Below are positions 1 to 64,000 of a stretch of 64,000 bases of DNA, in pieces. Position 1 is the first letter of the stretch. Each line of letters opens with the position of its first letter. Under the pieces are notes generated by a model. The model ran no database searches, was not told the origin of the DNA, and saw nothing but the letters and a program-made list of their open reading frames with translations. The stretch is from Cyanobacteriota bacterium (GTDB taxonomy: Bacteria; Cyanobacteriota; Cyanobacteriia; Cyanobacteriales; Nostocaceae), in assembly GCA_046045965.1 (NCBI GenBank), contig JBJOKS010000025.1, forward strand, positions 1-64,000. Direction: 5' to 3'. Both the position numbers and the translations under genes were made by a program.

Positions 1-287
1 TTAACTCAGAGGAAAGTGAAAAATGGTTGCGAACAAGCATCATGCTCATATTACCAGATGTAGCTAATTTACCAGGAACTTGGCATCATTGTTTAGTAGC
101 TTTTAGCAAAGATAAATTACCTTTAATTGGTAAAATTCCTGAATTTGAACACATTCATATTTTCTCTGGTTTTACCAGTCCTTTTGTTTTTGTTCCACCT
201 TTAGCACAACGCTTTGCTAAATTTTTATCTACTCAGGAAGATGAAATTATTAATCAATTGGTAATTGGTAATAGGGAATTAGGTTAA
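1..287 (+). CDS. C-terminal part of an FAD-dependent oxidoreductase (DAO/glycine oxidase-like), 5' truncated by the window
   Basis: Frame is open from the window edge. CLVAFSKDKLPLIGKIP..IHIFSGFTSPFVFVPPLAQRFA resembles a DAO-family C-terminus. Confidence 0.65.
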   Translation, partial: NSEESEKWLRTSIMLILPDVANLPGTWHHCLVAFSKDKLPLIGKIPEFEHIHIFSGFTSPFVFVPPLAQRFAKFLSTQEDEIINQLVIGNRELG

Positions 288-321
288 TAATTTTATCCCT
301 ATCTTCCCTGTCATCGTTCAA

Positions 322-1029
322 CTATTCCCTGTCTGAACTTATTAGGTTAGCGGCCTCTTGTAAAAGCTGCTTTTGTTCCTCGTGAATTAATTCTAAACGA
401 TGGGAAATTTCTGCTAATCTGTGTTTTTTATCTTCAGCAATTATCCTATCTACATTATCTACTTTTGTTAAATTAGAAATAGTATCATCTTTGTGATTCA
501 TTGTAATTGCTTGTTTTCCCTTGACTAATTTAGTAAATGATACAAAACTAGCTGTGATTAAAACCTGTAATAACTTGAATGGAGCTTTTAATATTGACCA
601 ACTAGCGGTTTCAATTAAACGGACAATTCCTTTAATGATGCTCCAAAGTAAAGCAATGATAAACAAGAAAATAACTACACTGATAATTGGGTGATTAACA
701 GACCAACTGAGTATTTGCGAAAACCGTAAAAATGTTGGGTGTTGTGTCACTAAATTTTCGATATAACTAGTAATAGCATTTTCAATTGCGGCTGATGTGG
801 TATTTTTAACTTCTGTAACTGTTTGCCAGCTATTTTCTAAAGAACCTTGAACCTGATCTAAGGTGTTTGTTACAGTATTAATTGCCTTATCAGTGGTTTC
901 CTCTGCTGTCTCCTTTAAAGACCGCTCAAATTGTTGACCTGATTTCGTCCAGGAGTTAACATTATCTTTCACTGTTTGCCAGCTTTTATCAACAGTTTTA
1001 GCCAGGTTTATATTGATGAGAATTTCCAT
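322..1029 (-). CDS. Hypothetical membrane protein with coiled-coil ends
   Basis: 235-aa ORF with a central hydrophobic segment (PIISVVIFLFIIALLWSII) and helical repeats. Confidence 0.7.
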   Translation of the reverse strand: MEILININLAKTVDKSWQTVKDNVNSWTKSGQQFERSLKETAEETTDKAINTVTNTLDQVQGSLENSWQTVTEVKNTTSAAIENAITSYIENLVTQHPTFLRFSQILSWSVNHPIISVVIFLFIIALLWSIIKGIVRLIETASWSILKAPFKLLQVLITASFVSFTKLVKGKQAITMNHKDDTISNLTKVDNVDRIIAEDKKHRLAEISHRLELIHEEQKQLLQEAANLISSDRE

Positions 1030-1118
1030 ATAGCAAACTTATTTGATTTACGAAAATACAAAGGTGCAGATTCCCAACTTCTTTGAGAAATCAGTAATTT
1101 TGTAAATTAGAAAACAGT

Positions 1119-2879
1119 TTATTGAAGATAAAGCGATTGTGTTGTTAATGGAGGAACTAGGTTGTGATCAAAACTGATTTCTGTTTTTGTTTTTTGCAGC
1201 CAATCTTCGATAAGATAGGGTGGCATTGCCTGAGAAAATAAATAGCCTTGTCCATATTTGCAACCAAGCGATCGCAAAACCTGCATCTGTGAAATTGTTT
1301 CCACACCTTCAGCAACTACATCTAAACCAAGTGTATCTGCTAAAGTCATAATTGCTTCCACAATGCCTAAATTTTTTTCATCTTCCATGCGCGATATAAA
1401 AGAGCGATCAATTTTTAAAATATCAATAGGCAAATCTCGTAAATAAGATAGTGAAGAATAACCAGTACCAAAATCATCAATACAAATTCGAATACCTGCG
1501 GCGCGAAACTCCTGTAAACAATTAATAATTGTTGGTGTATTATTCATTAATGTACTTTCTGTAATTTCTAACTTGAGAGTGACATGATGCAAACCCAGAT
1601 GCTGATATTGATTAATAATGCTAGGAACTACTCCCGGTTCATTCAATTGTACACCTGACACATTTACTGCCAAACTCAGCGGTAGATGATCCAAAAACTG
1701 ATCTTCCCAAATAGTCAGCTGACGACAAGCTGTTTTTAAAATTGACTCACCCAGGGGAATAATTAACCCAGTTTGTTCTGCTAAAGGAATAAATTTAGCT
1801 GGTGAAATCCATCCCTGTTGGGGATGTTTCCAACGAATTAAAGCTTCAAATCCCGCCACTTGATAAATATTTAAGTCCACAATTGGCTGATAAAAAAGTT
1901 CTAATTGCTGATCACTGATTGCTTGTCTAAGTTCAGTTTCCATCTGCAATCGCTCTAAAGCTCTAGTCTGCATACTGTTTTTGTAGACAACAGTGGGATA
2001 TTGTAATCCCTGTTCCTTAGCATTGTAATTGGCAATTTCCGCCGCCCGTAAAAACTCTTCTGGTTCATGAAAATTAGCTTGAGAGTCTACTATCCCAATT
2101 GTAATTGAGGCATAAATTACAAAACCTTCTAGCTCAAACGGCGGATCTATCAGTTGATGCAGTTCTGTTGTGATAGTTTCTATCTCATCTATATGATGAA
2201 GATTAGTGAGGATTAACGCAAATTCATCCTTGCCAATTCTGGCTAAAAAGTCACCAGAATTTAAGTTTGTTTGTAGACGTTTTCCTACTTCAATTAATAG
2301 TTGTTCACTTTTAAGATGCCCAAAACCATATTTAATTTGGCGATACTGATCAATATCTATAAACACTACTGCAAATTTAACAGTATTATCTATATTTTTT
2401 TGCAGAACATTTAGGAAAGCATGGCGATTAGGTAAGCAGGTTAGTTCATCATAAAATGCTAAAAATTGTACCTTTTCCAATGCTTGTTTGCGTTCACATC
2501 TTACCTTAGCTTCTCGCAATTCCCTTTCTATTGCTGGAGCCAGTCTGGTTAAATTATGCTTGAGTAAATAATCATGAGCGCCATTTCTCATTAACTGAAC
2601 TGCTATTTCTTCACCAATAGAACCGGATACCACAATAAAAGGAGTATCTAATTTCCGTTGTTTAAATAAATCAAGAGCAGCCACAGCACTAAATTGCGGC
2701 ATTGAATAGTCTGTTAAAATCACATCCCATCTTTGAGAGTCCAGAGCAGCAGCCATTGCTTGAGCAGTATCAACTTGTTTGTAAACTACTTGATAATTTG
2801 CTGCTTCTAGTTCCAAGACTAATAATTCAGCATCATCTAAGTTGTCTTCAACAATGAGAATCTTGAGTTGAGATTTCAT
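1119..2879 (-). CDS. REC-GGDEF-EAL response regulator, likely a c-di-GMP phosphodiesterase
   Basis: Receiver domain (ILIVED..DYSMP), degenerate GKDEF motif, and intact FEALIRW, DDFGTGYSS and AEGVE motifs. Confidence 0.92.
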   Translation of the reverse strand: MKSQLKILIVEDNLDDAELLVLELEAANYQVVYKQVDTAQAMAAALDSQRWDVILTDYSMPQFSAVAALDLFKQRKLDTPFIVVSGSIGEEIAVQLMRNGAHDYLLKHNLTRLAPAIERELREAKVRCERKQALEKVQFLAFYDELTCLPNRHAFLNVLQKNIDNTVKFAVVFIDIDQYRQIKYGFGHLKSEQLLIEVGKRLQTNLNSGDFLARIGKDEFALILTNLHHIDEIETITTELHQLIDPPFELEGFVIYASITIGIVDSQANFHEPEEFLRAAEIANYNAKEQGLQYPTVVYKNSMQTRALERLQMETELRQAISDQQLELFYQPIVDLNIYQVAGFEALIRWKHPQQGWISPAKFIPLAEQTGLIIPLGESILKTACRQLTIWEDQFLDHLPLSLAVNVSGVQLNEPGVVPSIINQYQHLGLHHVTLKLEITESTLMNNTPTIINCLQEFRAAGIRICIDDFGTGYSSLSYLRDLPIDILKIDRSFISRMEDEKNLGIVEAIMTLADTLGLDVVAEGVETISQMQVLRSLGCKYGQGYLFSQAMPPYLIEDWLQKTKTEISFDHNLVPPLTTQSLYLQ

Positions 2880-2893
2880 AAATAAATATTAAG

Positions 2894-3325
2894 TTATTGG
2901 GTTAGGGGAGGAGGACTGTTGAGAACCAACCAATACCTGCCTATCTGTTGCATAGCATTCACAAACTGGTCATAATCCACAGGTTTGCGAATATAACTGT
3001 TACAGCCTAAACCATAGCCTTGTAGTCGATCACTCTCTTCCAGAGAGGTCGTCAGAATCACAATAGGTAACAACTTAGTCCGATCATTAGCTCTAATTTG
3101 CCGAAGAACTTCTAAACCGTTGATACGGGGTAGCTGCAAATCTAGCAAAATTAAATCAGGGAGGGCTTCTAATCTATTTTCTGCAAATAGATAATTTATT
3201 GCTTCAACGCCATCTCTAGCAATTACGACGTTTTCTTGCAGTCCAGTTTGCTCAAATGCAAGCAATGTTAACTCTACATCATCAGGGTTATCCTCAACAA
3301 TTAACAAGGTTGATTTTTGAAGCAT
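2894..3325 (-). CDS. Single-domain response regulator (Rcp1-like)
   Basis: LLIVEDNPDD, LILLDLQLP, ILTTS and YIRKPVD motifs. Confidence 0.92.
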   Translation of the reverse strand: MLQKSTLLIVEDNPDDVELTLLAFEQTGLQENVVIARDGVEAINYLFAENRLEALPDLILLDLQLPRINGLEVLRQIRANDRTKLLPIVILTTSLEESDRLQGYGLGCNSYIRKPVDYDQFVNAMQQIGRYWLVLNSPPPLTQ

Positions 3326-3381
3326 AATGGTTTAAAGACAAATAGTTTACACAAACCATTGTCCCTGTTTTAGCACAACAA

Positions 3382-5865
3382 CTAACTCTGTAAGGTGAAA
3401 TAAAAAGTTGCACCTTCATCAACCACTGCACTTGCCCACACATTACCAGCATGGCGGTGAATAATTCGTTGCACCGTGGCTAAACCAATTCCTGTTCCTG
3501 GAAATTCTTCTACAGTATGAAGACGTTGAAAGGCTTGAAATACCTTGTTTACATAACTTTGATCAAAACCCACTCCATTATCCTTGATCATGTATGTGAT
3601 GTGATCACTTTTTTCGCTTTCAGACTTTAGATAAGTTAATTCAATTGTTGCTTGTGTTTTTTTAGAGGTAAACTTCCAAGCATTATTTAATAAATTTTCC
3701 ATGACAATTCTTAATAGTTGGTAATCACCTTGAACAATCAGATCAGGAGAAATCAGCCATTCTACCTGTCGCTCTGGTTCGCTTTCACCCAGTTGTTGAG
3801 CTATTTCTTGAGCGATCGCACTGAGGTTAACTTGAGTCAGCTGCATTTGGGAGCGGGTGACTCGCGACAGTTGCAGTAAATCATCAATTAGCTCTCCCAT
3901 GCGCTGTGTTCCCGCCCTAATCCTGGTTAAATAGTGTTGACCTCGATCATCTAATTTATTCTGGTAACGTTCTAACAATATCTTACTAAAGCCATCTATA
4001 CCACGTAAAGGAGCACGTAGGTCATGGGAAACTGAGTAAGAAAATGCTTCTAGTTCCTTATTAGCTGCTATCAGATCGGCTGTGCGTTGCTGTACTCGCT
4101 CCTCTAGTTGTTCATTTAGTTGTCGAATTTCCAGTTCTGCTTGTTTGCGATTTGTGATATCAGTACAAGCTCCTATATGACGTAAAATTTGCCCAGATTG
4201 ACTGTAAACAGGAAAAACACGGGCAGAAACCCAGCGAATATCACCATCAGGACGAATGATCCGATATTCTTCTTCCAGAGGTTTTCCCTGAATCAAACGC
4301 TCACAAGCGGCAAAGAAGCGATCGCGATCATCTGGGTGCATGGACTCACTCCAAGAATCGGAGTTTTGGTATGCACTTTCACAACTTTTTCCCCAAATTG
4401 TTTCATAGCCAGGACTGATGTATAGTAACTCGCTTAGATCAGCAGAGTAGATATGAAAGACTTCGTGAATATGTTCGGCTATTTCCCGAAACTTGGCCTC
4501 GCTCTCCCTGAGTGCTACTTGTGTTTCTTTTAAGGATGTAATTTCAGTGATAAATCCTTGAATGGTTTGCGATGATGTTGCTATCCCTTTTTCCCACAGC
4601 CATTTTTCATGACCACATTGAGTCCGAATTCGATACTCTACCTCGTAGGCAGTTTTGTTATCTATAGCTGTTTCAATTGCGGCGAGAATTTTGGGTATAT
4701 CTTTTGGCACAATCAAATCTTGGAATGAGCATTTTTGCTCACTTTGGCATAATTCTTTTTTGCATTCACCGATTATAGAAAAATAGCCATCACTGAGATA
4801 ATCAATTGAAAAATTATGATGAAAACTGCGGGAAAAAACAATTCCTGGTAAAGTATTAATTAGATTCGATAACTGATGACGGCTTTCTCTTAATGCCTGA
4901 TTTGCCAGTTCTAATTGATTTGTCCGCTCTTGTACTTTTATCTCTAAATTATCATAAGATTCTTGTAATGATTGTTGAAGATTTTGATATTTATTGTCTA
5001 TACTATTCAAGTATTTGATGTTCCACCAAACCACTGCACTAAGAATAATAACATTTACAATACCTTGAAGTAAAAATCCTATCTCTATAGGTAGAAAATC
5101 ACTGCGGTAAGCTGATAAAAATAATCCGGAAGTTAAAATTGGTATACCCATCACCAAGGGAAAGATATTACGAGCAATAACTCCTCCCAGATAAGGACTC
5201 ATTACTTCCTGCATCCAGCCATGTTGAGAATTAGCAAGTAAAAACCCTGAACTAAATAATATCAAGGAAATACTTGTATGCAGTGCTATACCAGTAAAAG
5301 GTTCTAAATGATAGAAACTACGAATTTTCAAGACGTAGCCAACTAACGCCAAAATAGCAATCAAAAAACTACCAAAGGCTAAACTTTGAGCGATACTATG
5401 CAACCTATATCGTCCTAAAATTAAGGCTAAACCCAAACAAAAAAAACAGATGGCTGTATTTGGTGCCATGCGTCCAGGATAAGATGTAGCGATCGCATTT
5501 GCTTCTTCTTTAATCAGCAGTTGATCAATTCCTAAGTGAATTTGAAAACCATACTCGATGAGTGTTAGTAAGCCAATCAATATCACCATTACTGCTAATA
5601 TTTGGGAGATTAATTTCAAGTGCAATCTTTTTTTTTGCAGATATTGAGACCACAACCACAAAGACGTACCACCAAACAGAAAACATAAAGCAGTATTTAC
5701 CTTCATGGTTACCAATCCCGGTAAAACACTCTTCAAAAGTGGCAAATCAAATATCCATCCTAATAAAACAATAAATCCAATTAATGCTGTAGTAATACTT
5801 AGTTGATTAGAAAGATTACGATATTGAAAATCAAGTTTTAGATGATCAGTCTGTGTTCTATTCAT
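3382..5865 (-). CDS. Membrane-bound PAS-PAS sensor histidine kinase with a phytochrome-type kinase core
   Basis: Multi-TM N-terminus, two PAS/PAC domains, H-box FSYSVSHDLRAPL, and N/G boxes NLLNNAWKF, DNGVGF and GTGIGL. Confidence 0.92.
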   Translation of the reverse strand: MNRTQTDHLKLDFQYRNLSNQLSITTALIGFIVLLGWIFDLPLLKSVLPGLVTMKVNTALCFLFGGTSLWLWSQYLQKKRLHLKLISQILAVMVILIGLLTLIEYGFQIHLGIDQLLIKEEANAIATSYPGRMAPNTAICFFCLGLALILGRYRLHSIAQSLAFGSFLIAILALVGYVLKIRSFYHLEPFTGIALHTSISLILFSSGFLLANSQHGWMQEVMSPYLGGVIARNIFPLVMGIPILTSGLFLSAYRSDFLPIEIGFLLQGIVNVIILSAVVWWNIKYLNSIDNKYQNLQQSLQESYDNLEIKVQERTNQLELANQALRESRHQLSNLINTLPGIVFSRSFHHNFSIDYLSDGYFSIIGECKKELCQSEQKCSFQDLIVPKDIPKILAAIETAIDNKTAYEVEYRIRTQCGHEKWLWEKGIATSSQTIQGFITEITSLKETQVALRESEAKFREIAEHIHEVFHIYSADLSELLYISPGYETIWGKSCESAYQNSDSWSESMHPDDRDRFFAACERLIQGKPLEEEYRIIRPDGDIRWVSARVFPVYSQSGQILRHIGACTDITNRKQAELEIRQLNEQLEERVQQRTADLIAANKELEAFSYSVSHDLRAPLRGIDGFSKILLERYQNKLDDRGQHYLTRIRAGTQRMGELIDDLLQLSRVTRSQMQLTQVNLSAIAQEIAQQLGESEPERQVEWLISPDLIVQGDYQLLRIVMENLLNNAWKFTSKKTQATIELTYLKSESEKSDHITYMIKDNGVGFDQSYVNKVFQAFQRLHTVEEFPGTGIGLATVQRIIHRHAGNVWASAVVDEGATFYFTLQS

Positions 5866-6108
5866 ACCAATTTAACCTATATCAAGATAGAGGAAAATAT
5901 CTGGATGTCCACTTAATCATATAAATTTTATTTATGCTTTAAGTTTTATGCTTTAAGGTATCAAAACTAATCAAACTATATTAAATTATTAGGAGCAATA
6001 TATCTTTAGCTATAACTACTATCTATCATTAGGTAGATTTTTGGGAAATTATATCATATTTATATTCAATTTTTACAATACCAAAGTTTGAGCTTTTTGA
6101 TCTTGGTT

Positions 6109-6350
6109 CAATACTTTTCGGTTAAGCCCAAAAAATACAGCAGATTTCATTGCTATGAGGTACAAATCATAATAATAAAACTCTTGTGGGGTGGGCCGGG
6201 CAGCCCGCCCATAGTGTACCTCATTACACCGAAAAGTGCTGTATAATCATGTAGGTTGGGTTGACAATAGGACACCCAACATTTACAAGGGTTTGTTGGG
6301 TTTCACTTTGTTCAACCCAACCTACGAAAACTCTTAACCGAACAGTATTG
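6109..6350. mobile_element. MITE with 18-bp TIRs and a 10-bp target duplication, carrying a nested MITE
   Basis: TIRs CAATACTTTTCGGTTAAG (6109) and CTTAACCGAACAGTATTG (ends 6350). Perfect direct repeat GATCTTGGTT at 6099-6108 and 6351-6360. Confidence 0.9.
6138..6241. mobile_element. TA-flanked (IS630/Tc1-type) MITE nested in the 6109-6350 element
   Basis: TA-CAGCAGATTTCATTGCTATGAGGTACA ... TGTACCTCATTACACCGAAAAGTGCTG-TA, 21/27 inverted match, with an internal GC-rich hairpin. Confidence 0.85.
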
Positions 6351-6427
6351 GATCTTGGTTAATTTAAGCAAATTTATGGAATTTAACCAAATTTTAATCA
6401 TAATTTAATTAGAAAATAAAAAATTAA

Positions 6428-6455
6428 GAGATGGGCTTGAAAACAAACTCATCTC
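6428..6455 (-). terminator. Putative terminator hairpin downstream of ilvD
   Basis: GAGATGGG..CTCATCTC stem preceded by an A-run, which is a U-tail on the minus strand. Confidence 0.4.
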
Positions 6456-6488
6456 TGTTAAAAATTAATGACTTGAAATCAGCAAAAA

Positions 6489-8180
6489 CTAATGATCGAA
6501 CAAATCTAAATCTGTAACTGCACCGACACTACTAGAAGCTACAAGTTTGGCATATTTTGCTAAAACGCCTTTGGTGTAACGTGGTGTGGGAGGTTGCCAG
6601 TTAGCACGACGACTAGCTAATTCTGCATCTGATACATTCACTTGTAATAGTCGAGAATTAGCATCAATAGTAATGCTATCACCTTCTTCTACTAAAGCGA
6701 TATTGCCACCCACTGCGGCTTCTGGAGCGACGTGTCCAACTACCATCCCATAAGTACCACCGGAAAAGCGCCCATCAGTAATTAAACCGACAGCATCACC
6801 TAAACCAGCACCAATAATAGCTGAGGTAGGAGCGAGCATTTCTCGCATACCCGGACCACCTTTAGGTCCTTCGTAACGGATGATAATTACATCACCGGCT
6901 TTGATCTTCCCTGCTAAAATTGCATCTAAACAAGATTCTTCAGATTCAAATACTCTTGCCGGTCCAGTAATTACGGGTTTTTTGACTCCTGTAATTTTAG
7001 CAACTGCACCTTCAGTAGCTAGGTTGCCTTTAAGAATTGCCAGGTGTCCTTGAGCATACATCGGGTGATCCCAAGGACGAATCACATCTTGGTTGGGATC
7101 TGGTTCTGCGGGGACATCTGCTAAAACTTCGGCTACAGTTTGTCCTGAAATGGTCAGACAGTCACCATGTAATAAGTCATGAACTAATAGTATTTTCATG
7201 ACTTGGGGAATACCACCAGCTTTGTGTAAGTCTGTGGCCACATATTTACCACTAGGTTTTAAGTCACAGATAACGGGAACACGACCACGAATAGTTTCAA
7301 AATCGTCTAAAGTTAGTTCTACACCAGCTGCACGAGCGATCGCTAAAAAATGTAAAACTGCATTGGTAGAACCACCAACCGCCATAATTACAGATATGGC
7401 ATTTTCGATAGATTTGCGGGTGATAATTTGCCGAGGTAATATCTGCTTACGGATAGCTTCGACTAAGACAAAGGCAGATTTTTCTGTACTGTCGGCTTTT
7501 TCCGCGTCTTCTGCGGCCATTGTCGAAGAATAAGGTAAACTCATCCCCATCGCTTCAAAAGCGGAAGACATGGTGTTAGCTGTGAACATTCCACCACAAG
7601 AACCAGCACCAGGACAAGCACTACGTTCAACTGCTAAAAGTTCACTTTCGTCAATTTTGCCGGCGCTATATTGGCCAACAGCTTCAAAGGAACTGACAAC
7701 GGTTAAATCTTTACCATCATAATGTCCTGGTTTGATAGTGCCACCATAAACAAAGATAGCTGGGATATTCATGCGAGCGATCGCTAACATTGCCCCTGGC
7801 ATATTTTTATCACAACCACCAATAGCCAGCACACCATCCATACTTTGTCCAGTACAGGCGGTTTCAATGGAGTCGGCGATGACTTCCCGCGATACTAGGG
7901 AATATTTCATCCCTTCTGTTCCCATCGAAATACCATCACTAATAGTAATAGTACCGAATATTTGGGGCATTGCACCAGCAGTTTTTACACCGCTTTCTGC
8001 CCTTTGTGCTAATTTGTTAATCCCCATATTACAGGGAGTGATGGTACTGTAACCATTGGCGATACCGACAATGGCTTTGTTAAAATCTTCATCTTGGAAA
8101 CCAACGGCCCGCAGCATAGCGCGATTAGGCGATCGCTGTACCCCTTGAGTTACTACTTTACTTTTTAAATTTTCTGACAT
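6489..8180 (-). CDS. ilvD: Dihydroxy-acid dehydratase
   Basis: [31 protein letters not shown] and TDGRFSGG motifs. Confidence 0.98.
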
Positions 8181-8282
8181 TTATGATTGTTCCTTCTATA
8201 CCATGATCGCCATGATGGCGATTTTTGTAGATATTTATTCTCTCAAAAATTAGCCATTAGTTATTAGTCATTAGTCATTAGT

Positions 8283-8387
8283 TATAGCTGTAGCCAGGAT
8301 AGTTAGGACATCATTAATCCTTGAGACTTAGATATAACAAGGCTTTCCCTCCTGCCTCCTGCCCTCTGCCTCCTGCCTCCTGCTATA
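8283..8387. mobile_element. Small TA-ended MITE-like element inserted in a TTAGTCA tandem array
   Basis: Ends TATAGC..GCTATA, internal CCTCCTG repeats, and the TTAGTCA array continues on both sides. Confidence 0.55.
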
Positions 8388-8470
8388 TTAGTCATTAGTC
8401 ATTAGTCATGGGACATTGGGCATTGAGCATTGATATAAATCTTTTCCCCCTGCCTCCTGCCTCCTGCCTC

Positions 8471-9253
8471 CTAAAAGGGCAGAAATTGCAGTAATACTGA
8501 ACCCAGACTACCGACAAAATCCATAAAACTAGGTTTACCTTTGCTGACTTTTTCTGTATAAGGTGTTTTTAGTTCTAAAATAAAAGCTTGTGCTGTTTGT
8601 AAACCTTCAGTATTTTTTTGCTCTTCAAACAGTTTTGCTGCCATTTGGGCATCTTCCAAGGCGCTTCTTCTGTCTAAACTTTGGTAACTAGCTACACCAC
8701 GGGATAAGTACGCACCTGCGTAGTCGGGTTTGAGGGCGATCGCTTGACTAAAATAATCAATTGCCGGTTTGAGGTTGCCTTTTTCTGCTGCTGCTACACC
8801 CCAATTATAGAATTCTTCTGGTTTAGCTATTTGTGAAGGTATCCCTACCGCACCTTGGAAGTTAGTCCCGTTCAGGTTAGCATTGGTCAATTCTACATTC
8901 ATTAAATAGGTATTTCTCAAATCAGCACCCGTGAGATTAGCTCCACTGAGTTTAGCTTCACTTAAGTTTACTCCAAATAAACTCGCACCAGTTAAGTTTG
9001 CACCCCGCAAATCAGCACCACTCAAGTTAGCACGACTGAGGTTAGCACCTGCGAGGTTCGCACCGCTTAAATTAGCTCCTGATAAGTCAGCCATGACTAA
9101 ACCCGCATTGCGTAGGTTACAATTTTGACATTTATTAGTCGCTAATAACTGTTTTATCTCTTCATAATTTGAAGCTTGCGCGGTTACTGGCAAGGTGATG
9201 GTGAGCAAAAATGCTGCTGTGGCAATAATTCGGCTGTTCATAATCAGTTTCAC
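8471..9253 (-). CDS. Exported pentapeptide-repeat protein with C-terminal TPR
   Basis: Signal peptide, CQNCNL motif, A(N/D)LxG repeats, and TPR (AIDYFSQAIALKPDYAGAY). Confidence 0.9.
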   Translation of the reverse strand: MKLIMNSRIIATAAFLLTITLPVTAQASNYEEIKQLLATNKCQNCNLRNAGLVMADLSGANLSGANLAGANLSRANLSGADLRGANLTGASLFGVNLSEAKLSGANLTGADLRNTYLMNVELTNANLNGTNFQGAVGIPSQIAKPEEFYNWGVAAAEKGNLKPAIDYFSQAIALKPDYAGAYLSRGVASYQSLDRRSALEDAQMAAKLFEEQKNTEGLQTAQAFILELKTPYTEKVSKGKPSFMDFVGSLGSVLLQFLPF

Positions 9254-10110
9254 AAGAGAAAGAATTTAGAAGTCAGAAGTCAAAATACTGGTAAAATATT
9301 GAAGCTAATGTAACATATAGGCAATAGGGAAATTCAAAATTCAAAATCCCAAACCTAAGATTCTTCTAACTCTTGACTCCTGACTTCTCGATCTCCTAAC
9401 TCCTTCAGCTATATTACCGATTTGAATCCATCTCTGTAGTTTTGTAACGTTGCGTTAACGTAAAAACTGCATGATTAGGTAAAGGAGTTTGTGCCATTTC
9501 CTTTCTGGCATTAGACCAACCCATCTCTGTAAACAGGCTGAAGCTAAATGTTAGAATAGATGCTAATAATAGTTTTTCCAGCATAAGCTTAACTCCTCAT
9601 AATCACCAAGCAATAACTAAATAGTTTATATATTTGGATTGGGAAATAATTTACTTGACTATAAAGTAACAGCTTATTTAATCTAGTAGCAATGATTTAA
9701 TATTAAAAATATAGTGATCAATATCACAACAGTATTTTCACTGGATGTAGATTTTTTCCATTTTTGGGCATACTTTTTGGCAATAATTCTAAACGAATTT
9801 AGGACACAGAATGCAGAATAAATCGGATTTTGAGCCGATAAGTTGGATATTTTTAAGAGAATCTCCAATCTGTTAATTCCTGATTGGACAATTCTCCTGA
9901 CTTCTGTACGGGTGCGAGCAGAACTCCTACTGACTCCTGAATTCCTACACTCTATCTATAACATCTATAACTAATGACATAAATATAACTTCCTCCAAGG
10001 GATTGATGAAACTGACAGCCAAAAACGTAGTAATAGAGTTATTGCCTTAAAGAGATTCGGAAATATTTTTTTATATTTCTGTTTCTGTTTCTGTTGGAGG
10101 ATTATTAAGT

Positions 10111-11733
10111 ATGGTTATTGGTATACATAGGCGTGCTGTAGGTGTATTTCCTGATCGCCGTGATGCAGAACAGGCACTACATGAATTGAGACAGTCAGGC
10201 TTTCCAATGGAAAGAGTTTCTGTGATCGCTAGACATCATGAAGGTAGAGACGAAATTGCTGGTCATAAAGTTCATGAAAAGGTTGGCGATCAGGCGGAAG
10301 AAGGTGCAACAGTTGGAGCAATTTCTGGTGGTGTTTTAGGCGGGATAACGGGTTTATTAGTGGGACTGGGAACTTTAGCCATTCCGGGAATAGGTCCAAT
10401 TATGTTGGCTGGTGCTACAGCAACAGCTTTAATGACAACTCTGGCTGGTGCTGGTATTGGTGCAGCAGCAGGTGGTTTAATTGGTGCTTTGATTGGTTTA
10501 GGAATTCCCGAAGAAAGAGCCAAAGTTTATCATCAAAGAGTAGAAAGAGGAGAATATTTAGTCATCATTGATGGAACAGATGCTGAAATTGCTAGAGCTA
10601 GAGAAATTCTTCATCGCTGGAAAATTGAAGAATTTGAAGTTTATGATCAACCAGATGGTAGACAGCCAACTACAAATGTTATTCATGAGGATGTAACTGT
10701 TCACAAAGATGTTCCAGTTCATGATGTACCGATTCATAATGTGACTGTTCATAAATATGCAATTGGCTATTTTTCACTGCTACAAGATGCGGAAGCTGCT
10801 ATTAATGATTTAAGAAATGCAGATTTTCCCTTGAGCCAAATTGCTGTAATTCACAGAGAACGTCAACACAGAGATGCTTTTGGCGGTATTCATTGGAGCG
10901 ATCGCTTTGAGTCTACACGCTTCAATATTCCCGATCATCAGACTCGGTTATACAAAGAACGCATTCATCAAGGAGACTATATAGTCATTGTAGGTGGTAC
11001 AGATGCTGACATCCACCGTGCAGCAAATATTCTCAACCGACATAGAATTCAACAATGGCAGATTTACGAAGCCACCGAACATCTAAAAGCGCCTTTACAA
11101 ACCACTAAAAGAGCAATTGGTGTATTTTCCCATCGACGTGATGCCGAAGCAGCACTGAGAAATTTAAGAAATGCTGGTTTTCCCATGAACCAAGTTTCCC
11201 TCATTGCTAAAGATGTAAACGACGGTGGAAAAAGTAATTTAGAAACAGGTAATAAAGCAGACGAGGGACTCAAAGCTGGTGCTGCTACTGGTGGCGCTAT
11301 CGGTGGTTTAGGTGGGTTATTAGTTGGGTTAGGAACTTTAGCAATTCCTGGAGTCGGGCCTGTAATGGCTGGTGGCGCTGTAGCGACTGCTTTGGCCACA
11401 ACCTTAACCGGTGGAGTTGTCGGTGCAGCAGTGGGAGGTATTGCTGGGGGGTTGATTGGTTTAGGAATTCCTGAAGAAAGAGCGCGAGTTTATAGCGATC
11501 GCTTCCAAAGAGGACATTATTTAGTAATTGTTGATGGCAGTGAAGCACAAATTCACCAGGCTGAAACAATTCTCAAAGGTTTGGGAATTGAAGAATTTGC
11601 TATTTATGATGCCCGTGATGTCAGCGAACGTCAACCTAGTTTTGAACCAGTCAGACATACGGAAACCGTTCGCAGTAATTTGGCCGGAGAACCTCCAGTA
11701 ATTATTATTGACCACCGCGAAAAAACGGTTTAA
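10111..11733 (+). CDS. General stress protein with three YflT/Gsp17M-like domains and two glycine-zipper segments
   Basis: Three repeats of (R/K)xAxGxF...DAExA...LR..xFP, and two GLLVGLGTLAIPGxGP zippers. Confidence 0.8.
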   Translation: MVIGIHRRAVGVFPDRRDAEQALHELRQSGFPMERVSVIARHHEGRDEIAGHKVHEKVGDQAEEGATVGAISGGVLGGITGLLVGLGTLAIPGIGPIMLAGATATALMTTLAGAGIGAAAGGLIGALIGLGIPEERAKVYHQRVERGEYLVIIDGTDAEIARAREILHRWKIEEFEVYDQPDGRQPTTNVIHEDVTVHKDVPVHDVPIHNVTVHKYAIGYFSLLQDAEAAINDLRNADFPLSQIAVIHRERQHRDAFGGIHWSDRFESTRFNIPDHQTRLYKERIHQGDYIVIVGGTDADIHRAANILNRHRIQQWQIYEATEHLKAPLQTTKRAIGVFSHRRDAEAALRNLRNAGFPMNQVSLIAKDVNDGGKSNLETGNKADEGLKAGAATGGAIGGLGGLLVGLGTLAIPGVGPVMAGGAVATALATTLTGGVVGAAVGGIAGGLIGLGIPEERARVYSDRFQRGHYLVIVDGSEAQIHQAETILKGLGIEEFAIYDARDVSERQPSFEPVRHTETVRSNLAGEPPVIIIDHREKTV

Positions 11734-11838
11734 TTTTGGCAATGATTTCCCCTATTAGGAGCATTAACATCAATAATTTGCTCCTAATTTCACCATGATG
11801 CCAACCAAACAATCACATTTATATCAAAGCATAAAAAA

Positions 11839-12294
11839 ATGAAAAAGCTAACTTCTTTTTTAATTGGTTCAATTCTACTTTTTAGTGCTGCTTGTGATAA
11901 CACAGCTAAAACAACTGTGACTGCACCTGAACCTGGAGAAGCTCCAGCAAGTCCCGCTGCACAAACAACGCAAGCTCCAGCAGAAGACGCTCAAAGTGAA
12001 CTCCGCAGAAGACAACTTAATGCTGATATTCGCGCTCGTGAAGAACGAAATCTGCTAACTGCTGATCGTACAGATAGAACAGCTGCGGATTTAGCTAGTG
12101 AAGTCCGATCTAAATTAGAGGCGAATATTCCTGCTAGTCAATTAACAGTTAATGCTGCCGATGATGGTACAGTAACTGTATTAGGAACTGTAAGTAATCA
12201 GGATCAATTAGCTAAGATTGAACCTTTAGCAAGAGAAATTAATGGAGTCAAAAATGTAGTTGTCAAAGCAACTGTTGCACAACCACAAAGTTGA
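11839..12294 (+). CDS. BON-domain lipoprotein
   Basis: Lipobox SAAC and a C-terminal BON domain (GTVTVLGTV...INGVKNV). Confidence 0.85.
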   Translation: MKKLTSFLIGSILLFSAACDNTAKTTVTAPEPGEAPASPAAQTTQAPAEDAQSELRRRQLNADIRAREERNLLTADRTDRTAADLASEVRSKLEANIPASQLTVNAADDGTVTVLGTVSNQDQLAKIEPLAREINGVKNVVVKATVAQPQS

Positions 12295-12468
12295 AACAGC
12301 TAACAATTAATATCTCTAATTTAATGGACACAAATAAATTTTTAGGGTCAAGGTTCAGTAATCAAGATACAAAGTGAAATATTTTTGACTTGGTATTCTG
12401 AGTCGAGACTGTTATATTTATTAACGTCCACTCACTTATCAACACTGTTGTGCCAAATGGCAAACATT

Positions 12469-12900
12469 ATGGAAACTCAACAACAGCAATCAGAGTCCGC
12501 AAGTTCCATATCACCACAAGGCCTATTATCCCTTGAAGGTGCAGAAACTGGAAATTTGCCCAAACTACCGCCAGCTAAAGCGCCTGACAGCCAATGGCAG
12601 CGAATTAGCAGACAAATTATTGACTTTTTAAACCAACTGCCAGATTATCTAGGTAGTTTTTTTGCCAAAAATCAGCAAGCTATCTTAACCATTGTTTTAA
12701 TTTTGTCTGCGTTTGTTACCGTTAAGGTAGTGATCGCCGTTCTCGATGCTGTTAATGGTGTGCCGTTACTAGCTCCCATTTTTGAAATCATTGGCATATT
12801 TTATGCTATCTGGTTTACCTTCCGTTATCTCATTAAAGCTGAAACTCGGCAAGAATTATCCCACAAGGTTAGTTCATTCAAACAGCAACTTCTAGGTTAA
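12469..12900 (+). CDS. CAAD-domain (CurT-like) membrane protein; start may be 12457
   Basis: AVLDAVNGVPLLAPIFEIIGIFYAIWFTFRYLIKAETRQEL is the CAAD signature. Confidence 0.85.
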   Translation: METQQQQSESASSISPQGLLSLEGAETGNLPKLPPAKAPDSQWQRISRQIIDFLNQLPDYLGSFFAKNQQAILTIVLILSAFVTVKVVIAVLDAVNGVPLLAPIFEIIGIFYAIWFTFRYLIKAETRQELSHKVSSFKQQLLG

Positions 12901-12929
12901 TAATTCAGAAGTCAGAAGTCAGATGTTCT

Positions 12930-13015
12930 GAATTTTGGATTTTGGATTTTGGATTTTGGATTTTGGATTTTGGATTGTATTTACTTAGCACAATCTAAAA
13001 TCTAAAATCTAAAAT
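12930..13015. repeat. STRR heptamer array (GATTTTG)n with an inverted (AAAATCT)n block
   Basis: Tandem heptamers read directly from the sequence. Confidence 0.85.
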
Positions 13016-13169
13016 TTTCTCTCCCTACAGGCTACAACCTATCTCAAGATAGACAATCTAAATTAAAATTTATCTTCAATTCACTTCTTCAGATAGTATC
13101 ATAAACATTCAAACAAAAGTAATCTAGTTCTCGAAGTTGTTGCAAACATAATTAAAGAGAACTAAACTT

Positions 13170-13577
13170 ATGGCTAATAAACCAGTTAAAAAAGCAATAG
13201 ATTCTGCTCATCGAGTTGAAACAGATACCTATGATCGGGGAATTATTCCAGCGGAAACAGCGGCACGTAAAGCCAGAGAAGGAGAAAATTATAAACACGT
13301 TCCCAGCGAAGAAAATCTTTCTGTTGCGCCCACTGATGACCAAACAAATGCAGAAAGTATCCGCACTACTGATGGTTACACAGTAGATAAAGAAGGTTTA
13401 TTAAATAACTATCCAGTTGAACCAGAAATGTATTATGAAACTCCTGGTGATGCACGGCACAAAATGCTTGAAGACACCGCAGAACGTTGGGAAGAACTCA
13501 GAGAAGTTAATGAAGATCAAGAAGGTGAGTTAACAGAAAAAACAGACAGACGCGGTAAAGGGACTGGAATGATTTAG
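13170..13577 (+). CDS. Hydrophilic hypothetical protein
   Basis: 135-aa acidic ORF with a GYTVDKEGLLNNYPVEPEMY motif. Confidence 0.75.
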   Translation: MANKPVKKAIDSAHRVETDTYDRGIIPAETAARKAREGENYKHVPSEENLSVAPTDDQTNAESIRTTDGYTVDKEGLLNNYPVEPEMYYETPGDARHKMLEDTAERWEELREVNEDQEGELTEKTDRRGKGTGMI

Positions 13578-13581
13578 TTAT

Positions 13582-14556
13582 TTATTTATCTGGTAATGAG
13601 TCTTTTATTTCCACAGTTAAATTAGGCAGTCCATCTAATTTTTCTGTGGGAATTTCTTCTTGGACAAATGGAACAAAAACCGTCAACCCTGCGGGTATAC
13701 AGTTAATTTCTACAGGAGTTGTGCCGACTATTTCCCCATCAACAACAACTTTTTGCGGTGGTTCAGTTGTGATTTTAAATTGCTGGGATCGCAAATAACC
13801 AATGTCGTCTCTTTCTACTGGTGTACCTGTAGAAGCGGTTTGGAATAAATGAAATGCGGCTGCGATCGCACCTGTTTTATTATCTGGAGATACAATTGTT
13901 AAATCTAATAATCCATCATCAAAAATAATACCAGACGGTCCTTGAGCTAAAACTGAAGTAGCAGGTGCAGCATTTGCTACTGTTACTGCTGAAGCAATTG
14001 TTTTAATTATCTTATCTTCTGTTTCAATTTCCACTGCAAATTTCTGTAAGTTTCCTAATTCTTGAATTCCTGCTAGAATATATGCCATCATCCCAAAGCG
14101 ATTTTTAGTTTCCCGATCTGCTTTTTCTACAGTTTCTGCTTCAAAGCCAATACCTGTTAATAATACCATTGGTCGATCATTACAATAAGCGACATCAACT
14201 TTCCAGGTATTACCTTGTAAAATTGTCTGACAAGCTGCGGCAATTGTATCAGGAATATTTAAAGCTGTAGCAAAAGCATTTGCTGTTCCCCGTGAAATAA
14301 TCCCCAAGGGAATATTAGTATTAATTACTGCTGCTGCTGCTGCTGATAATGTCCCATCTCCTCCAGAAGCAATGATCGCTTCTACTCCCCTTTCTACTGC
14401 TGCGCGTGCGAGTTCGTCAGCATCAATTTCTTCGGTGGTGAGATAAATATCTAAATCAATTTCTGGTTCTAATATTGACCTAATCTGATCTAGTTCTAAT
14501 TCTGGATCACCTTGACCTGCAACTGGGTTAAAAATTAAACAAGCGGAACGACTCAT
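13582..14556 (-). CDS. YegS/Rv2252/BmrU family lipid kinase
   Basis: IFNPVAG, GGDGT, GTANAFA and DGE motifs. Confidence 0.92.
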   Translation of the reverse strand: MSRSACLIFNPVAGQGDPELELDQIRSILEPEIDLDIYLTTEEIDADELARAAVERGVEAIIASGGDGTLSAAAAAVINTNIPLGIISRGTANAFATALNIPDTIAAACQTILQGNTWKVDVAYCNDRPMVLLTGIGFEAETVEKADRETKNRFGMMAYILAGIQELGNLQKFAVEIETEDKIIKTIASAVTVANAAPATSVLAQGPSGIIFDDGLLDLTIVSPDNKTGAIAAAFHLFQTASTGTPVERDDIGYLRSQQFKITTEPPQKVVVDGEIVGTTPVEINCIPAGLTVFVPFVQEEIPTEKLDGLPNLTVEIKDSLPDK

Positions 14557-14663
14557 AAGGATAAAATAATAGAGTTATGAATGAAACCAAGTTATTCTTA
14601 GCATATTTTTCAAATTTAAACTTCCCTCTCAAGACTGCTTTATCTGAATGAGTAATTTGGGAT

Positions 14664-15878
14664 TCAGTCAATAAATTTAGTCAATTTCGGCACAACAACC
14701 ACCTGATTACGACCATTTGCTTTAGCTTGATATAGAGCTTGATCAAGAGCAATAAAAAATGAAGTTAGTGAATTAATATAAGCATTTTCAAAAGTAGCAA
14801 CACCCAAACTAATAGTATAATACATTTTTTCCTCACCTGCTGAATTTTCTGCAACTGTTATTCGCAACCTTTCAGCAATCAAAAATGCACTTTCAAGATA
14901 GGTATTTGGCAATAAAATTAGAAACTCTTCTCCTCCCCAACGACTTACCACATCTTGAGAACGAAGTGATTGTTTGAGGGTGTTAACTAGGTTCTTTAAA
15001 ACAATATCTCCGCAATTATGCCCATAATTATCATTGATAGATTTGAATTTATCAACATCTATTAAAATTAAACTAAAGGGTATTTTACTACGTTCAAATC
15101 TTCCTATCTCATGGTGTAAATACTGTTCTATTGCTCTACGATTGAGCGCCTTTGTTAAAAAATCGGTGGTTGCTAATTTTCGCAAATCCTGATGCAGTCG
15201 TTGATTAACCATCATAATAAAACCAGAGTTACGCAGGTAATCAAATAAAAATATTGAGCCAAATGTAATTATATTTATTTGATTTGGCTGCATAAAAGAT
15301 TTAGTGTGACTCATTGGTACTATCACAATACGGCTGAGAGAAAAAATAATCTGGATTATAAAAGTAAGCGCGGTAAAAATAGAAGAAGCAAAAATTGATC
15401 TATCTATATGAATAATCAGATAATAAAATGCTAAAAGATGGATAATTGTGATAGATAAAATAGTAATCAAATTTCTAGATAAATAATCATCTTTAATATA
15501 GACATAATAAATCTGAGTCAATAAAAATGTAGAGCTAACAGCCAATAAAATGAGATAATTTAGGTTTTTATTGAGAAATTTAGCAATGCCAATAGTGTAC
15601 ATTATTTGTCCACTGGTCATCAATAAGTTACCAAAAAACCGCAAATTTAAAAGTAATAGTGGATCTAATAAATTTGCTAACAATGAGCGGAGGGGAAAAA
15701 TCAGAAATCCCAAAGCTGATAATACAGTACCAAGGGCATAAATACCAACTCCCTGATTTTGACTGGCTAAGAAGAATAAAAATACCAGGGTAATTGATTG
15801 CAAAATAGATGCAACACTGACCATCAAGGACATAGTACCAACATCAATCATCTTGATGGTAACTAAAAAAATCTGCAT
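14664..15878 (-). CDS. Membrane diguanylate cyclase
   Basis: About 7 TM helices, intact GGEEF, and an RxxD I-site (RSQD). Confidence 0.9.
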   Translation of the reverse strand: MQIFLVTIKMIDVGTMSLMVSVASILQSITLVFLFFLASQNQGVGIYALGTVLSALGFLIFPLRSLLANLLDPLLLLNLRFFGNLLMTSGQIMYTIGIAKFLNKNLNYLILLAVSSTFLLTQIYYVYIKDDYLSRNLITILSITIIHLLAFYYLIIHIDRSIFASSIFTALTFIIQIIFSLSRIVIVPMSHTKSFMQPNQINIITFGSIFLFDYLRNSGFIMMVNQRLHQDLRKLATTDFLTKALNRRAIEQYLHHEIGRFERSKIPFSLILIDVDKFKSINDNYGHNCGDIVLKNLVNTLKQSLRSQDVVSRWGGEEFLILLPNTYLESAFLIAERLRITVAENSAGEEKMYYTISLGVATFENAYINSLTSFFIALDQALYQAKANGRNQVVVVPKLTKFID

Positions 15879-16059
15879 ATAGGTAGATGTTTAAAAATAG
15901 AATATGTAAAAATATACCTGAAATTTTATCAACCTGGTGGCTGTTGTTGATGTGGGAAAAATGTAACCGAATGTAAAGAGCGTGATTCCATCCGGTAAGT
16001 CACTTGCTGAGGTAGTCTAGATCAATGTGAATTTATCGCCTGGTTTGACAAATTATTTT

Positions 16060-17028
16060 ATGACTTCAGTTTCTAGCCCTCCACGCACTATTCGTATTGG
16101 TTCACGTAAAAGCCAACTTGCTCTAGTTCAAACATACTGGGTACAAGAGCAACTTCAGAAAAGCTTCCCTGATATCAATTTTGAAGTCCATACCATGTCT
16201 ACCCAAGGTGACAAAATCCTGGATGTAGCATTAGCCAAAATTGGCGATAAAGGACTATTTACTAAAGAACTGGAACTGGGAATGATCAATCAAGAGATTG
16301 ATTTTGCGGTTCATTCGCTCAAGGATTTGCCTACTAATTTACCAGAAGGTTTAGCACTGGCAGCAATTACGGAACGGGAAAACCCGGCTGATGCGGTGGT
16401 ATTCCATGAGAAATACAAAGGACAATCTCTAGAAACTTTGCCAGAAGGTGCGGTAATTGGTACATCTTCCCTGCGAAGATTGGCACAGTTACGCTACAAG
16501 TTCCCTCATTTTACATTTAAAGATGTGCGTGGGAACTTAATTACACGCATGGAGAAATTAGATAAAGGTGAATATGATGCTTTGATTTTAGCTGTAGCTG
16601 GGTTAGAAAGATTGGAAATGAGCGATCGCATTCACCAAATTTTACCCCCAGAAATTTCCCTTCATGCAGTGGGACAAGGTGCTTTAGGTATAGAATGCCG
16701 TGCTGATGACACCGAAGTAATTTCCTTACTCAAAGCTATTGAACATCCGCAAACCCGCGATCGCTGTTTAGCAGAACGCTCTTTCCTCCGGTCTTTAGAA
16801 GGCGGTTGTCAAGTACCCATTGGTGTAAACACAGAAATAGTTGGTGATAATTTAACACTAAAGGGTATTGTCGCTAGTGTTGATGGTCAAAAACTGGTTA
16901 AAGATACCGTGACTGGCTTGGCCAAAGATGCCGAAAAATTAGGTACAGAACTAGCAAACACCTTGAGAAAACAAGGCGCAACAGAAATATTAGAACAAAT
17001 CTTTACCGAGATTCAACGCGGATCATAA
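16060..17028 (+). CDS. hemC: Hydroxymethylbilane synthase
   Basis: [26 protein letters not shown] and GGCQVPIG motifs. Confidence 0.98.
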
Positions 17029-17131
17029 GGTAACTGGGGAGATGGGGAGATGAGGAGAAAATTCTTAATCTGTTCCCTGTTCCCTGTTCCCTGTTCCCTT
17101 CTTTTCCAATTACCAATTACCAATAAATACC

Positions 17132-18571
17132 ATGCGAATTCTATTTGTGGCAGCTGAAGCTGCTCCCATTGCTAAAGTAGGTGGAATGGGTGATGTTGTG
17201 GGTGCATTACCTAAAGTCCTCAGACAAATGGGACACGATGTACGGATATTCTTGCCTTATTATGGTTTCCTGCCAGATAAAATGGAAGTCCCCAAAGACC
17301 CGATTTGGAAGGGATACGCCATGTTTCAGGACTTTGCAGTTTACGAAAGTGTTCTGCCAGGTACTGATGTTCCCTTGTATTTATTTGGACATCCTGCTTT
17401 CACTCCCCGGCGCATTTATGGTGGAGAGGATGAAGATTGGCGGTTTACCTTGTTCTCCAATGGTGCAGCAGAATTTTGTTGGAATTACTGGAAACCAGAA
17501 ATTGTCCATTGTCACGATTGGCACACAGGAATGTTACCCGTGTGGTTGAACCAATCCCCAGATATTACCACTGTATTTACAATACATAATCTTGCTTATC
17601 AAGGTCCGTGGCGCTGGTATTTGGAGAAAATTACTTGGTGTCCTTGGTATATGCAAGGTCACAACACCATGGCCGCAGCAGTACAGTTTGCTGACAGGGT
17701 AAATACAGTTTCGCCCACTTATGCAGAGCAAATCAAGACACCTGCCTATGGTGAACAGATTGAAGGTTTGCTATCTTTTATTAGCGGGAAATTATCAGGA
17801 ATTATCAACGGTATAGATACTGATGTTTATAATCCTGCAAATGATAAATATATTACCCAAACTTTCACCACCGATACCTTAGACAAACGCAAAGCTAACA
17901 AAATTGCCTTGCAAGAAGAAATGGGGTTAGAAGTTAACTCTGGAGCCTTTTTAATTGGCATGGTGAGTCGGTTGGTAGAACAAAAGGGTCTGGATTTGGT
18001 TTTACAAATTCTTGACCGCTTTATGGCTTATACAGATGCTCAATTTGTTTTGTTGGGAACAGGCGATCGCTATTATGAAACCCAAATGTGGCAATTAGCA
18101 TCCCGCTACCCTGGCAGAATGGCAACTTACCTACTGTACAATGACGCTCTTTCTCGTCGCATCTATGCTGGTACTGATGCCTTTTTAATGCCTAGTCGTT
18201 TTGAACCCTGCGGTATCAGCCAAATGATGGCTTTACGTTACGGTTCTGTCCCTATCGTCCGTCGTACAGGGGGATTAGTCGATACCGTATCACATTATGA
18301 CCCCGTAAATGATGCAGGTACAGGTTATTGTTTTGACCGTTATGAACCTTTAGACCTATTTACCTGTATGATTAGGGCTTGGGAAGGTTTCCGTTTCAAA
18401 CCCCAATGGCAAGAATTACAAAAACGGGGTATGAGTCAAAATTTCAGTTGGTATGAATCTGCTAAACAGTACGATAATCTCTATCGCTCAATGTATGGTT
18501 TACCACCACAAGAAGAAGAACCAGCACTAGAAGCCGAATTAATTATAACTGAGGCTAATGATAGTAAGTAG
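17132..18571 (+). CDS. glgA: Glycogen synthase
   Basis: [14 protein letters not shown] and PSRFEPCG motifs. Confidence 0.98.
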
Positions 18572-18663
18572 GCAGGAGGCAGGAGGCAGGAGGCAGGAGG
18601 GAAGAGGTTTTTAGCATTTTTACATTTTTGTACTTGCTTGGTTTTTTCTTGCCGACTTACTTA
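18562..18663. mobile_element. Degenerate MITE (GTAAGT(A/C)GGC-type ends) overlapping the glgA stop codon
   Basis: GTAAGTAGGCA..TGCCGACTTAC ends with an internal (GGCAGGA)n block. A related internal sequence lies at about 49108-49188. Confidence 0.5.
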
Positions 18664-18730
18664 AATCTTAATTAGGGACTTCCAAATACAAAAATCTCCA
18701 AAAATTTCTTGTGGTACGGGATGAACAGCC

Positions 18731-18867
18731 CAATACTGTTCGGTTAAGAGTTTTCGTAGGTTGGGTTAAGCGATAGCGCAACCTAACAGAAGCCTATCAA
18801 TTTTGGGTTTTCTAACGTCAACCCAACCTACATATTTATATTTTTTGAGCTTAACCGAAAAGTATTG
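18731..18867. mobile_element. Second copy of the 18-bp-TIR MITE (no nested insert), inverted relative to 6109-6350
   Basis: CAATACTGTTCGGTTAAG..CTTAACCGAAAAGTATTG ends and an internal GTAGGTTGGGTT..AACCCAACCTAC hairpin. No target duplication. Confidence 0.88.
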
Positions 18868-18933
18868 ATTGGAGATCCCCCACGCGTCCCTCTTAAAAAG
18901 GGGGAAACAAATACATTTTAGCCTCCTCAGCAA

Positions 18934-19320
18934 TTAACCAAACCAGTTAGAAGGTTGACAACCTGGTTGAACTTTTTCACAAAGGTGGTTACTAATCAAA
19001 TCTGCTTTTGCTTGGATAATTGAAAAAATCCCTTGGTGAATCAAATTTTGTAGATGTAATTGCTGTTCTAAAGGATTACGGGATATTTTGTGATTTAAAG
19101 AATCATCTTTTTGATTTTCACTTAACAATATCTGACTGTCATTAACCTTGCTATTAAAACTATTAAAGCCAGGAAGACGATTAATTACAAAAGAAATTAG
19201 CTCTTGACGAAAATCAGGAATTGCAAAAGCCTGTTGATAAGGTTGGTATGGATATGTATGCAAAACACTTTCAATTTCACCAATTACTGATTGCTGTGTT
19301 AACTTAACTACGGTTTTCAT
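18934..19320 (-). CDS. Conserved hypothetical protein, possibly ComFB-like
   Basis: EIESVL..YQQAF..RQELISFVINRLP resembles the ComFB core. Confidence 0.55.
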   Translation of the reverse strand: MKTVVKLTQQSVIGEIESVLHTYPYQPYQQAFAIPDFRQELISFVINRLPGFNSFNSKVNDSQILLSENQKDDSLNHKISRNPLEQQLHLQNLIHQGIFSIIQAKADLISNHLCEKVQPGCQPSNWFG

Positions 19321-19697
19321 AATTTATGATCTCCTTTTCTATCCAATTCATGATTTTTACAACGAAACATTGCTCTCAATTAACAATTTGGTAATGATCA
19401 GCAGTGATCACCAGTTCCCGTACCATACCCAACGCCCTTAATTCAATATTTATTTCCAAGTTATACCCACCCATTTGCAGGATAAATTCTCAAAGGGGAC
19501 TGAAGCTAATGCTTAATTACCGATGTTATAGCTCTACAAATTCAATTATTTCAAATTTATGCTATTTCAGAGAAAAACTACACAAAACGCAGCATAAACT
19601 ATTAGGGATCAATTTTATTTACCATAAATCATGTTAATTATGCTTCACTTAAAAGTAAAGTTAAACTCACTCCATACTTTACATTAATCTAGAATCT

Positions 19698-19730
19698 AGA
19701 TTCCCGACTTCTGTGATAAATCGGGCATCT
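19698..19730. repeat. Small palindromic dispersed repeat; degenerate copy at 1068-1100
   Basis: AGATTCCCGACTT..AAATCGGGCATCT hairpin between genes. Confidence 0.6.
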
Positions 19731-19756
19731 GGGTATAACTGCAAGCTCAAGTATTT

Positions 19757-20836
19757 TTAGACAACAAATAAATCTAAAAAATCTCCATCTTCTGAAAGCA
19801 AATGACGCAATTGGTGATCAATCTGTTCAGCAGCAGCGAGTCCCGAAACCATTGCCCCTTCTACCAGATTTCCGCCACACCAATCACCACAACAAACTAA
19901 AGGTAAAGGAGTATTGGCAGGTAAACAAGCAACATCCAAAGGAGTACGAGGAAAAGCATAACGCCAACGATGTACTTGCATCCATTCAGGATTATTTAAC
20001 CAGGGAAGTGCTAAATCTGCTGCTGCTTTTTGCAACATAAAATTGGCTACTGGTTGTAAATCTTCGGTTTCTAGATGTTGTTGCGCTAACCCGGCACTAC
20101 TTTGTAACACAAAATGCGGTTGTTGTGAGTGGGGACGCTTGCTACTATCAAATCCTATCCATCCTAAATCTACATGATCATTAAAAGTCAAAGCTTGCCA
20201 ATTAGGCAAAATTTGGGAGTTGGGAGAATACCCAGCCATAACACTAATACAGGGGTGAAACTCTACAGAATGAAGGTTTTTGAGAAATTCAGCATCTAAA
20301 ATATTGTTACCTAAAGGCGCTAATAAATCCCCAGCTTGGGGTGCGGGAATGGCTACTACTAAAGCTTTCGCGTTTAATTGTTCGTTGTTTTCTAAGGTAA
20401 GAAGCCAAGTATTTTCTTTTGTCGGATTAATTTTGATCACGCGCTGATTTAATAAAATATCTAAACCAGGAGTCAGAAATTTAGCGATCGCACTCATTCC
20501 TTCTGGTGCAATATAACGCGGACTCCGGTTTGCTGGTTGAGATATACCCCCATCTGTGGAGAATTCATAAACTATATCAGTCCAAACTTTGATAACTTGC
20601 TGATTTTGCAATAAATCCACAAATTTACTCAATAATTTACCCTTTGGCTGCAAATAACAAGCACCATGATCCGCCCAAGTTCCCTGTAAACGCCGTGTAG
20701 CAACTCTTCCCCCGACACCGCGAGATTTTTCCACAACTAAAACCCCATAACCAGCTTGACGTAACCGCTGGGCGCAAACTAAACCAGATATACCCGCACC
20801 AATAACCGCAATATCAGTAATATGAGAATTTGACAT
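19757..20836 (-). CDS. Renalase-like NAD(P)/FAD-dependent oxidoreductase
   Basis: GAGISG, EKSRGVGGRVATRR, DHGA, HRWRYA and GDWC motifs. Confidence 0.92.
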   Translation of the reverse strand: MSNSHITDIAVIGAGISGLVCAQRLRQAGYGVLVVEKSRGVGGRVATRRLQGTWADHGACYLQPKGKLLSKFVDLLQNQQVIKVWTDIVYEFSTDGGISQPANRSPRYIAPEGMSAIAKFLTPGLDILLNQRVIKINPTKENTWLLTLENNEQLNAKALVVAIPAPQAGDLLAPLGNNILDAEFLKNLHSVEFHPCISVMAGYSPNSQILPNWQALTFNDHVDLGWIGFDSSKRPHSQQPHFVLQSSAGLAQQHLETEDLQPVANFMLQKAAADLALPWLNNPEWMQVHRWRYAFPRTPLDVACLPANTPLPLVCCGDWCGGNLVEGAMVSGLAAAEQIDHQLRHLLSEDGDFLDLFVV

Positions 20837-20923
20837 ATTTCACAACTCAACCTTGACAATAACTTTTAAAAGCTAATAGTAGAATAGGGTACAGACAAGC
20901 TGCACGGAAGGGAGGATGGGAAA

Positions 20924-21769
20924 TTGGATGAACTAAGGGCTGTACTAGAGTTAGCAACTGAAGAAGAACTACAAGACTTAACAGCCATTCTGTTTAGTCG
21001 CAAATTTAATCCTTTAGATTATGTTCACACACCTGAACCTATTGAAGTGCAGAGCCAAGATCGTCAAGCTTGGTTAAATGCACTAGAAGACCGTTTTCGC
21101 TTTTTAGCGGCTGATGGGATCACGGTATTACGCGGACGCACTGATCAAGTAACTTACCGTCAAGCATTAATTCAAGTATGTAAGTATCTGAAAATTCCTT
21201 ATTATGACGAATTAGCAACCGTCGATTTAGAAGCAGAGGTATTTTTGCATCTTTTAGGAAAAGTATGGAAAAAGCTGCCAAAACAAGAACAGCAAAAAAT
21301 CACTACCAAGATCCAGAATCATTTGTTAACATCAGATGTTCAAAAACCATTACCCCTATCTTTACAAAAAGATCCTTTGGGATTAATTTTTAAAGGGGGT
21401 AGTGCTTTAGCTGTAACTTCCGTTATTCAACCTTATGTACTCAAACAAATTGCTCGTCAATTTGCTATTCATTTAGCCACCTATCAAGTTGCTAAGGAAG
21501 CTGCAATTACAGGTACACAAGTAGCCAGCAAACAGTTTCAAAACTATGTCACAGTACAGATGGCACGACGGGGAATGACTGTGAATGCAGCTCGGTATAG
21601 TGCAGTTCGCACAGTATTTGCTGTTGTTGGACCAATGATGTGGGCTTGGTTTTTTGCGGATTTGGGTTGGAGAGCAATTTCTACTAACTACGGTCGCATT
21701 ATTCCTACTATTTTCACCCTAGCTCAAATTCGTCTCACCCGTGCAGAAGAATGTTGGGAGTTAGCTTGA
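20924..21769 (+). CDS. YaaW family protein (TTG start)
   Basis: Conserved cyanobacterial MDELRAVLELATEEEL..TNYGRIIPTIF sequence, with GGAGG upstream. Confidence 0.8.
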   Translation: MDELRAVLELATEEELQDLTAILFSRKFNPLDYVHTPEPIEVQSQDRQAWLNALEDRFRFLAADGITVLRGRTDQVTYRQALIQVCKYLKIPYYDELATVDLEAEVFLHLLGKVWKKLPKQEQQKITTKIQNHLLTSDVQKPLPLSLQKDPLGLIFKGGSALAVTSVIQPYVLKQIARQFAIHLATYQVAKEAAITGTQVASKQFQNYVTVQMARRGMTVNAARYSAVRTVFAVVGPMMWAWFFADLGWRAISTNYGRIIPTIFTLAQIRLTRAEECWELA

Positions 21770-23076
21770 ACAAGGTTTTTTATCATCCTGATCCTAGTTT
21801 GCAATTCCCTTGGCAAAGCCTTCAATTTGGGTTACTTTTTTTCCCAATTAACCCCTTTTTGGGGGCTGTAACTATTTCTTTAGCATCATTAATAACTTGG
21901 GCTAAAAAATATCGCACAATTAGCCGTCATCCCCTCCACCAAGGATTTGCAATTTTAAGTTTATTGTTGTTGATAACTACTGGGTTTGCTGCTCATAAAT
22001 TAGAGGCTTTCCTGGGTTTATTCAACTTATTACCTTATTTTTTCGTATTTGCCGGTTTAACTTCCCTAATTAAAACACCTGCCCAATTACGGCGAATAGC
22101 TTGGATTATGATCATAGGTTCTTTACCTGTGGTAATTATCGGTTTTGGACAATTATTTTTAGGTTGGAGTTTTAAAATACAATTTCTTTGGGTGTTAATA
22201 GATTGGAACATTGCCCCTGGAGGAGAACCACCAGGACGCATGGCTTCTGTACTCATGCACGCCAATACTTTAGCCGCTTATTTGGTGACAGTTTTTATTT
22301 TGGGTTTGGGTTTATGGTTAGAAAACTATCAAAAACTCCAACAAAAAATCACAACTAATTACCGTGCCATTATTTTCTTAATAATAGCGGTAATTGCTAA
22401 TTTCCTCGCTTTGATTTTAACCAACTCTAGAAATGGTTGGGTAATAGCTATTATTACCTGTTTAGCTTATGCTTTTTATCAAGGTTGGCGGTTGATTGTT
22501 GCTGGTTTTTTGAGTATAGCCACTAGCATTATTTTAGCAGCTTTTGCACCTTCAGCGATCGCTCAATTTTTCCGTCGCTTTGTTCCTTATTTTATCTGGG
22601 CGCGGTTAAATGATGATATGTATCCCGATAGACCAGTGGCATTAATGCGAAAAACCCAGTGGGAATTTGCCTGGAATTTAACTCAACAACATCCTTTTAC
22701 TGGTTGGGGTTTACGCAGTTTTAGCGGTCTCTACAAAGCCAAAATGGAAACTGACTTAGGTCATCCCCACAACTTGTTTTTAATGCTATCTGCGGAAACA
22801 GGTTTAATTACCACTTTGTTATTTTGTGGTTTACTCTTATGGATTTTAATTAACTCTAGTCAACTACTATGGAAATCAAAATCTCTAGAACCAGAAAACA
22901 GAATCATCTTTTTTAGCTATCTACTGGCTTTTATCGGTTGGATACTTTTTAATACTGTTGATGTTACTACTTTTGATATTCGGTTAAGTACCCTATTTTG
23001 GGTGTTTTTGGCTGCCTTGTGTGGTGTAATCTATCAGTGTCAATCCCAAAACAAGAAGCAACAGGCAAGAGATTGA
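21751..23076 (+). CDS. O-antigen ligase family membrane protein
   Basis: Multi-TM protein with LTNSRNGW, PFTGWG and HPHNLFL motifs. Confidence 0.88.
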   Translation: MLGVSLNKVFYHPDPSLQFPWQSLQFGLLFFPINPFLGAVTISLASLITWAKKYRTISRHPLHQGFAILSLLLLITTGFAAHKLEAFLGLFNLLPYFFVFAGLTSLIKTPAQLRRIAWIMIIGSLPVVIIGFGQLFLGWSFKIQFLWVLIDWNIAPGGEPPGRMASVLMHANTLAAYLVTVFILGLGLWLENYQKLQQKITTNYRAIIFLIIAVIANFLALILTNSRNGWVIAIITCLAYAFYQGWRLIVAGFLSIATSIILAAFAPSAIAQFFRRFVPYFIWARLNDDMYPDRPVALMRKTQWEFAWNLTQQHPFTGWGLRSFSGLYKAKMETDLGHPHNLFLMLSAETGLITTLLFCGLLLWILINSSQLLWKSKSLEPENRIIFFSYLLAFIGWILFNTVDVTTFDIRLSTLFWVFLAALCGVIYQCQSQNKKQQARD

Positions 23077-23124
23077 GAAAAGAACTGATAACTGTAAAAT
23101 GGGTGTGTCCGTAATTAAAACCTT

Positions 23125-23646
23125 ATGCCTAGTACAGCTGATTTTCTCCAATACACCCAATGGTCAGGTATTGCGACGATAGTATTTGCAGTCCTGACAA
23201 TTTTGGCTTTCATCCTCAAATGGGGCTTCCGCTTTCGGCTGGTTGGTACTACAGGCTTTATGTTAGTGCTGACAGCTGGGTTATTTTCCCTGTCTTTAGT
23301 ACCTCTAAGTCGGACTGTGATTCCCGGAGCAATGAAGTACACTTTAGTTTATGACAATGGTTCTAACCAAGCAGTAATTGCTACTAACCCCCAGATTACC
23401 CCTACAGAATTAGAAGCAACTTTACGCCAAGCTGCTAGTAATCTCTATTCTTATGGACGCTTAGGTAGTAGAGGCAACAACTTACTGACAGTTCGCGCCC
23501 GTACTATAATCCACCCAGAACCAGGAATTTCTACACCAGTTTACTTAGGCAGGGTACAACGAACTTTAGCAAGTCGGGAAGACTCCGAAATGACAGTAGA
23601 AGTTTACCTTGACAAATTTGCTCAATTACCACAACCCCAGGCTTAA
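23125..23646 (+). CDS. ycf51: Ycf51 family protein
   Basis: WGFRFRLVGTTGF, VYDNG and LEATLRQAASNL motifs. Confidence 0.9.
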   Translation: MPSTADFLQYTQWSGIATIVFAVLTILAFILKWGFRFRLVGTTGFMLVLTAGLFSLSLVPLSRTVIPGAMKYTLVYDNGSNQAVIATNPQITPTELEATLRQAASNLYSYGRLGSRGNNLLTVRARTIIHPEPGISTPVYLGRVQRTLASREDSEMTVEVYLDKFAQLPQPQA

Positions 23647-23647
23647 A

Positions 23648-23721
23648 TCAGTTATCAGTTATCAGTTATCAGTTATCAGGTAATTGGTAATTGGTAATTG
23701 GTAATTGGTAATTGGTAATTG
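23648..23721. repeat. STRR arrays (CAGTTAT)n and (GGTAATT)n
   Basis: Tandem heptamers read directly from the sequence. Confidence 0.85.
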
Positions 23722-24009
23722 GGAAATAAGGGAACTCTTAACAGGGAACAGAAGGCAAAAGTTAATATTCTCCCCCTGCTTCCCCTACCTCCCCTGCTTT
23801 CTTAAGAGTCCCCAGTCCCCAAAGAAAATATTTTTTTTGTGACTTACAATACAAGAAAGAGAATTTGTATATTAAGATGTTGAAACTTCAGAATTTTTAC
23901 CATCGGCAATAGTTTTCTATTGATGTGGCAACAAGAACCCTTAATCATCAGACTAATCAGACTAATCTGTTTGATGAAAAAATATCAATTTTTGACATAA
24001 TAGCTGATT

Positions 24010-25158
24010 ATGCTTAATCAATCTTCTACTCAAACTTTGTCTACTCAAACCTCTAGTTCATTATTAACACTGACAGTTGCTCCCGCTCAAGTCGTCCGGG
24101 GTGCGGGTGTGTTGCATTCCATACCCGGAGAAATTGCCCATTTGGGAACTCGTCCTTTAATTGTGGCAGGAAACCGCACTCTCAGTATTTGCCAAGAAAG
24201 TTTACAACCCATTCTCCTGGCGGAACATTTAGATACTGCCACGGTTTCCTATGGTGCAGATTGCTGTGAAACCAGTCTGAAAGCCTTACACAAAGCGGCC
24301 AAGGAACATAAAGCAGATGTGATTATTGGTGTGGGTGGTGGTAAGGCGTTAGATACAGCTAAGTTAGTCGGTCATCAATTGCAGTTACCAGTTGTCACAA
24401 TTCCTACTTCTGCGGCTACTTGTGCAGCGTGGACGGCTTTATCTAATGTATATTCAGAGTCAGGGGCGTTTTTGTATGATGTGGGTTTGTCGCGCTGTCC
24501 TGATTTGCTGATTTTGGATTATGATTTAATTAAGACTGCACCCCAACGGACTTTAGTGGCTGGTATTGGAGATGCGATCGCTAAATGGTATGAAGCATCC
24601 GTTAGTAGTGGTCATTTGCAAGATACATTAATTATTGCCGCAGTCCAACAAGCACGAGTTTTACGAGATATCCTGTTACAAAAATCTGCCGCTGCTTTAC
24701 AATCTCCTGGGAGTGAAGTTTGGCAAGAAGTTGTTGATGCAACTGTATTATTAGCTGGTGTTATTGGTGGATTAGGTGGCGCACAATGTCGCACTGTGGC
24801 CGCCCATGCTGTCCATAATGGGTTAACTCATATTTCTGGACATGGCAGCATTCATGGAGAAAAGGTCGCTTATGGTATTTTAGTACAACTGCGATTAGAA
24901 GAAATGCTCCAAGGTAATCAACTTGCAGATGCAGCTAGACAGCAGTTATTAAAGTTTTATGCAGAGATTGGACTACCGCAAAAATTAGCAGATTTGGGAT
25001 TAGGTAATATCACTTTGACCCAGTTACAAACAGCCGCAGAAATTACCCTAGCACCAAATTCTGATATTCACCGTTTACCTTTTCCCGTAGTGTCAGAACA
25101 GTTAATGGCCGCAATGATTTCTACCACTGCACCACACCAATTAAAAGTTAAAAATTAA
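24010..25158 (+). CDS. Iron-containing alcohol/glycerol dehydrogenase family protein
   Basis: GVGGGKALDTAK, IPTSAATCA, AHAVHNG and HGEKVA motifs. Confidence 0.9.
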   Translation: MLNQSSTQTLSTQTSSSLLTLTVAPAQVVRGAGVLHSIPGEIAHLGTRPLIVAGNRTLSICQESLQPILLAEHLDTATVSYGADCCETSLKALHKAAKEHKADVIIGVGGGKALDTAKLVGHQLQLPVVTIPTSAATCAAWTALSNVYSESGAFLYDVGLSRCPDLLILDYDLIKTAPQRTLVAGIGDAIAKWYEASVSSGHLQDTLIIAAVQQARVLRDILLQKSAAALQSPGSEVWQEVVDATVLLAGVIGGLGGAQCRTVAAHAVHNGLTHISGHGSIHGEKVAYGILVQLRLEEMLQGNQLADAARQQLLKFYAEIGLPQKLADLGLGNITLTQLQTAAEITLAPNSDIHRLPFPVVSEQLMAAMISTTAPHQLKVKN

Positions 25159-25254
25159 AAATCGGTAATTGCTAATTGGTAATGGGTAGTTGGTAAAATT
25201 TCATCTATTCCCCAGTCCCTTCCAGTCCCCCATCCCCTATATCGAGGTTTGAGA

Positions 25255-26460
25255 ATGAGTTTGAGTTGGATTACTCCCGCAGAACGTGTACAAAAATTGC
25301 CTCCTTATGTTTTTGCCCGCTTGGATGAACTGAAGGCAAAGGCCAGGGAACAAGGACTGGATTTAATTGATTTGGGGATGGGAAACCCCGATGGACCCAC
25401 ACCTCAACCGGTGGTAGAAGCAGCGATCGCAGCTTTGCAAAATCCCGCTAATCACGGTTATCCACCCTTTGAAGGTACAGCTAATTTCCGCAAGGCAATT
25501 ACTAAATGGTACAATCGCCGTTATGGTGTAGTTTTAGATCCTGATAGTGAAGCGTTGCCTTTGCTTGGTTCTAAGGAAGGTTTAGGACATTTAGCGATCG
25601 CCTACATCAATCCTGGTGATATTGTTTTAGTACCTTCACCCTCTTACCCTGTCCATTTCCGTGGTCCTATCATCGCTGGTGGAGTGATTCACAGTTTAAT
25701 TCTCAAAGAAGAAAATAACTGGTTAATTGATTTAACAACCATTCCCGATGAAGTAGCTAGAAAAGCCAAAATTCTCTATTTCAATTATCCCAGTAACCCC
25801 ACCGCAGCTACCGCACCCCGTGAATTTTTTGAAGAAATAGTTGCTTTTGCTAAAAAGTATGAAATTCTTTTAGTGCATGACTTATGTTATGCAGAATTAG
25901 CTTTTGATGGTTATCAACCTACCAGCTTGTTAGAAATTCCCGGTGCAAAAGATATCGGTGTGGAATTTCACACTTTATCAAAAACCTATAATATGGCAGG
26001 TTGGCGCGTTGGTTTTGTGGTAGGAAATCGTCATGTTATCCAAGGTTTAAGAACCTTAAAAACTAACTTAGATTATGGCATTTTTTCCGCCTTACAAACA
26101 GCCGCAGAAACCGCTTTAGAATTGCCAGATTCTTATTTACACGAAGTTCAACAACGTTATCGTACCCGTCGAGATTTTCTCATTGATGGTTTAGGGAAAT
26201 TAGGCTGGAATATTCCCAAAACTGAAGCCACAATGTACCTCTGGGTTAAATGTCCTGTAGGTATGGGTTCTACAGATTTTGCTTTGAATGTACTGCAACA
26301 AACAGGTGTGGTTGTTACTCCTGGTAATGCTTTTGGTCCAGGTGGTGAAGGCTATGTGAGAATTAGTTTAATTGCAGATTGCGATCGCTTGGGTGAAGCT
26401 TTACAAAGATTCAAAGAAGCAGGAATTTGTTATCAACAGGAAGCGGTAGTTTCTGTGTAA
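25255..26460 (+). CDS. Class I/II PLP aminotransferase (aspartate or LL-DAP aminotransferase-like)
   Basis: DLGMGNPD, NYPSNPT, HDLCY and SKTYNMAGWRVG motifs. Confidence 0.92.
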   Translation: MSLSWITPAERVQKLPPYVFARLDELKAKAREQGLDLIDLGMGNPDGPTPQPVVEAAIAALQNPANHGYPPFEGTANFRKAITKWYNRRYGVVLDPDSEALPLLGSKEGLGHLAIAYINPGDIVLVPSPSYPVHFRGPIIAGGVIHSLILKEENNWLIDLTTIPDEVARKAKILYFNYPSNPTAATAPREFFEEIVAFAKKYEILLVHDLCYAELAFDGYQPTSLLEIPGAKDIGVEFHTLSKTYNMAGWRVGFVVGNRHVIQGLRTLKTNLDYGIFSALQTAAETALELPDSYLHEVQQRYRTRRDFLIDGLGKLGWNIPKTEATMYLWVKCPVGMGSTDFALNVLQQTGVVVTPGNAFGPGGEGYVRISLIADCDRLGEALQRFKEAGICYQQEAVVSV

Positions 26461-26465
26461 TTAAC

Positions 26466-26492
26466 GTAGGGGTAGCGCCCCCGTGCCTACCC
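26466..26492. repeat. GTAG-type REP-like hairpin between convergent genes
   Basis: GTAG followed by a GGGTAG..CTACCC stem. Confidence 0.55.
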
Positions 26493-26516
26493 ATTTTTAA
26501 TGTTTAAACTCACCTG

Positions 26517-27362
26517 TTAAATATCATCAGGATTAACACCCAAAGACCTTAAATAAGCTGCTAACTTCTCCTTTTGTTGTCGTTCTTTTTCAGCTATTTC
26601 TTCCGCTTGTTGCTGTGCTAGTTTTGCTTGTTGGGCAATTTCTTCCGCTTCTAAGCGGGCTTGTTTTTCAACAATAGCCCTTTCATCACCAGTTAACAAC
26701 AAATTCCCCCCATCATCCCACCAACGTACCCAAGGTACACCGTCATCTTCTATTAAACCTAATTCCACACCCATAGGAGAAATTGGAAAATGTCCTCTTT
26801 CATTAGGTTGAATTTGTTGATAACTACCATCTACTAAACGATAAACTTCTAGTAACGCTTTTCTCGCTTCAAAAATTGCATAAAAAGGAATACGAATTGC
26901 TTGTTCATAAACCCAAAATTTCCCAGCTTTTTCCGTTGCACTGGGAGGAGTTTGATCTCTTTCTTCTTCCCCATTTCCTGACACAAACTCAATAGCAATT
27001 AATGGCGCTATAAATTCTTTCCATAACACATAGGAACGACGATAGTCTCCATTTAGTTTTGGTGGTACATTAGGGACATAAAACCAATCTGGAGCTTCTG
27101 CACCTTTTTCTGGTGGGTCTGTTAACCGCCAATAAATACCGCTATCCTGACCAATACAATAGTTACCATCAGGATGTATTTTTTGTAAAATTGGTTCAAT
27201 GGAACTGGTTAAAACAATACTTTGGGGATGTTCCTGGAAGTTCTTCACAAATGTTCCGTCTGAATCAGGTAGTTGTGTATGATCTGGTAATGTGAATTTA
27301 GGTGTATGAATATCTTTAACTGTGGGAGTAGTGGGGTTTATCACTGCTTGAGTGCTTTCCAT
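26517..27362 (-). CDS. Uma2 family (DUF820) endonuclease-like protein
   Basis: APDWFYV, PLIAIEFVS, KFWVYEQ motifs and a coiled-coil tail ending LRSLGVNPD. Confidence 0.92.
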   Translation of the reverse strand: MESTQAVINPTTPTVKDIHTPKFTLPDHTQLPDSDGTFVKNFQEHPQSIVLTSSIEPILQKIHPDGNYCIGQDSGIYWRLTDPPEKGAEAPDWFYVPNVPPKLNGDYRRSYVLWKEFIAPLIAIEFVSGNGEEERDQTPPSATEKAGKFWVYEQAIRIPFYAIFEARKALLEVYRLVDGSYQQIQPNERGHFPISPMGVELGLIEDDGVPWVRWWDDGGNLLLTGDERAIVEKQARLEAEEIAQQAKLAQQQAEEIAEKERQQKEKLAAYLRSLGVNPDDI

Positions 27363-27440
27363 AATAACTCCAGAATATACATTGAATTAATTTTAACATA
27401 ACAGTAGGAATTGATAATTGCTAAATGCAAATAATTTTAA

Positions 27441-27803
27441 TTGTCAGAATCAGGATATCCAGGATTTAAGGATTTTCAGGATAGGGGTTTATTTGTTATT
27501 GTTCAGATTTTAATTGTCAGAATCAAAATTTATGATGATTAATTATAAATGAATAGAATGTCATGCAGTAAATCTTAATAAATGAAGATCATTAAACATC
27601 AGATTTTCAGAATATCAATAACCAATTTATCAAATAATTGAAGAAAATAGACATTACAAAAATCCTGTAAATCCTCAAATCCTGTAAATCCTGATTCAGA
27701 CAATATTTAATAGTTGGTTTCACACAAATACGCAAAGTAAAACCAGAAATTAATCAATAACATCCTGAAAATCCTTAAATCCTGGACATCCTGATTCAGA
27801 CAA
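27441..27803. repeat. Long inverted-repeat element (42-bp arms) with a nested partial pair
   Basis: 27441-27482 and 27762-27803 match at 40/42 as an inverted pair. Inner arms lie near 27513 and 27661-27703. Confidence 0.85.
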
Positions 27804-27919
27804 AAATAATCTGCGTTTATCTGCGTTCATTTGCGTTTTCTATCCTGTAAATCCTAATTCACATAAAAAAGCTATAATACGATATTAATAAAATTGCCCC
27901 CTGATATTATTACAAATTA

Positions 27920-28243
27920 ATGATCACCCCCACAACTACACCTCCAAGCCTAATTATTGCCGGCTTTCACGCCCTATCTGACCCCATTAGAATTAGTGTT
28001 ATAGAATTACTACGTCACCGTGAACTCTGTGTATGTGACTTATGCGATACTTTAGAAATAACTCAATCAAAACTATCTTTTCACCTGAAAAACCTGAAAG
28101 AAGCAAATCTCGTTAATTCCCGTCAAGAAGGACGCTGGATTTATTATAGTCTGAATTTACCCCAATTTCAGCTTTTAGAACATTATTTAGCTGATATTCA
28201 CCGTAATTCTGTATTATCTCCCTCTCGTTTTTATTGTGAGTAA
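27920..28243 (+). CDS. arsR: ArsR family repressor
   Basis: ALSDPIR..ELCVCDL..SKLSFHL motif, located ahead of ars genes. Confidence 0.93.
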   Translation: MITPTTTPPSLIIAGFHALSDPIRISVIELLRHRELCVCDLCDTLEITQSKLSFHLKNLKEANLVNSRQEGRWIYYSLNLPQFQLLEHYLADIHRNSVLSPSRFYCE

Positions 28244-28286
28244 GCAAAACTGGGAACACCTCTTCCCAGTCGTCACTACCCAATCC

Positions 28287-28360
28287 ATCAATTTTTCTTG
28301 ATTAATTTTTGTGTACCATGTTATCCTGGTGCTTGACATATCAATTTTTTTTGAAATGAT
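28287..28360 (+). promoter_or_regulatory. Two ArsR-type operator repeats flanking a TTGACA -35 box
   Basis: ATCAATTTTTCTTGAT (28287) and ATCAATTTTTTTTGAA (28340), with TTGACA at 28333. Resembles the Synechocystis arsBHC operator repeat as I recall it. Confidence 0.75.
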
Positions 28361-28399
28361 GTATACATAACTTGAACAGCAACTATACAGGTAAAGCCA

Positions 28400-29455
28400 G
28401 TGAAAGCAGCTGCACAGAGATTAGTTATCACGGTGGGAATGTTATTAGCAACCAGTTGTAGCAGTACACCTGAGACTTCCAGCAACATTCAGCAGTCACC
28501 ACAAGCAACAAACGTTGCTAATTCTCAAACCACAACAGTCATCAAAATTGATGGTTCTAGTACAGTATATCCGATTACCCAGGCGATCGCCAAAGATTTT
28601 CCAGCAACAACCACAAATAATACCCAAGTCCAGGTGAACATTTCCGGTACTGGCGGAGGGTTTGAAAAATTCTGTACTGGTAATATAGATATAAATAATG
28701 CCTCACGACCAATTTCTCAAGCAGAGATGGGAGAATGTAACAAAAATGATATTAGGTACATAGAATTACCCATAGCCTTTGATGCCTTAACTATTGCAGT
28801 ACATCCCCAAAACGACTGGGCAAAAGACATTACAGTAGCAGAATTAAAAAAGATATGGGAACCTGCTGCTGAAGGAAAAATTACCCGTTGGAATCAAATA
28901 CGTAGTTCTTGGCCAGATCGTCCCCTGAATTTGTACGGTGCTGGTAAAAAATCTGGTACTTTTGATTACTTTACAGAAGCAATAGTTGGTCAAGAAAAAG
29001 CCAGTCGTAATGACTACACAGCAAGCGAAGACGATGATGTTTTAGTTGACGGTATCAATAAAGACCCTAACGCCTTGGGTTATTTTGGCTATGCTTACTA
29101 TGAAAAAAACCAAGATAAGTTAAAAGTGGTAGCTGTTAATAACGGTAAAGGTGCAGTTTTACCATCACAAGAAACTGTGGAGAATTCCAAATATCAACCA
29201 CTTTCTCGGCCTTTATTTATCTATGTCAATTTGTGGTCTAGTCAAAACAGAGGAGAAGTTTATAAATTTGTAGATTTCTATCTGCAAAAAGCACCAAAAA
29301 TTGTTAACTCTGTAGGTTCTGTACCTTTACCAGATGAGGCTTACAAAATAGATTATGTGCATTTACATAATGGTAAAGCAGGAACAGTATTTGCTGGTAA
29401 ACCACAATTTGATTTAACCATTGGGGAATTATTACGTAAACAAAAAGAATTTTAG
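28400..29455 (+). CDS. pstS: PstS/SphX-family phosphate-binding lipoprotein
   Basis: Lipobox ATSC and [29 protein letters not shown] and [11 protein letters not shown] motifs. Confidence 0.93.
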
Positions 29456-29471
29456 TGAGAAAGTTGTATTC

Positions 29472-30632
29472 ATGACTATTAATCATTCAGAAAATCAAGC
29501 ACCAGTTAAAGCCGGAAGTAGATTGAGTTTTTTTGAAAAATACCTCACAGTGTGGGTGTTTTTTTGCATCTTGATAGGAATTGGATTAGGAAAATTATTT
29601 CCTACAATAGCAGTGACATTAGATGCAATGAGTATCTATCAAGTGTCTATTCCTATCGCTTTATGTCTATTTTTTATGATGTATCCCATCATGGTAAAAA
29701 TAGACTTTACCCAAGCTGCAAATGCACTACGAACACCAAAACCTGTAATTCTCACCTTGGTAATGAATTGGTTAATTAAACCATTCACAATGGTAGTATT
29801 TTCTCAATTCTTTTTAGGTTGGTTATTCAAACCTTTAATTATTGGTACAGAAATAATTAGAGGTGGTGAAGTTAGTTTAGCTAATTCCTATATTGCTGGG
29901 ACAATTTTATTAGGAATAGCACCCTGTACAGCAATGGTATTAATGTGGGGATATCTTTCCTATGGAAATCAAGGACATACATTAGTAATGGTAGCAGTAA
30001 ATTCTCTGACTATGCTATTTTTGTATGCACCTTTAGGACGATGGTTATTAGCAGCAAATGATTTAACAGTACCTTGGCAAACTATTGTTTTATCAGTTGT
30101 AATCTATGTTGGTTTGCCTTTAGCAGCAGGGATGTATAGCCGTTATTGGATTTTTAAATATAAAGGTAGAGAATGGTTTGAAAGAGAATTTTTAAAATAT
30201 CTCTCTCCTGTAGCTATTTCTGCCTTGTTAATTACTTTAGTGTTACTCTTTGCTTTCAAAGGAGAATTGATTGTTAAAAATCCCTTGCACATTTTGTTAA
30301 TTGCTGTTCCTTTGTTTATCCAAACTAATTTTATTTTCTTGATTAGTTATGTAGGGGGACTGAAATTAAATTTGGTTTATGAAGATGCAGCACCAGCGGC
30401 TTTAATTGGTGCTAGTAATCATTTTGAAGTTGCTATAGCTACTGCTGTAATGTTATTTGGTTTAAATTCTGGTGCAGCATTAGCAACAGTTGTAGGGGTT
30501 TTAATTGAAGTCCCAGTAATGTTGATGTTGGTTGAATTTTGTAAACGCACAGCAGCTTGGTTTCCCAGAGAACCACATAAAGCTACTTTACGAGATCCGC
30601 GTTGTATAAATGCTTTTGGTGCTGATAATTAG
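29472..30632 (+). CDS. acr3: Acr3-type arsenite efflux pump
   Basis: [22 protein letters not shown] and [10 protein letters not shown] motifs. Confidence 0.95.
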
Positions 30633-30656
30633 TTGATTAAGATTTAGGATAAAACG

Positions 30657-30686
30657 AACCGCAGAGGCGCAGAGGTCGCAGAGAAA
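30657..30686. repeat. (CGCAGAG)-type dispersed repeat
   Basis: AACCGCAGAGGCGCAGAGGTCGCAGAGA. Confidence 0.6.
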
Positions 30687-30735
30687 TGAGAGTTTTAGAG
30701 ATATTTTTGGTTAGTGTTTTTTATCTATAATTGCC

Positions 30736-31386
30736 ATGACAAGTTTTGATCATCTACCGAGAATTTTGTTTTTATATGGTTCTTTGCGAGAACGTTCTTA
30801 CAGTCGTTTGTTAGCTGAAGAAGCAGCAAGAATTATTACAGATTTTGGTGCAGAAGTGCGTTTTTTTAATCCGCATGAATTACCAATTTATGGTAGTGTT
30901 CCTGATACTCATCCTAAAGTTCAAGAATTGCGAGAATTGAGTATGTGGTCAGAAGGTCAAGTTTGGTCTTCACCGGAAATGCACGGTAATATAACTGGAA
31001 TTCTGAAGAATCAAATTGATTGGATTCCTTTAAGTATTGGTGCAGTTAGACCGACTCAAGGTAGAACTTTAGCAGTTATGCAAGTTAGCGGTGGTTCTCA
31101 GTCTTTTAATGCTGTGAATACAATGCGGATTTTAGGGCGTTGGATGCGAATGTTTACCATTCCTAATCAATCTTCCGTAGCAAAAGCTTATCAAGAATTT
31201 CATGAAGATGGAACAATGAAAGATTCTGCTTATCGTGACCGAGTAGTTGATGTTATGGAAGAATTATATAAGTTTACTTTGCTGTTGCGTAATCAAGTTG
31301 ATTATTTAACTGACCGCTACAGTGAACGCAAGGAAAAGGCAGCTAAAGCAGCTATTCAATTAGCTAATAATGCTTTGAAATTATAA
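30736..31386 (+). CDS. arsH: NADPH-dependent FMN reductase ArsH
   Basis: [10 protein letters not shown] and [13 protein letters not shown] motifs. Confidence 0.96.
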
Positions 31387-31419
31387 ACGGTTGTTCATTA
31401 ACAAATAACAAATTACATC

Positions 31420-31815
31420 ATGAAAAAGGTAATGTTTGTCTGCAAGAAAAATTCTCGTCGTTCCCAAATGGCTGAGGGTTTTGCTAAAACTTTAGGAGAG
31501 GGTAAAATTGCTGTTTTTAGTTCAGGTTTAGCATCAAGTGAAGTAGACCCAATTTCTGTACAAGTGATGTCAGAACTAGGCATTGATATTAGTAATCAAA
31601 CTTCTAAAGCATTAAGTGATTTTAATCCTAATGATTTTAATGCTGTGATTTCTTTATGTGGTTGTGGTGTGAATTTACCTCAAGAATGGGTGTTAAGAGA
31701 TGTGTTTGCAGATTGGCAACTTGATGATCCTGAAGGTCATGATATTGACACTTTCCGTCGTGTAAGGGATGAGGTGAAGGAAAGAGTTATTCAGTTAATT
31801 GCTTCTTTGAGTTAA
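31420..31815 (+). CDS. arsC: Arsenate reductase, LMW-PTP fold (cyanobacterial glutaredoxin-type)
   Basis: CX5R loop (CKKNSRR), LCGCG and DWQLDDP motifs. Confidence 0.95.
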   Translation: MKKVMFVCKKNSRRSQMAEGFAKTLGEGKIAVFSSGLASSEVDPISVQVMSELGIDISNQTSKALSDFNPNDFNAVISLCGCGVNLPQEWVLRDVFADWQLDDPEGHDIDTFRRVRDEVKERVIQLIASLS

Positions 31816-31831
31816 GAAAGCCTTCTTAAAG

Positions 31832-31872
31832 AAAAAGCCTTATTAACTAAATAAAGTCAATCAGGCTTTTTT
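31832..31872. terminator. Bidirectional terminator between arsC and the Rpn-like gene
   Basis: AAAAAGCCT..AGGCTTTTTT stem with tails on both sides. Confidence 0.55.
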
Positions 31873-31900
31873 TATTTAAATGTAATTAACAATCAAATCC

Positions 31901-32707
31901 TTATTTTTTTCTCTTTTCATCATTCTTGTTTGGCATTCCTTGTGCAATTTGTTGAACAGTTTCAACTGTTAAATTCAAAGCCTGAGCGATTTGTTCTACC
32001 GTCAAATTTAATGCTAACAATCTAGGTACAGATTCTAATTTTGCTTCCAAACTGCCTTCTTCTCTCCCTTCCTGATAAACCTTTGTTTGTTTCAAATCAC
32101 TTAGACTAAACATAGCTTCAATCTCCTTTCTACTCATGCGAGGAAACTTGTAAACCAAGATAGTTTCTACTAATTCTAATAACTGTCGCTGTTGTTCATT
32201 GCTGATTTCCTGCTTGGTTCTGTTGATTAACTCTTTAGCTGTGGTAATTGCTTTGTCTTCATCTTCGATGATTAATTTTATCGTAGCAATACCAATGGGT
32301 AAAGATGCACTTTCACCCAGTTCATCTAGATAAATTCGGCTGACACGCTGACTGGTGAAAAATTCATTGTAATGTTGGGTATTTGCTGTATCTAAACTGC
32401 GACTGGGATAAATAATAACCCCCCTCCAAGGATTTTGAGGTTGATATTGCCGTAGGTATAAAAAAACTTCCGAGAATAAACGGTAATAAATTCGCGCATC
32501 GTCTTGAAACTGCACTTCCACGAAATAAATCGGGTTTTGTGCATCTTGTGTTGGCAGAAAAACACCATCTATGCGAAAAGCAGTTTGTTTAATTTCAATA
32601 GATGAGAACTTATAAGCTGCTGCTGTTTGCGTTTTCTGACCAATTAATTCAAAAAATATACTCGGAAACTCTTGAAAAAGTCGGTAAAATATGCTGTCAG
32701 TTTTCAC
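31901..32707 (-). CDS. Rpn family/DUF2887 PD-(D/E)xK-like protein (GTG start)
   Basis: KTDSIFYRLFQ, FRIDGVF, YFVEVQFQ and LKQTKVYQEG motifs. The upstream extension in the ORF track runs through STRR-like DNA. Confidence 0.9.
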   Translation of the reverse strand: MKTDSIFYRLFQEFPSIFFELIGQKTQTAAAYKFSSIEIKQTAFRIDGVFLPTQDAQNPIYFVEVQFQDDARIYYRLFSEVFLYLRQYQPQNPWRGVIIYPSRSLDTANTQHYNEFFTSQRVSRIYLDELGESASLPIGIATIKLIIEDEDKAITTAKELINRTKQEISNEQQRQLLELVETILVYKFPRMSRKEIEAMFSLSDLKQTKVYQEGREEGSLEAKLESVPRLLALNLTVEQIAQALNLTVETVQQIAQGMPNKNDEKRKK

Positions 32708-32972
32708 TATGGATAATTCAGATTTGGGAAATTGCCACTGGGAAAATTTTACTTTTGCTATTGCTGATTTACCATCATTATTTATTCTCTTCCCAGTCAC
32801 CAATCACCAGTCCCCAATCCCCATTATCTCATTTTGACGGCAAATACGACTTAGAAATTACGGTTCACACCAATTCGTGAACGTATTATTTCTCATACAT
32901 TAGTCAGAGTGACAACAGTTCAATCTATGAACCAACTAAAAACAACCTATAAAATTAACCGTCCCATCCAAG

Positions 32973-32988
32973 GTTCGGGAAACCACCC
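32973..32988 (+). promoter_or_regulatory. K-box-like element upstream of dnaK
   Basis: GTTCGG-GAAA-CCACCC against the K-box consensus GTTCGG-NNAN-CCNNAC of cyanobacterial groESL/dnaK2, one mismatch. Confidence 0.65.
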
Positions 32989-33156
32989 TTCATGGACGGG
33001 CTACACAAGTTCAGTATATATATCAGCATAACTTGCGGTTTCAACCATAGACCAGCCAACCCATGCTAGACTGACTGCTTTGTGAAATCAGTTGGTTCAA
33101 ACATTTAGTCCTTTATAATCCCATTCATTTGTAGTTATACGGAGCCAGCACTTAAA

Positions 33157-35061
33157 ATGGCAAAAGTAGTAGGAATTGACTTAGGTACAACCAACTCTTG
33201 CGTAGCAGTAATGGAAGGTGGTAAACCCACTGTAATTGCTAACGCCGAAGGTTTTCGGACAACGCCATCAGTGGTGGCATTTGCGAAAAATGGCGATAAT
33301 TTAGTGGGTCAAATCGCTAAACGCCAAGCGGTAATGAACCCCGAAAACACCTTTTACTCAGTTAAACGGTTTATCGGTCGCCGCTTCGACGAAGTTACCA
33401 AGGAAACCACTGAGGTATCTTATAAAGTTCTCAGCAGTGGCGGTAACGTCAAGCTAGACTCTCCAGGCGCTGGTAAGCAGTTTTCTCCAGAAGAAATTTC
33501 TGCCAAAGTCCTCCGCAAACTGGTAGAAGACGCGAGTAAATATCTGGGTGAAACCGTTACCCAAGCCGTAATTACCGTTCCTGCCTACTTCAACGACTCC
33601 CAACGCCAAGCCACAAAAGACGCTGGTAAAATTGCCGGGATTGAAGTTCTACGTATTATCAACGAACCAACCGCAGCTTCTTTAGCTTATGGTTTTGATA
33701 AAAAGAGCAACGAAACCATCCTCGTATTTGACTTGGGTGGTGGTACATTCGACGTATCTGTATTAGAAGTTGGTGACGGTGTATTTGAAGTATTAGCTAC
33801 CTCTGGTGATACCCACCTTGGTGGTGACGACTTCGATAAAAAAATCGTTGACTTTTTAGCTGAACAATTCAAAAAAGCAGAAGGCATTGACCTCCGCAAA
33901 GATAAACAAGCTTTACAACGTCTGACTGAAGCTGCGGAAAAAGCCAAAATTGAACTTTCTAGCGTTACTCAAGCGGAAATTAACCTTCCCTTCATTACCG
34001 CTACCCAGGATGGTCCAAAACACCTGGATACGACTTTAACTCGTGCTACATTTGAAGAACTTTGTTCTGATTTAATTGACCGTTGCCGCATCCCTGTAGA
34101 AAATGCTCTTAGAGATGCCAAATTAAACAAGAGCAATATTGATGAAGTTGTATTAGTTGGTGGTTCTACCCGTATTCCCGCAGTTCAGGATGTTGTGAAG
34201 CGGGTACTGGGTAAAGACCCTAACCAGAGCGTTAACCCTGATGAAGTTGTAGCTGTGGGTGCAGCAATTCAAGCGGGTGTATTAGCTGGTGACGTTACAG
34301 GTATCTTGTTGTTAGACGTATCACCTCTATCCTTGGGTGTAGAAACCTTGGGTGGTGTAATGACTAAGATTATTCCTCGTAACACCACAATTCCTACCAA
34401 AAAATCAGAAGTCTTCTCGACTGCTGTTGATGGTCAAACCAATGTAGAAATTCATGTTCTCCAAGGGGAACGGGAATTTGCTAACGATAATAAGAGTTTG
34501 GGAACCTTCCGTTTAGATGGTATTCCTCCTGCACCTCGTGGCGTTCCTCAAATTGAAGTGACTTTTGATATTGACGCTAACGGTATCCTCAACGTTACCG
34601 CTAAGGACAAAGGTACTGGTAAAGAACAATCTATCAGCATTACTGGCGCTTCTACCTTGGATAAATCCGATGTTGACCGGATGGTAAGAGAAGCTGAACA
34701 AAACGCCAATACTGATAAAGAAAAGCGGGAAAAAATTGAACGCAAAAACCAAGCTGACTCTTTAGCATACCAAGCTGAAAAGCAACTGCAAGAATTAGGC
34801 GATAAAGTTCCCGAAGCTGACAAAACCAAAGTTGAAGGTTTGGTAAAAGAGCTGCGGGAAGCGGTTGCAAAAGATGATGATGAGCAAATCAAGAAACTGA
34901 CACCAGAATTGCAACAAGCATTGTTTGCAGTAGGTAGCAATATCTATCAACAAGCTGGTGGTGCTGCTCCTGGTGCTGAACCTCAAGATGGTGGTGCTAC
35001 TCCTCCTCCCTCTGGTGGTGGTGATGATGTAATTGATGCTGATTTTACTGAGAGTAAATAA
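33157..35061 (+). CDS. dnaK: Chaperone DnaK (DnaK2-type)
   Basis: [17 protein letters not shown] and C-terminal DDVIDADF motifs. Confidence 0.99.
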
Positions 35062-35152
35062 GGAGTCAGGAGTCAGGAGTTAGGAGTCGGGAGAAAGAAG
35101 AATAAAGAACTAATATAATTTTTCTCCCCCTGCTTCCCCTGCTCCCCCTGCT

Positions 35153-36208
35153 TCAAACTATTGCTAGGTTTGCGGGTTCATCTTCTTCTATTTCATAACC
35201 GGAAGATAATTTTTCAATAGCTTTATCAATCAAATCTAAACCTTGTTGTACAGTTTCTACTAAACTTAATTGTCCGCGCAATTCTGCTGCACCCATGAAA
35301 CCTTTAGCATACCAGGTCATGTGTTTACGGGCTTGACGGACACCGCGATCGCCTTTATATTCCCATAAAGCATAAAGATGTTCTCTGGCACATTCCAGCC
35401 GTTGAATAGGAGTGGGATAGGGTAATAATTCCCCAGTTTTTAAGAAATGGTCAACTTCACCTACTAAAAACGGATAACCCAAAGTTCCGCGAGAACACAT
35501 CACCCCATCTGCACCGGTTTCTTCTAAACATCTCACCGCAGCTTCAACTGAGAAAATATCCCCATTACCTATTACGGGTATAGAAAGAACTTCTTTTACT
35601 CTTGCAATCCATTCCCAACGAGCGTTACCATTGTAACCTTGAGCGCGGGTACGTCCATGCACGGTGATCATTTTTGCCCCTGCATCTTCCATGCGTTTGG
35701 CAAAGTCCAGAATGGTAATTTCTTGATCATTCCAACCAATGCGGGTTTTGACTGTAACGGGGACATCAACAGCTTTTACCACTTCGCGCACAATAGCTTC
35801 TGCTATTTCCGGTTGTCTTAATAAGGAAGAACCACCACCATTTTTAGTGATTTTATTCACCGGACAACCCATATTAATATCAACAGTATCTGCACCTTCA
35901 GCAACTGCTTTCATTGCTGCTTCTGCCAAAAAATCGGGACGACAATCAAATAACTGAATACTAATAGGACGTTCGTTAGGGTCTACTTCCATAATTATGG
36001 GTAATTGCTTAACATAATGCAAACCCGTCGCATTTACCATTTCTGTATACATCATTGAATCTGGTGCATAACGACGCACTAAGCGCCGAAATACCAAATC
36101 TGTCACCCCCGATAAAGGAGATTGCAATACTCGGCTTTTGACTTCAAATGAGCCAATTTTTAGGGGTTGAGAAAGTCTAGCTTGGAGAGTGGGGGACAGG
36201 GAAAGCAT
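35153..36208 (-). CDS. dusB: tRNA dihydrouridine synthase
   Basis: DINMGCP, TVHGRT and GNGDI motifs. Confidence 0.95.
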   Translation of the reverse strand: MLSLSPTLQARLSQPLKIGSFEVKSRVLQSPLSGVTDLVFRRLVRRYAPDSMMYTEMVNATGLHYVKQLPIIMEVDPNERPISIQLFDCRPDFLAEAAMKAVAEGADTVDINMGCPVNKITKNGGGSSLLRQPEIAEAIVREVVKAVDVPVTVKTRIGWNDQEITILDFAKRMEDAGAKMITVHGRTRAQGYNGNARWEWIARVKEVLSIPVIGNGDIFSVEAAVRCLEETGADGVMCSRGTLGYPFLVGEVDHFLKTGELLPYPTPIQRLECAREHLYALWEYKGDRGVRQARKHMTWYAKGFMGAAELRGQLSLVETVQQGLDLIDKAIEKLSSGYEIEEDEPANLAIV

Positions 36209-36239
36209 ATAAATAATTCAATAAATTCAATCAAGTAAA

Positions 36240-39200
36240 TTACTTACATTCTAGCTGTAAGGCTGCTTCTACTTGTTTGTATTCTGTCATGGCTTGGGAT
36301 AATAATGATTTTGCATCTGTTAGATTATCATCACGTCCCAAATCTTCTAATTTTTTACAAATTTGCGATAAAGTCTTTGCACCAACAATAGCACTACTAG
36401 ATTTGAGAGCATGAGCTTCTAAATATACTCTCCCAGCATTTTCTTGACTAATGGCATCCTGAATTGATTGAAAACGTTGGGGTGTATCTTCCAGATAACA
36501 TTGGATAATGTCTATAAATTGATCTCTTTCATTACTGCAAATAATCTCTTTCAGTTCTACTAAAGTAGCAGTATCCAGTATATTATTAGGCATAATTTCA
36601 AAAATTTCAGTTTTACTCACATCCTGTTTTTGACAATTACTTAAAGCGTTAGTTAACTCCTCAATCCGAATGGGCTTTGTAGTGTAGTCATTCATACCCG
36701 CTTCCAGGCATTTTTCCCGATCTCCTTGCATAGCATTAGCTGTCATGGCAATAATCCAAGGACGGGAATATAATGGCCATTCTTTGCAAATTTGACGAGT
36801 TGCTGTCAAGCCATCCATTTCTGGCATTTGTAAGTCCATTAATATTACATCATAAGATTGCCTCCGCAAAGCCGTTAACACTTCTAAACCATTGGCTGCC
36901 ACATCAGCACGGTATCCCAGACGTTGTAAAATATTAATAGCAACTTTCTGATTGACTACATTATCTTCAGCCACAAGAATTTTTAAGGGAATTCTTGCAG
37001 CCATCTGGGAATCAAATTTTGAGGGTGTCAGATGTTCCACATTTTCTTTTTCTTTGGTGGTTTTCACCTGATGACTAAAAATGTTAATTAAAATATTTAC
37101 TAGATGGGATTTCTTAATAGGTTTAGTCAGAGAGGCTGCAAACTCTAAATTGAATTGCTGACAATTTTTATGGATCTGCGCGTTGCCCATTGATGTTAAC
37201 ATCACTAAAGGTAAGTGCTGGCAATTAGGCAGTTTGTTAATTTCATTTGCTAGAGTACAGCCATCCATTTCTGGCATTTGCATATCTAGAATAGCAATAT
37301 CAAATTTTTGTTTCTGAAGATATTTGAGTGCTTCTTGACCAGATTCAGCTAGTACAGTTACCATACCAATAGACTGACATTGTAGCATCAAGGCTTGGCG
37401 ATTGATAATATTATCATCAACTATGAGCAAACGTTTATTAGCAATTAACTGCTGGTTTTTATAATTATCTCTATTCTCTGTATCATTATCATTAACAAAT
37501 GTAGTGACAATGGTAAATATAAAGTTAGAGCCTTTACCAAATGTACTTTCAACCCACATTTTACCACCCATGAGTTCAGTCAGTCGCTTGCTAATTACTA
37601 ATCCTAATCCTGTACCACCATAATGACGAGTTGTGGAAGAGTCAACTTGACTAAATGGCTTAAAAAGTCTGTGCATTTTATCTTGAGGAATACCTATTCC
37701 TGTGTCTTGGACAGTAAATTTAATTTCATATAACTGATGATTTACTTGAGGAATAATTCCCGAACTTGACTGATTTTTTACTCTGCTTGTGACAAAAACA
37801 CTAACTTCACCAGAATTCGTGAATTTAATAGCGTTACTCAGTAAATTGACTAAAATTTGCCGTAATCTAGTGACATCCCCATTAATCAATTCGGATATTT
37901 TTGTATCCATTATATAAGCTATTTCTAAACCTTTTTCACTGGCTTTGGGAGCCACTAAATCCAGAGATTCTTCAATGCAATTCCTCAAGTTAAAAACTTG
38001 TTCCTCTATTTCTAACTTACCAGATTCAATTTTAGAGAAGTCAAGGATATCATTAATCAAAGTGAGCATAGAATCTCCACTATTGCGGATAATTTCTACA
38101 AACTCTTGCTGTTGTGGTGTCAGTGGAGTATCTAGTAACAAGCCAGTCATGCCAATTACTGCATTCATTGGGGTGCGAATTTCGTGACTCATGGTGGCGA
38201 GAAATTCGCTTTTAGTCCGGTTGGCAATTTCGGCTTCTTCTTTAGCTAATTTGAGTTGTTCTTCTGCTAGTTTTTTATCAGTAATATCTGTAATTATGCC
38301 TACAAGACGATAAGCTTGCCCTTGTTCATCACGAATACATTTTCCTTTGGCAGCTATCCAAATATAATTACCATTATGATGTTTAATTCGATGGGTATTT
38401 TGATAAATATCCGTTTTGCCTTCTAGATGCTCATAAATATCACTGAGTGCTGACTGAAGTTCATCTGGATGTACATTATCTGCCCAGGTAGAGTAAGTAT
38501 GAGGTAATGGTTCTTGCTCATATCCTAAAATTCTCATCCAAGCTGGTGAAAAATAAATTTCGTTGGTGATTAAGTTCCAATCCCAAATACCATCATTTGT
38601 ACCGGAAATCGCTAACTCATAACGTTCTTCCCGTTCACGCAAGGTTTTTTCAACTTTTTTTCGTCGCACAACCTCAGATGCTAATTCATCATTAATTTTC
38701 GATAGTTCTTGAGTGCGTGTTTCTACCCGTTCTTCAAGTTGATTGTTGGCATTTCTAATTTCTTGAAACATCTGGTTAAGAGCCAAGATCATAGATTTAA
38801 AATTACGACTGAGGGAGTCTATTTCTGCAATTGTACTATTATTAATAATAATATCTTCTTGTGCTAGAATTTTTTGGGGTAAATCAGTAGTAACTTGAGT
38901 TAATCTTAATAGAGGCTGTACTAATTTTCTACTCAGGATAACAGCAGCTACCAAAGCCATTATCGCAGTGACTAACATGATTGATAAATTTTTGATGTAA
39001 ATAGTACGAATATAATCTATTTTCGGTTTTGTTGGGATTTGGATAATTAATTTAAAGGGTAAATTTTTATCTAATGTAATGCTATGAGAATAAACAGATG
39101 TATCCCACCTCCTAATTAGTGGTATATCAGGTGAGTTTGATAACAAATGAACAACGTTATCACTGAGTTTGGTAATTTTTTTGTTTTGGTAACTGTCAAA

Positions 39201-40382
39201 AGGTTTTAGTATATTTTCTTCTGTTCCTAGATTAGAGGCTACTATCCGATTTCTATTATCTACAATGGTGATAGTAAAATCTTGACTAAGATTTGTTTGT
39301 GTGATTAATGTACTTAATTGATTTAAGTTGATTTCTCCAAATACTGCCCCCATAAATTGCTGGTCTTTAATAATTGGTAAACCTAATGTAAAACTTTTAT
39401 CTATACTATCTTCTTTAAGGGAAAAGGATATATTATTTTTATTGTCTACAGATTGATTTATTTTCAGTTCTTGAAAATCATGTCTTTGAGCAACATTTAA
39501 ATATTTATCCGCATTGATAGGTGATTCGATAATCATCTTACCCAAGCTATTAACTAGATAAATTTTACTGAATTCGGGAAATATTTGTTGAGTATTTTCT
39601 AGAATCTGCTTAATGTTACTATTGTCTGATAGTAAAGGTGAATTGTTACTAATGTTTTTTAAGATTGCCAGATGATTTTCTTGCCATAATTCAATATTAT
39701 TGTTTAAGGCAAATGATAAAGAAGTTAAATCTTTTACGACCTCTGTTTCAATTGTTTGAGCAGAACGAATTGCGTTGTTAATATTGATAAATAATACTGG
39801 GAAAAATACAAATGCGACTAATAAACTAAACAGGGATTGCTGCCAAGAAAGTGTATGTTTATGTTTTTTGTGATCTAACCATTTCTCTATAGGTAAGTAA
39901 TTAATAATTAAGCTGCAAACTAGAGCATTAAAAAAGCCATTAACAGCTTGTTTGACGACAATTAAAAATGTACCAATCATACTAACTTTCAATGCCACAC
40001 CATAAAATATAACCACCAGGGGCATACCTAATATAACCCAGTAAATACCATCTAATAAAAGTAGATTCTGACTTTTTCTGCGTAGTAGTAATCCTACAAA
40101 TACTGCTTCACAAGTAAAAATTACCATTGCATAGGGATGTGTCCACAGTAGGTAGGTATAACTGCTACTAATGATGGCTGCAATAGTACCCCAGAAAAAT
40201 CCATAAATAGCTACAATAATCAAAACAGCTATACTGCCAAATAGAAAGTCTACTCCAAAAAATAGTGTGACTTTAAAATAGTTGCCGAGATAACCAAGAA
40301 TAATTAACAAGACAAGCAGTAAAATTTGTTTTTGCTGGAGATATACTCCTGATATTTGTGATAATTTTTTTAGTATCTGCAT
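36240..40382 (-). CDS. Hybrid histidine kinase: multi-TM, Cache-like, HAMP, PAS, HisKA, HATPase, REC, REC, Hpt
   Basis: MSHEIRTPMN, GGTGLGL, two receiver domains and the Hpt motif AHALKSSS. Confidence 0.93.
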   Translation of the reverse strand: MQILKKLSQISGVYLQQKQILLLVLLIILGYLGNYFKVTLFFGVDFLFGSIAVLIIVAIYGFFWGTIAAIISSSYTYLLWTHPYAMVIFTCEAVFVGLLLRRKSQNLLLLDGIYWVILGMPLVVIFYGVALKVSMIGTFLIVVKQAVNGFFNALVCSLIINYLPIEKWLDHKKHKHTLSWQQSLFSLLVAFVFFPVLFININNAIRSAQTIETEVVKDLTSLSFALNNNIELWQENHLAILKNISNNSPLLSDNSNIKQILENTQQIFPEFSKIYLVNSLGKMIIESPINADKYLNVAQRHDFQELKINQSVDNKNNISFSLKEDSIDKSFTLGLPIIKDQQFMGAVFGEINLNQLSTLITQTNLSQDFTITIVDNRNRIVASNLGTEENILKPFDSYQNKKITKLSDNVVHLLSNSPDIPLIRRWDTSVYSHSITLDKNLPFKLIIQIPTKPKIDYIRTIYIKNLSIMLVTAIMALVAAVILSRKLVQPLLRLTQVTTDLPQKILAQEDIIINNSTIAEIDSLSRNFKSMILALNQMFQEIRNANNQLEERVETRTQELSKINDELASEVVRRKKVEKTLREREERYELAISGTNDGIWDWNLITNEIYFSPAWMRILGYEQEPLPHTYSTWADNVHPDELQSALSDIYEHLEGKTDIYQNTHRIKHHNGNYIWIAAKGKCIRDEQGQAYRLVGIITDITDKKLAEEQLKLAKEEAEIANRTKSEFLATMSHEIRTPMNAVIGMTGLLLDTPLTPQQQEFVEIIRNSGDSMLTLINDILDFSKIESGKLEIEEQVFNLRNCIEESLDLVAPKASEKGLEIAYIMDTKISELINGDVTRLRQILVNLLSNAIKFTNSGEVSVFVTSRVKNQSSSGIIPQVNHQLYEIKFTVQDTGIGIPQDKMHRLFKPFSQVDSSTTRHYGGTGLGLVISKRLTELMGGKMWVESTFGKGSNFIFTIVTTFVNDNDTENRDNYKNQQLIANKRLLIVDDNIINRQALMLQCQSIGMVTVLAESGQEALKYLQKQKFDIAILDMQMPEMDGCTLANEINKLPNCQHLPLVMLTSMGNAQIHKNCQQFNLEFAASLTKPIKKSHLVNILINIFSHQVKTTKEKENVEHLTPSKFDSQMAARIPLKILVAEDNVVNQKVAINILQRLGYRADVAANGLEVLTALRRQSYDVILMDLQMPEMDGLTATRQICKEWPLYSRPWIIAMTANAMQGDREKCLEAGMNDYTTKPIRIEELTNALSNCQKQDVSKTEIFEIMPNNILDTATLVELKEIICSNERDQFIDIIQCYLEDTPQRFQSIQDAISQENAGRVYLEAHALKSSSAIVGAKTLSQICKKLEDLGRDDNLTDAKSLLSQAMTEYKQVEAALQLECK

Positions 40383-40694
40383 ATTATTACTTCAGTCTTG
40401 TTAGAAGGATTTTGAATTTAGGATTTTTTAGATGAAATTTGCATCTGCAAATTAGTCTGGATAGTTTACTTTACTACAACAAAATCTAGTCATTCATGGT
40501 CAACTAACTACTTTTGTCCCAAGTACCCAAGTAACTGCACTGTTGACGCGGAGACAAACCTGTAAATTGCTGGACTTATCTTGCATAGATAACAACAGAC
40601 TTGTACAGCGATTCATCCAAAAAATTATTTTTATATAGAAAAATATACCAAATTTAGTAATTCTGACTAATCAAAATTATAGTTAAGATTTGTA

Positions 40695-41387
40695 TTATTC
40701 GATCACCGTAGATCCGAAACGATATCCTTTACCGTAAACAGTATGAATTAGGGTAGATTCATTACCTATCTCAATCTTACGACGTAACAGGCGAATTAAG
40801 GCAGCGATGACATTGCTTCCAGGCTGTTCGCCATCTGGCCACAAATGTTGCATAATTTGGCTGTGTGTCAGTAATTGTCCAGCATTTTCCATAAAATATT
40901 TGAGGAGCTGGCTTTCTTTTTGCGATAGCTCAATCATTCTCTCTTGACGATAAGCTATTTGATTTTCTACATCCAGTTCTAAGTCAGCTACCACCAATCG
41001 TCCTGTTGTGGTACTGTAGGACTCGACACCAGAACGACGTAACAAAGCACGGACTCTGGCTAGTAACTCCCGCAGTTCAAAGGGTTTGACTAAATAATCA
41101 TCTGCACCTGCATCTAAACCTTGCACACGGTCATCTAAAGTATCTTTAGCAGTGAGAAAAAGTACAGGGGTAGTTTTACCTTGAGTACGTAATTCTTGAC
41201 AAATTTGCAAGCCTGTTTTTCCTGGCAACATCCAATCTAAAATGAGTAAGTCATAGATTCCTGCTTGTGCAAGTTGGCTGCCGTTTGTTCCATGATATGC
41301 AGTATCTACAATATAACCCTCACGAGTTAACACGCGACTCAAGGGATCAGTGAGTTCAATTTCATCATCAACTAATAGAATTCTCAT
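40695..41387 (-). CDS. rppA: OmpR-family response regulator (RppA-like)
   Basis: [25 protein letters not shown] and [11 protein letters not shown] motifs. The symbol is from resemblance only. Confidence 0.75.
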
Positions 41388-41438
41388 GCTGCTTGTGGTG
41401 AGATAATAAACCGCAAAGAACAAGACACAAAAAAAATA

Positions 41439-42071
41439 ATGCTGACTGTTGCACTACCAAAAGGGGAATTACTTAAAAATAGCATCCGCTTACTGCAATC
41501 TGCGGGATTAGATTTTAGTGGTTTTTTAGATTCTGGAAACCGCCAATTACAAATTCCTGATGCTAGTGGACAAGCGAAAGCTCTGTTAGTGAGAGCGCAG
41601 GATGTACCTGTTTATGTAGAATATGGTCAGGCACAATTGGGTATTGTCGGTTACGATGTGCTACAAGAAAAAAAGCCGCAGGTTGCACAATTAGTTGATT
41701 TGCAATTTGGTTATTGTCGGATGTCTGTGGCGGTAAAAGCTTCTAGTTCCTATAAATCACCTTTAGATTTACCTGCTCACGGTCGAGTTGCTTCTAAATA
41801 TGTCAATTGTGCGCGGGAATATTTCCAAAGCCTGGATTTACCTGTAGAAATAGTTCCTTTATATGGTTCGGTAGAACTAGGACCAATTACGGGTATGTCT
41901 GAAGCGATTGTTGATATAGTTTCTACAGGTAAGACTTTACGGGAAAATGGTTTGGTAGAAATTGCTACTTTATATGAAAGTACGGCGAGGTTAATTGTCC
42001 ATCCTTTGAGCTATCGTCTGAATATGGGTGATTTACATAAATTGGTGGAACACCTAAGAGCAGGAGTTTAA
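41439..42071 (+). CDS. hisG: ATP phosphoribosyltransferase (short form)
   Basis: TVALPKG, DVPVYVE, GSVELGP and [14 protein letters not shown] motifs. Confidence 0.97.
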
Positions 42072-42204
42072 CAGTTATCAGTTAACAGTTATCAAGTTTT
42101 CTGGTGCTGTTAACTGATTTAATACAACAGGAAAATATTTAGTTGGATAAAAATTGATTTAAATTGATTTTGAAGCGCAAGAATAGCAAAACAGGACCAA
42201 GAAA

Positions 42205-42420
42205 TTAGCGATCGCTAGAAATATGATCTACTACCTGAATACGACCTCTAACAACCCTCCTCAAGAGTCTGTTGAGTGCTTCTTCTTCTTCCTCATTCAA
42301 GAACTCATCCAAAATAGCTGCCATGAGTCCGTAGCGATCTGCTAAGGTCAAAAATCCACTATCAGCAGAAGAGGCAATAATTTCCGAAACAGCACCAGGA
42401 AGAATTTGGATGTGAGACAT
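42205..42420 (-). CDS. Small conserved cyanobacterial hypothetical protein
   Basis: 71 aa with an LTLADRYGLMAAILDE..NRLL..V.RGR motif and an AAGGA RBS. Confidence 0.75.
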   Translation of the reverse strand: MSHIQILPGAVSEIIASSADSGFLTLADRYGLMAAILDEFLNEEEEEALNRLLRRVVRGRIQVVDHISSDR

Positions 42421-42550
42421 GGGGGGTTGTCCTTGAACTTCATAAACTTAATATCCCCCGAAATCTATATCCGTTGAGTGATTGACTTAATCTATTACCT
42501 GTGAGAATAATCAATTGTTTTCGTGATTAAGGCAGCAGTAAATTTGTGAC

Positions 42551-43018
42551 TTACATCACAGATTGGGGAGAAAAATTAATTCTGACTCCTGACTCCTGAC
42601 TCCTGTCACAGCGATCGCACATTCCTTGAACTGTCACCTCGTAGGTTTCTCCACGCAAACCGGGACGGAGATTTTTCAGATTGATAAACTTGAATGTATC
42701 CCAGGCAATATCTTCAATAGCACCACAGCACTGACAGCAGAAATGGTGATGGGGTTGAACATTGGCATCATAACGAGATACCCCCTCTTGTAATAGCACC
42801 TCCCGTACCAGTCCTGCTTCTCTGAGTGCTTGCAGAGAACTATAAATGGTGGCTTGGGACGAAACAGGACAATCTTTATTTAAATCGGTCAATATTTGCT
42901 CAACGGTCGGGTGATCTGTGCGAGATAACAAATTTGCATAGACCGCAAACCGCTGAGGTGTCACCCTCAAACCCTTGGATTTTAAGGTTTGAATAATCGC
43001 GTTTGCTTGTTCCTGCAT
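42551..43018 (-). CDS. perR: Fur-family peroxide regulator (PerR-like)
   Basis: GLRVTPQR, HPT, HHHFCCQCCG and CDRC motifs; divergent from a peroxiredoxin gene. Confidence 0.85.
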   Translation of the reverse strand: MQEQANAIIQTLKSKGLRVTPQRFAVYANLLSRTDHPTVEQILTDLNKDCPVSSQATIYSSLQALREAGLVREVLLQEGVSRYDANVQPHHHFCCQCCGAIEDIAWDTFKFINLKNLRPGLRGETYEVTVQGMCDRCDRSQESGVRINFSPQSVM

Positions 43019-43137
43019 AGCTGTTGCTGTATTGATAGAGTTTTTACCCTTATTATAGTTTACCACATTAATGAATTAATAATATATGATTTTTTTTATA
43101 AAAAATAAGTATTTATAACTATTGAATATTTTCTAAA

Positions 43138-43152
43138 TAAGAATTATTCTGA
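43138..43152. promoter_or_regulatory. Per/Fur-box-like palindrome
   Basis: TAAGAATTATTCTGA with a perfect AGAAT-T-ATTCT core, downstream of TTGAAT in the perR/prx intergenic region. Confidence 0.55.
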
Positions 43153-43200
43153 GATAGAAAGCAAACACAATTTCACACATCAAAACATAAAGAGGTCAAT

Positions 43201-43731
43201 ATGGCTGTGATCGAAACCGTTCCTAACGTCGTTTTCAAAACCCGCGTCCGTGACGAGTCCGTAGGCGGACCAAACCCTTTCCGTTGGCAAGATCGCACCA
43301 CTGAAGAACTGTTTGCTGGTAAGCGCGTAGTTGTGTTTTCATTACCGGGAGCGTTTACTCCTACCTGTTCCACCTCACATCTACCCCGCTATGAAGAATT
43401 GTATGCACAATTCAAAGCTTTAGGAGTTGATGCAGTAATTTGTATATCTGTAAATGATGCTTTTGTGATGTACCAATGGGGTAAACAACAAGGCGCTGAA
43501 AATGTTTTCTTGTTACCCGATGGCAATGGCGAATTTACCCGTAAAATGGGAATGTTAGTAGATAAATCTAACCTGGGCTTTGGAATGCGGTCTTGGCGCT
43601 ATTCTATGGTAGTTAATAACTGCAAAATTGAAAAAATCTTTACTGAGCCTGGTTTTGATGATAATTGTCCTACCGATCCTTTTGAAGTGTCAGATGCAGA
43701 CACCATGCTCAATTACCTCAAAAGTGTGTAA
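43201..43731 (+). CDS. Type II peroxiredoxin
   Basis: [19 protein letters not shown] and GMRSWRYSM motifs. Confidence 0.95.
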
Positions 43732-43891
43732 TTGGTGATTGGTAATTGGTAATTGGTGATGGGTGATTGGGTTATTGATATTCTGATCTCCATTACCATG
43801 CCAATCTATAATATAAATATTTCAGAATTGCAGATAACACAAAATCTAAAATTCACAATCTAAAATCCAAAATCTAAAATCTAAAATTGAT

Positions 43892-45244
43892 ATGACCTAC
43901 GATTTTGACTTATTTGTAATTGGTGCTGGTTCTGGTGGTATTGCTACAGCGAGAAGGGCAGCAGAATATGGTGCTAAGGTAGGAATTGCTGAGTTTGATA
44001 GACTGGGTGGAACTTGTGTAAATCGTGGTTGTGTTCCTAAAAAACTCATGGTTTACGCTTCTCATTTTCCTGAGTTATTTTCTGATGCGGAAGGATATGG
44101 GTGGAGTGCTGTTAAAAGTTCTCTAGATTGGGAAAAGATGATTACCGCAGTTAATAATGAGGTAAATCGTCTGAATGGAATTTATCAAAGAATGCTTGAT
44201 AATTCCCAAGTAGAAGTTTTAGAAGGATATGGAAAATTTATTGATGCCCATACAATTGTAGTTGGAGAAAGGCAAATAACAGCAGATAAAATATTAATAG
44301 CTGTTGGTGGTCATCCTACAAAACCTAACATTGTGGGCATTGAACACGCCATGACCTCTGATGATATTTTCCAGATGAAAACACAGCCAAAACGCATGGT
44401 AATTTTGGGTGGAGGTTACATTGGTACAGAATTTGCTTGCATTATGAATGGACTGGGAACAGAAGTTACCCAGATAACTCGTGGTGATATGATTTTGCGT
44501 GGTTTTGATGATGATTTGCGAAATGAAATTCAACAAGGAATGAGCAACCACGGGGTGAAAATTTACAATAATACTCAAATAATTGGCATTGAAAAAGACG
44601 CAGAAGGAATTAAAGTCAAAGTTCGCAAAGATGGCGATTCTGAAGATACAGTTGTTGTTGATGCTGTGAGTTTAGCTGCTCTTGGACGCAAACCAAATAC
44701 ACAAAATCTGGGTTTAGAAAATACCAAAGTTAAGCTGAATAAGGGCGCAGTTGTTGTTGATAAATACAGCCGCACAGATGAAGAGAATATCTATGCAGTG
44801 GGAGATTGTACGGACACGATAAATTTAACACCTGTGGCTATTAATGAAGGTCGAGCATTTGCTGATACTGTATTTGGTGGCAAGTCTCGCACCATGAGTT
44901 ATGAAAATGTTCCCACAGCAATTTTTACCACACCCGAAGCAGCTACAGTGGGTTTAACAGAAGCAGAAGCGCGAGAAAAATATGGTGATGCAGTGAAAAT
45001 TTATCGCAGTCGCTTCCGTCCGATGTACTATACCTTACCGGGTAAAGAAGAAAAAACAATGATGAAACTGGTGGTTGATCAGAATACCGATCAGGTACTG
45101 GGGGCGCATATGGTAGGAACAAGTGCAGCGGAAATTATTCAAGGAATTGCGATCGCGATTAAAATGGGTGCAACTAAAGCTAACTTTGATGCTACCGTCG
45201 GTATTCATCCTAGTTCGGCTGAAGAGTTCGTGACTATGCGATAA
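43892..45244 (+). CDS. gor: Glutathione-disulfide reductase
   Basis: GGTCVNRGCVPKK, LTPVAI and HPSSAEE motifs. Confidence 0.96.
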   Translation: MTYDFDLFVIGAGSGGIATARRAAEYGAKVGIAEFDRLGGTCVNRGCVPKKLMVYASHFPELFSDAEGYGWSAVKSSLDWEKMITAVNNEVNRLNGIYQRMLDNSQVEVLEGYGKFIDAHTIVVGERQITADKILIAVGGHPTKPNIVGIEHAMTSDDIFQMKTQPKRMVILGGGYIGTEFACIMNGLGTEVTQITRGDMILRGFDDDLRNEIQQGMSNHGVKIYNNTQIIGIEKDAEGIKVKVRKDGDSEDTVVVDAVSLAALGRKPNTQNLGLENTKVKLNKGAVVVDKYSRTDEENIYAVGDCTDTINLTPVAINEGRAFADTVFGGKSRTMSYENVPTAIFTTPEAATVGLTEAEAREKYGDAVKIYRSRFRPMYYTLPGKEEKTMMKLVVDQNTDQVLGAHMVGTSAAEIIQGIAIAIKMGATKANFDATVGIHPSSAEEFVTMR

Positions 45245-45298
45245 TGGTCAGTTATCAGTTAACTGGTAACTGATAACTGATCACTGGTAATTGATAAC

Positions 45299-47179
45299 AT
45301 GAGCATCTATCTATCGAAACAAAAATCTCAGAAAAAATCCCGCCAAAATGAAAATGACTGGCGGTTATTTTTGCGTTTAGTACCTTATGCTCGTAGCAGT
45401 GGGCGGTTACTGGCGCTTTCAATGTTTTTACTTGTACCTATTTCCATTGCTAACTCAGTCCAACCATTATTAATTGGACAGGCCATATCTCTAATTCGTC
45501 AAGAACCTAGTACCTACGAATTTCTTAAAAATCGTACATTGTGGGAAGGTTTAAGCATTATTCAAGGATTATTTCTGGTGACAATTGTTGTCAGATTATC
45601 ATTAACAGGTTTTCAGGGTTATCTGGTCCAAAAAGTAGGGCAAAAAATCACGGCTGCAATTCGTGAAGATTTATTTCATCATGTCACATCTTTAGCAGTG
45701 CGTTTTTTTGATCGCACACCTGTAGGTAAATTAATTACCAGATTGATTAACGATGTTGAAAGTTTAGGAGATGTGTTTGCAACTGGGGCTATTGGCATAG
45801 TCTCCGATTTGTTTTCTATGCTGGTAATTATTAGTTTGATGTTTTCTATCCAATCGCAACTGGCTTGTTTGCTACTATTAATTCTGTTGCCAATCACCTG
45901 GCTGATTATTTACTTTCAGCAACAATATCGCCTTGCTAATTACAAATCAAGAGAAGAACTATCAAAACTAAACTCCCAATTACAAGAAAACATTGTTGGC
46001 ATTAATATAGTGCAGTTGTTCCGCAGGGAAAAATTTAATGCAGAATTATTTCGCGCTACAAATAACAAATATATCAAAGAAGTTGATGCTACGATTTGGT
46101 ATGATTCTGCTGTTTCTGCAACCTTAGAATGGATAAGTTTGATTGCCATTGCTGGGGTGTTGTGGGTAGGTGGTTTGTTGCTATTAGGGCAAAATATCAC
46201 CTTCGGAATTTTATCATCATTTATTCTATTTGCCCAGCAATTATTTGATCCTCTGCGGAATTTTGCCGAAAAATTCACGGTTATTCAATCCGGGTTCACT
46301 GCAATTGAAAGGGTCAATAATATTTTAGATGAAACCATAGAAATTAAAGACAAAAATAATCCTCGTTTCTCAATTTTAGACACTAAGTTTGGTTATATAG
46401 ATGAGATAATTAGGGATTTAGAAGCACAAAATTTTCCTACTAATACTGAACTGGGAGAAATTCGTTTTGAAAATGTTTGGTTTGCCTACAAAGATGATGA
46501 TTATGTCATTAAAGACTTAGATTTTGTCATTCATCCTGGGGAAAAAATAGCTTTAGTGGGACCAACAGGAGCGGGTAAAAGTTCAATTATTCGGCTTTTA
46601 TGTCGGCTTTATGAACCCACACAAGGACGTATTCTCATTGATGGTGTAGATATTCGGGAAATACAACAAGCAGAACTGCGCCGTTATATGGCGGTAATTT
46701 TGCAAGAGGCTTTTTTATTTGCTGGTGATGTCAAGAGTAATATTACTTTAGGTGATAGTTACACTTTTGAAGAGATTGAAAAAGCCGCAGAAAAAACTAA
46801 TATAGCTGATTTTATTAATCAATTACCTCAAGGTTATGATACTCAATTAAGAGAGAGAGGGACAAATATCTCTAGTGGACAAAAGCAACTTTTAGCATTT
46901 GCGCGGGCTGCTATCCGTAACCCGCAAATTTTGGTATTAGATGAAGCTACCGCTAATTTAGATGTGGGAACAGAAGCATTAATTCAACAGGCATTAAATC
47001 AGCTTTTAACAAAACGCACTGCAATTATTATTGCTCACCGTTTATCAACTATTAGAAATGTAGATCGGATTTTTGTGTTGAAACGTGGAGAATTAATTGA
47101 ACAGGGAAGTCATGAACAATTGATAGCACAAGGTGGACTTTATTCTACTTTGCATAATTTACAAATGTTGGGAACTTAG
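45299..47179 (+). CDS. ABC exporter, fused permease/ATPase (MsbA/MdlB-like)
   Basis: 6 TM helices, GPTGAGKS, SSGQKQ and LDEAT motifs. Confidence 0.93.
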   Translation: MSIYLSKQKSQKKSRQNENDWRLFLRLVPYARSSGRLLALSMFLLVPISIANSVQPLLIGQAISLIRQEPSTYEFLKNRTLWEGLSIIQGLFLVTIVVRLSLTGFQGYLVQKVGQKITAAIREDLFHHVTSLAVRFFDRTPVGKLITRLINDVESLGDVFATGAIGIVSDLFSMLVIISLMFSIQSQLACLLLLILLPITWLIIYFQQQYRLANYKSREELSKLNSQLQENIVGINIVQLFRREKFNAELFRATNNKYIKEVDATIWYDSAVSATLEWISLIAIAGVLWVGGLLLLGQNITFGILSSFILFAQQLFDPLRNFAEKFTVIQSGFTAIERVNNILDETIEIKDKNNPRFSILDTKFGYIDEIIRDLEAQNFPTNTELGEIRFENVWFAYKDDDYVIKDLDFVIHPGEKIALVGPTGAGKSSIIRLLCRLYEPTQGRILIDGVDIREIQQAELRRYMAVILQEAFLFAGDVKSNITLGDSYTFEEIEKAAEKTNIADFINQLPQGYDTQLRERGTNISSGQKQLLAFARAAIRNPQILVLDEATANLDVGTEALIQQALNQLLTKRTAIIIAHRLSTIRNVDRIFVLKRGELIEQGSHEQLIAQGGLYSTLHNLQMLGT

Positions 47180-47187
47180 AAGCAAGA

Positions 47188-47238
<51 letters not shown>

Positions 47239-47293
47239 GATAAACAAATAACTTTCTATTCACTGTTCCCTGTTCACTGTTCCCTGTTCCCTG

Positions 47294-47788
47294 CTATAGC
47301 ATTTCAAACTTTAATTGATCAGTTTTGAGAAAATCATGGGTGAAATGATCGACCACATTTGTATCACTTAATTCCAAGTTATAAAAATCGACAAATTCAT
47401 GGTTAAAATATGGTCCAGCGTGCCAAGTTCCTACTTCTAATTTAATAAAACAATTTCCGGGAATGCGAAAAGCAGCAAGTTCTGCTAATACAGGTTCATT
47501 AACGTCGTTGTTAGGTGGACAAACTGCCATCAACCAATCTTTACCTTCTAAAGAACCTAAACATTGAGTACATTGGATATGACGAGTAATTTTATGAAAC
47601 TGCGTTCCTTTGTTGTGTAAACGCATAATATAAAAACGGGGGATACCATTTTGTAAATTTAATTGTGCATCTTCAGAATCAAAAGATTTTCCATCTTTAC
47701 TAGCAAATATTAGCTGTCCATAAGGCTGAAAATTTTCTGGTGTGATCAATTCTGCTTTTAGCTGTTTTAATGTCTGGGATGTATTCAT
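47294..47788 (-). CDS. allA: Ureidoglycolate lyase/hydrolase family protein
   Basis: ITPENFQPYG, TRH..CTQ and GTWHAGP cupin motifs. Confidence 0.8.
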   Translation of the reverse strand: MNTSQTLKQLKAELITPENFQPYGQLIFASKDGKSFDSEDAQLNLQNGIPRFYIMRLHNKGTQFHKITRHIQCTQCLGSLEGKDWLMAVCPPNNDVNEPVLAELAAFRIPGNCFIKLEVGTWHAGPYFNHEFVDFYNLELSDTNVVDHFTHDFLKTDQLKFEML

Positions 47789-48025
47789 AAAAAAAGCCTA
47801 AAAAAATCCATACAAGATTTATAATACCAATATTTACCAGTCTAGTTCATGAGGAATCAGTGATTTAGGAATTATGGAAGCTTGTTTTTCTTTATCTGAA
47901 GTTTTACTTGCTGTGAATCTGTCTTTAGTCAAAAGTAAAAAAATCAGATTACCTCTTTTAAAATAACGCTCATAGTTTTAAAGTATTTAAATAACAGAAA
48001 TAGACTATGTGTGTGAGGATGAGCG

Positions 48026-49087
48026 ATGATATCCAACTTAAATCGGCGTAAATTTATTTGGTATAGTTCTGCTACATTAGGTAATAGCTTACTGTTGAAA
48101 GCTTGCACTAATAACCCTACTTATAATCCAACTCCAACCTCAACAGCAACGAGTAATAATGAAGTATTGAAAATAGCGATCACACTTCCGGGAATTATTA
48201 CAGATCAAGCTTGGAATCAATCGGGTTATGAAGGTGTTAATTTAGCAAAACAAAAACTGGGTGCTGAAGTTGCTTATGTGGAAAATGTCACTCAAGCAGA
48301 TCAAGCAGAAGTATTAACAGATTTTGCCCGTAAAGGATATAATGTAGTGTTTGCTCACGGTGGACAATTTGATGCAGCAGTAGAACAAGTTGCTACACAA
48401 TTTCCTAATACTTTCTTTGTCGCTGTTAACGGTTCTATCAAAGGTGATAATATTGCTGCTTTGCGAATAGATCACCTGCAAGCTAGTTATTTGTGTGGAA
48501 TTATTGGTGCTTCTGTAACTAAATCTAACAAATTAGCTTACATCGCTGGACAAGAATTTGAAGCCACTCAACAAGAATTACGAGGATTTGAATTAGGTGC
48601 AAAATCTGTGAATCCAAATATTAAAATTACTTCTACTTTTACAGGTGATTGGAGTGATGTTGCTAAGGGTAAAGAAGCTGCTTTAGCTTTAATTTCTGCG
48701 GGAAATGATGTAATTTTTCAATGGTTAGATACAGCCTCAGCAGCAGTATTACAAACAGCAAATGATAAAGGAGTTTATGCTTTTGGGAATACTAAAGATC
48801 AGTTAGATGTTGCGCCGAAAGCAGTTTTAACTAGTGCGGTTAAACGGTTAGATTTAGCTATTACTTATTTAGCCGAATTAGCTCAACAAAAACAGTTAAA
48901 AGGAGAAATTTATACTATTGGTTTTGAAAGACCTGATATATTATATTTAGGTAAATTTGGGGAAGTTGTTCCAGAATCACTGGAAGAAAAAGCTATGGTG
49001 ATAAAACAGGAAATTATCGATCAGAAAATTACCTTTTTACCATGTAAGGAAGGAGGTAAAAATACCCGCTGTGTGCAGAAACTATAA
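48026..49087 (+). CDS. BMP-family (purine nucleoside-type) substrate-binding lipoprotein with a Tat signal
   Basis: NRRKF twin-arginine signal, lipobox LKAC, and DQAWNQSGYEG and GFELGAKSVNP motifs. Confidence 0.88.
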   Translation: MISNLNRRKFIWYSSATLGNSLLLKACTNNPTYNPTPTSTATSNNEVLKIAITLPGIITDQAWNQSGYEGVNLAKQKLGAEVAYVENVTQADQAEVLTDFARKGYNVVFAHGGQFDAAVEQVATQFPNTFFVAVNGSIKGDNIAALRIDHLQASYLCGIIGASVTKSNKLAYIAGQEFEATQQELRGFELGAKSVNPNIKITSTFTGDWSDVAKGKEAALALISAGNDVIFQWLDTASAAVLQTANDKGVYAFGNTKDQLDVAPKAVLTSAVKRLDLAITYLAELAQQKQLKGEIYTIGFERPDILYLGKFGEVVPESLEEKAMVIKQEIIDQKITFLPCKEGGKNTRCVQKL

Positions 49088-49107
49088 GTTTACAAAGTCC
49101 TAATACT

Positions 49108-49188
49108 TAGGAGATCGGCGTTAAAAATTGTCGTGATGACAAGGTAGGAGGTAAGAGGGAAGAGGTTTTCGGACAACTTTACTTTTCT
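49108..49188. mobile_element. Truncated MITE related to 18562-18663
   Basis: Shares GGxAGGAGGxAxGAGGGAAGAGGTTTT..TTTAC with the 18.6 kb element. Confidence 0.45.
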
Positions 49189-49394
49189 GGGTTAGGGGGT
49201 GTGTGTGACGTTATTTGATGCTATTGCGATCGCTTTTTTAAGTCGTGGTAATATTTGGAGTGTAGTCTTAACTTCCCTATGTTTTGCTTCCCTTCGCAGC
49301 GGTGCAAACATCATGCAACGTAACTGAGGACTGGAGGTATGGGATGTGAGCAATGACTAATAACTAATAACTAATAACTAATAACTAATAACCA

Positions 49395-50888
49395 ATGAAC
49401 ATATTTACATTATTTACCCAAGAAAACAATCATTCAGCCTTAATAACTCCTGATGGTGCTATCATTAACTATCAGCAGTTACGGGAAAATATCACTAAAT
49501 TAGTCTCTCAACTCCACAGTTTTGGCTTAAAAAAAGGAGACAGAATAGCCATATCTATGAATAATGGTACACCAATGGCAATCACATTTTTAGCATCGGC
49601 TTTGTGTGGAACTGCTGCACCATTAAACCCTAAATATAAACAAGACGAATTTAGTTTTTATTATCAAGATACCCAAGCTAAAGCATTAATTACATTACCC
49701 GGAACTTCAGAAGCAGCAATAGCAGCAACACCTGAGATGATGTTAATTAATGCCAATATTAATCATGATGGAACTTTAAACTTTGAATTAGTGAAATCAA
49801 CATCAGCAAAAACCATCAATACAGAACCGCCCGAAGCTGATGATATCGCTATGATTTTACATACTAGCGGTACTACCAGTCGTCCTAAACGTGTACCTAT
49901 TCGTCATCGGAATTTAATCGCTTCTGCTAATAATATTATCGGTGCTTATTCCCTGACATCTGCTGATATTACACTTTGTTTAATGCCACTTTTTCACATT
50001 CATGGTTTGGTAGGATGTTTATTAGCAACTCTCGCATCAGGAGGAACTTTAATTTGTCCCAATGGGTTTAATGCTTTGGAATTTTGGAAACTGGTAGAAA
50101 CCTATAAACCTACTTGGTATTCTGCTGCTCCTACCATGCACCAAACAATTTTAGCACGGGCAATTCGTAACTTACAAATTGTCAAAAATAACCCCTTCCG
50201 TTTCATTCGTTCTAGTAGTGCATCTTTAGCACCAGTTATCATTGAACAAATGGAAAATACTTTAAATTCTCCTGTTTTAGAATCTTACAGTATGACGGAA
50301 GCAGCGCACTTAATGACAACAAACCCTTTACCACCAAAAACTCGTAAACCAGGAACTGTGGGTTATGGTTTTAATGTGGAAGTTGGTATTATGGATGAAG
50401 CTGGAAATTTACTATCTCAAGGAAGTTTAGGAGAAGTAGTTGTTAAAGGTGCAAACGTTATTGATGGTTATGAAAATAACCCCGATGCTAATGCAACAGC
50501 TTTTGTTAATAGTTGGTTTCGTACAGGAGATCAGGGAACAATTGATGAAGATGGATATTTGCGTTTAACGGGTAGAATTAAAGAATTAATTAACCGGGGT
50601 GGAGAAAAAATTTCACCTTTAGAAATTGACGATATTTTATTACGTCATCCTGCGGTTTCTGAAGCTTTAGCTTTTGCTGTACCTCATAAAAGTTTAGGTG
50701 AAGAAATTCATGCTGCTGTGGTTTTACAAGGTGAAATAACTGAAAAGGAACTGCAACAACATTGCTCAACTATGTTGGCTGATTTTAAAGTACCTAAACA
50801 AATTCATATTTTAGAAACTTTACCTCGTGGTGCGACGGGTAAATTACAACGTTTAGCGATGGCGAAATTATTGAATATTTCTGTCTGA
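49395..50888 (+). CDS. Acyl-CoA synthetase, oxalate-CoA ligase (AAE3/Pcs60)-like
   Basis: LHTSGTTSRPK, MPLFHIHGL, FIRSSSASL, YSMTEAAH and INRGGEKISP motifs. Confidence 0.85.
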   Translation: MNIFTLFTQENNHSALITPDGAIINYQQLRENITKLVSQLHSFGLKKGDRIAISMNNGTPMAITFLASALCGTAAPLNPKYKQDEFSFYYQDTQAKALITLPGTSEAAIAATPEMMLINANINHDGTLNFELVKSTSAKTINTEPPEADDIAMILHTSGTTSRPKRVPIRHRNLIASANNIIGAYSLTSADITLCLMPLFHIHGLVGCLLATLASGGTLICPNGFNALEFWKLVETYKPTWYSAAPTMHQTILARAIRNLQIVKNNPFRFIRSSSASLAPVIIEQMENTLNSPVLESYSMTEAAHLMTTNPLPPKTRKPGTVGYGFNVEVGIMDEAGNLLSQGSLGEVVVKGANVIDGYENNPDANATAFVNSWFRTGDQGTIDEDGYLRLTGRIKELINRGGEKISPLEIDDILLRHPAVSEALAFAVPHKSLGEEIHAAVVLQGEITEKELQQHCSTMLADFKVPKQIHILETLPRGATGKLQRLAMAKLLNISV

Positions 50889-50976
50889 TAGCGTAGCGTG
50901 GCGTAGCCATATCAGGATTTTCAGGATTGTGATTACAGGGACTGGCTGAGGTAAAATCTCAGCAGTAGTCATCTTG

Positions 50977-53700
50977 TTATTTGTTAGGAGATTTGAGATA
51001 ATTTGCATCAATTGAAACAAATTTACCATCCTGAATCTGCACAAGCACAGCTTCGCCCTGACGCTCTCTTTCTTGTGTAAACTGAAGTGGATAACCGGAT
51101 GTATCACTTTCGGAAAGTTTAACATTCTGTAATCCTTCTAATACCGTAGTTCGAGAAGGATCATTAGATAAAGCTTTAATCAAAGCCTGAGTAGCATCAT
51201 AGCTGGTGGCAGTACGCCAACTAATGCCTCCTCTCCAGAATTGCTCGGATTTTTTAGCAAAGTTTTTAGCTTGTGCAGTTTCTCTAAACCAAGGTACTGC
51301 AATTACTAAACCCTGTACATCCTTACCACCTCTGACTAAGGTTTCATTGTTATAAAGAGTATGTCCAGCTAACATTTTTAATTCTTTAATTTGCCCAGGT
51401 TGAGGATTATTCTTAAGTTTTTCGTTTCTACTTTTGATCTCTTTAGCAATGTTAATGGCAATATCTGTGTTTTGCGTATCTGGAAATAAAAGTGCTGCTT
51501 CTGCTTTATCCGAATATACACTTTTAGCAACTTCTTTTTCCGCATCAAATGTATTAGCAGTTAAATCAATTAGTGGTTTACGAACTACCTCACCTCCTAG
51601 TTTTTCAAAATAGTTTGTAAATGTCTCTCTGACGCTGTTACTATATGGGCTATTAGGATTAGCAAAAACTACTGCTTTTTTTAATTGCAGATTCTTATAA
51701 GTATAATCAGCTAATTTTTGACCAGCAATTTCATCTGAATAAACTGTTCTAAAGAAAACAGGGTTTTTTAGTAAAATGCTAGTGCTAGTGGGAGAAATTA
51801 CTGCTAATCCTGCTTTTTCATATTCTGGTAGTGCTGCTTTTGTAGCATCACTGGAATTATGTCCAATTACTCCCAGTATTGAAGGATCTTTAACTAATTC
51901 CTCAGCTACTTGTTTTGCTTTTTCTGATTCGTTACTATCATTAGCAATGATTATTTCTAATAATCTACCATTGAAGCCTTTATTTTTATTGAATTCATTT
52001 TGTGCTTGTGCTACACCACGTAATATTTCTTGAGCATTATTGATGTTATTAACTGGCACAACCACTGCTAAAGTAAAAGGAGAACCCTGTTGACGAGCTA
52101 GACTATTGTTGTAGTAAATTAGCACTTCTGGATCATAGGGATTTGCTTTTACAGCTTGATTAAATAATTCATATGCTTGTGCGTAATTTCCCTTTTTAAT
52201 ATTTTCAATTCCCTGATCACGAGGGATATTAGTAATATTAGGGAAGAAAGTTTTATTACTACGACTAATATTAATATTCTGTTCTGTTGTACAAAAAATA
52301 CCTAATACCTTTTGTTCATTTGTTAAACAAGAGGTAGAACGATACAGAAAAGCAACCATAATAGCCAAAATAACTGCAACTATGGGTGCTATTTTGATTA
52401 GATTTAAAATAATCGGATTAAGTTTTGTTGAATTACTGTTGCTAGATTCATTCAATTCATAGGGAACATAACGAATATTATCCGTATTTTCTTCTGTATT
52501 TTCAGTTATGATATTTACTTGATATTGATATGATTGATTTGCTGTTTCGTCACTAGAATTTTTTTTTTGCTCAAACTCAAATTTATCTAATTCATTAATT
52601 TCTTCTCTTAGTGGGTGACGTTGTATGATCCAGCGACGTACTAATTCTATTTTTATTTTCTCCTCTATTTCATCTAAAAAACCATTATTTCTTAGAAGTT
52701 GCTTTGTTTCTATAATCAATTTATTATCTGTATCCGGTCTCAATCTTCTTATTAATTCGATATAATCTTCTGAATTTTCTTGAGCTTCTGCTATTGCTGC
52801 AAAAACCATTTTTTCTGGAATAGAAAATCCGTCCCAAAACCATGCTAAACCGGCTTCAGCCAATTCAATTGCTTTGCTGGTTATAGCTTCTACATCTTCA
52901 CTACTAACTTTCCATTGATTATTTTCTCGCGCTCTACCAAAAATACTAAAACATATTGCTTGGGTAAAATAGGGATGTCCTGCTGATAGATTAAAAATGG
53001 CTTTTATTGCATCTTTTTCATACTCAATGATATTTTCCGCTGGTTTAATAATTACATCTTTGGTACTGTTCTTGTCTAATAAACCAATTTCTTTAATAGG
53101 TACATCCCTAAATATCTTACTTATCCTTGAGTTATTTACTGATTTTTGTTCTATAAATACAATCAAAAATAATTTTCTATTAACTTTAATTGTCGCCAAC
53201 AAATATTTATAAACCTGTTCTAATAATAATTCTGAATCCTGATTATTTAGTAAGGCATCAAATTCATCAAGTAACAATACTAAATTTTTGTTTTCTAATG
53301 ATTGATATACTTGCGGTAAAAATTCATGGGAAAAAATTTCAGTATTTAATTCTAGCTCTGTAATTTCCGGTACTTTGATATTTTCATCATCCAAGGAGAG
53401 GTCACTAATTACTTCTTTAGCTAACTCTGCTAAAATTTTACTCAGCGAGTCTTGACTATAATATTCTAAATTAAATCTAACAAAAACAAACTTATTTAAA
53501 TCTGGAAGTTTATTAGGAATATTCCGAATGATAGATGACTTACCAATGCGTCGTTGACCATATAACAAGATGACTTGTTGACCTTGCTGGAGGTAATCAT
53601 TAATAGATAAAAATAGGCTTTCTCGCCCAAAAAAGAACTGTTGGTCTATTGGACGACCAATAATGTATGGATTCCTTTGAGGCTTGGAAGAAGTAATCAT
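50977..53700 (-). CDS. STAND-like ATPase, TM helix, TPR, type I periplasmic-binding domain (receptor A)
   Basis: NPYIIGRP, Walker A GQRRIGKS, Walker B LLLDEFD, GHP motif, TM IAPIVAVILAIMVAFL, and LivJ-like ILGVIGHNSS and VISPTST motifs. Confidence 0.88.
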   Translation of the reverse strand: MITSSKPQRNPYIIGRPIDQQFFFGRESLFLSINDYLQQGQQVILLYGQRRIGKSSIIRNIPNKLPDLNKFVFVRFNLEYYSQDSLSKILAELAKEVISDLSLDDENIKVPEITELELNTEIFSHEFLPQVYQSLENKNLVLLLDEFDALLNNQDSELLLEQVYKYLLATIKVNRKLFLIVFIEQKSVNNSRISKIFRDVPIKEIGLLDKNSTKDVIIKPAENIIEYEKDAIKAIFNLSAGHPYFTQAICFSIFGRARENNQWKVSSEDVEAITSKAIELAEAGLAWFWDGFSIPEKMVFAAIAEAQENSEDYIELIRRLRPDTDNKLIIETKQLLRNNGFLDEIEEKIKIELVRRWIIQRHPLREEINELDKFEFEQKKNSSDETANQSYQYQVNIITENTEENTDNIRYVPYELNESSNSNSTKLNPIILNLIKIAPIVAVILAIMVAFLYRSTSCLTNEQKVLGIFCTTEQNINISRSNKTFFPNITNIPRDQGIENIKKGNYAQAYELFNQAVKANPYDPEVLIYYNNSLARQQGSPFTLAVVVPVNNINNAQEILRGVAQAQNEFNKNKGFNGRLLEIIIANDSNESEKAKQVAEELVKDPSILGVIGHNSSDATKAALPEYEKAGLAVISPTSTSILLKNPVFFRTVYSDEIAGQKLADYTYKNLQLKKAVVFANPNSPYSNSVRETFTNYFEKLGGEVVRKPLIDLTANTFDAEKEVAKSVYSDKAEAALLFPDTQNTDIAINIAKEIKSRNEKLKNNPQPGQIKELKMLAGHTLYNNETLVRGGKDVQGLVIAVPWFRETAQAKNFAKKSEQFWRGGISWRTATSYDATQALIKALSNDPSRTTVLEGLQNVKLSESDTSGYPLQFTQERERQGEAVLVQIQDGKFVSIDANYLKSPNK

Positions 53701-53775
53701 TTCTTGATCATAACTCTAAAAGGGTAATCTCAAGCGTCAATTTTCACTTTTCGTAAAATTTTGTAAAATTCATAT

Positions 53776-56700
53776 TTAGTTGCTCAACTCAACAAACTGA
53801 CCTCCCTTAACCTCTAAAAGAATTGACTTGCCTTGACGCTCTCTTTCTTGTGTAAACTGGAGTGGATAACCGGATGTATCACTTTCGGAAAGTTTCACAT
53901 TCTGTAATCCTTCCAATACTGTAGTCCGTGAAATATTGTTAGATAAGGTTTTAATCAAAGCCTGAGTAGCATCATAGCTGGTGGCAGTACGCCAACTAAT
54001 ACCTCCTCCCCAAAATTCCTCTGATTTTTTGGCAAATTTTTTAGTTTGTGAAGTTTCTCGAAACCAAGGTACTTCAATGACTAACCCATCCAGAAAGTTA
54101 CCCCCTTTAACTAAAGTTTCATTGTTATAAAGAGTATGCACCCCCAAAATTTTTAATTCTTTGATTTGCCCAGGTTGAAGATTATTCTTAAGTTTTTCGT
54201 TCCTAATGGTAATCTCTTTAGCAATTTTAATGGCAACATTAGTATGCTGTGTATCTGGAAACAACATAGCTACTTCTGCTTTATCTGTATATACACTTTT
54301 AGCAACTTCTTTTTCCGCATCAAATTTATCAGCAGTTAAATCAATTAGTGGTTTACGAACTACCTCACCTCCTAGTTTTTCAAAATGGTTTGTAAATGTC
54401 TCTCTGACGCTGTTACTATATGGGCTATTGGGATTAGCAAAAACTATTGCTTTTTTTAATTGCAGATTCTTATAAGTATATTCTGCTAATTTTTGACCAG
54501 CAATTTCATCTGAATAAACCGCTCTAAAGAAAACTGGTTTGTCTAATAAAATACTCGTGCTGGTAGGAGAAATTACTGCTAATCCTGCTTTTTCATATTC
54601 TGGTAGTGCAGCTTTGGTAGCCTCGCTGGAGTTATGTCCAATTACTCCCAGTATTGAAGGATCTTTAACTAATTCCTCAGCTACTTGTTTTGCTTTGTTT
54701 GGTTCGTTACTATCATTAGCAATGACTATTTCTAATAATCTACCATTGAAGCCGTTATTTTTATTGAATTCATTTTGTGCTTGTGCTATACCACGTAACA
54801 TTTCTTGAGCATTAGTTGTGTTTTTGTCTGCTGGTACAACTACCGCAAAGGTAAAAGGAGAACCTTGTTGACGAGCTAGACTATTGTTATAGTAAACTAG
54901 CACTTCTGGATCATTTTGATTTGCTTTTACAGCTTGTTTAAATAACTCCTCAGCTTGTTGATAATTACCTTTTTTGAAGGCTTGAACACCTTGATCACGA
55001 AACTTATTGCTAATGTTAGGAAAAATGGTTTTATCGCCCCGACTAATTCTACTATTATCTGCTACACACCAAAACCCAAATTCTTTTTTTTCTCCTACTG
55101 CACAAGGCTTGCTAAAGAATACTGTATAACCACCTAAACCCACAAGCAAAATTATAGCTAATCCTCCTAGAAATCCTTTAAATCTTAAAACCCAGTTCAG
55201 CCAGTTTGAAATTGTATTAGTATTTATATTGACAGATGCGACAGGTGCAGGAGGTGCAGGATTTTTATCTCCAACTTGAAGATTCGTTCTAGATTTCAGA
55301 GTTTGAATTTCTGCTAATTTTTGTTTAGATAATTTCCTGTTAGGATCAATTTGTAAAACAAGCGTAAACTGTTCTTCTGCCTTAGACCATTCTTTATTAA
55401 GTATTAATTCATGTCCATAATCTTCTCTTACTTCTATTAGAACATCTTTACTTTGTTCACTATCAATTTGGTAAGCTATTGTACCAATTTCTAATGCTTG
55501 CTCAAAATTTTGAGCTTGTGATTTTTGTTGAGCTAGTGTTAGTAAAGGTTGTACAATTAATTCTTGTTGATGATGATTAGTTTGAGAATAAAATTGATAA
55601 ACTCGATTATATAGATTACTAGCTTCATCTATATTTTGTATCTTCAAATATTCTTGAGCTAAAGAAATAACACATTTAAAATTATTAGGATTAAGTTTGA
55701 CGGCTTCTTTATAAAGAGACAATGCTGTTTCAGGCTGATTTTGGCGTAAATTCTCGGCTACTGATAATAACTGACTAACATCATCTTGGTTAATTTTCTC
55801 TAAGTTAGTAATTTCATCTTTTAAGCGATGTTCTTTCACTAACCAAAGACGGACAAACTCTATTTTCACTCGCCGTTTTGTCTCATCTAAAAAACCATAC
55901 TCAGATAATTGTTCGTATGCGTCTGTTAAATATTGTGTTATTACTATACCATAGTCATTGGTTAATAATGTTAGTGGTTCTTCAATAACAGATTGATTGT
56001 TTTTGTTTGCTATTTCTTGAGCCTCTGCTGCGGCTGCAATAATTATTCGCTGCTGCAAATTCAATCCATCCCAGAACCAAGCTAAACCAGCTTGTCCTGC
56101 TTTGATTGCTTGATTTATAACATTTTCAACATTTTGAGGAGTGATAGTCCGTAAATCATCATTGGGTTTTTTTTGATAGTTATTACGTACTTGACCATAA
56201 ATAGCGTGGCAGATAACTTGCGTAAAATAGGGGCTTCCAGCACATATATTGAAGATGGTATCTATGGTTTCTGGTTGATATGTTAAAATGCCTTCTGCGG
56301 GTTTAGTAATTAATTCTTCGGTTTTATCTTTCTGCAACAGAGTAATTTCTTTATAGAGTGCTGTCCGCAAAAAAGAAAGTAAGGTTTCTAATTTATTTAT
56401 ATTTCTCCCTACAACGGGAATAATAAATAATCTTTCCTCTTGAGCTAATAGTTGTAGAATATAATCACAAAATATTCTGGTTTCTGTCTCATCATCTCTT
56501 GCAATTAGAACATCAAACTCATCCCAAAGAAAAACTATTTTTTTATCACCTATGTTTTGATAAACTTGAGGTAGAAAATCACGAGAAAACCTTGGAAAAT
56601 CGGTTCTTATATTTTCTGCTAACTGTTCTAAAACATCAGGATCATCTTGGAAATCTAATATTTCTAAAATTTTATAGGCAATACTACATAAAATTTGAGA

Positions 56701-56958
56701 ATTAGATGAGTTTGATTGAGCTTGAAAATCAAACTCTATGAAAATAAATTCATCGCTACCAATCTTTTGAGGAATTAAATTAAGTATAGAAGATTTACCA
56801 ATACGTCTTTGTCCATACAATAAAGTTAATTGTGCATTTTGGAGAAGACTATCAGCAATCAGAGAAAATAAATCTTCCCGCCCAAAAAATTTGTCTGGGT
56901 CTCTAATCGGACGGCCTATAATGTAAGGATTAGGAGGTAGATTTGGTATATTAGTCAT
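53776..56958 (-). CDS. STAND-like ATPase, TPR array, TM helix, TPR, type I periplasmic-binding domain (receptor B)
   Basis: GQRRIGKS, FLWDEFD and AGSP motifs, cytoplasmic TPRs, TM GFLGGLAIILLVGLGG, and the same LivJ-like module as receptor A. Confidence 0.88.
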   Translation of the reverse strand: MTNIPNLPPNPYIIGRPIRDPDKFFGREDLFSLIADSLLQNAQLTLLYGQRRIGKSSILNLIPQKIGSDEFIFIEFDFQAQSNSSNSQILCSIAYKILEILDFQDDPDVLEQLAENIRTDFPRFSRDFLPQVYQNIGDKKIVFLWDEFDVLIARDDETETRIFCDYILQLLAQEERLFIIPVVGRNINKLETLLSFLRTALYKEITLLQKDKTEELITKPAEGILTYQPETIDTIFNICAGSPYFTQVICHAIYGQVRNNYQKKPNDDLRTITPQNVENVINQAIKAGQAGLAWFWDGLNLQQRIIIAAAAEAQEIANKNNQSVIEEPLTLLTNDYGIVITQYLTDAYEQLSEYGFLDETKRRVKIEFVRLWLVKEHRLKDEITNLEKINQDDVSQLLSVAENLRQNQPETALSLYKEAVKLNPNNFKCVISLAQEYLKIQNIDEASNLYNRVYQFYSQTNHHQQELIVQPLLTLAQQKSQAQNFEQALEIGTIAYQIDSEQSKDVLIEVREDYGHELILNKEWSKAEEQFTLVLQIDPNRKLSKQKLAEIQTLKSRTNLQVGDKNPAPPAPVASVNINTNTISNWLNWVLRFKGFLGGLAIILLVGLGGYTVFFSKPCAVGEKKEFGFWCVADNSRISRGDKTIFPNISNKFRDQGVQAFKKGNYQQAEELFKQAVKANQNDPEVLVYYNNSLARQQGSPFTFAVVVPADKNTTNAQEMLRGIAQAQNEFNKNNGFNGRLLEIVIANDSNEPNKAKQVAEELVKDPSILGVIGHNSSEATKAALPEYEKAGLAVISPTSTSILLDKPVFFRAVYSDEIAGQKLAEYTYKNLQLKKAIVFANPNSPYSNSVRETFTNHFEKLGGEVVRKPLIDLTADKFDAEKEVAKSVYTDKAEVAMLFPDTQHTNVAIKIAKEITIRNEKLKNNLQPGQIKELKILGVHTLYNNETLVKGGNFLDGLVIEVPWFRETSQTKKFAKKSEEFWGGGISWRTATSYDATQALIKTLSNNISRTTVLEGLQNVKLSESDTSGYPLQFTQERERQGKSILLEVKGGQFVELSN

Positions 56959-57215
56959 AATTGTATATTGATTTTCTCATCTATTGAAAAGATTTTATCA
57001 ACGCCACATTAGGTTAACAATGTGTTATGTAAGATCCCATTAATAGGGAAGATTAGGAGAACTTCCCTATTCAGTCCAGTTGCTAGTTATTTAGTTGATG
57101 CTTGTAATGGATAATTTTCAGAAAAATTCCGTTGTTATCCCGTGAATCTTTTAATCCTAGACATCCTGATGAAAATACTTTACCCAACTAGCAACTTAGA
57201 TGATTAGGAATTTTA

Positions 57216-58472
57216 TTATGGCAAGAATGTTAATAGTTTCGGAATCCAATTTAACACGGTTTTGACTTTATCAGGATTCTGTGTTAACCAAGTTACGAAG
57301 TTTTTAACTTGATCCAATTGTTTATGACTAATGAGATTTAGAAATAATTGGTTCTCTGCAAAGAATTGTTCTGATGTATTTAATATTTCCTGTGTTGCCC
57401 TTTTTTTCATCAGTGGTGAAGTAAAGGAATACAACTTGACTGAATCTGTAATAGTAGAAGTAATTACACCTCTATCTTCTAATTTATTTAAAAGACGTTC
57501 ATGCTGAGTCATAATTCTTCCTATGCCTTTTAAATTATATTTTGTATCATTTATATGACCATCCAGATCCAGCAAAGCTATCAGCATCAATAAAAGCTGT
57601 TCTGTAGGATTACATCTTTGCCAAATTACCTCAAAAATCTGTCTAGTATCGGCTTCAAATCTCTGAGCAAATGATTCAGAATTAGCATCCTGACCTCGCT
57701 GCATTTCTCTATATATTAAAAGTCCACCAATTTGTACTAAACTAGGATGTCCACCTGTAATATTGATAATTTCACCCCGTAATGTTGGAGGTCTAACAAT
57801 ATTCAAGATTTGCACCAATTCGCTAGTATTAAATAGTTTCAGGGATTGAAATAAATAGTGATTGTACCAAGGAGAAGCATGAGGATTAAGTTGAGGTCCC
57901 AGGTCACTTAGGGGTTGCAGTGAGGTAACAATCATAGATAGATATTCACTTTCTTCTGCATGAACCGCCAAACTACGACATTCTGCCAAAAATGTTTCCA
58001 TTTCTGTTTCAGTGTATTGTTCGTTTGTTACCAAAGCTGCATCAAAGTCATCTACTAACAGTAATAAAAATTTACCATTATCACCTAATTTCCGTAATGC
58101 TTGGCGGATAATGCGACTTGTAGCTGGTTTTTCTAGTAAGGGTTGAATTTTAGCTTGTAATTGTGGTTCATTATCTAATTGATCATGTAGCAAATTTAAG
58201 ATTTCTTGCCAAAACCGAGCAGGTGTGAAGTCCCTAATATCTTGGCAGTAGAGTAGTACAACTGCAACTTCAGATGGATCTATGCCATGTTCCTTTAGTG
58301 CTTGTTTAGAAGCAAGTTTCCTTAAAAATGAGGTTTTACCCATCCCCGGACCTCCCCAAATGGCAAAATGGCTGCGGTTACAGATTTGGTCAAAGGCAAA
58401 GTTAATTTCTGATCTCCGTCCGACAAAATGTTCTGGGGGAACTGCTCTTCCGGGAAAAAAGGGATTAGACAT
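57216..58472 (-). CDS. Stand-alone STAND-like AAA ATPase; start may be 58499
   Basis: NPFFPG..FVGR, Walker A GGPGMGKT, Walker B LLLVDDFD, SPWYN and GGHP motifs. Confidence 0.85.
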   Translation of the reverse strand: MSNPFFPGRAVPPEHFVGRRSEINFAFDQICNRSHFAIWGGPGMGKTSFLRKLASKQALKEHGIDPSEVAVVLLYCQDIRDFTPARFWQEILNLLHDQLDNEPQLQAKIQPLLEKPATSRIIRQALRKLGDNGKFLLLLVDDFDAALVTNEQYTETEMETFLAECRSLAVHAEESEYLSMIVTSLQPLSDLGPQLNPHASPWYNHYLFQSLKLFNTSELVQILNIVRPPTLRGEIINITGGHPSLVQIGGLLIYREMQRGQDANSESFAQRFEADTRQIFEVIWQRCNPTEQLLLMLIALLDLDGHINDTKYNLKGIGRIMTQHERLLNKLEDRGVITSTITDSVKLYSFTSPLMKKRATQEILNTSEQFFAENQLFLNLISHKQLDQVKNFVTWLTQNPDKVKTVLNWIPKLLTFLP

Positions 58473-58826
58473 GGTAATTTTACTGAGTTTTTTAACCAAT
58501 CAAATTCTACTTGTGCATAAAGTATATTGATTCTCTGCACAGGGTTTTTACTGAATTGCTTTTACTTATCAAGATAATACATTAACAGTATATATTTAAT
58601 AGCATAATACTTATCTATAGGTTGCATCATATTACATAGATAATATTAATTTGGGCAAATGCTTTCTCTCTGTGGGTTCTACTATTATCTGACGGTAAAG
58701 CATTGTGAACAATTGTTTTGAATAAAGTTTCGATCCAGTTTTCTCAGAAGATGCTTTAAAATTCAAAAACAGCTTATTTTATTACAATTCAATTACAGTA
58801 AAATTTTATTCAAATTAATTCCTTTT

Positions 58827-59804
58827 ATGAAAATCTGTATTGTTGGTGCTGGTGCTATTGGTGGTTTGCTCGGTGCTAAGTTAAGTTTAGCAGGTGAAGA
58901 AGTAACTTTAATTGCTCGCGGTGAGCATTTACAAGCTATCCAAAAAAATGGACTGCGGTTAATATCTGCTGATGGTTCTGAATTCGTTGCTAACCCAGCT
59001 TTAGCTACCAGTGATATTACAGAAGTTTCTCCCCAAGATGTTCTAATTTTAGCTGTTAAAACTAATAGTGTAGAAGCGATCGCTCCCGTGCTTCCCCATC
59101 TCTATCATGACACAACAATGGTAGTTACAGCCCAAAATGGTGTTCCTTGGTGGTATTTCCGCAAACACGGGGGGGAGTACGAAGGGACAAACATCAAATC
59201 AGTTGATCCAGATGGTATAATTGAAAACTCTATTAATATTGATCGGGTAATTGGTTGTGTGGTTTATCCCGCTGCGGAAATAGTAGAACCTGGAGTAATT
59301 AAGCACATTGAAGGTGAAAGGTTTACCCTGGGAGAAATTGACGGTTCTAAAACTGAACGTATCCAATTATTATCCCAAACTTTAAAAAAAGCCGGATTTA
59401 AAGCCCCTGTACGCAATCAAATTAGAACAGAAATATGGGTAAAATTATGGGGTAATATTGCTTTTAATCCCATTAGTGCTTTAACTGGTGCAACGCTGGA
59501 AAGTATTGCTAAATATTCCCTTACCCGTGAACTAGCTAAAAATATGATGTTAGAAGCTCAAACAATAGCCGAAAAATTAGGTATCAATTTTGGCATTAGC
59601 TTAGAACAGCGAATTGATGGTGCTGAAAAAGTTGGCGCTCATAAAACCTCAATGTTACAAGATATCGAAGCGGGACGACCAACAGAAATAGAAGCGATTG
59701 TTGGTGCAGTGATAGAATTAGGTAAACTCACGCAAACACCCACACCTTATATTGATGCGGTTTACGCCAGTGTTAAATTATTGGAAGCTACCCATCAAAA
59801 TTAA
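58827..59804 (+). CDS. panE: Ketopantoate reductase family protein (PanE2/oxalyl-CoA reductase-like subfamily)
   Basis: GAGAIGG, QNGVPWWYF, WVKLWGNIAFNPISALT and HKTSMLQD motifs. Confidence 0.85.
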   Translation: MKICIVGAGAIGGLLGAKLSLAGEEVTLIARGEHLQAIQKNGLRLISADGSEFVANPALATSDITEVSPQDVLILAVKTNSVEAIAPVLPHLYHDTTMVVTAQNGVPWWYFRKHGGEYEGTNIKSVDPDGIIENSINIDRVIGCVVYPAAEIVEPGVIKHIEGERFTLGEIDGSKTERIQLLSQTLKKAGFKAPVRNQIRTEIWVKLWGNIAFNPISALTGATLESIAKYSLTRELAKNMMLEAQTIAEKLGINFGISLEQRIDGAEKVGAHKTSMLQDIEAGRPTEIEAIVGAVIELGKLTQTPTPYIDAVYASVKLLEATHQN

Positions 59805-59952
59805 CATCTTCAAAAATTGAGGTCATTAACTTTTTGTGTTCATAATTTTGTTTTCCACTGTTACGTAATTATTCAAATCATAAGTTTTAATTGACTGTCA
59901 ATATAGTTTGACTATGCTACTTTTTGAAGTGCGGAATGTGGGATGAAAACTC

Positions 59953-61245
59953 ATGAAAATTATTGCTTACAGTTATAGTGATCCACTCTTGGAAACATCT
60001 CCTGATCAAGCTAGTTGGGGTTGGGAAGTAGATCGAATTTATCAGGACTGGGGAGAGCGATCGCAATTACAACAATTATTAAATGACTGTGAAACAGAAC
60101 CTGCAAATTATTTACTGATTCGTCGTTTAGAAGAATTGGGAGATACATTAGCACAAGTTAGCGATCGCCTCAACCAATTAGAAGCTATGGGGGTAATAGT
60201 TATTGCTACAGAACAAAAATATACCTCCGAAGCTGCTAACTTCCGCATTGAACTCCTAAACTTACTCCAAGAAATTCAACGTCAACAACGCAGTCGCCGC
60301 ATCCGTCAAGGACACGCTAAAAATCGTCTCGAAGCTTCACCACCACCAGGTAAAGTCCCCTATGGCTATCGCAAAAGTAAAGGAAAATATACTATTGATC
60401 GCAGTACATCGCCGATAGTCAAAGATTTTTTTGACAACTTTTTACTTTATGGTTCTTTACGTGGTTCAGTTCGTTATATAGCCAAAAAATACGCTAAAAA
60501 AATCTCTGTCACTACAGGAAGACGTTGGTTAACAAATCCCGTTTATCGTGGTGATACCGCTTATCAAAATGGGGACATTATTTCTGATACTCATCTAAGT
60601 ATTATTTCTAGGGAAGAAGCAGCGCAAGTTGACCGACTTTTACGCAGGAATAGCCGTTTACCATCTCGTACCGCTAGTGCGCCTCATTCTTTAGCTGGTT
60701 TGGTTGTTTGTCAACAGTGTCAGTCTCGGATGGTAGTCACTCGTGTTACTCAGCGTTATCAAAATCAAGAGTATTTATATTTACGCAATACAAATTGTCC
60801 CCAAAGTCCTAAATGTCGTGCTATTCCTTACCAAGATATTTTGGAAAAGACTATTGAAATTGTTTGTCGAGATTTACCTTTAGCAGTATCAGGAATGAAT
60901 TTTCCCCAACTGGATGCTATTAAAAATAGCTTAAATGAGAAAATTAGCAATCAACAAAATATTCTTGAACAATTACCAAATTTACTAGAAACTGGGGTTT
61001 TAGATCAAGAAACAGCAAAATTAAGGTCTTACAAACTCCGCACAGAAATTTCTCAACTTCAAGCTAAGTTAGCTATTCTCCCTCCTGTAAATTTACGTTC
61101 TGTGGCGGAAGCTGTTTCTATTCCCCAGTTTTGGTTAGATTTATCAGAAGTGGAACGACGATTTTATTTACGGGAATTCATTCGGAAAATAGATATCATA
61201 AGGAATGGTAAAGATTGGGATTTACAGGTAATTTTCATTTTTTGA
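59953..61245 (+). CDS. Large serine recombinase homolog with a degenerate catalytic domain
   Basis: GKVPYGY, WLTNPVYRG, HLSIIS, zinc ribbon CQQC..C..C and a coiled coil. The N-terminus lacks YxRxS and DRxxR. Confidence 0.85.
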   Translation: MKIIAYSYSDPLLETSPDQASWGWEVDRIYQDWGERSQLQQLLNDCETEPANYLLIRRLEELGDTLAQVSDRLNQLEAMGVIVIATEQKYTSEAANFRIELLNLLQEIQRQQRSRRIRQGHAKNRLEASPPPGKVPYGYRKSKGKYTIDRSTSPIVKDFFDNFLLYGSLRGSVRYIAKKYAKKISVTTGRRWLTNPVYRGDTAYQNGDIISDTHLSIISREEAAQVDRLLRRNSRLPSRTASAPHSLAGLVVCQQCQSRMVVTRVTQRYQNQEYLYLRNTNCPQSPKCRAIPYQDILEKTIEIVCRDLPLAVSGMNFPQLDAIKNSLNEKISNQQNILEQLPNLLETGVLDQETAKLRSYKLRTEISQLQAKLAILPPVNLRSVAEAVSIPQFWLDLSEVERRFYLREFIRKIDIIRNGKDWDLQVIFIF

Positions 61246-61294
61246 TTAGCTCGTCAGTTGTCGGTTGTTATTATCCCCAATCCCCAATTACCAA

Positions 61295-62821
61295 TTAATC
61301 TTCATCTCTACTTCTAGATGATTTTGTTGATTTACCAGCATTTCTAACATTCATGACTTTACTAAGTAAATCAAACCAAAAAGGCGCTCCCATTGCAATA
61401 GCCAAACCACTAATTAACCAACCACAAAACATGGTTAACAAACTGAAAACAGGCACGCCATTTATCTTAATCGGATTCCAGCCAATTTGATCTTGTAGGT
61501 TATCACTAGTCCAACCAATTGGTAAATTAATTTCTTCTAAAATCTGTTGAGTATCAAAATTTTGGAGGCTGGAAGGATCAGATTGTTTATCTATTGTTTG
61601 TTCTACTTTATAAACAATTGCTTCTCTCAACACTGTATCTTTAGATAATCGATCAATGATATGAAATGTATCAGCATTAGCACCAAAAGCTAAAGTAATA
61701 CCAATCAAAATTGCCACTCCTTTAGCATTTCGTTTGTAAACACCACCGGCTCGTTGCATAGAACTATCAAAACAGTCTTCAATTTCCCTGCGTAAGATTT
61801 TAATACCTTCCTCTGTGCTTTTAGCTTTGTATTGCGCTCGCTTGGCTATAGTTGCAATATTCCTTTTCATCCCATCTGGGAGACTATCAACTAATTCTCG
61901 AATAGTCTTATATGTGGGATTATCTCGGTCTTGTAGAGTGGTTTCGATTTCATTATAAACAGCTTGACTTGTATCCATTAATTCTACAATTTCGCCAATA
62001 TTAGGTTTTAAACCGCCGATGATTATTGCTTCTTCAATGCTGGGAAATATATGTTGATGGAAGGCTTGCAATCGTTTCCAGGTTTCTGTTAAAATCTTAT
62101 TTTCATTTTCTATATTCGCTTGAAAATTATCTATATATTTAGCCAAGCTATCTTTCATCCGACTAACACTGCTATCTATATCCAATTTGTTATTTCTAAA
62201 ATCAAAAACAATTTGTGAATATTCTAACTTGAGATTTTCAAAATCATCTTTGATATCCTTGGTAATCTGATTTGATAATTCAGTAACTTTGAGTTGTCTT
62301 AGTGACCTAGTTAAAATTGTTTCCACTTCTTGCAAGCGTTCATTTTTGAATTTTTCTAGCCTGACTTCTGTTAAACTATGGATTATTTTTGGTAGTTTTA
62401 ATTCCTCTAGAAGAGTTGTAGCAAAAGTATCAGTAGCAATATAGGAAGGCGCACTATTTTCCTGGTCAAACGTCTTCTCATTATATGAGCAGTTAGTTAT
62501 TGATTTTCGTATTGGACGACTGATATCAGCTATCATCCAAGTCAATCTTCTTGGTAATATAGAGAAAAAACCTTTAGCTTCTTGGTTAATACTTTTAATT
62601 AAAGGATTTCTATAAATATTATTGACGAGTTTAATTACATCCTTTGCCTCTGAATTTTTAACATCTCCAGCCAAGAAAATTTCAATGGATTTCTTTAAGT
62701 GTATAGCTCGCCATTGCAGAACTGTAGCAATTAGCTCTTGAATCTCTGATGCTAATAAACTTAAAATTAGGTAAATAAAAATTAAACCCAGGGCGACATC
62801 TAAGATAAAAGGTAGACGCAT
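61295..62821 (-). CDS. Conserved hypothetical membrane protein
   Basis: N-terminal TM (LDVALGLIFIYLILSLLAS), PSYI motif and C-terminal GWLISGLAIAMGAPFWFDLL. Confidence 0.8.
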   Translation of the reverse strand: MRLPFILDVALGLIFIYLILSLLASEIQELIATVLQWRAIHLKKSIEIFLAGDVKNSEAKDVIKLVNNIYRNPLIKSINQEAKGFFSILPRRLTWMIADISRPIRKSITNCSYNEKTFDQENSAPSYIATDTFATTLLEELKLPKIIHSLTEVRLEKFKNERLQEVETILTRSLRQLKVTELSNQITKDIKDDFENLKLEYSQIVFDFRNNKLDIDSSVSRMKDSLAKYIDNFQANIENENKILTETWKRLQAFHQHIFPSIEEAIIIGGLKPNIGEIVELMDTSQAVYNEIETTLQDRDNPTYKTIRELVDSLPDGMKRNIATIAKRAQYKAKSTEEGIKILRREIEDCFDSSMQRAGGVYKRNAKGVAILIGITLAFGANADTFHIIDRLSKDTVLREAIVYKVEQTIDKQSDPSSLQNFDTQQILEEINLPIGWTSDNLQDQIGWNPIKINGVPVFSLLTMFCGWLISGLAIAMGAPFWFDLLSKVMNVRNAGKSTKSSRSRDED

Positions 62822-63279
62822 TGACAGACTCCTTCAGGGTAATTGACCAATTTAGCTTTGTAATAAGTATGCAGCCATAAGTAATCAGTAATCAGTAATC
62901 GGCTTTCATCAGATTTCACCTGTAGGTAGACAGGTTGGGAATAAAATCAGAATTTTGCCAGATTCCACAGGTGTTGATGAGAGAAATTTACAAGCTGATG
63001 TTTGTGTTTTTGAGCCTATTACCTCTGGCTGACGGCTGACGGCTGAATGCTGATGCTTTGTATTCTTTATATCATTTAACTGGAGAAAAGCTTGTTAAAT
63101 TGTTTAAAAAATAACTAAGAAAAATTTTCTTCAAAAAATTATCATTGTCGAGAGGAAACTGAGCTAATTTTGGATCTAGCCATTGCTTGTAAAAACAGTT
63201 TGTGAAGGTATGGCAACACTGGAGATTAACTCTGATCTCCATGAAATCAAACCAGCGAGTAAAATGATTAGCATAGAAT

Positions 63280-64000
63280 ATGCAAGAAGGAAGCTATATT
63301 TGGACTCATCTAGAAAAAACACAGCATCGTGCCGTTGACAAATGGATTGACAGAATATGGCTGATAATATTGCTGTTGGCTGCGATCTTGTTGTTTAGCA
63401 TCAATCTTGGCGGAATGCCGCTAACAGATTGGGATGAAAGCACTGTGGCACAGGTCGCTAAAGAAATTTGGCGTGCCGAAGCAGGTTCTATGCGCTGGCT
63501 TTACCCTACTTTGGGAGGTGAACCATACTATAACAAGCCACCCCTCATGCACTGGCTAATTGCTTGGGCTTACTCTCTGGGTGGTGTGAATGAATGGACG
63601 ACTCGCCTACCTGGTGCTATGCTTACAGCCCTTTCTGTGCCTTTACTGTATTGCATTGGCAGAGAGATATTTCGCCTCCGTTGGGCTGCTGTTTATAGTT
63701 CTTTGATTTATCTGACAATGTTACCAGTAGTGCGTTATGGCAGATTAGCCATGCTAGATGGCGTAGTGGTAAGCTTGTTGATGGTAATGATATTGTGTGT
63801 GTTGCGATCGCGCCGAGATTTGCGTTATTGCTTGGGTGTGGGTATCAGTTTTGGGCTGATTTGCCTCACTAAAGGCATGGTAGGCTTATTCTTAGGTGCT
63901 ATTGCTGTAGTTTTTCTTTTTTGGGATACACCAAGACTACTCACCAGTTACTATCTGTGGACAGGAATTTTCATCGGTGTTCTACCTGTTTTTGCTTGGT
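63280..64000 (+). CDS. ArnT/PMT-family (GT39-like) glycosyltransferase, 3' truncated by the window; not in the ORF track
   Basis: My own translation: MQEGSYIW..DWDESTVAQVAKE..PYYNKPPLMHW..TRLPGA..GRLAMLD. Confidence 0.88.
   Translation, partial: MQEGSYIWTHLEKTQHRAVDKWIDRIWLIILLLAAILLFSINLGGMPLTDWDESTVAQVAKEIWRAEAGSMRWLYPTLGGEPYYNKPPLMHWLIAWAYSLGGVNEWTTRLPGAMLTALSVPLLYCIGREIFRLRWAAVYSSLIYLTMLPVVRYGRLAMLDGVVVSLLMVMILCVLRSRRDLRYCLGVGISFGLICLTKGMVGLFLGAIAVVFLFWDTPRLLTSYYLWTGIFIGVLPVFAW

Follow-up and report, generated by a model that had tools for sequence, protein, structure and literature searches.

A movable cassette from filamentous cyanobacteria encoding a stand-alone STAND-like ATPase and two STAND receptors with predicted periplasmic LivJ-like domains

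Anatomy of the cassette

The window, the whole stretch of 64,000 nucleotides that was analysed, holds a cassette of three genes, A, B and C, all on the minus strand (Table 1). An ORF check recovered them at the coordinates of a preliminary description, made from the letters alone, which had reported three co-oriented genes each with an N-terminal leader, Walker A, Walker B and GxP motifs; pattern scans and alignments bore this out, and among the genome's six-frame ORFs the NP[FY]..GR leader occurs in A, B and C only. An alternative upstream TTG at 58499 would extend A to 427 aa, the 418-aa form being the version in the protein collection. No enzymatic effector was found in the cassette. The A-B gap measures 257 nt here against a family median of 32, and a promoter/terminator scan returned 35 sites against 35.4 expected, a chance level that gives an operon no support. 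Two RNA runs contain part of the locus (shares 0.35 and 0.19) and are not counted as evidence of transcription.

Table 1 Positions in the window of the cassette, its genes and their features.
Feature	Position	Strand	Basis
Inserted cassette, extent	50879..58825	.	In same-genus genomes G001 and G002, the acyl-CoA ligase and ketopantoate reductase genes that flank it here are direct neighbours
Gene A, stand-alone MNS-like STAND NTPase, 418 aa	57216..58472	-	ORF, ATG start, fold match
A Arg166, candidate trans-acting arginine (putative role)	57975..57977	-	Invariant in 107/107 A domains; in modelled interface with B nucleotide site
A C-terminal tail, residues 377-418, candidate membrane-acting element	57219..57344	-	Trp-rich, net basic, amphipathic helices
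Gene B, 1060 aa, receptor with an intact catalytic site (N-type NTPase, TPRs, TM, ectodomain)	53776..56958	-	
B NTPase module (1-390): Walker A Lys, Walker B Asp-Glu, strand-4 Arg	55789..56958	-	
B cytoplasmic TPR region (about 391-555), without counterpart in C	55294..55788	-	Pfam TPR_19/TPR_14, alignment
B transmembrane helix (596-614), KD 2.09	55117..55173	-	Hydropathy, family charge bias
B ectodomain: Cys619/Cys631 hairpin, TPR-like helices (652-698), type I periplasmic-binding (LivJ/Venus-flytrap) domain (700-1060)	53779..55113	-	
Gene C, second receptor: N-type NTPase without strand-4 Arg (Gln), TM, ectodomain, 907 aa	50977..53700	-	
C transmembrane helix (434-452), KD 2.78	52345..52401	-	Hydropathy
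C ectodomain: Cys458/Cys470, TPR, periplasmic-binding domain	50980..52338	-	77% identical to that of B

The predicted model of A (pLDDT 87.8) comprises an NTPase, a helical domain, a winged helix and the C-terminal tail, and superposes on 2QEN (Z 22.0, rmsd 3.9, 314 aligned) and 2FNA (Z 20.3, rmsd 4.5, 309 aligned); the alignment spans residues 3-361 for 2QEN and 13-377 for a resistosome. A sequence search with A matched no solved structure. Its family is distinct from, yet homologous to (hhalign 98.7%, 18% identity), the NTPase type common to B and C, hereafter N. The Walker A Lys is present in A, B and C, Walker B reads Asp-Glu in B and C and Asp-Asp in A, the hhGR Arg is found in 98% of A, and the GxP Pro is invariant in A and N.

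A had been described as sensorless and ending in an amphipathic tail. It contains no hydrophobic segment (best KD 1.22) and the tail is indeed amphipathic, but its hydrophobic moment is unexceptional, at 0.50 versus 0.73 for internal helices, and does not single it out. At least two Trp occur in 78 of 90 A tails and a net positive charge in 83 of 90; on an interfacial scale the tail falls in the top 5% of all 25-residue windows of A, and it is kept in stand-alone A proteins. Counting against a membrane role, it lies in the best tenth of windows for only 41 of 90 orthologs, and distant relatives carry a kinase in its place.

B and C contain one hydrophobic segment each, followed by a C-x11-C pair, a TPR and a Peripla_BP_6 match (Pfam E 3e-29 and 3e-32, above cut-off), so that hydropathy and Pfam agree with the claimed order of TM, Cys pair, TPR and LivJ-like domain. 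Across 99 receptors, 97 have a single TM, 96 the Cys pair and 75 a more positive NTPase side; charge bias and domain family support the proposed N-in/C-out topology, which would place the NTPase inside and the flytrap in the periplasm. When catalytic residues were compared across 43 A-B-C triplets, Lys, Asp, Glu and strand-4 Arg were all intact in 42 B proteins, and at least one of them was gone in 25 C proteins. The strand-4 (sensor) Arg itself is present in 42/43 B and 24/43 C, and the hhGR Arg in 43/43 of each. Cytoplasmic TPRs are often missing from C across loci. Neither the frequent catalytic degeneracy of C nor the movement of the cassette between sites had been foreseen in the preliminary description.

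The NTPases of B and C share only 40% identity, in contrast to their ectodomains, which are near copies (86% identical at the DNA level). Comparison across the family showed that ectodomains are homogenised within loci, yet the NTPases retain the B/C split, a pattern that co-receptors sharing one ligand would be expected to show. The modelled B ectodomain (pLDDT 93.6) matches 3TD9 (Z 40.1, rmsd 2.4, 335 aligned), and 78 of 86 ectodomains retain a Ser at what we take to be the position of LivJ Ser79. Fourteen close pairs gave dN/dS values of 0.19-0.79, indicating purifying selection, and these whole-domain averages showed no diversifying selection. Kinases, CHAT proteases and caspase-nSTAND1-WD40 proteins also carry ectodomains of this family. 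Those fused to STAND modules group in a separate clade (86/86, support 1.0), and none of 111 TM-bearing kinase/CHAT receptors has the Cys pair.

Mobility, the conserved pair and its modelled contact

The cassette sits at a site that is empty in two genomes of the same genus, and it moves between sites. Its presence is patchy across genomes, with relocation and frequent truncation, in which it resembles conflict systems. A functional link to the flanking ligase and reductase genes was rejected because the cassette interrupts that gene pair, and the adjacent serine recombinase is not a likely mobiliser, since it was found at unlinked places in 5/5 genomes checked. Searches of PLSDB plasmids, INPHARED phages and IMG/VR returned no copies. 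PADLOC gave one weak P-loop match and no defence-system match among A, B and C; nearest neighbours carried a PADLOC match in 19/122 cases versus 5/80 controls, a weak and generic excess (p 0.048, observations not independent). Genes nearby encode an acyl-CoA ligase and a binding protein of the BMP family.

The conserved core is the A+N pair, with the periplasmic domain as one interchangeable cargo. In a class sample of 201 genomes, A and N occurred in an identical set of 19 and were neighbours in all 19, and each of the 41 family genomes with a full-strength A also has a strong N. The kept order of the three genes supports the preliminary description, which had suggested a survey of such co-occurrence. 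Within the family, roughly one quarter to one third of the genomes sampled carry the cassette, and the carriers include bloom-forming genera.

The ectodomain is found in only 5 of the 19 positive class-sample genomes; since it is absent from the other 14, and thus optional, the TPRs could be the true sensor. Other N cargos include a kinase, a lectin (FGE), Csx3 and NACHT, and N is intact in 27 of 28 domains scored as having cytoplasmic cargo, a set in which a few receptors cut off by contig ends are counted. N-TPR-A fusions account for 8/77 loci and 15/61 near-full A representatives. The slot after the TPRs is the effector position in nSTAND2 operons, which counts against the ligand-gated switch favoured below.

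Modelling of hetero-oligomers, also suggested earlier, yielded an A-B contact: B(1-390) with A scored 0.66, against 0.02 for the best of three controls. This mark is reached by 116/157 solved complexes and 2/215 mismatched pairs, a rough guide here, where our own alignments were used. The model contains two chains without nucleotide; runs shared at least 89% of contacts, with a partner pLDDT of at least 81. A is modelled onto the ATP site of B, the interface holding B Walker A/B residues and A Arg166, and alignment comparison found no conserved Arg in N at the place equivalent to Arg166. Against this contact, Arg166 lies outside the closest listed residue pairs, and interface positions are no better conserved than average (A 0.67 vs 0.65, B 0.63 vs 0.64). 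Solved structures of AAA+/ORC head-to-tail interfaces exist, so the A-B model may reflect likeness to them.

Relation to known STAND systems

The STAND features reportedly set out by Leipe in 2004 are P-loop Walker A/B and related motifs, and the MNS clade is said to include the Npun2340/2341 family. Walker A/B, an N-terminal hhGR before the first helix, a GxP helical domain and a winged helix were all found here, and fold searches and motif conservation upheld the earlier assignment of these ATPases to the STAND class. In both fold searches the archaeal ATPases 2QEN (PAB2304) and 2FNA (SSO1545), which we take to be members of the MNS clade, ranked first, and they are the best matches of A across NTPase, helical domain and winged helix. 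Like N, they carry the Walker A form Gly-x-Arg-Arg-x-Gly-Lys, and N matches them weakly by sequence (E 0.04-0.05); they differ in being soluble and single-module, at 13-17% identity, without tail, TM or ectodomain. C passes the Pfam ATPase_2 cut-off.

The nSTAND2 operon consists of a STAND+winged-helix gene followed by one with STAND, winged helix, TPRs and a variable domain, is MNS-like and mobile (Kaur et al. 2021, PMC8195603), and is predicted to form a hetero-oligomer of one active and one eroded copy (PMC8195603). The A+N pair has the same gene layout, and the cassette is an MNS-like sister of this two-STAND operon, not a member. In nSTAND2 as described there, the fused copy is inactive, an arginine finger is present in both copies and HEPN or GT4 serves as cargo, whereas here the fused B is intact, the invariant Arg occurs only in A, the cargo is TM+flytrap and there is a third gene. 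HEPN and GT4 are absent from the Pfam matches listed for the cassette proteins and the scanned cargo variants. PF20702 (nSTAND2) matched none of A, B and C at E 0.01 and gave weak matches to 8/19 N and 1/22 A members at E 0.001; PF20703 (nSTAND1) reached 30.6 bits in B (cut-off 27.1; positions 12-215 of 379), where clear members score 106-293, and A and C fell below its cut-off. The nSTAND2 table in the Figure 6 source data of PMC8195603 has no cyanobacterial rows. The Npun2340/2341 family is named in the same source, where rows so labelled are Aeromonas proteins, and the A+N pair may already fall under it.

Cyanobacterial fusions of ANF_receptor to Ser/Thr kinases, caspases and CHAT (PMC1262709, PMC2853523) share the ectodomain family (34% median identity), the TM-then-ectodomain order and the conserved pocket Ser and Trp, and differ from the cassette, whose inside module is a STAND NTPase. 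EACC1-caspase two-gene systems pair a constant 5' gene with a 3' gene made of a constant module and a variable C-terminal part, for which TM+PBP is one option, and EACC1 is a demonstrated membrane-pore effector activated by proteolysis (PMC7159879; bioRxiv 10.1101/2025.11.14.688446); the gene layout is alike, but EACC1 is not homologous to A and the likeness is one of analogy only. Avs, NACHT and plant sensor-helper NLR pairs also combine a STAND switch with TPRs and a sensor with a separate executor, and resistosomes are the next fold matches of A (Z 17.5, 17.1). In contrast, the candidate sensor of the cassette lies outside the membrane, its candidate executor helix is C-terminal, and the NTPase begins within 10 residues of the start in A, B and C, leaving no Avs-type N-terminal effector. 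Transmembrane STANDs with a periplasmic lectin have been predicted (PMC10907252), with a different sensor and NTPase. Unlike LivJ-type binding proteins, which are free and exported, the type I periplasmic-binding fold of B and C follows a TM at the C-terminus, and no linked permease, ABC ATPase or exported free binding protein was found in the cassette. A literature search outside subscription papers found no description of a STAND-TM-flytrap cassette, and three A accessions were not found in the supplements of PMC13581612 other than its two large tables.

A possible ligand-gated switch and its alternatives

Our tentative preference is for a heteromeric STAND switch of the inner membrane that is gated by a ligand, with A as the activator of B and the tail of A probably acting on the membrane. 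B and C would be receptors that cross the membrane once, between a cytoplasmic NTPase and a periplasmic Venus flytrap, which a small, probably amino-acid-like ligand may shut, clustering the two proteins. The B NTPase, presumably restrained by its own TPRs, would then load ATP and dock A head to tail as in the modelled contact. Arg166 of A may complete the ATP site of B, so that A would act as activator and timer, and C would be a co-receptor with a dispensable ATP site that tunes or caps assembly. At the most speculative end of this scheme, assembly might concentrate the Trp-rich basic tails of A at the membrane, with leak or depolarisation as the likely output, perhaps leading to arrest or death of a cell within the filament.

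The preliminary description had proposed a receptor-type assembly; class, topology, gene order and modelled contact agree with it, but the conserved unit is the A+N pair. Also counting against the switch, a shifted strand-4-type Arg187 found in 84% of A orthologs is Pro in this copy, and four genomes of one genus carry a C-type NTPase+TM without any A. An extended version strikes us as doubtful: a receptor-resistosome, whose flytrap senses a metabolite outside the cell that signals danger or a neighbour and, acting across the membrane, seeds an ordered ring of three different STAND ATPases, the helper tails opening the membrane to sacrifice one filament cell. Active receptor, pseudo-ATPase co-receptor and arginine-donating helper would be the roles in such a ring, and the flytrap fold is as in animal class C receptors.

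To our knowledge, the bacterial STAND receptors that have been tested are homo-oligomers encoded by one gene, and what they detect is phage protein in the cytoplasm. If true, the ligand-gated switch would extend STANDs to outside-in small-molecule sensing and divide labour between active receptor, degenerate co-receptor and helper, as in plant sensor-helper NLR pairs. We know of few triggers of filament cell death in bloom-forming cyanobacteria.

Outside-in assembly could instead be non-lethal, a somewhat unlikely alternative in which an A-B-C scaffold informs other proteins of a metabolite outside the cell or of a signal from a neighbour, and the A tail only anchors. Purifying selection on the ectodomains, unlike antigen sensors, would suit it, as would the Ser/Thr kinases that are the nearest other ectodomain carriers (also PMC1262709), the 103 of 122 neighbours without a PADLOC match and the absence from the plasmids, phages and viral contigs searched; however, the loci listed share no conserved downstream partner gene, patchiness, relocation and frequent truncation are unusual for a core signalling pathway, and FGE lectin, Csx3 and NACHT cargos are typical of conflict systems. 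Such a scaffold would run parallel to the kinase receptors with the same ectodomain.

Inside-out, Avs-like defence, with the TPRs of B sensing a phage protein or damage and assembling with A, and the TM-flytrap anchoring, localising or modulating, appears unlikely to us. The retention of two homogenised, pocket-conserved ectodomain copies, which an anchor would not need, argues against it, as do the frequent lack of TPRs in C and the single weak PADLOC match, even though A+N-TPR is the constant core, mostly ectodomain-free and with N nearly always intact beside cytoplasmic cargo, TPRs after the winged helix stand where STAND proteins usually have their sensor, the nSTAND2 operon shares the layout and PADLOC matches are slightly enriched among neighbours.

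A non-switch role, as membrane-tethered solute-binding proteins for an unlinked ABC permease or as a membrane-tethered ORC-like DNA-binding complex, is highly improbable: the ectodomain has the fold of ABC substrate-binding proteins, after which databases name B/C-type proteins, ORC/Cdc6 proteins are next-best fold matches of A (Z 15-16.5) and the BMP-family protein and ligase lie nearby, but the cassette, as the claim that it is not a transporter had it, is without permease or ABC ATPase, it interrupts the flanking metabolic pair, the winged-helix region of A has a median net charge of 0 (50 orthologs), and the A+N pair persists in genomes without the ectodomain.

The ligand-gated switch lends itself to direct tests on the A-B pair and on the ectodomain in soluble form, and knowing what the ectodomain binds would also shed light on the many kinase and caspase receptors of cyanobacteria that share it.

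Three genes between a separated gene pair

Three genes, all on the minus strand, occupy 50977-58472: A, a stand-alone NTPase, and two receptors, B and C, in which an NTPase module (N) is followed by a transmembrane (TM) helix and a periplasmic-binding ectodomain. Acyl-CoA ligase and ketopantoate reductase genes flank this cassette, and because the two adjoin or overlap in two genomes of the same genus (G001 and G002), the intervening stretch is an insertion; the cassette is also absent from a third same-genus genome, G003. Two further genomes (G200 and G162) carry it between ftsH and a short gene beside gltX, genes which adjoin in G001. Searches of PLSDB, INPHARED and IMG/VR found no cassette on plasmids, phages or viral contigs. 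PADLOC matched 19 of 122 nearest neighbours versus 5 of 80 controls (p = 0.048), the controls being shorter and not independent. As the neighbour matches also looked generic (AAA, kinase, SNF2, reverse transcriptase, HEAT), we set aside a defence-island reading and regard these neighbourhoods as variable regions. The repeat at the left junction might have mediated integration.

Features of the insertion site, and of loci elsewhere
Feature	Location	Strand	Description
Ureidoglycolate-lyase-like gene	47294-47788		upstream
BMP-family binding protein	48026-49087		upstream
Acyl-CoA ligase gene	49395-50888		split from reductase gene by cassette
Left-junction repeat	50876-50930		short; multicopy in related genomes
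Insertion	50879-58825		
C	50977-53700	-	907 aa: N, one TM helix, C-x11-C pair, TPR, Peripla_BP_6
B	53776-56958	-	1060 aa: N, cytoplasmic TPRs, one TM helix, C-x11-C pair, TPR, Peripla_BP_6
A	57216-58472	-	418 aa: NTPase, without TM segment
Ketopantoate reductase gene	58827-59804		split from ligase gene by cassette
Repeat, ~115 bp	59828-59948		between reductase and recombinase genes; many copies in G200
Serine recombinase	59953-61245		weak XisF-like match (138.7 bits, cut-off 375); kept at unlinked sites in five relatives
508-aa protein	61295-62821		both ends hydrophobic; no Pfam or NCBIfam match
Additional ectodomain copy	L146:4393-5676		same genome, end of contig C23; nearest single-domain relatives are kinase fusions (64%)
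Csx3-bearing locus	L123:11348-14834		N-type NTPase with Csx3 insert and TPRs, then caspase-GUN4 gene
Tandem-N receptors	L063:14467-19101; L071:14333-18859		two N domains, then TM and ectodomain; downstream of N-TPR-A fusion
A-type fusions	L090:155-4819; P0273, P0304, P0310		with AAA_35 module, nucleotide cyclase, kinase, or kinase and caspase

The window's genome holds no further close A or N, and one additional ectodomain, interrupted by a contig end. A single segment of KD ≥1.6 separates N from the ectodomain in 97 of 99 distinct receptors, and 96 have the Cys pair directly after the TM segment. Net charge is more positive on the N side of the TM than on the other in 75; the two sides are equal in 14, and the N side is less positive in 10. 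This charge bias, the single segment, the Cys pair position and the domain family support a predicted topology with the NTPase inside and the flytrap outside.

A and N as a conserved pair of STAND ATPases

The closest fold matches to an AlphaFold model of A (pLDDT 87.8) were two archaeal ATPases, 2QEN (Z 22.0) and 2FNA (Z 20.3), reportedly placed in the MNS clade by Leipe and colleagues in 2004; plant resistosomes (Z 17.5 and 17.1) and ORC/Cdc6 came next. A is distantly homologous to N (hhalign 98.7%), and both families conserve an hhGR leader, the Walker motifs and GxP, in line with the STAND motif definitions reportedly given by the same authors. From these fold matches and motifs, we assign A and N to the STAND class and place them close to the MNS clade; Pfam nSTAND1 and nSTAND2 matches were weak and partial.

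The conserved unit is the A+N pair. In a class sample of 201 genomes, A was found in 19 and N in the identical 19, adjacent in all and with A upstream in 18. In a family sample of 151, all 41 genomes with full-strength A carried strong N, which occurred in 45; these counts include kin and so are not independent, and exclude five genomes with distant N matches only and one with a contig-end A fragment. The four lacking A (L147-L150) belong to one genus with a C-type NTPase and TM only, Walker motifs intact, without ectodomain. Across 77 A loci, drawn from the best 80 of 212 matches and skewed to close relatives, N was present in 70, an ectodomain in 53, at least two N-ectodomain receptors in 42 and an N-TPR-A fusion in 8; three of the seven without N stop at a contig edge. 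In 43 intact triplets (loci with A, B and C), gaps of ≤100 nt separate A from B in 32 and B from C in 31, which fits a putative operon. Named genera among the A matches listed are presumably all filamentous cyanobacteria, and one distant member carries an Anaerolineae name. Four loci (L035, L081, L098, L102) have A broken into two ORFs and in several others C ends early, after the TM, reflecting either cassette decay or assembly errors.

Division of labour and a proposed mechanism

The NTPases differ in catalytic residues. Of 43 non-redundant triplets, 42 retain in B all of the Walker A Lys, the Asp-Glu of Walker B and the strand-4 Arg, and 25 have lost at least one of these in C, including the window's C. 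In A, Walker B reads Asp-Glu in just 3 of 107 domains; most have Asp-Asp. Some STANDs normally carry Asp-Asp, so this does not show A to be inactive. Arg166 of A is invariant across these 107 domains.

When B(1-390) and A were modelled as a complex, the score was 0.66 (best control 0.02). That mark was attained by 116 of the 157 solved complexes and by 2 of the 215 mismatched pairs; as a benchmark it is rough here, with our own alignments in use. Runs agreed on at least 89% of contacts, with partner pLDDT of at least 81. The modelled interface sets the B leader and Walker A and B residues against A's Arg166-bearing helix and SPWYNHY segment. We infer that Arg166 may reach B's nucleotide, in a model computed without ATP and with Arg166 absent from the closest pairs. 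Solved AAA+ and ORC rings could account for the model's pass, and interface positions are conserved no more than average in either A or B.

B and C share 77% identity in their ectodomains versus 40% in their NTPases. FastTree phylogenies gave 4 B/C label changes for NTPases (shuffled mean 28.9) and 26 for ectodomains (28.8), and cherries joining one locus's two paralogues numbered 1/27 and 12/32, respectively. Trees and identities thus indicate that the ectodomains undergo homogenisation whereas the NTPases remain distinct; 14 close pairs gave dN/dS values of 0.11-0.85, below 1 for all five domains. Modelling of the ectodomain (pLDDT 93.6) gave a periplasmic-binding fold of type I, whose nearest structures bind branched-chain amino acids (3TD9, Z 40.1). 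Across 86 domains, the positions aligned with LivJ Ser79, Thr102 and Tyr150 hold Ser (78 domains), Thr or Ser (72) and Tyr (74), which is no more than a hint of an amino-acid-like ligand.

The C-terminus of A comprises ~42 residues modelled as helices. Among 90 orthologues, this tail has at least two Trp in 78 and positive net charge in 83, and ranks by interfacial scale in the best quarter of windows in 73 and the best tenth in 41; its hydrophobic moment is unexceptional. Within the cassette it is the sole, and a weak, candidate for an output. In the mechanism we propose, ligand would drive clustering, B would be released, A's arginine would activate, and the A tails would give membrane output; this entire chain is tentative, possible rather than probable. 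Non-lethal signalling as the outcome instead is unlikely, an inside-out defence triggered through the TPRs is slightly more so, and transport or DNA binding is very improbable.

Precedents, cargo and variant loci

Precedents exist for the parts and for the logic of two STANDs. In Kaur et al. 2021 (PMC8195603), nSTAND2 is a mobile two-STAND operon with an identical layout, but its cargo-fused copy is inactive and its cargo is HEPN or GT4. Other sources give TM+PBP among EACC1-caspase variants (Kaur et al. 2020, PMC7159879), show EACC1 to be pore-forming and mention transmembrane STANDs (bioRxiv 10.1101/2025.11.14.688446), and predict a NACHT protein that carries a lectin in the periplasm (PMC10907252). 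Our literature search, covering part of a 589-clade STAND survey (bioRxiv 10.64898/2026.01.04.697583; supplements PMC13581612), found no description of a STAND-TM-flytrap cassette; the survey's tables may already classify the cassette proteins. No earlier description appears to exist of the combination, of the asymmetry between the three proteins or of the ectodomain homogenisation.

Elsewhere, the cargo following N and TPRs is a Ser/Thr kinase, FGE lectin domain, Csx3, NACHT modules, an additional ATPase, a helical domain without family name, or A itself. Near-full A representatives (50% clustering, n = 61) comprise 33 stand-alone proteins, 15 N..A fusions and 13 other fusions. The ectodomain, found in only 5 of the 19 A+N-positive class-sample genomes, is itself modular, with relatives following kinases, CHAT proteases and caspase-nSTAND1-WD40 proteins; this modularity was already described for Nostoc kinases and metacaspases in PMC1262709 and PMC2853523. 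STAND-fused ectodomains form one clade, to which the Cys pair is confined. At seven loci (L094, L096, L124, L130 and L132-L134), A accompanies a 640-670 aa N-TPR protein with an unassigned helical domain at its end; in one family this version sits stably near trpS, and it looks vertically inherited.
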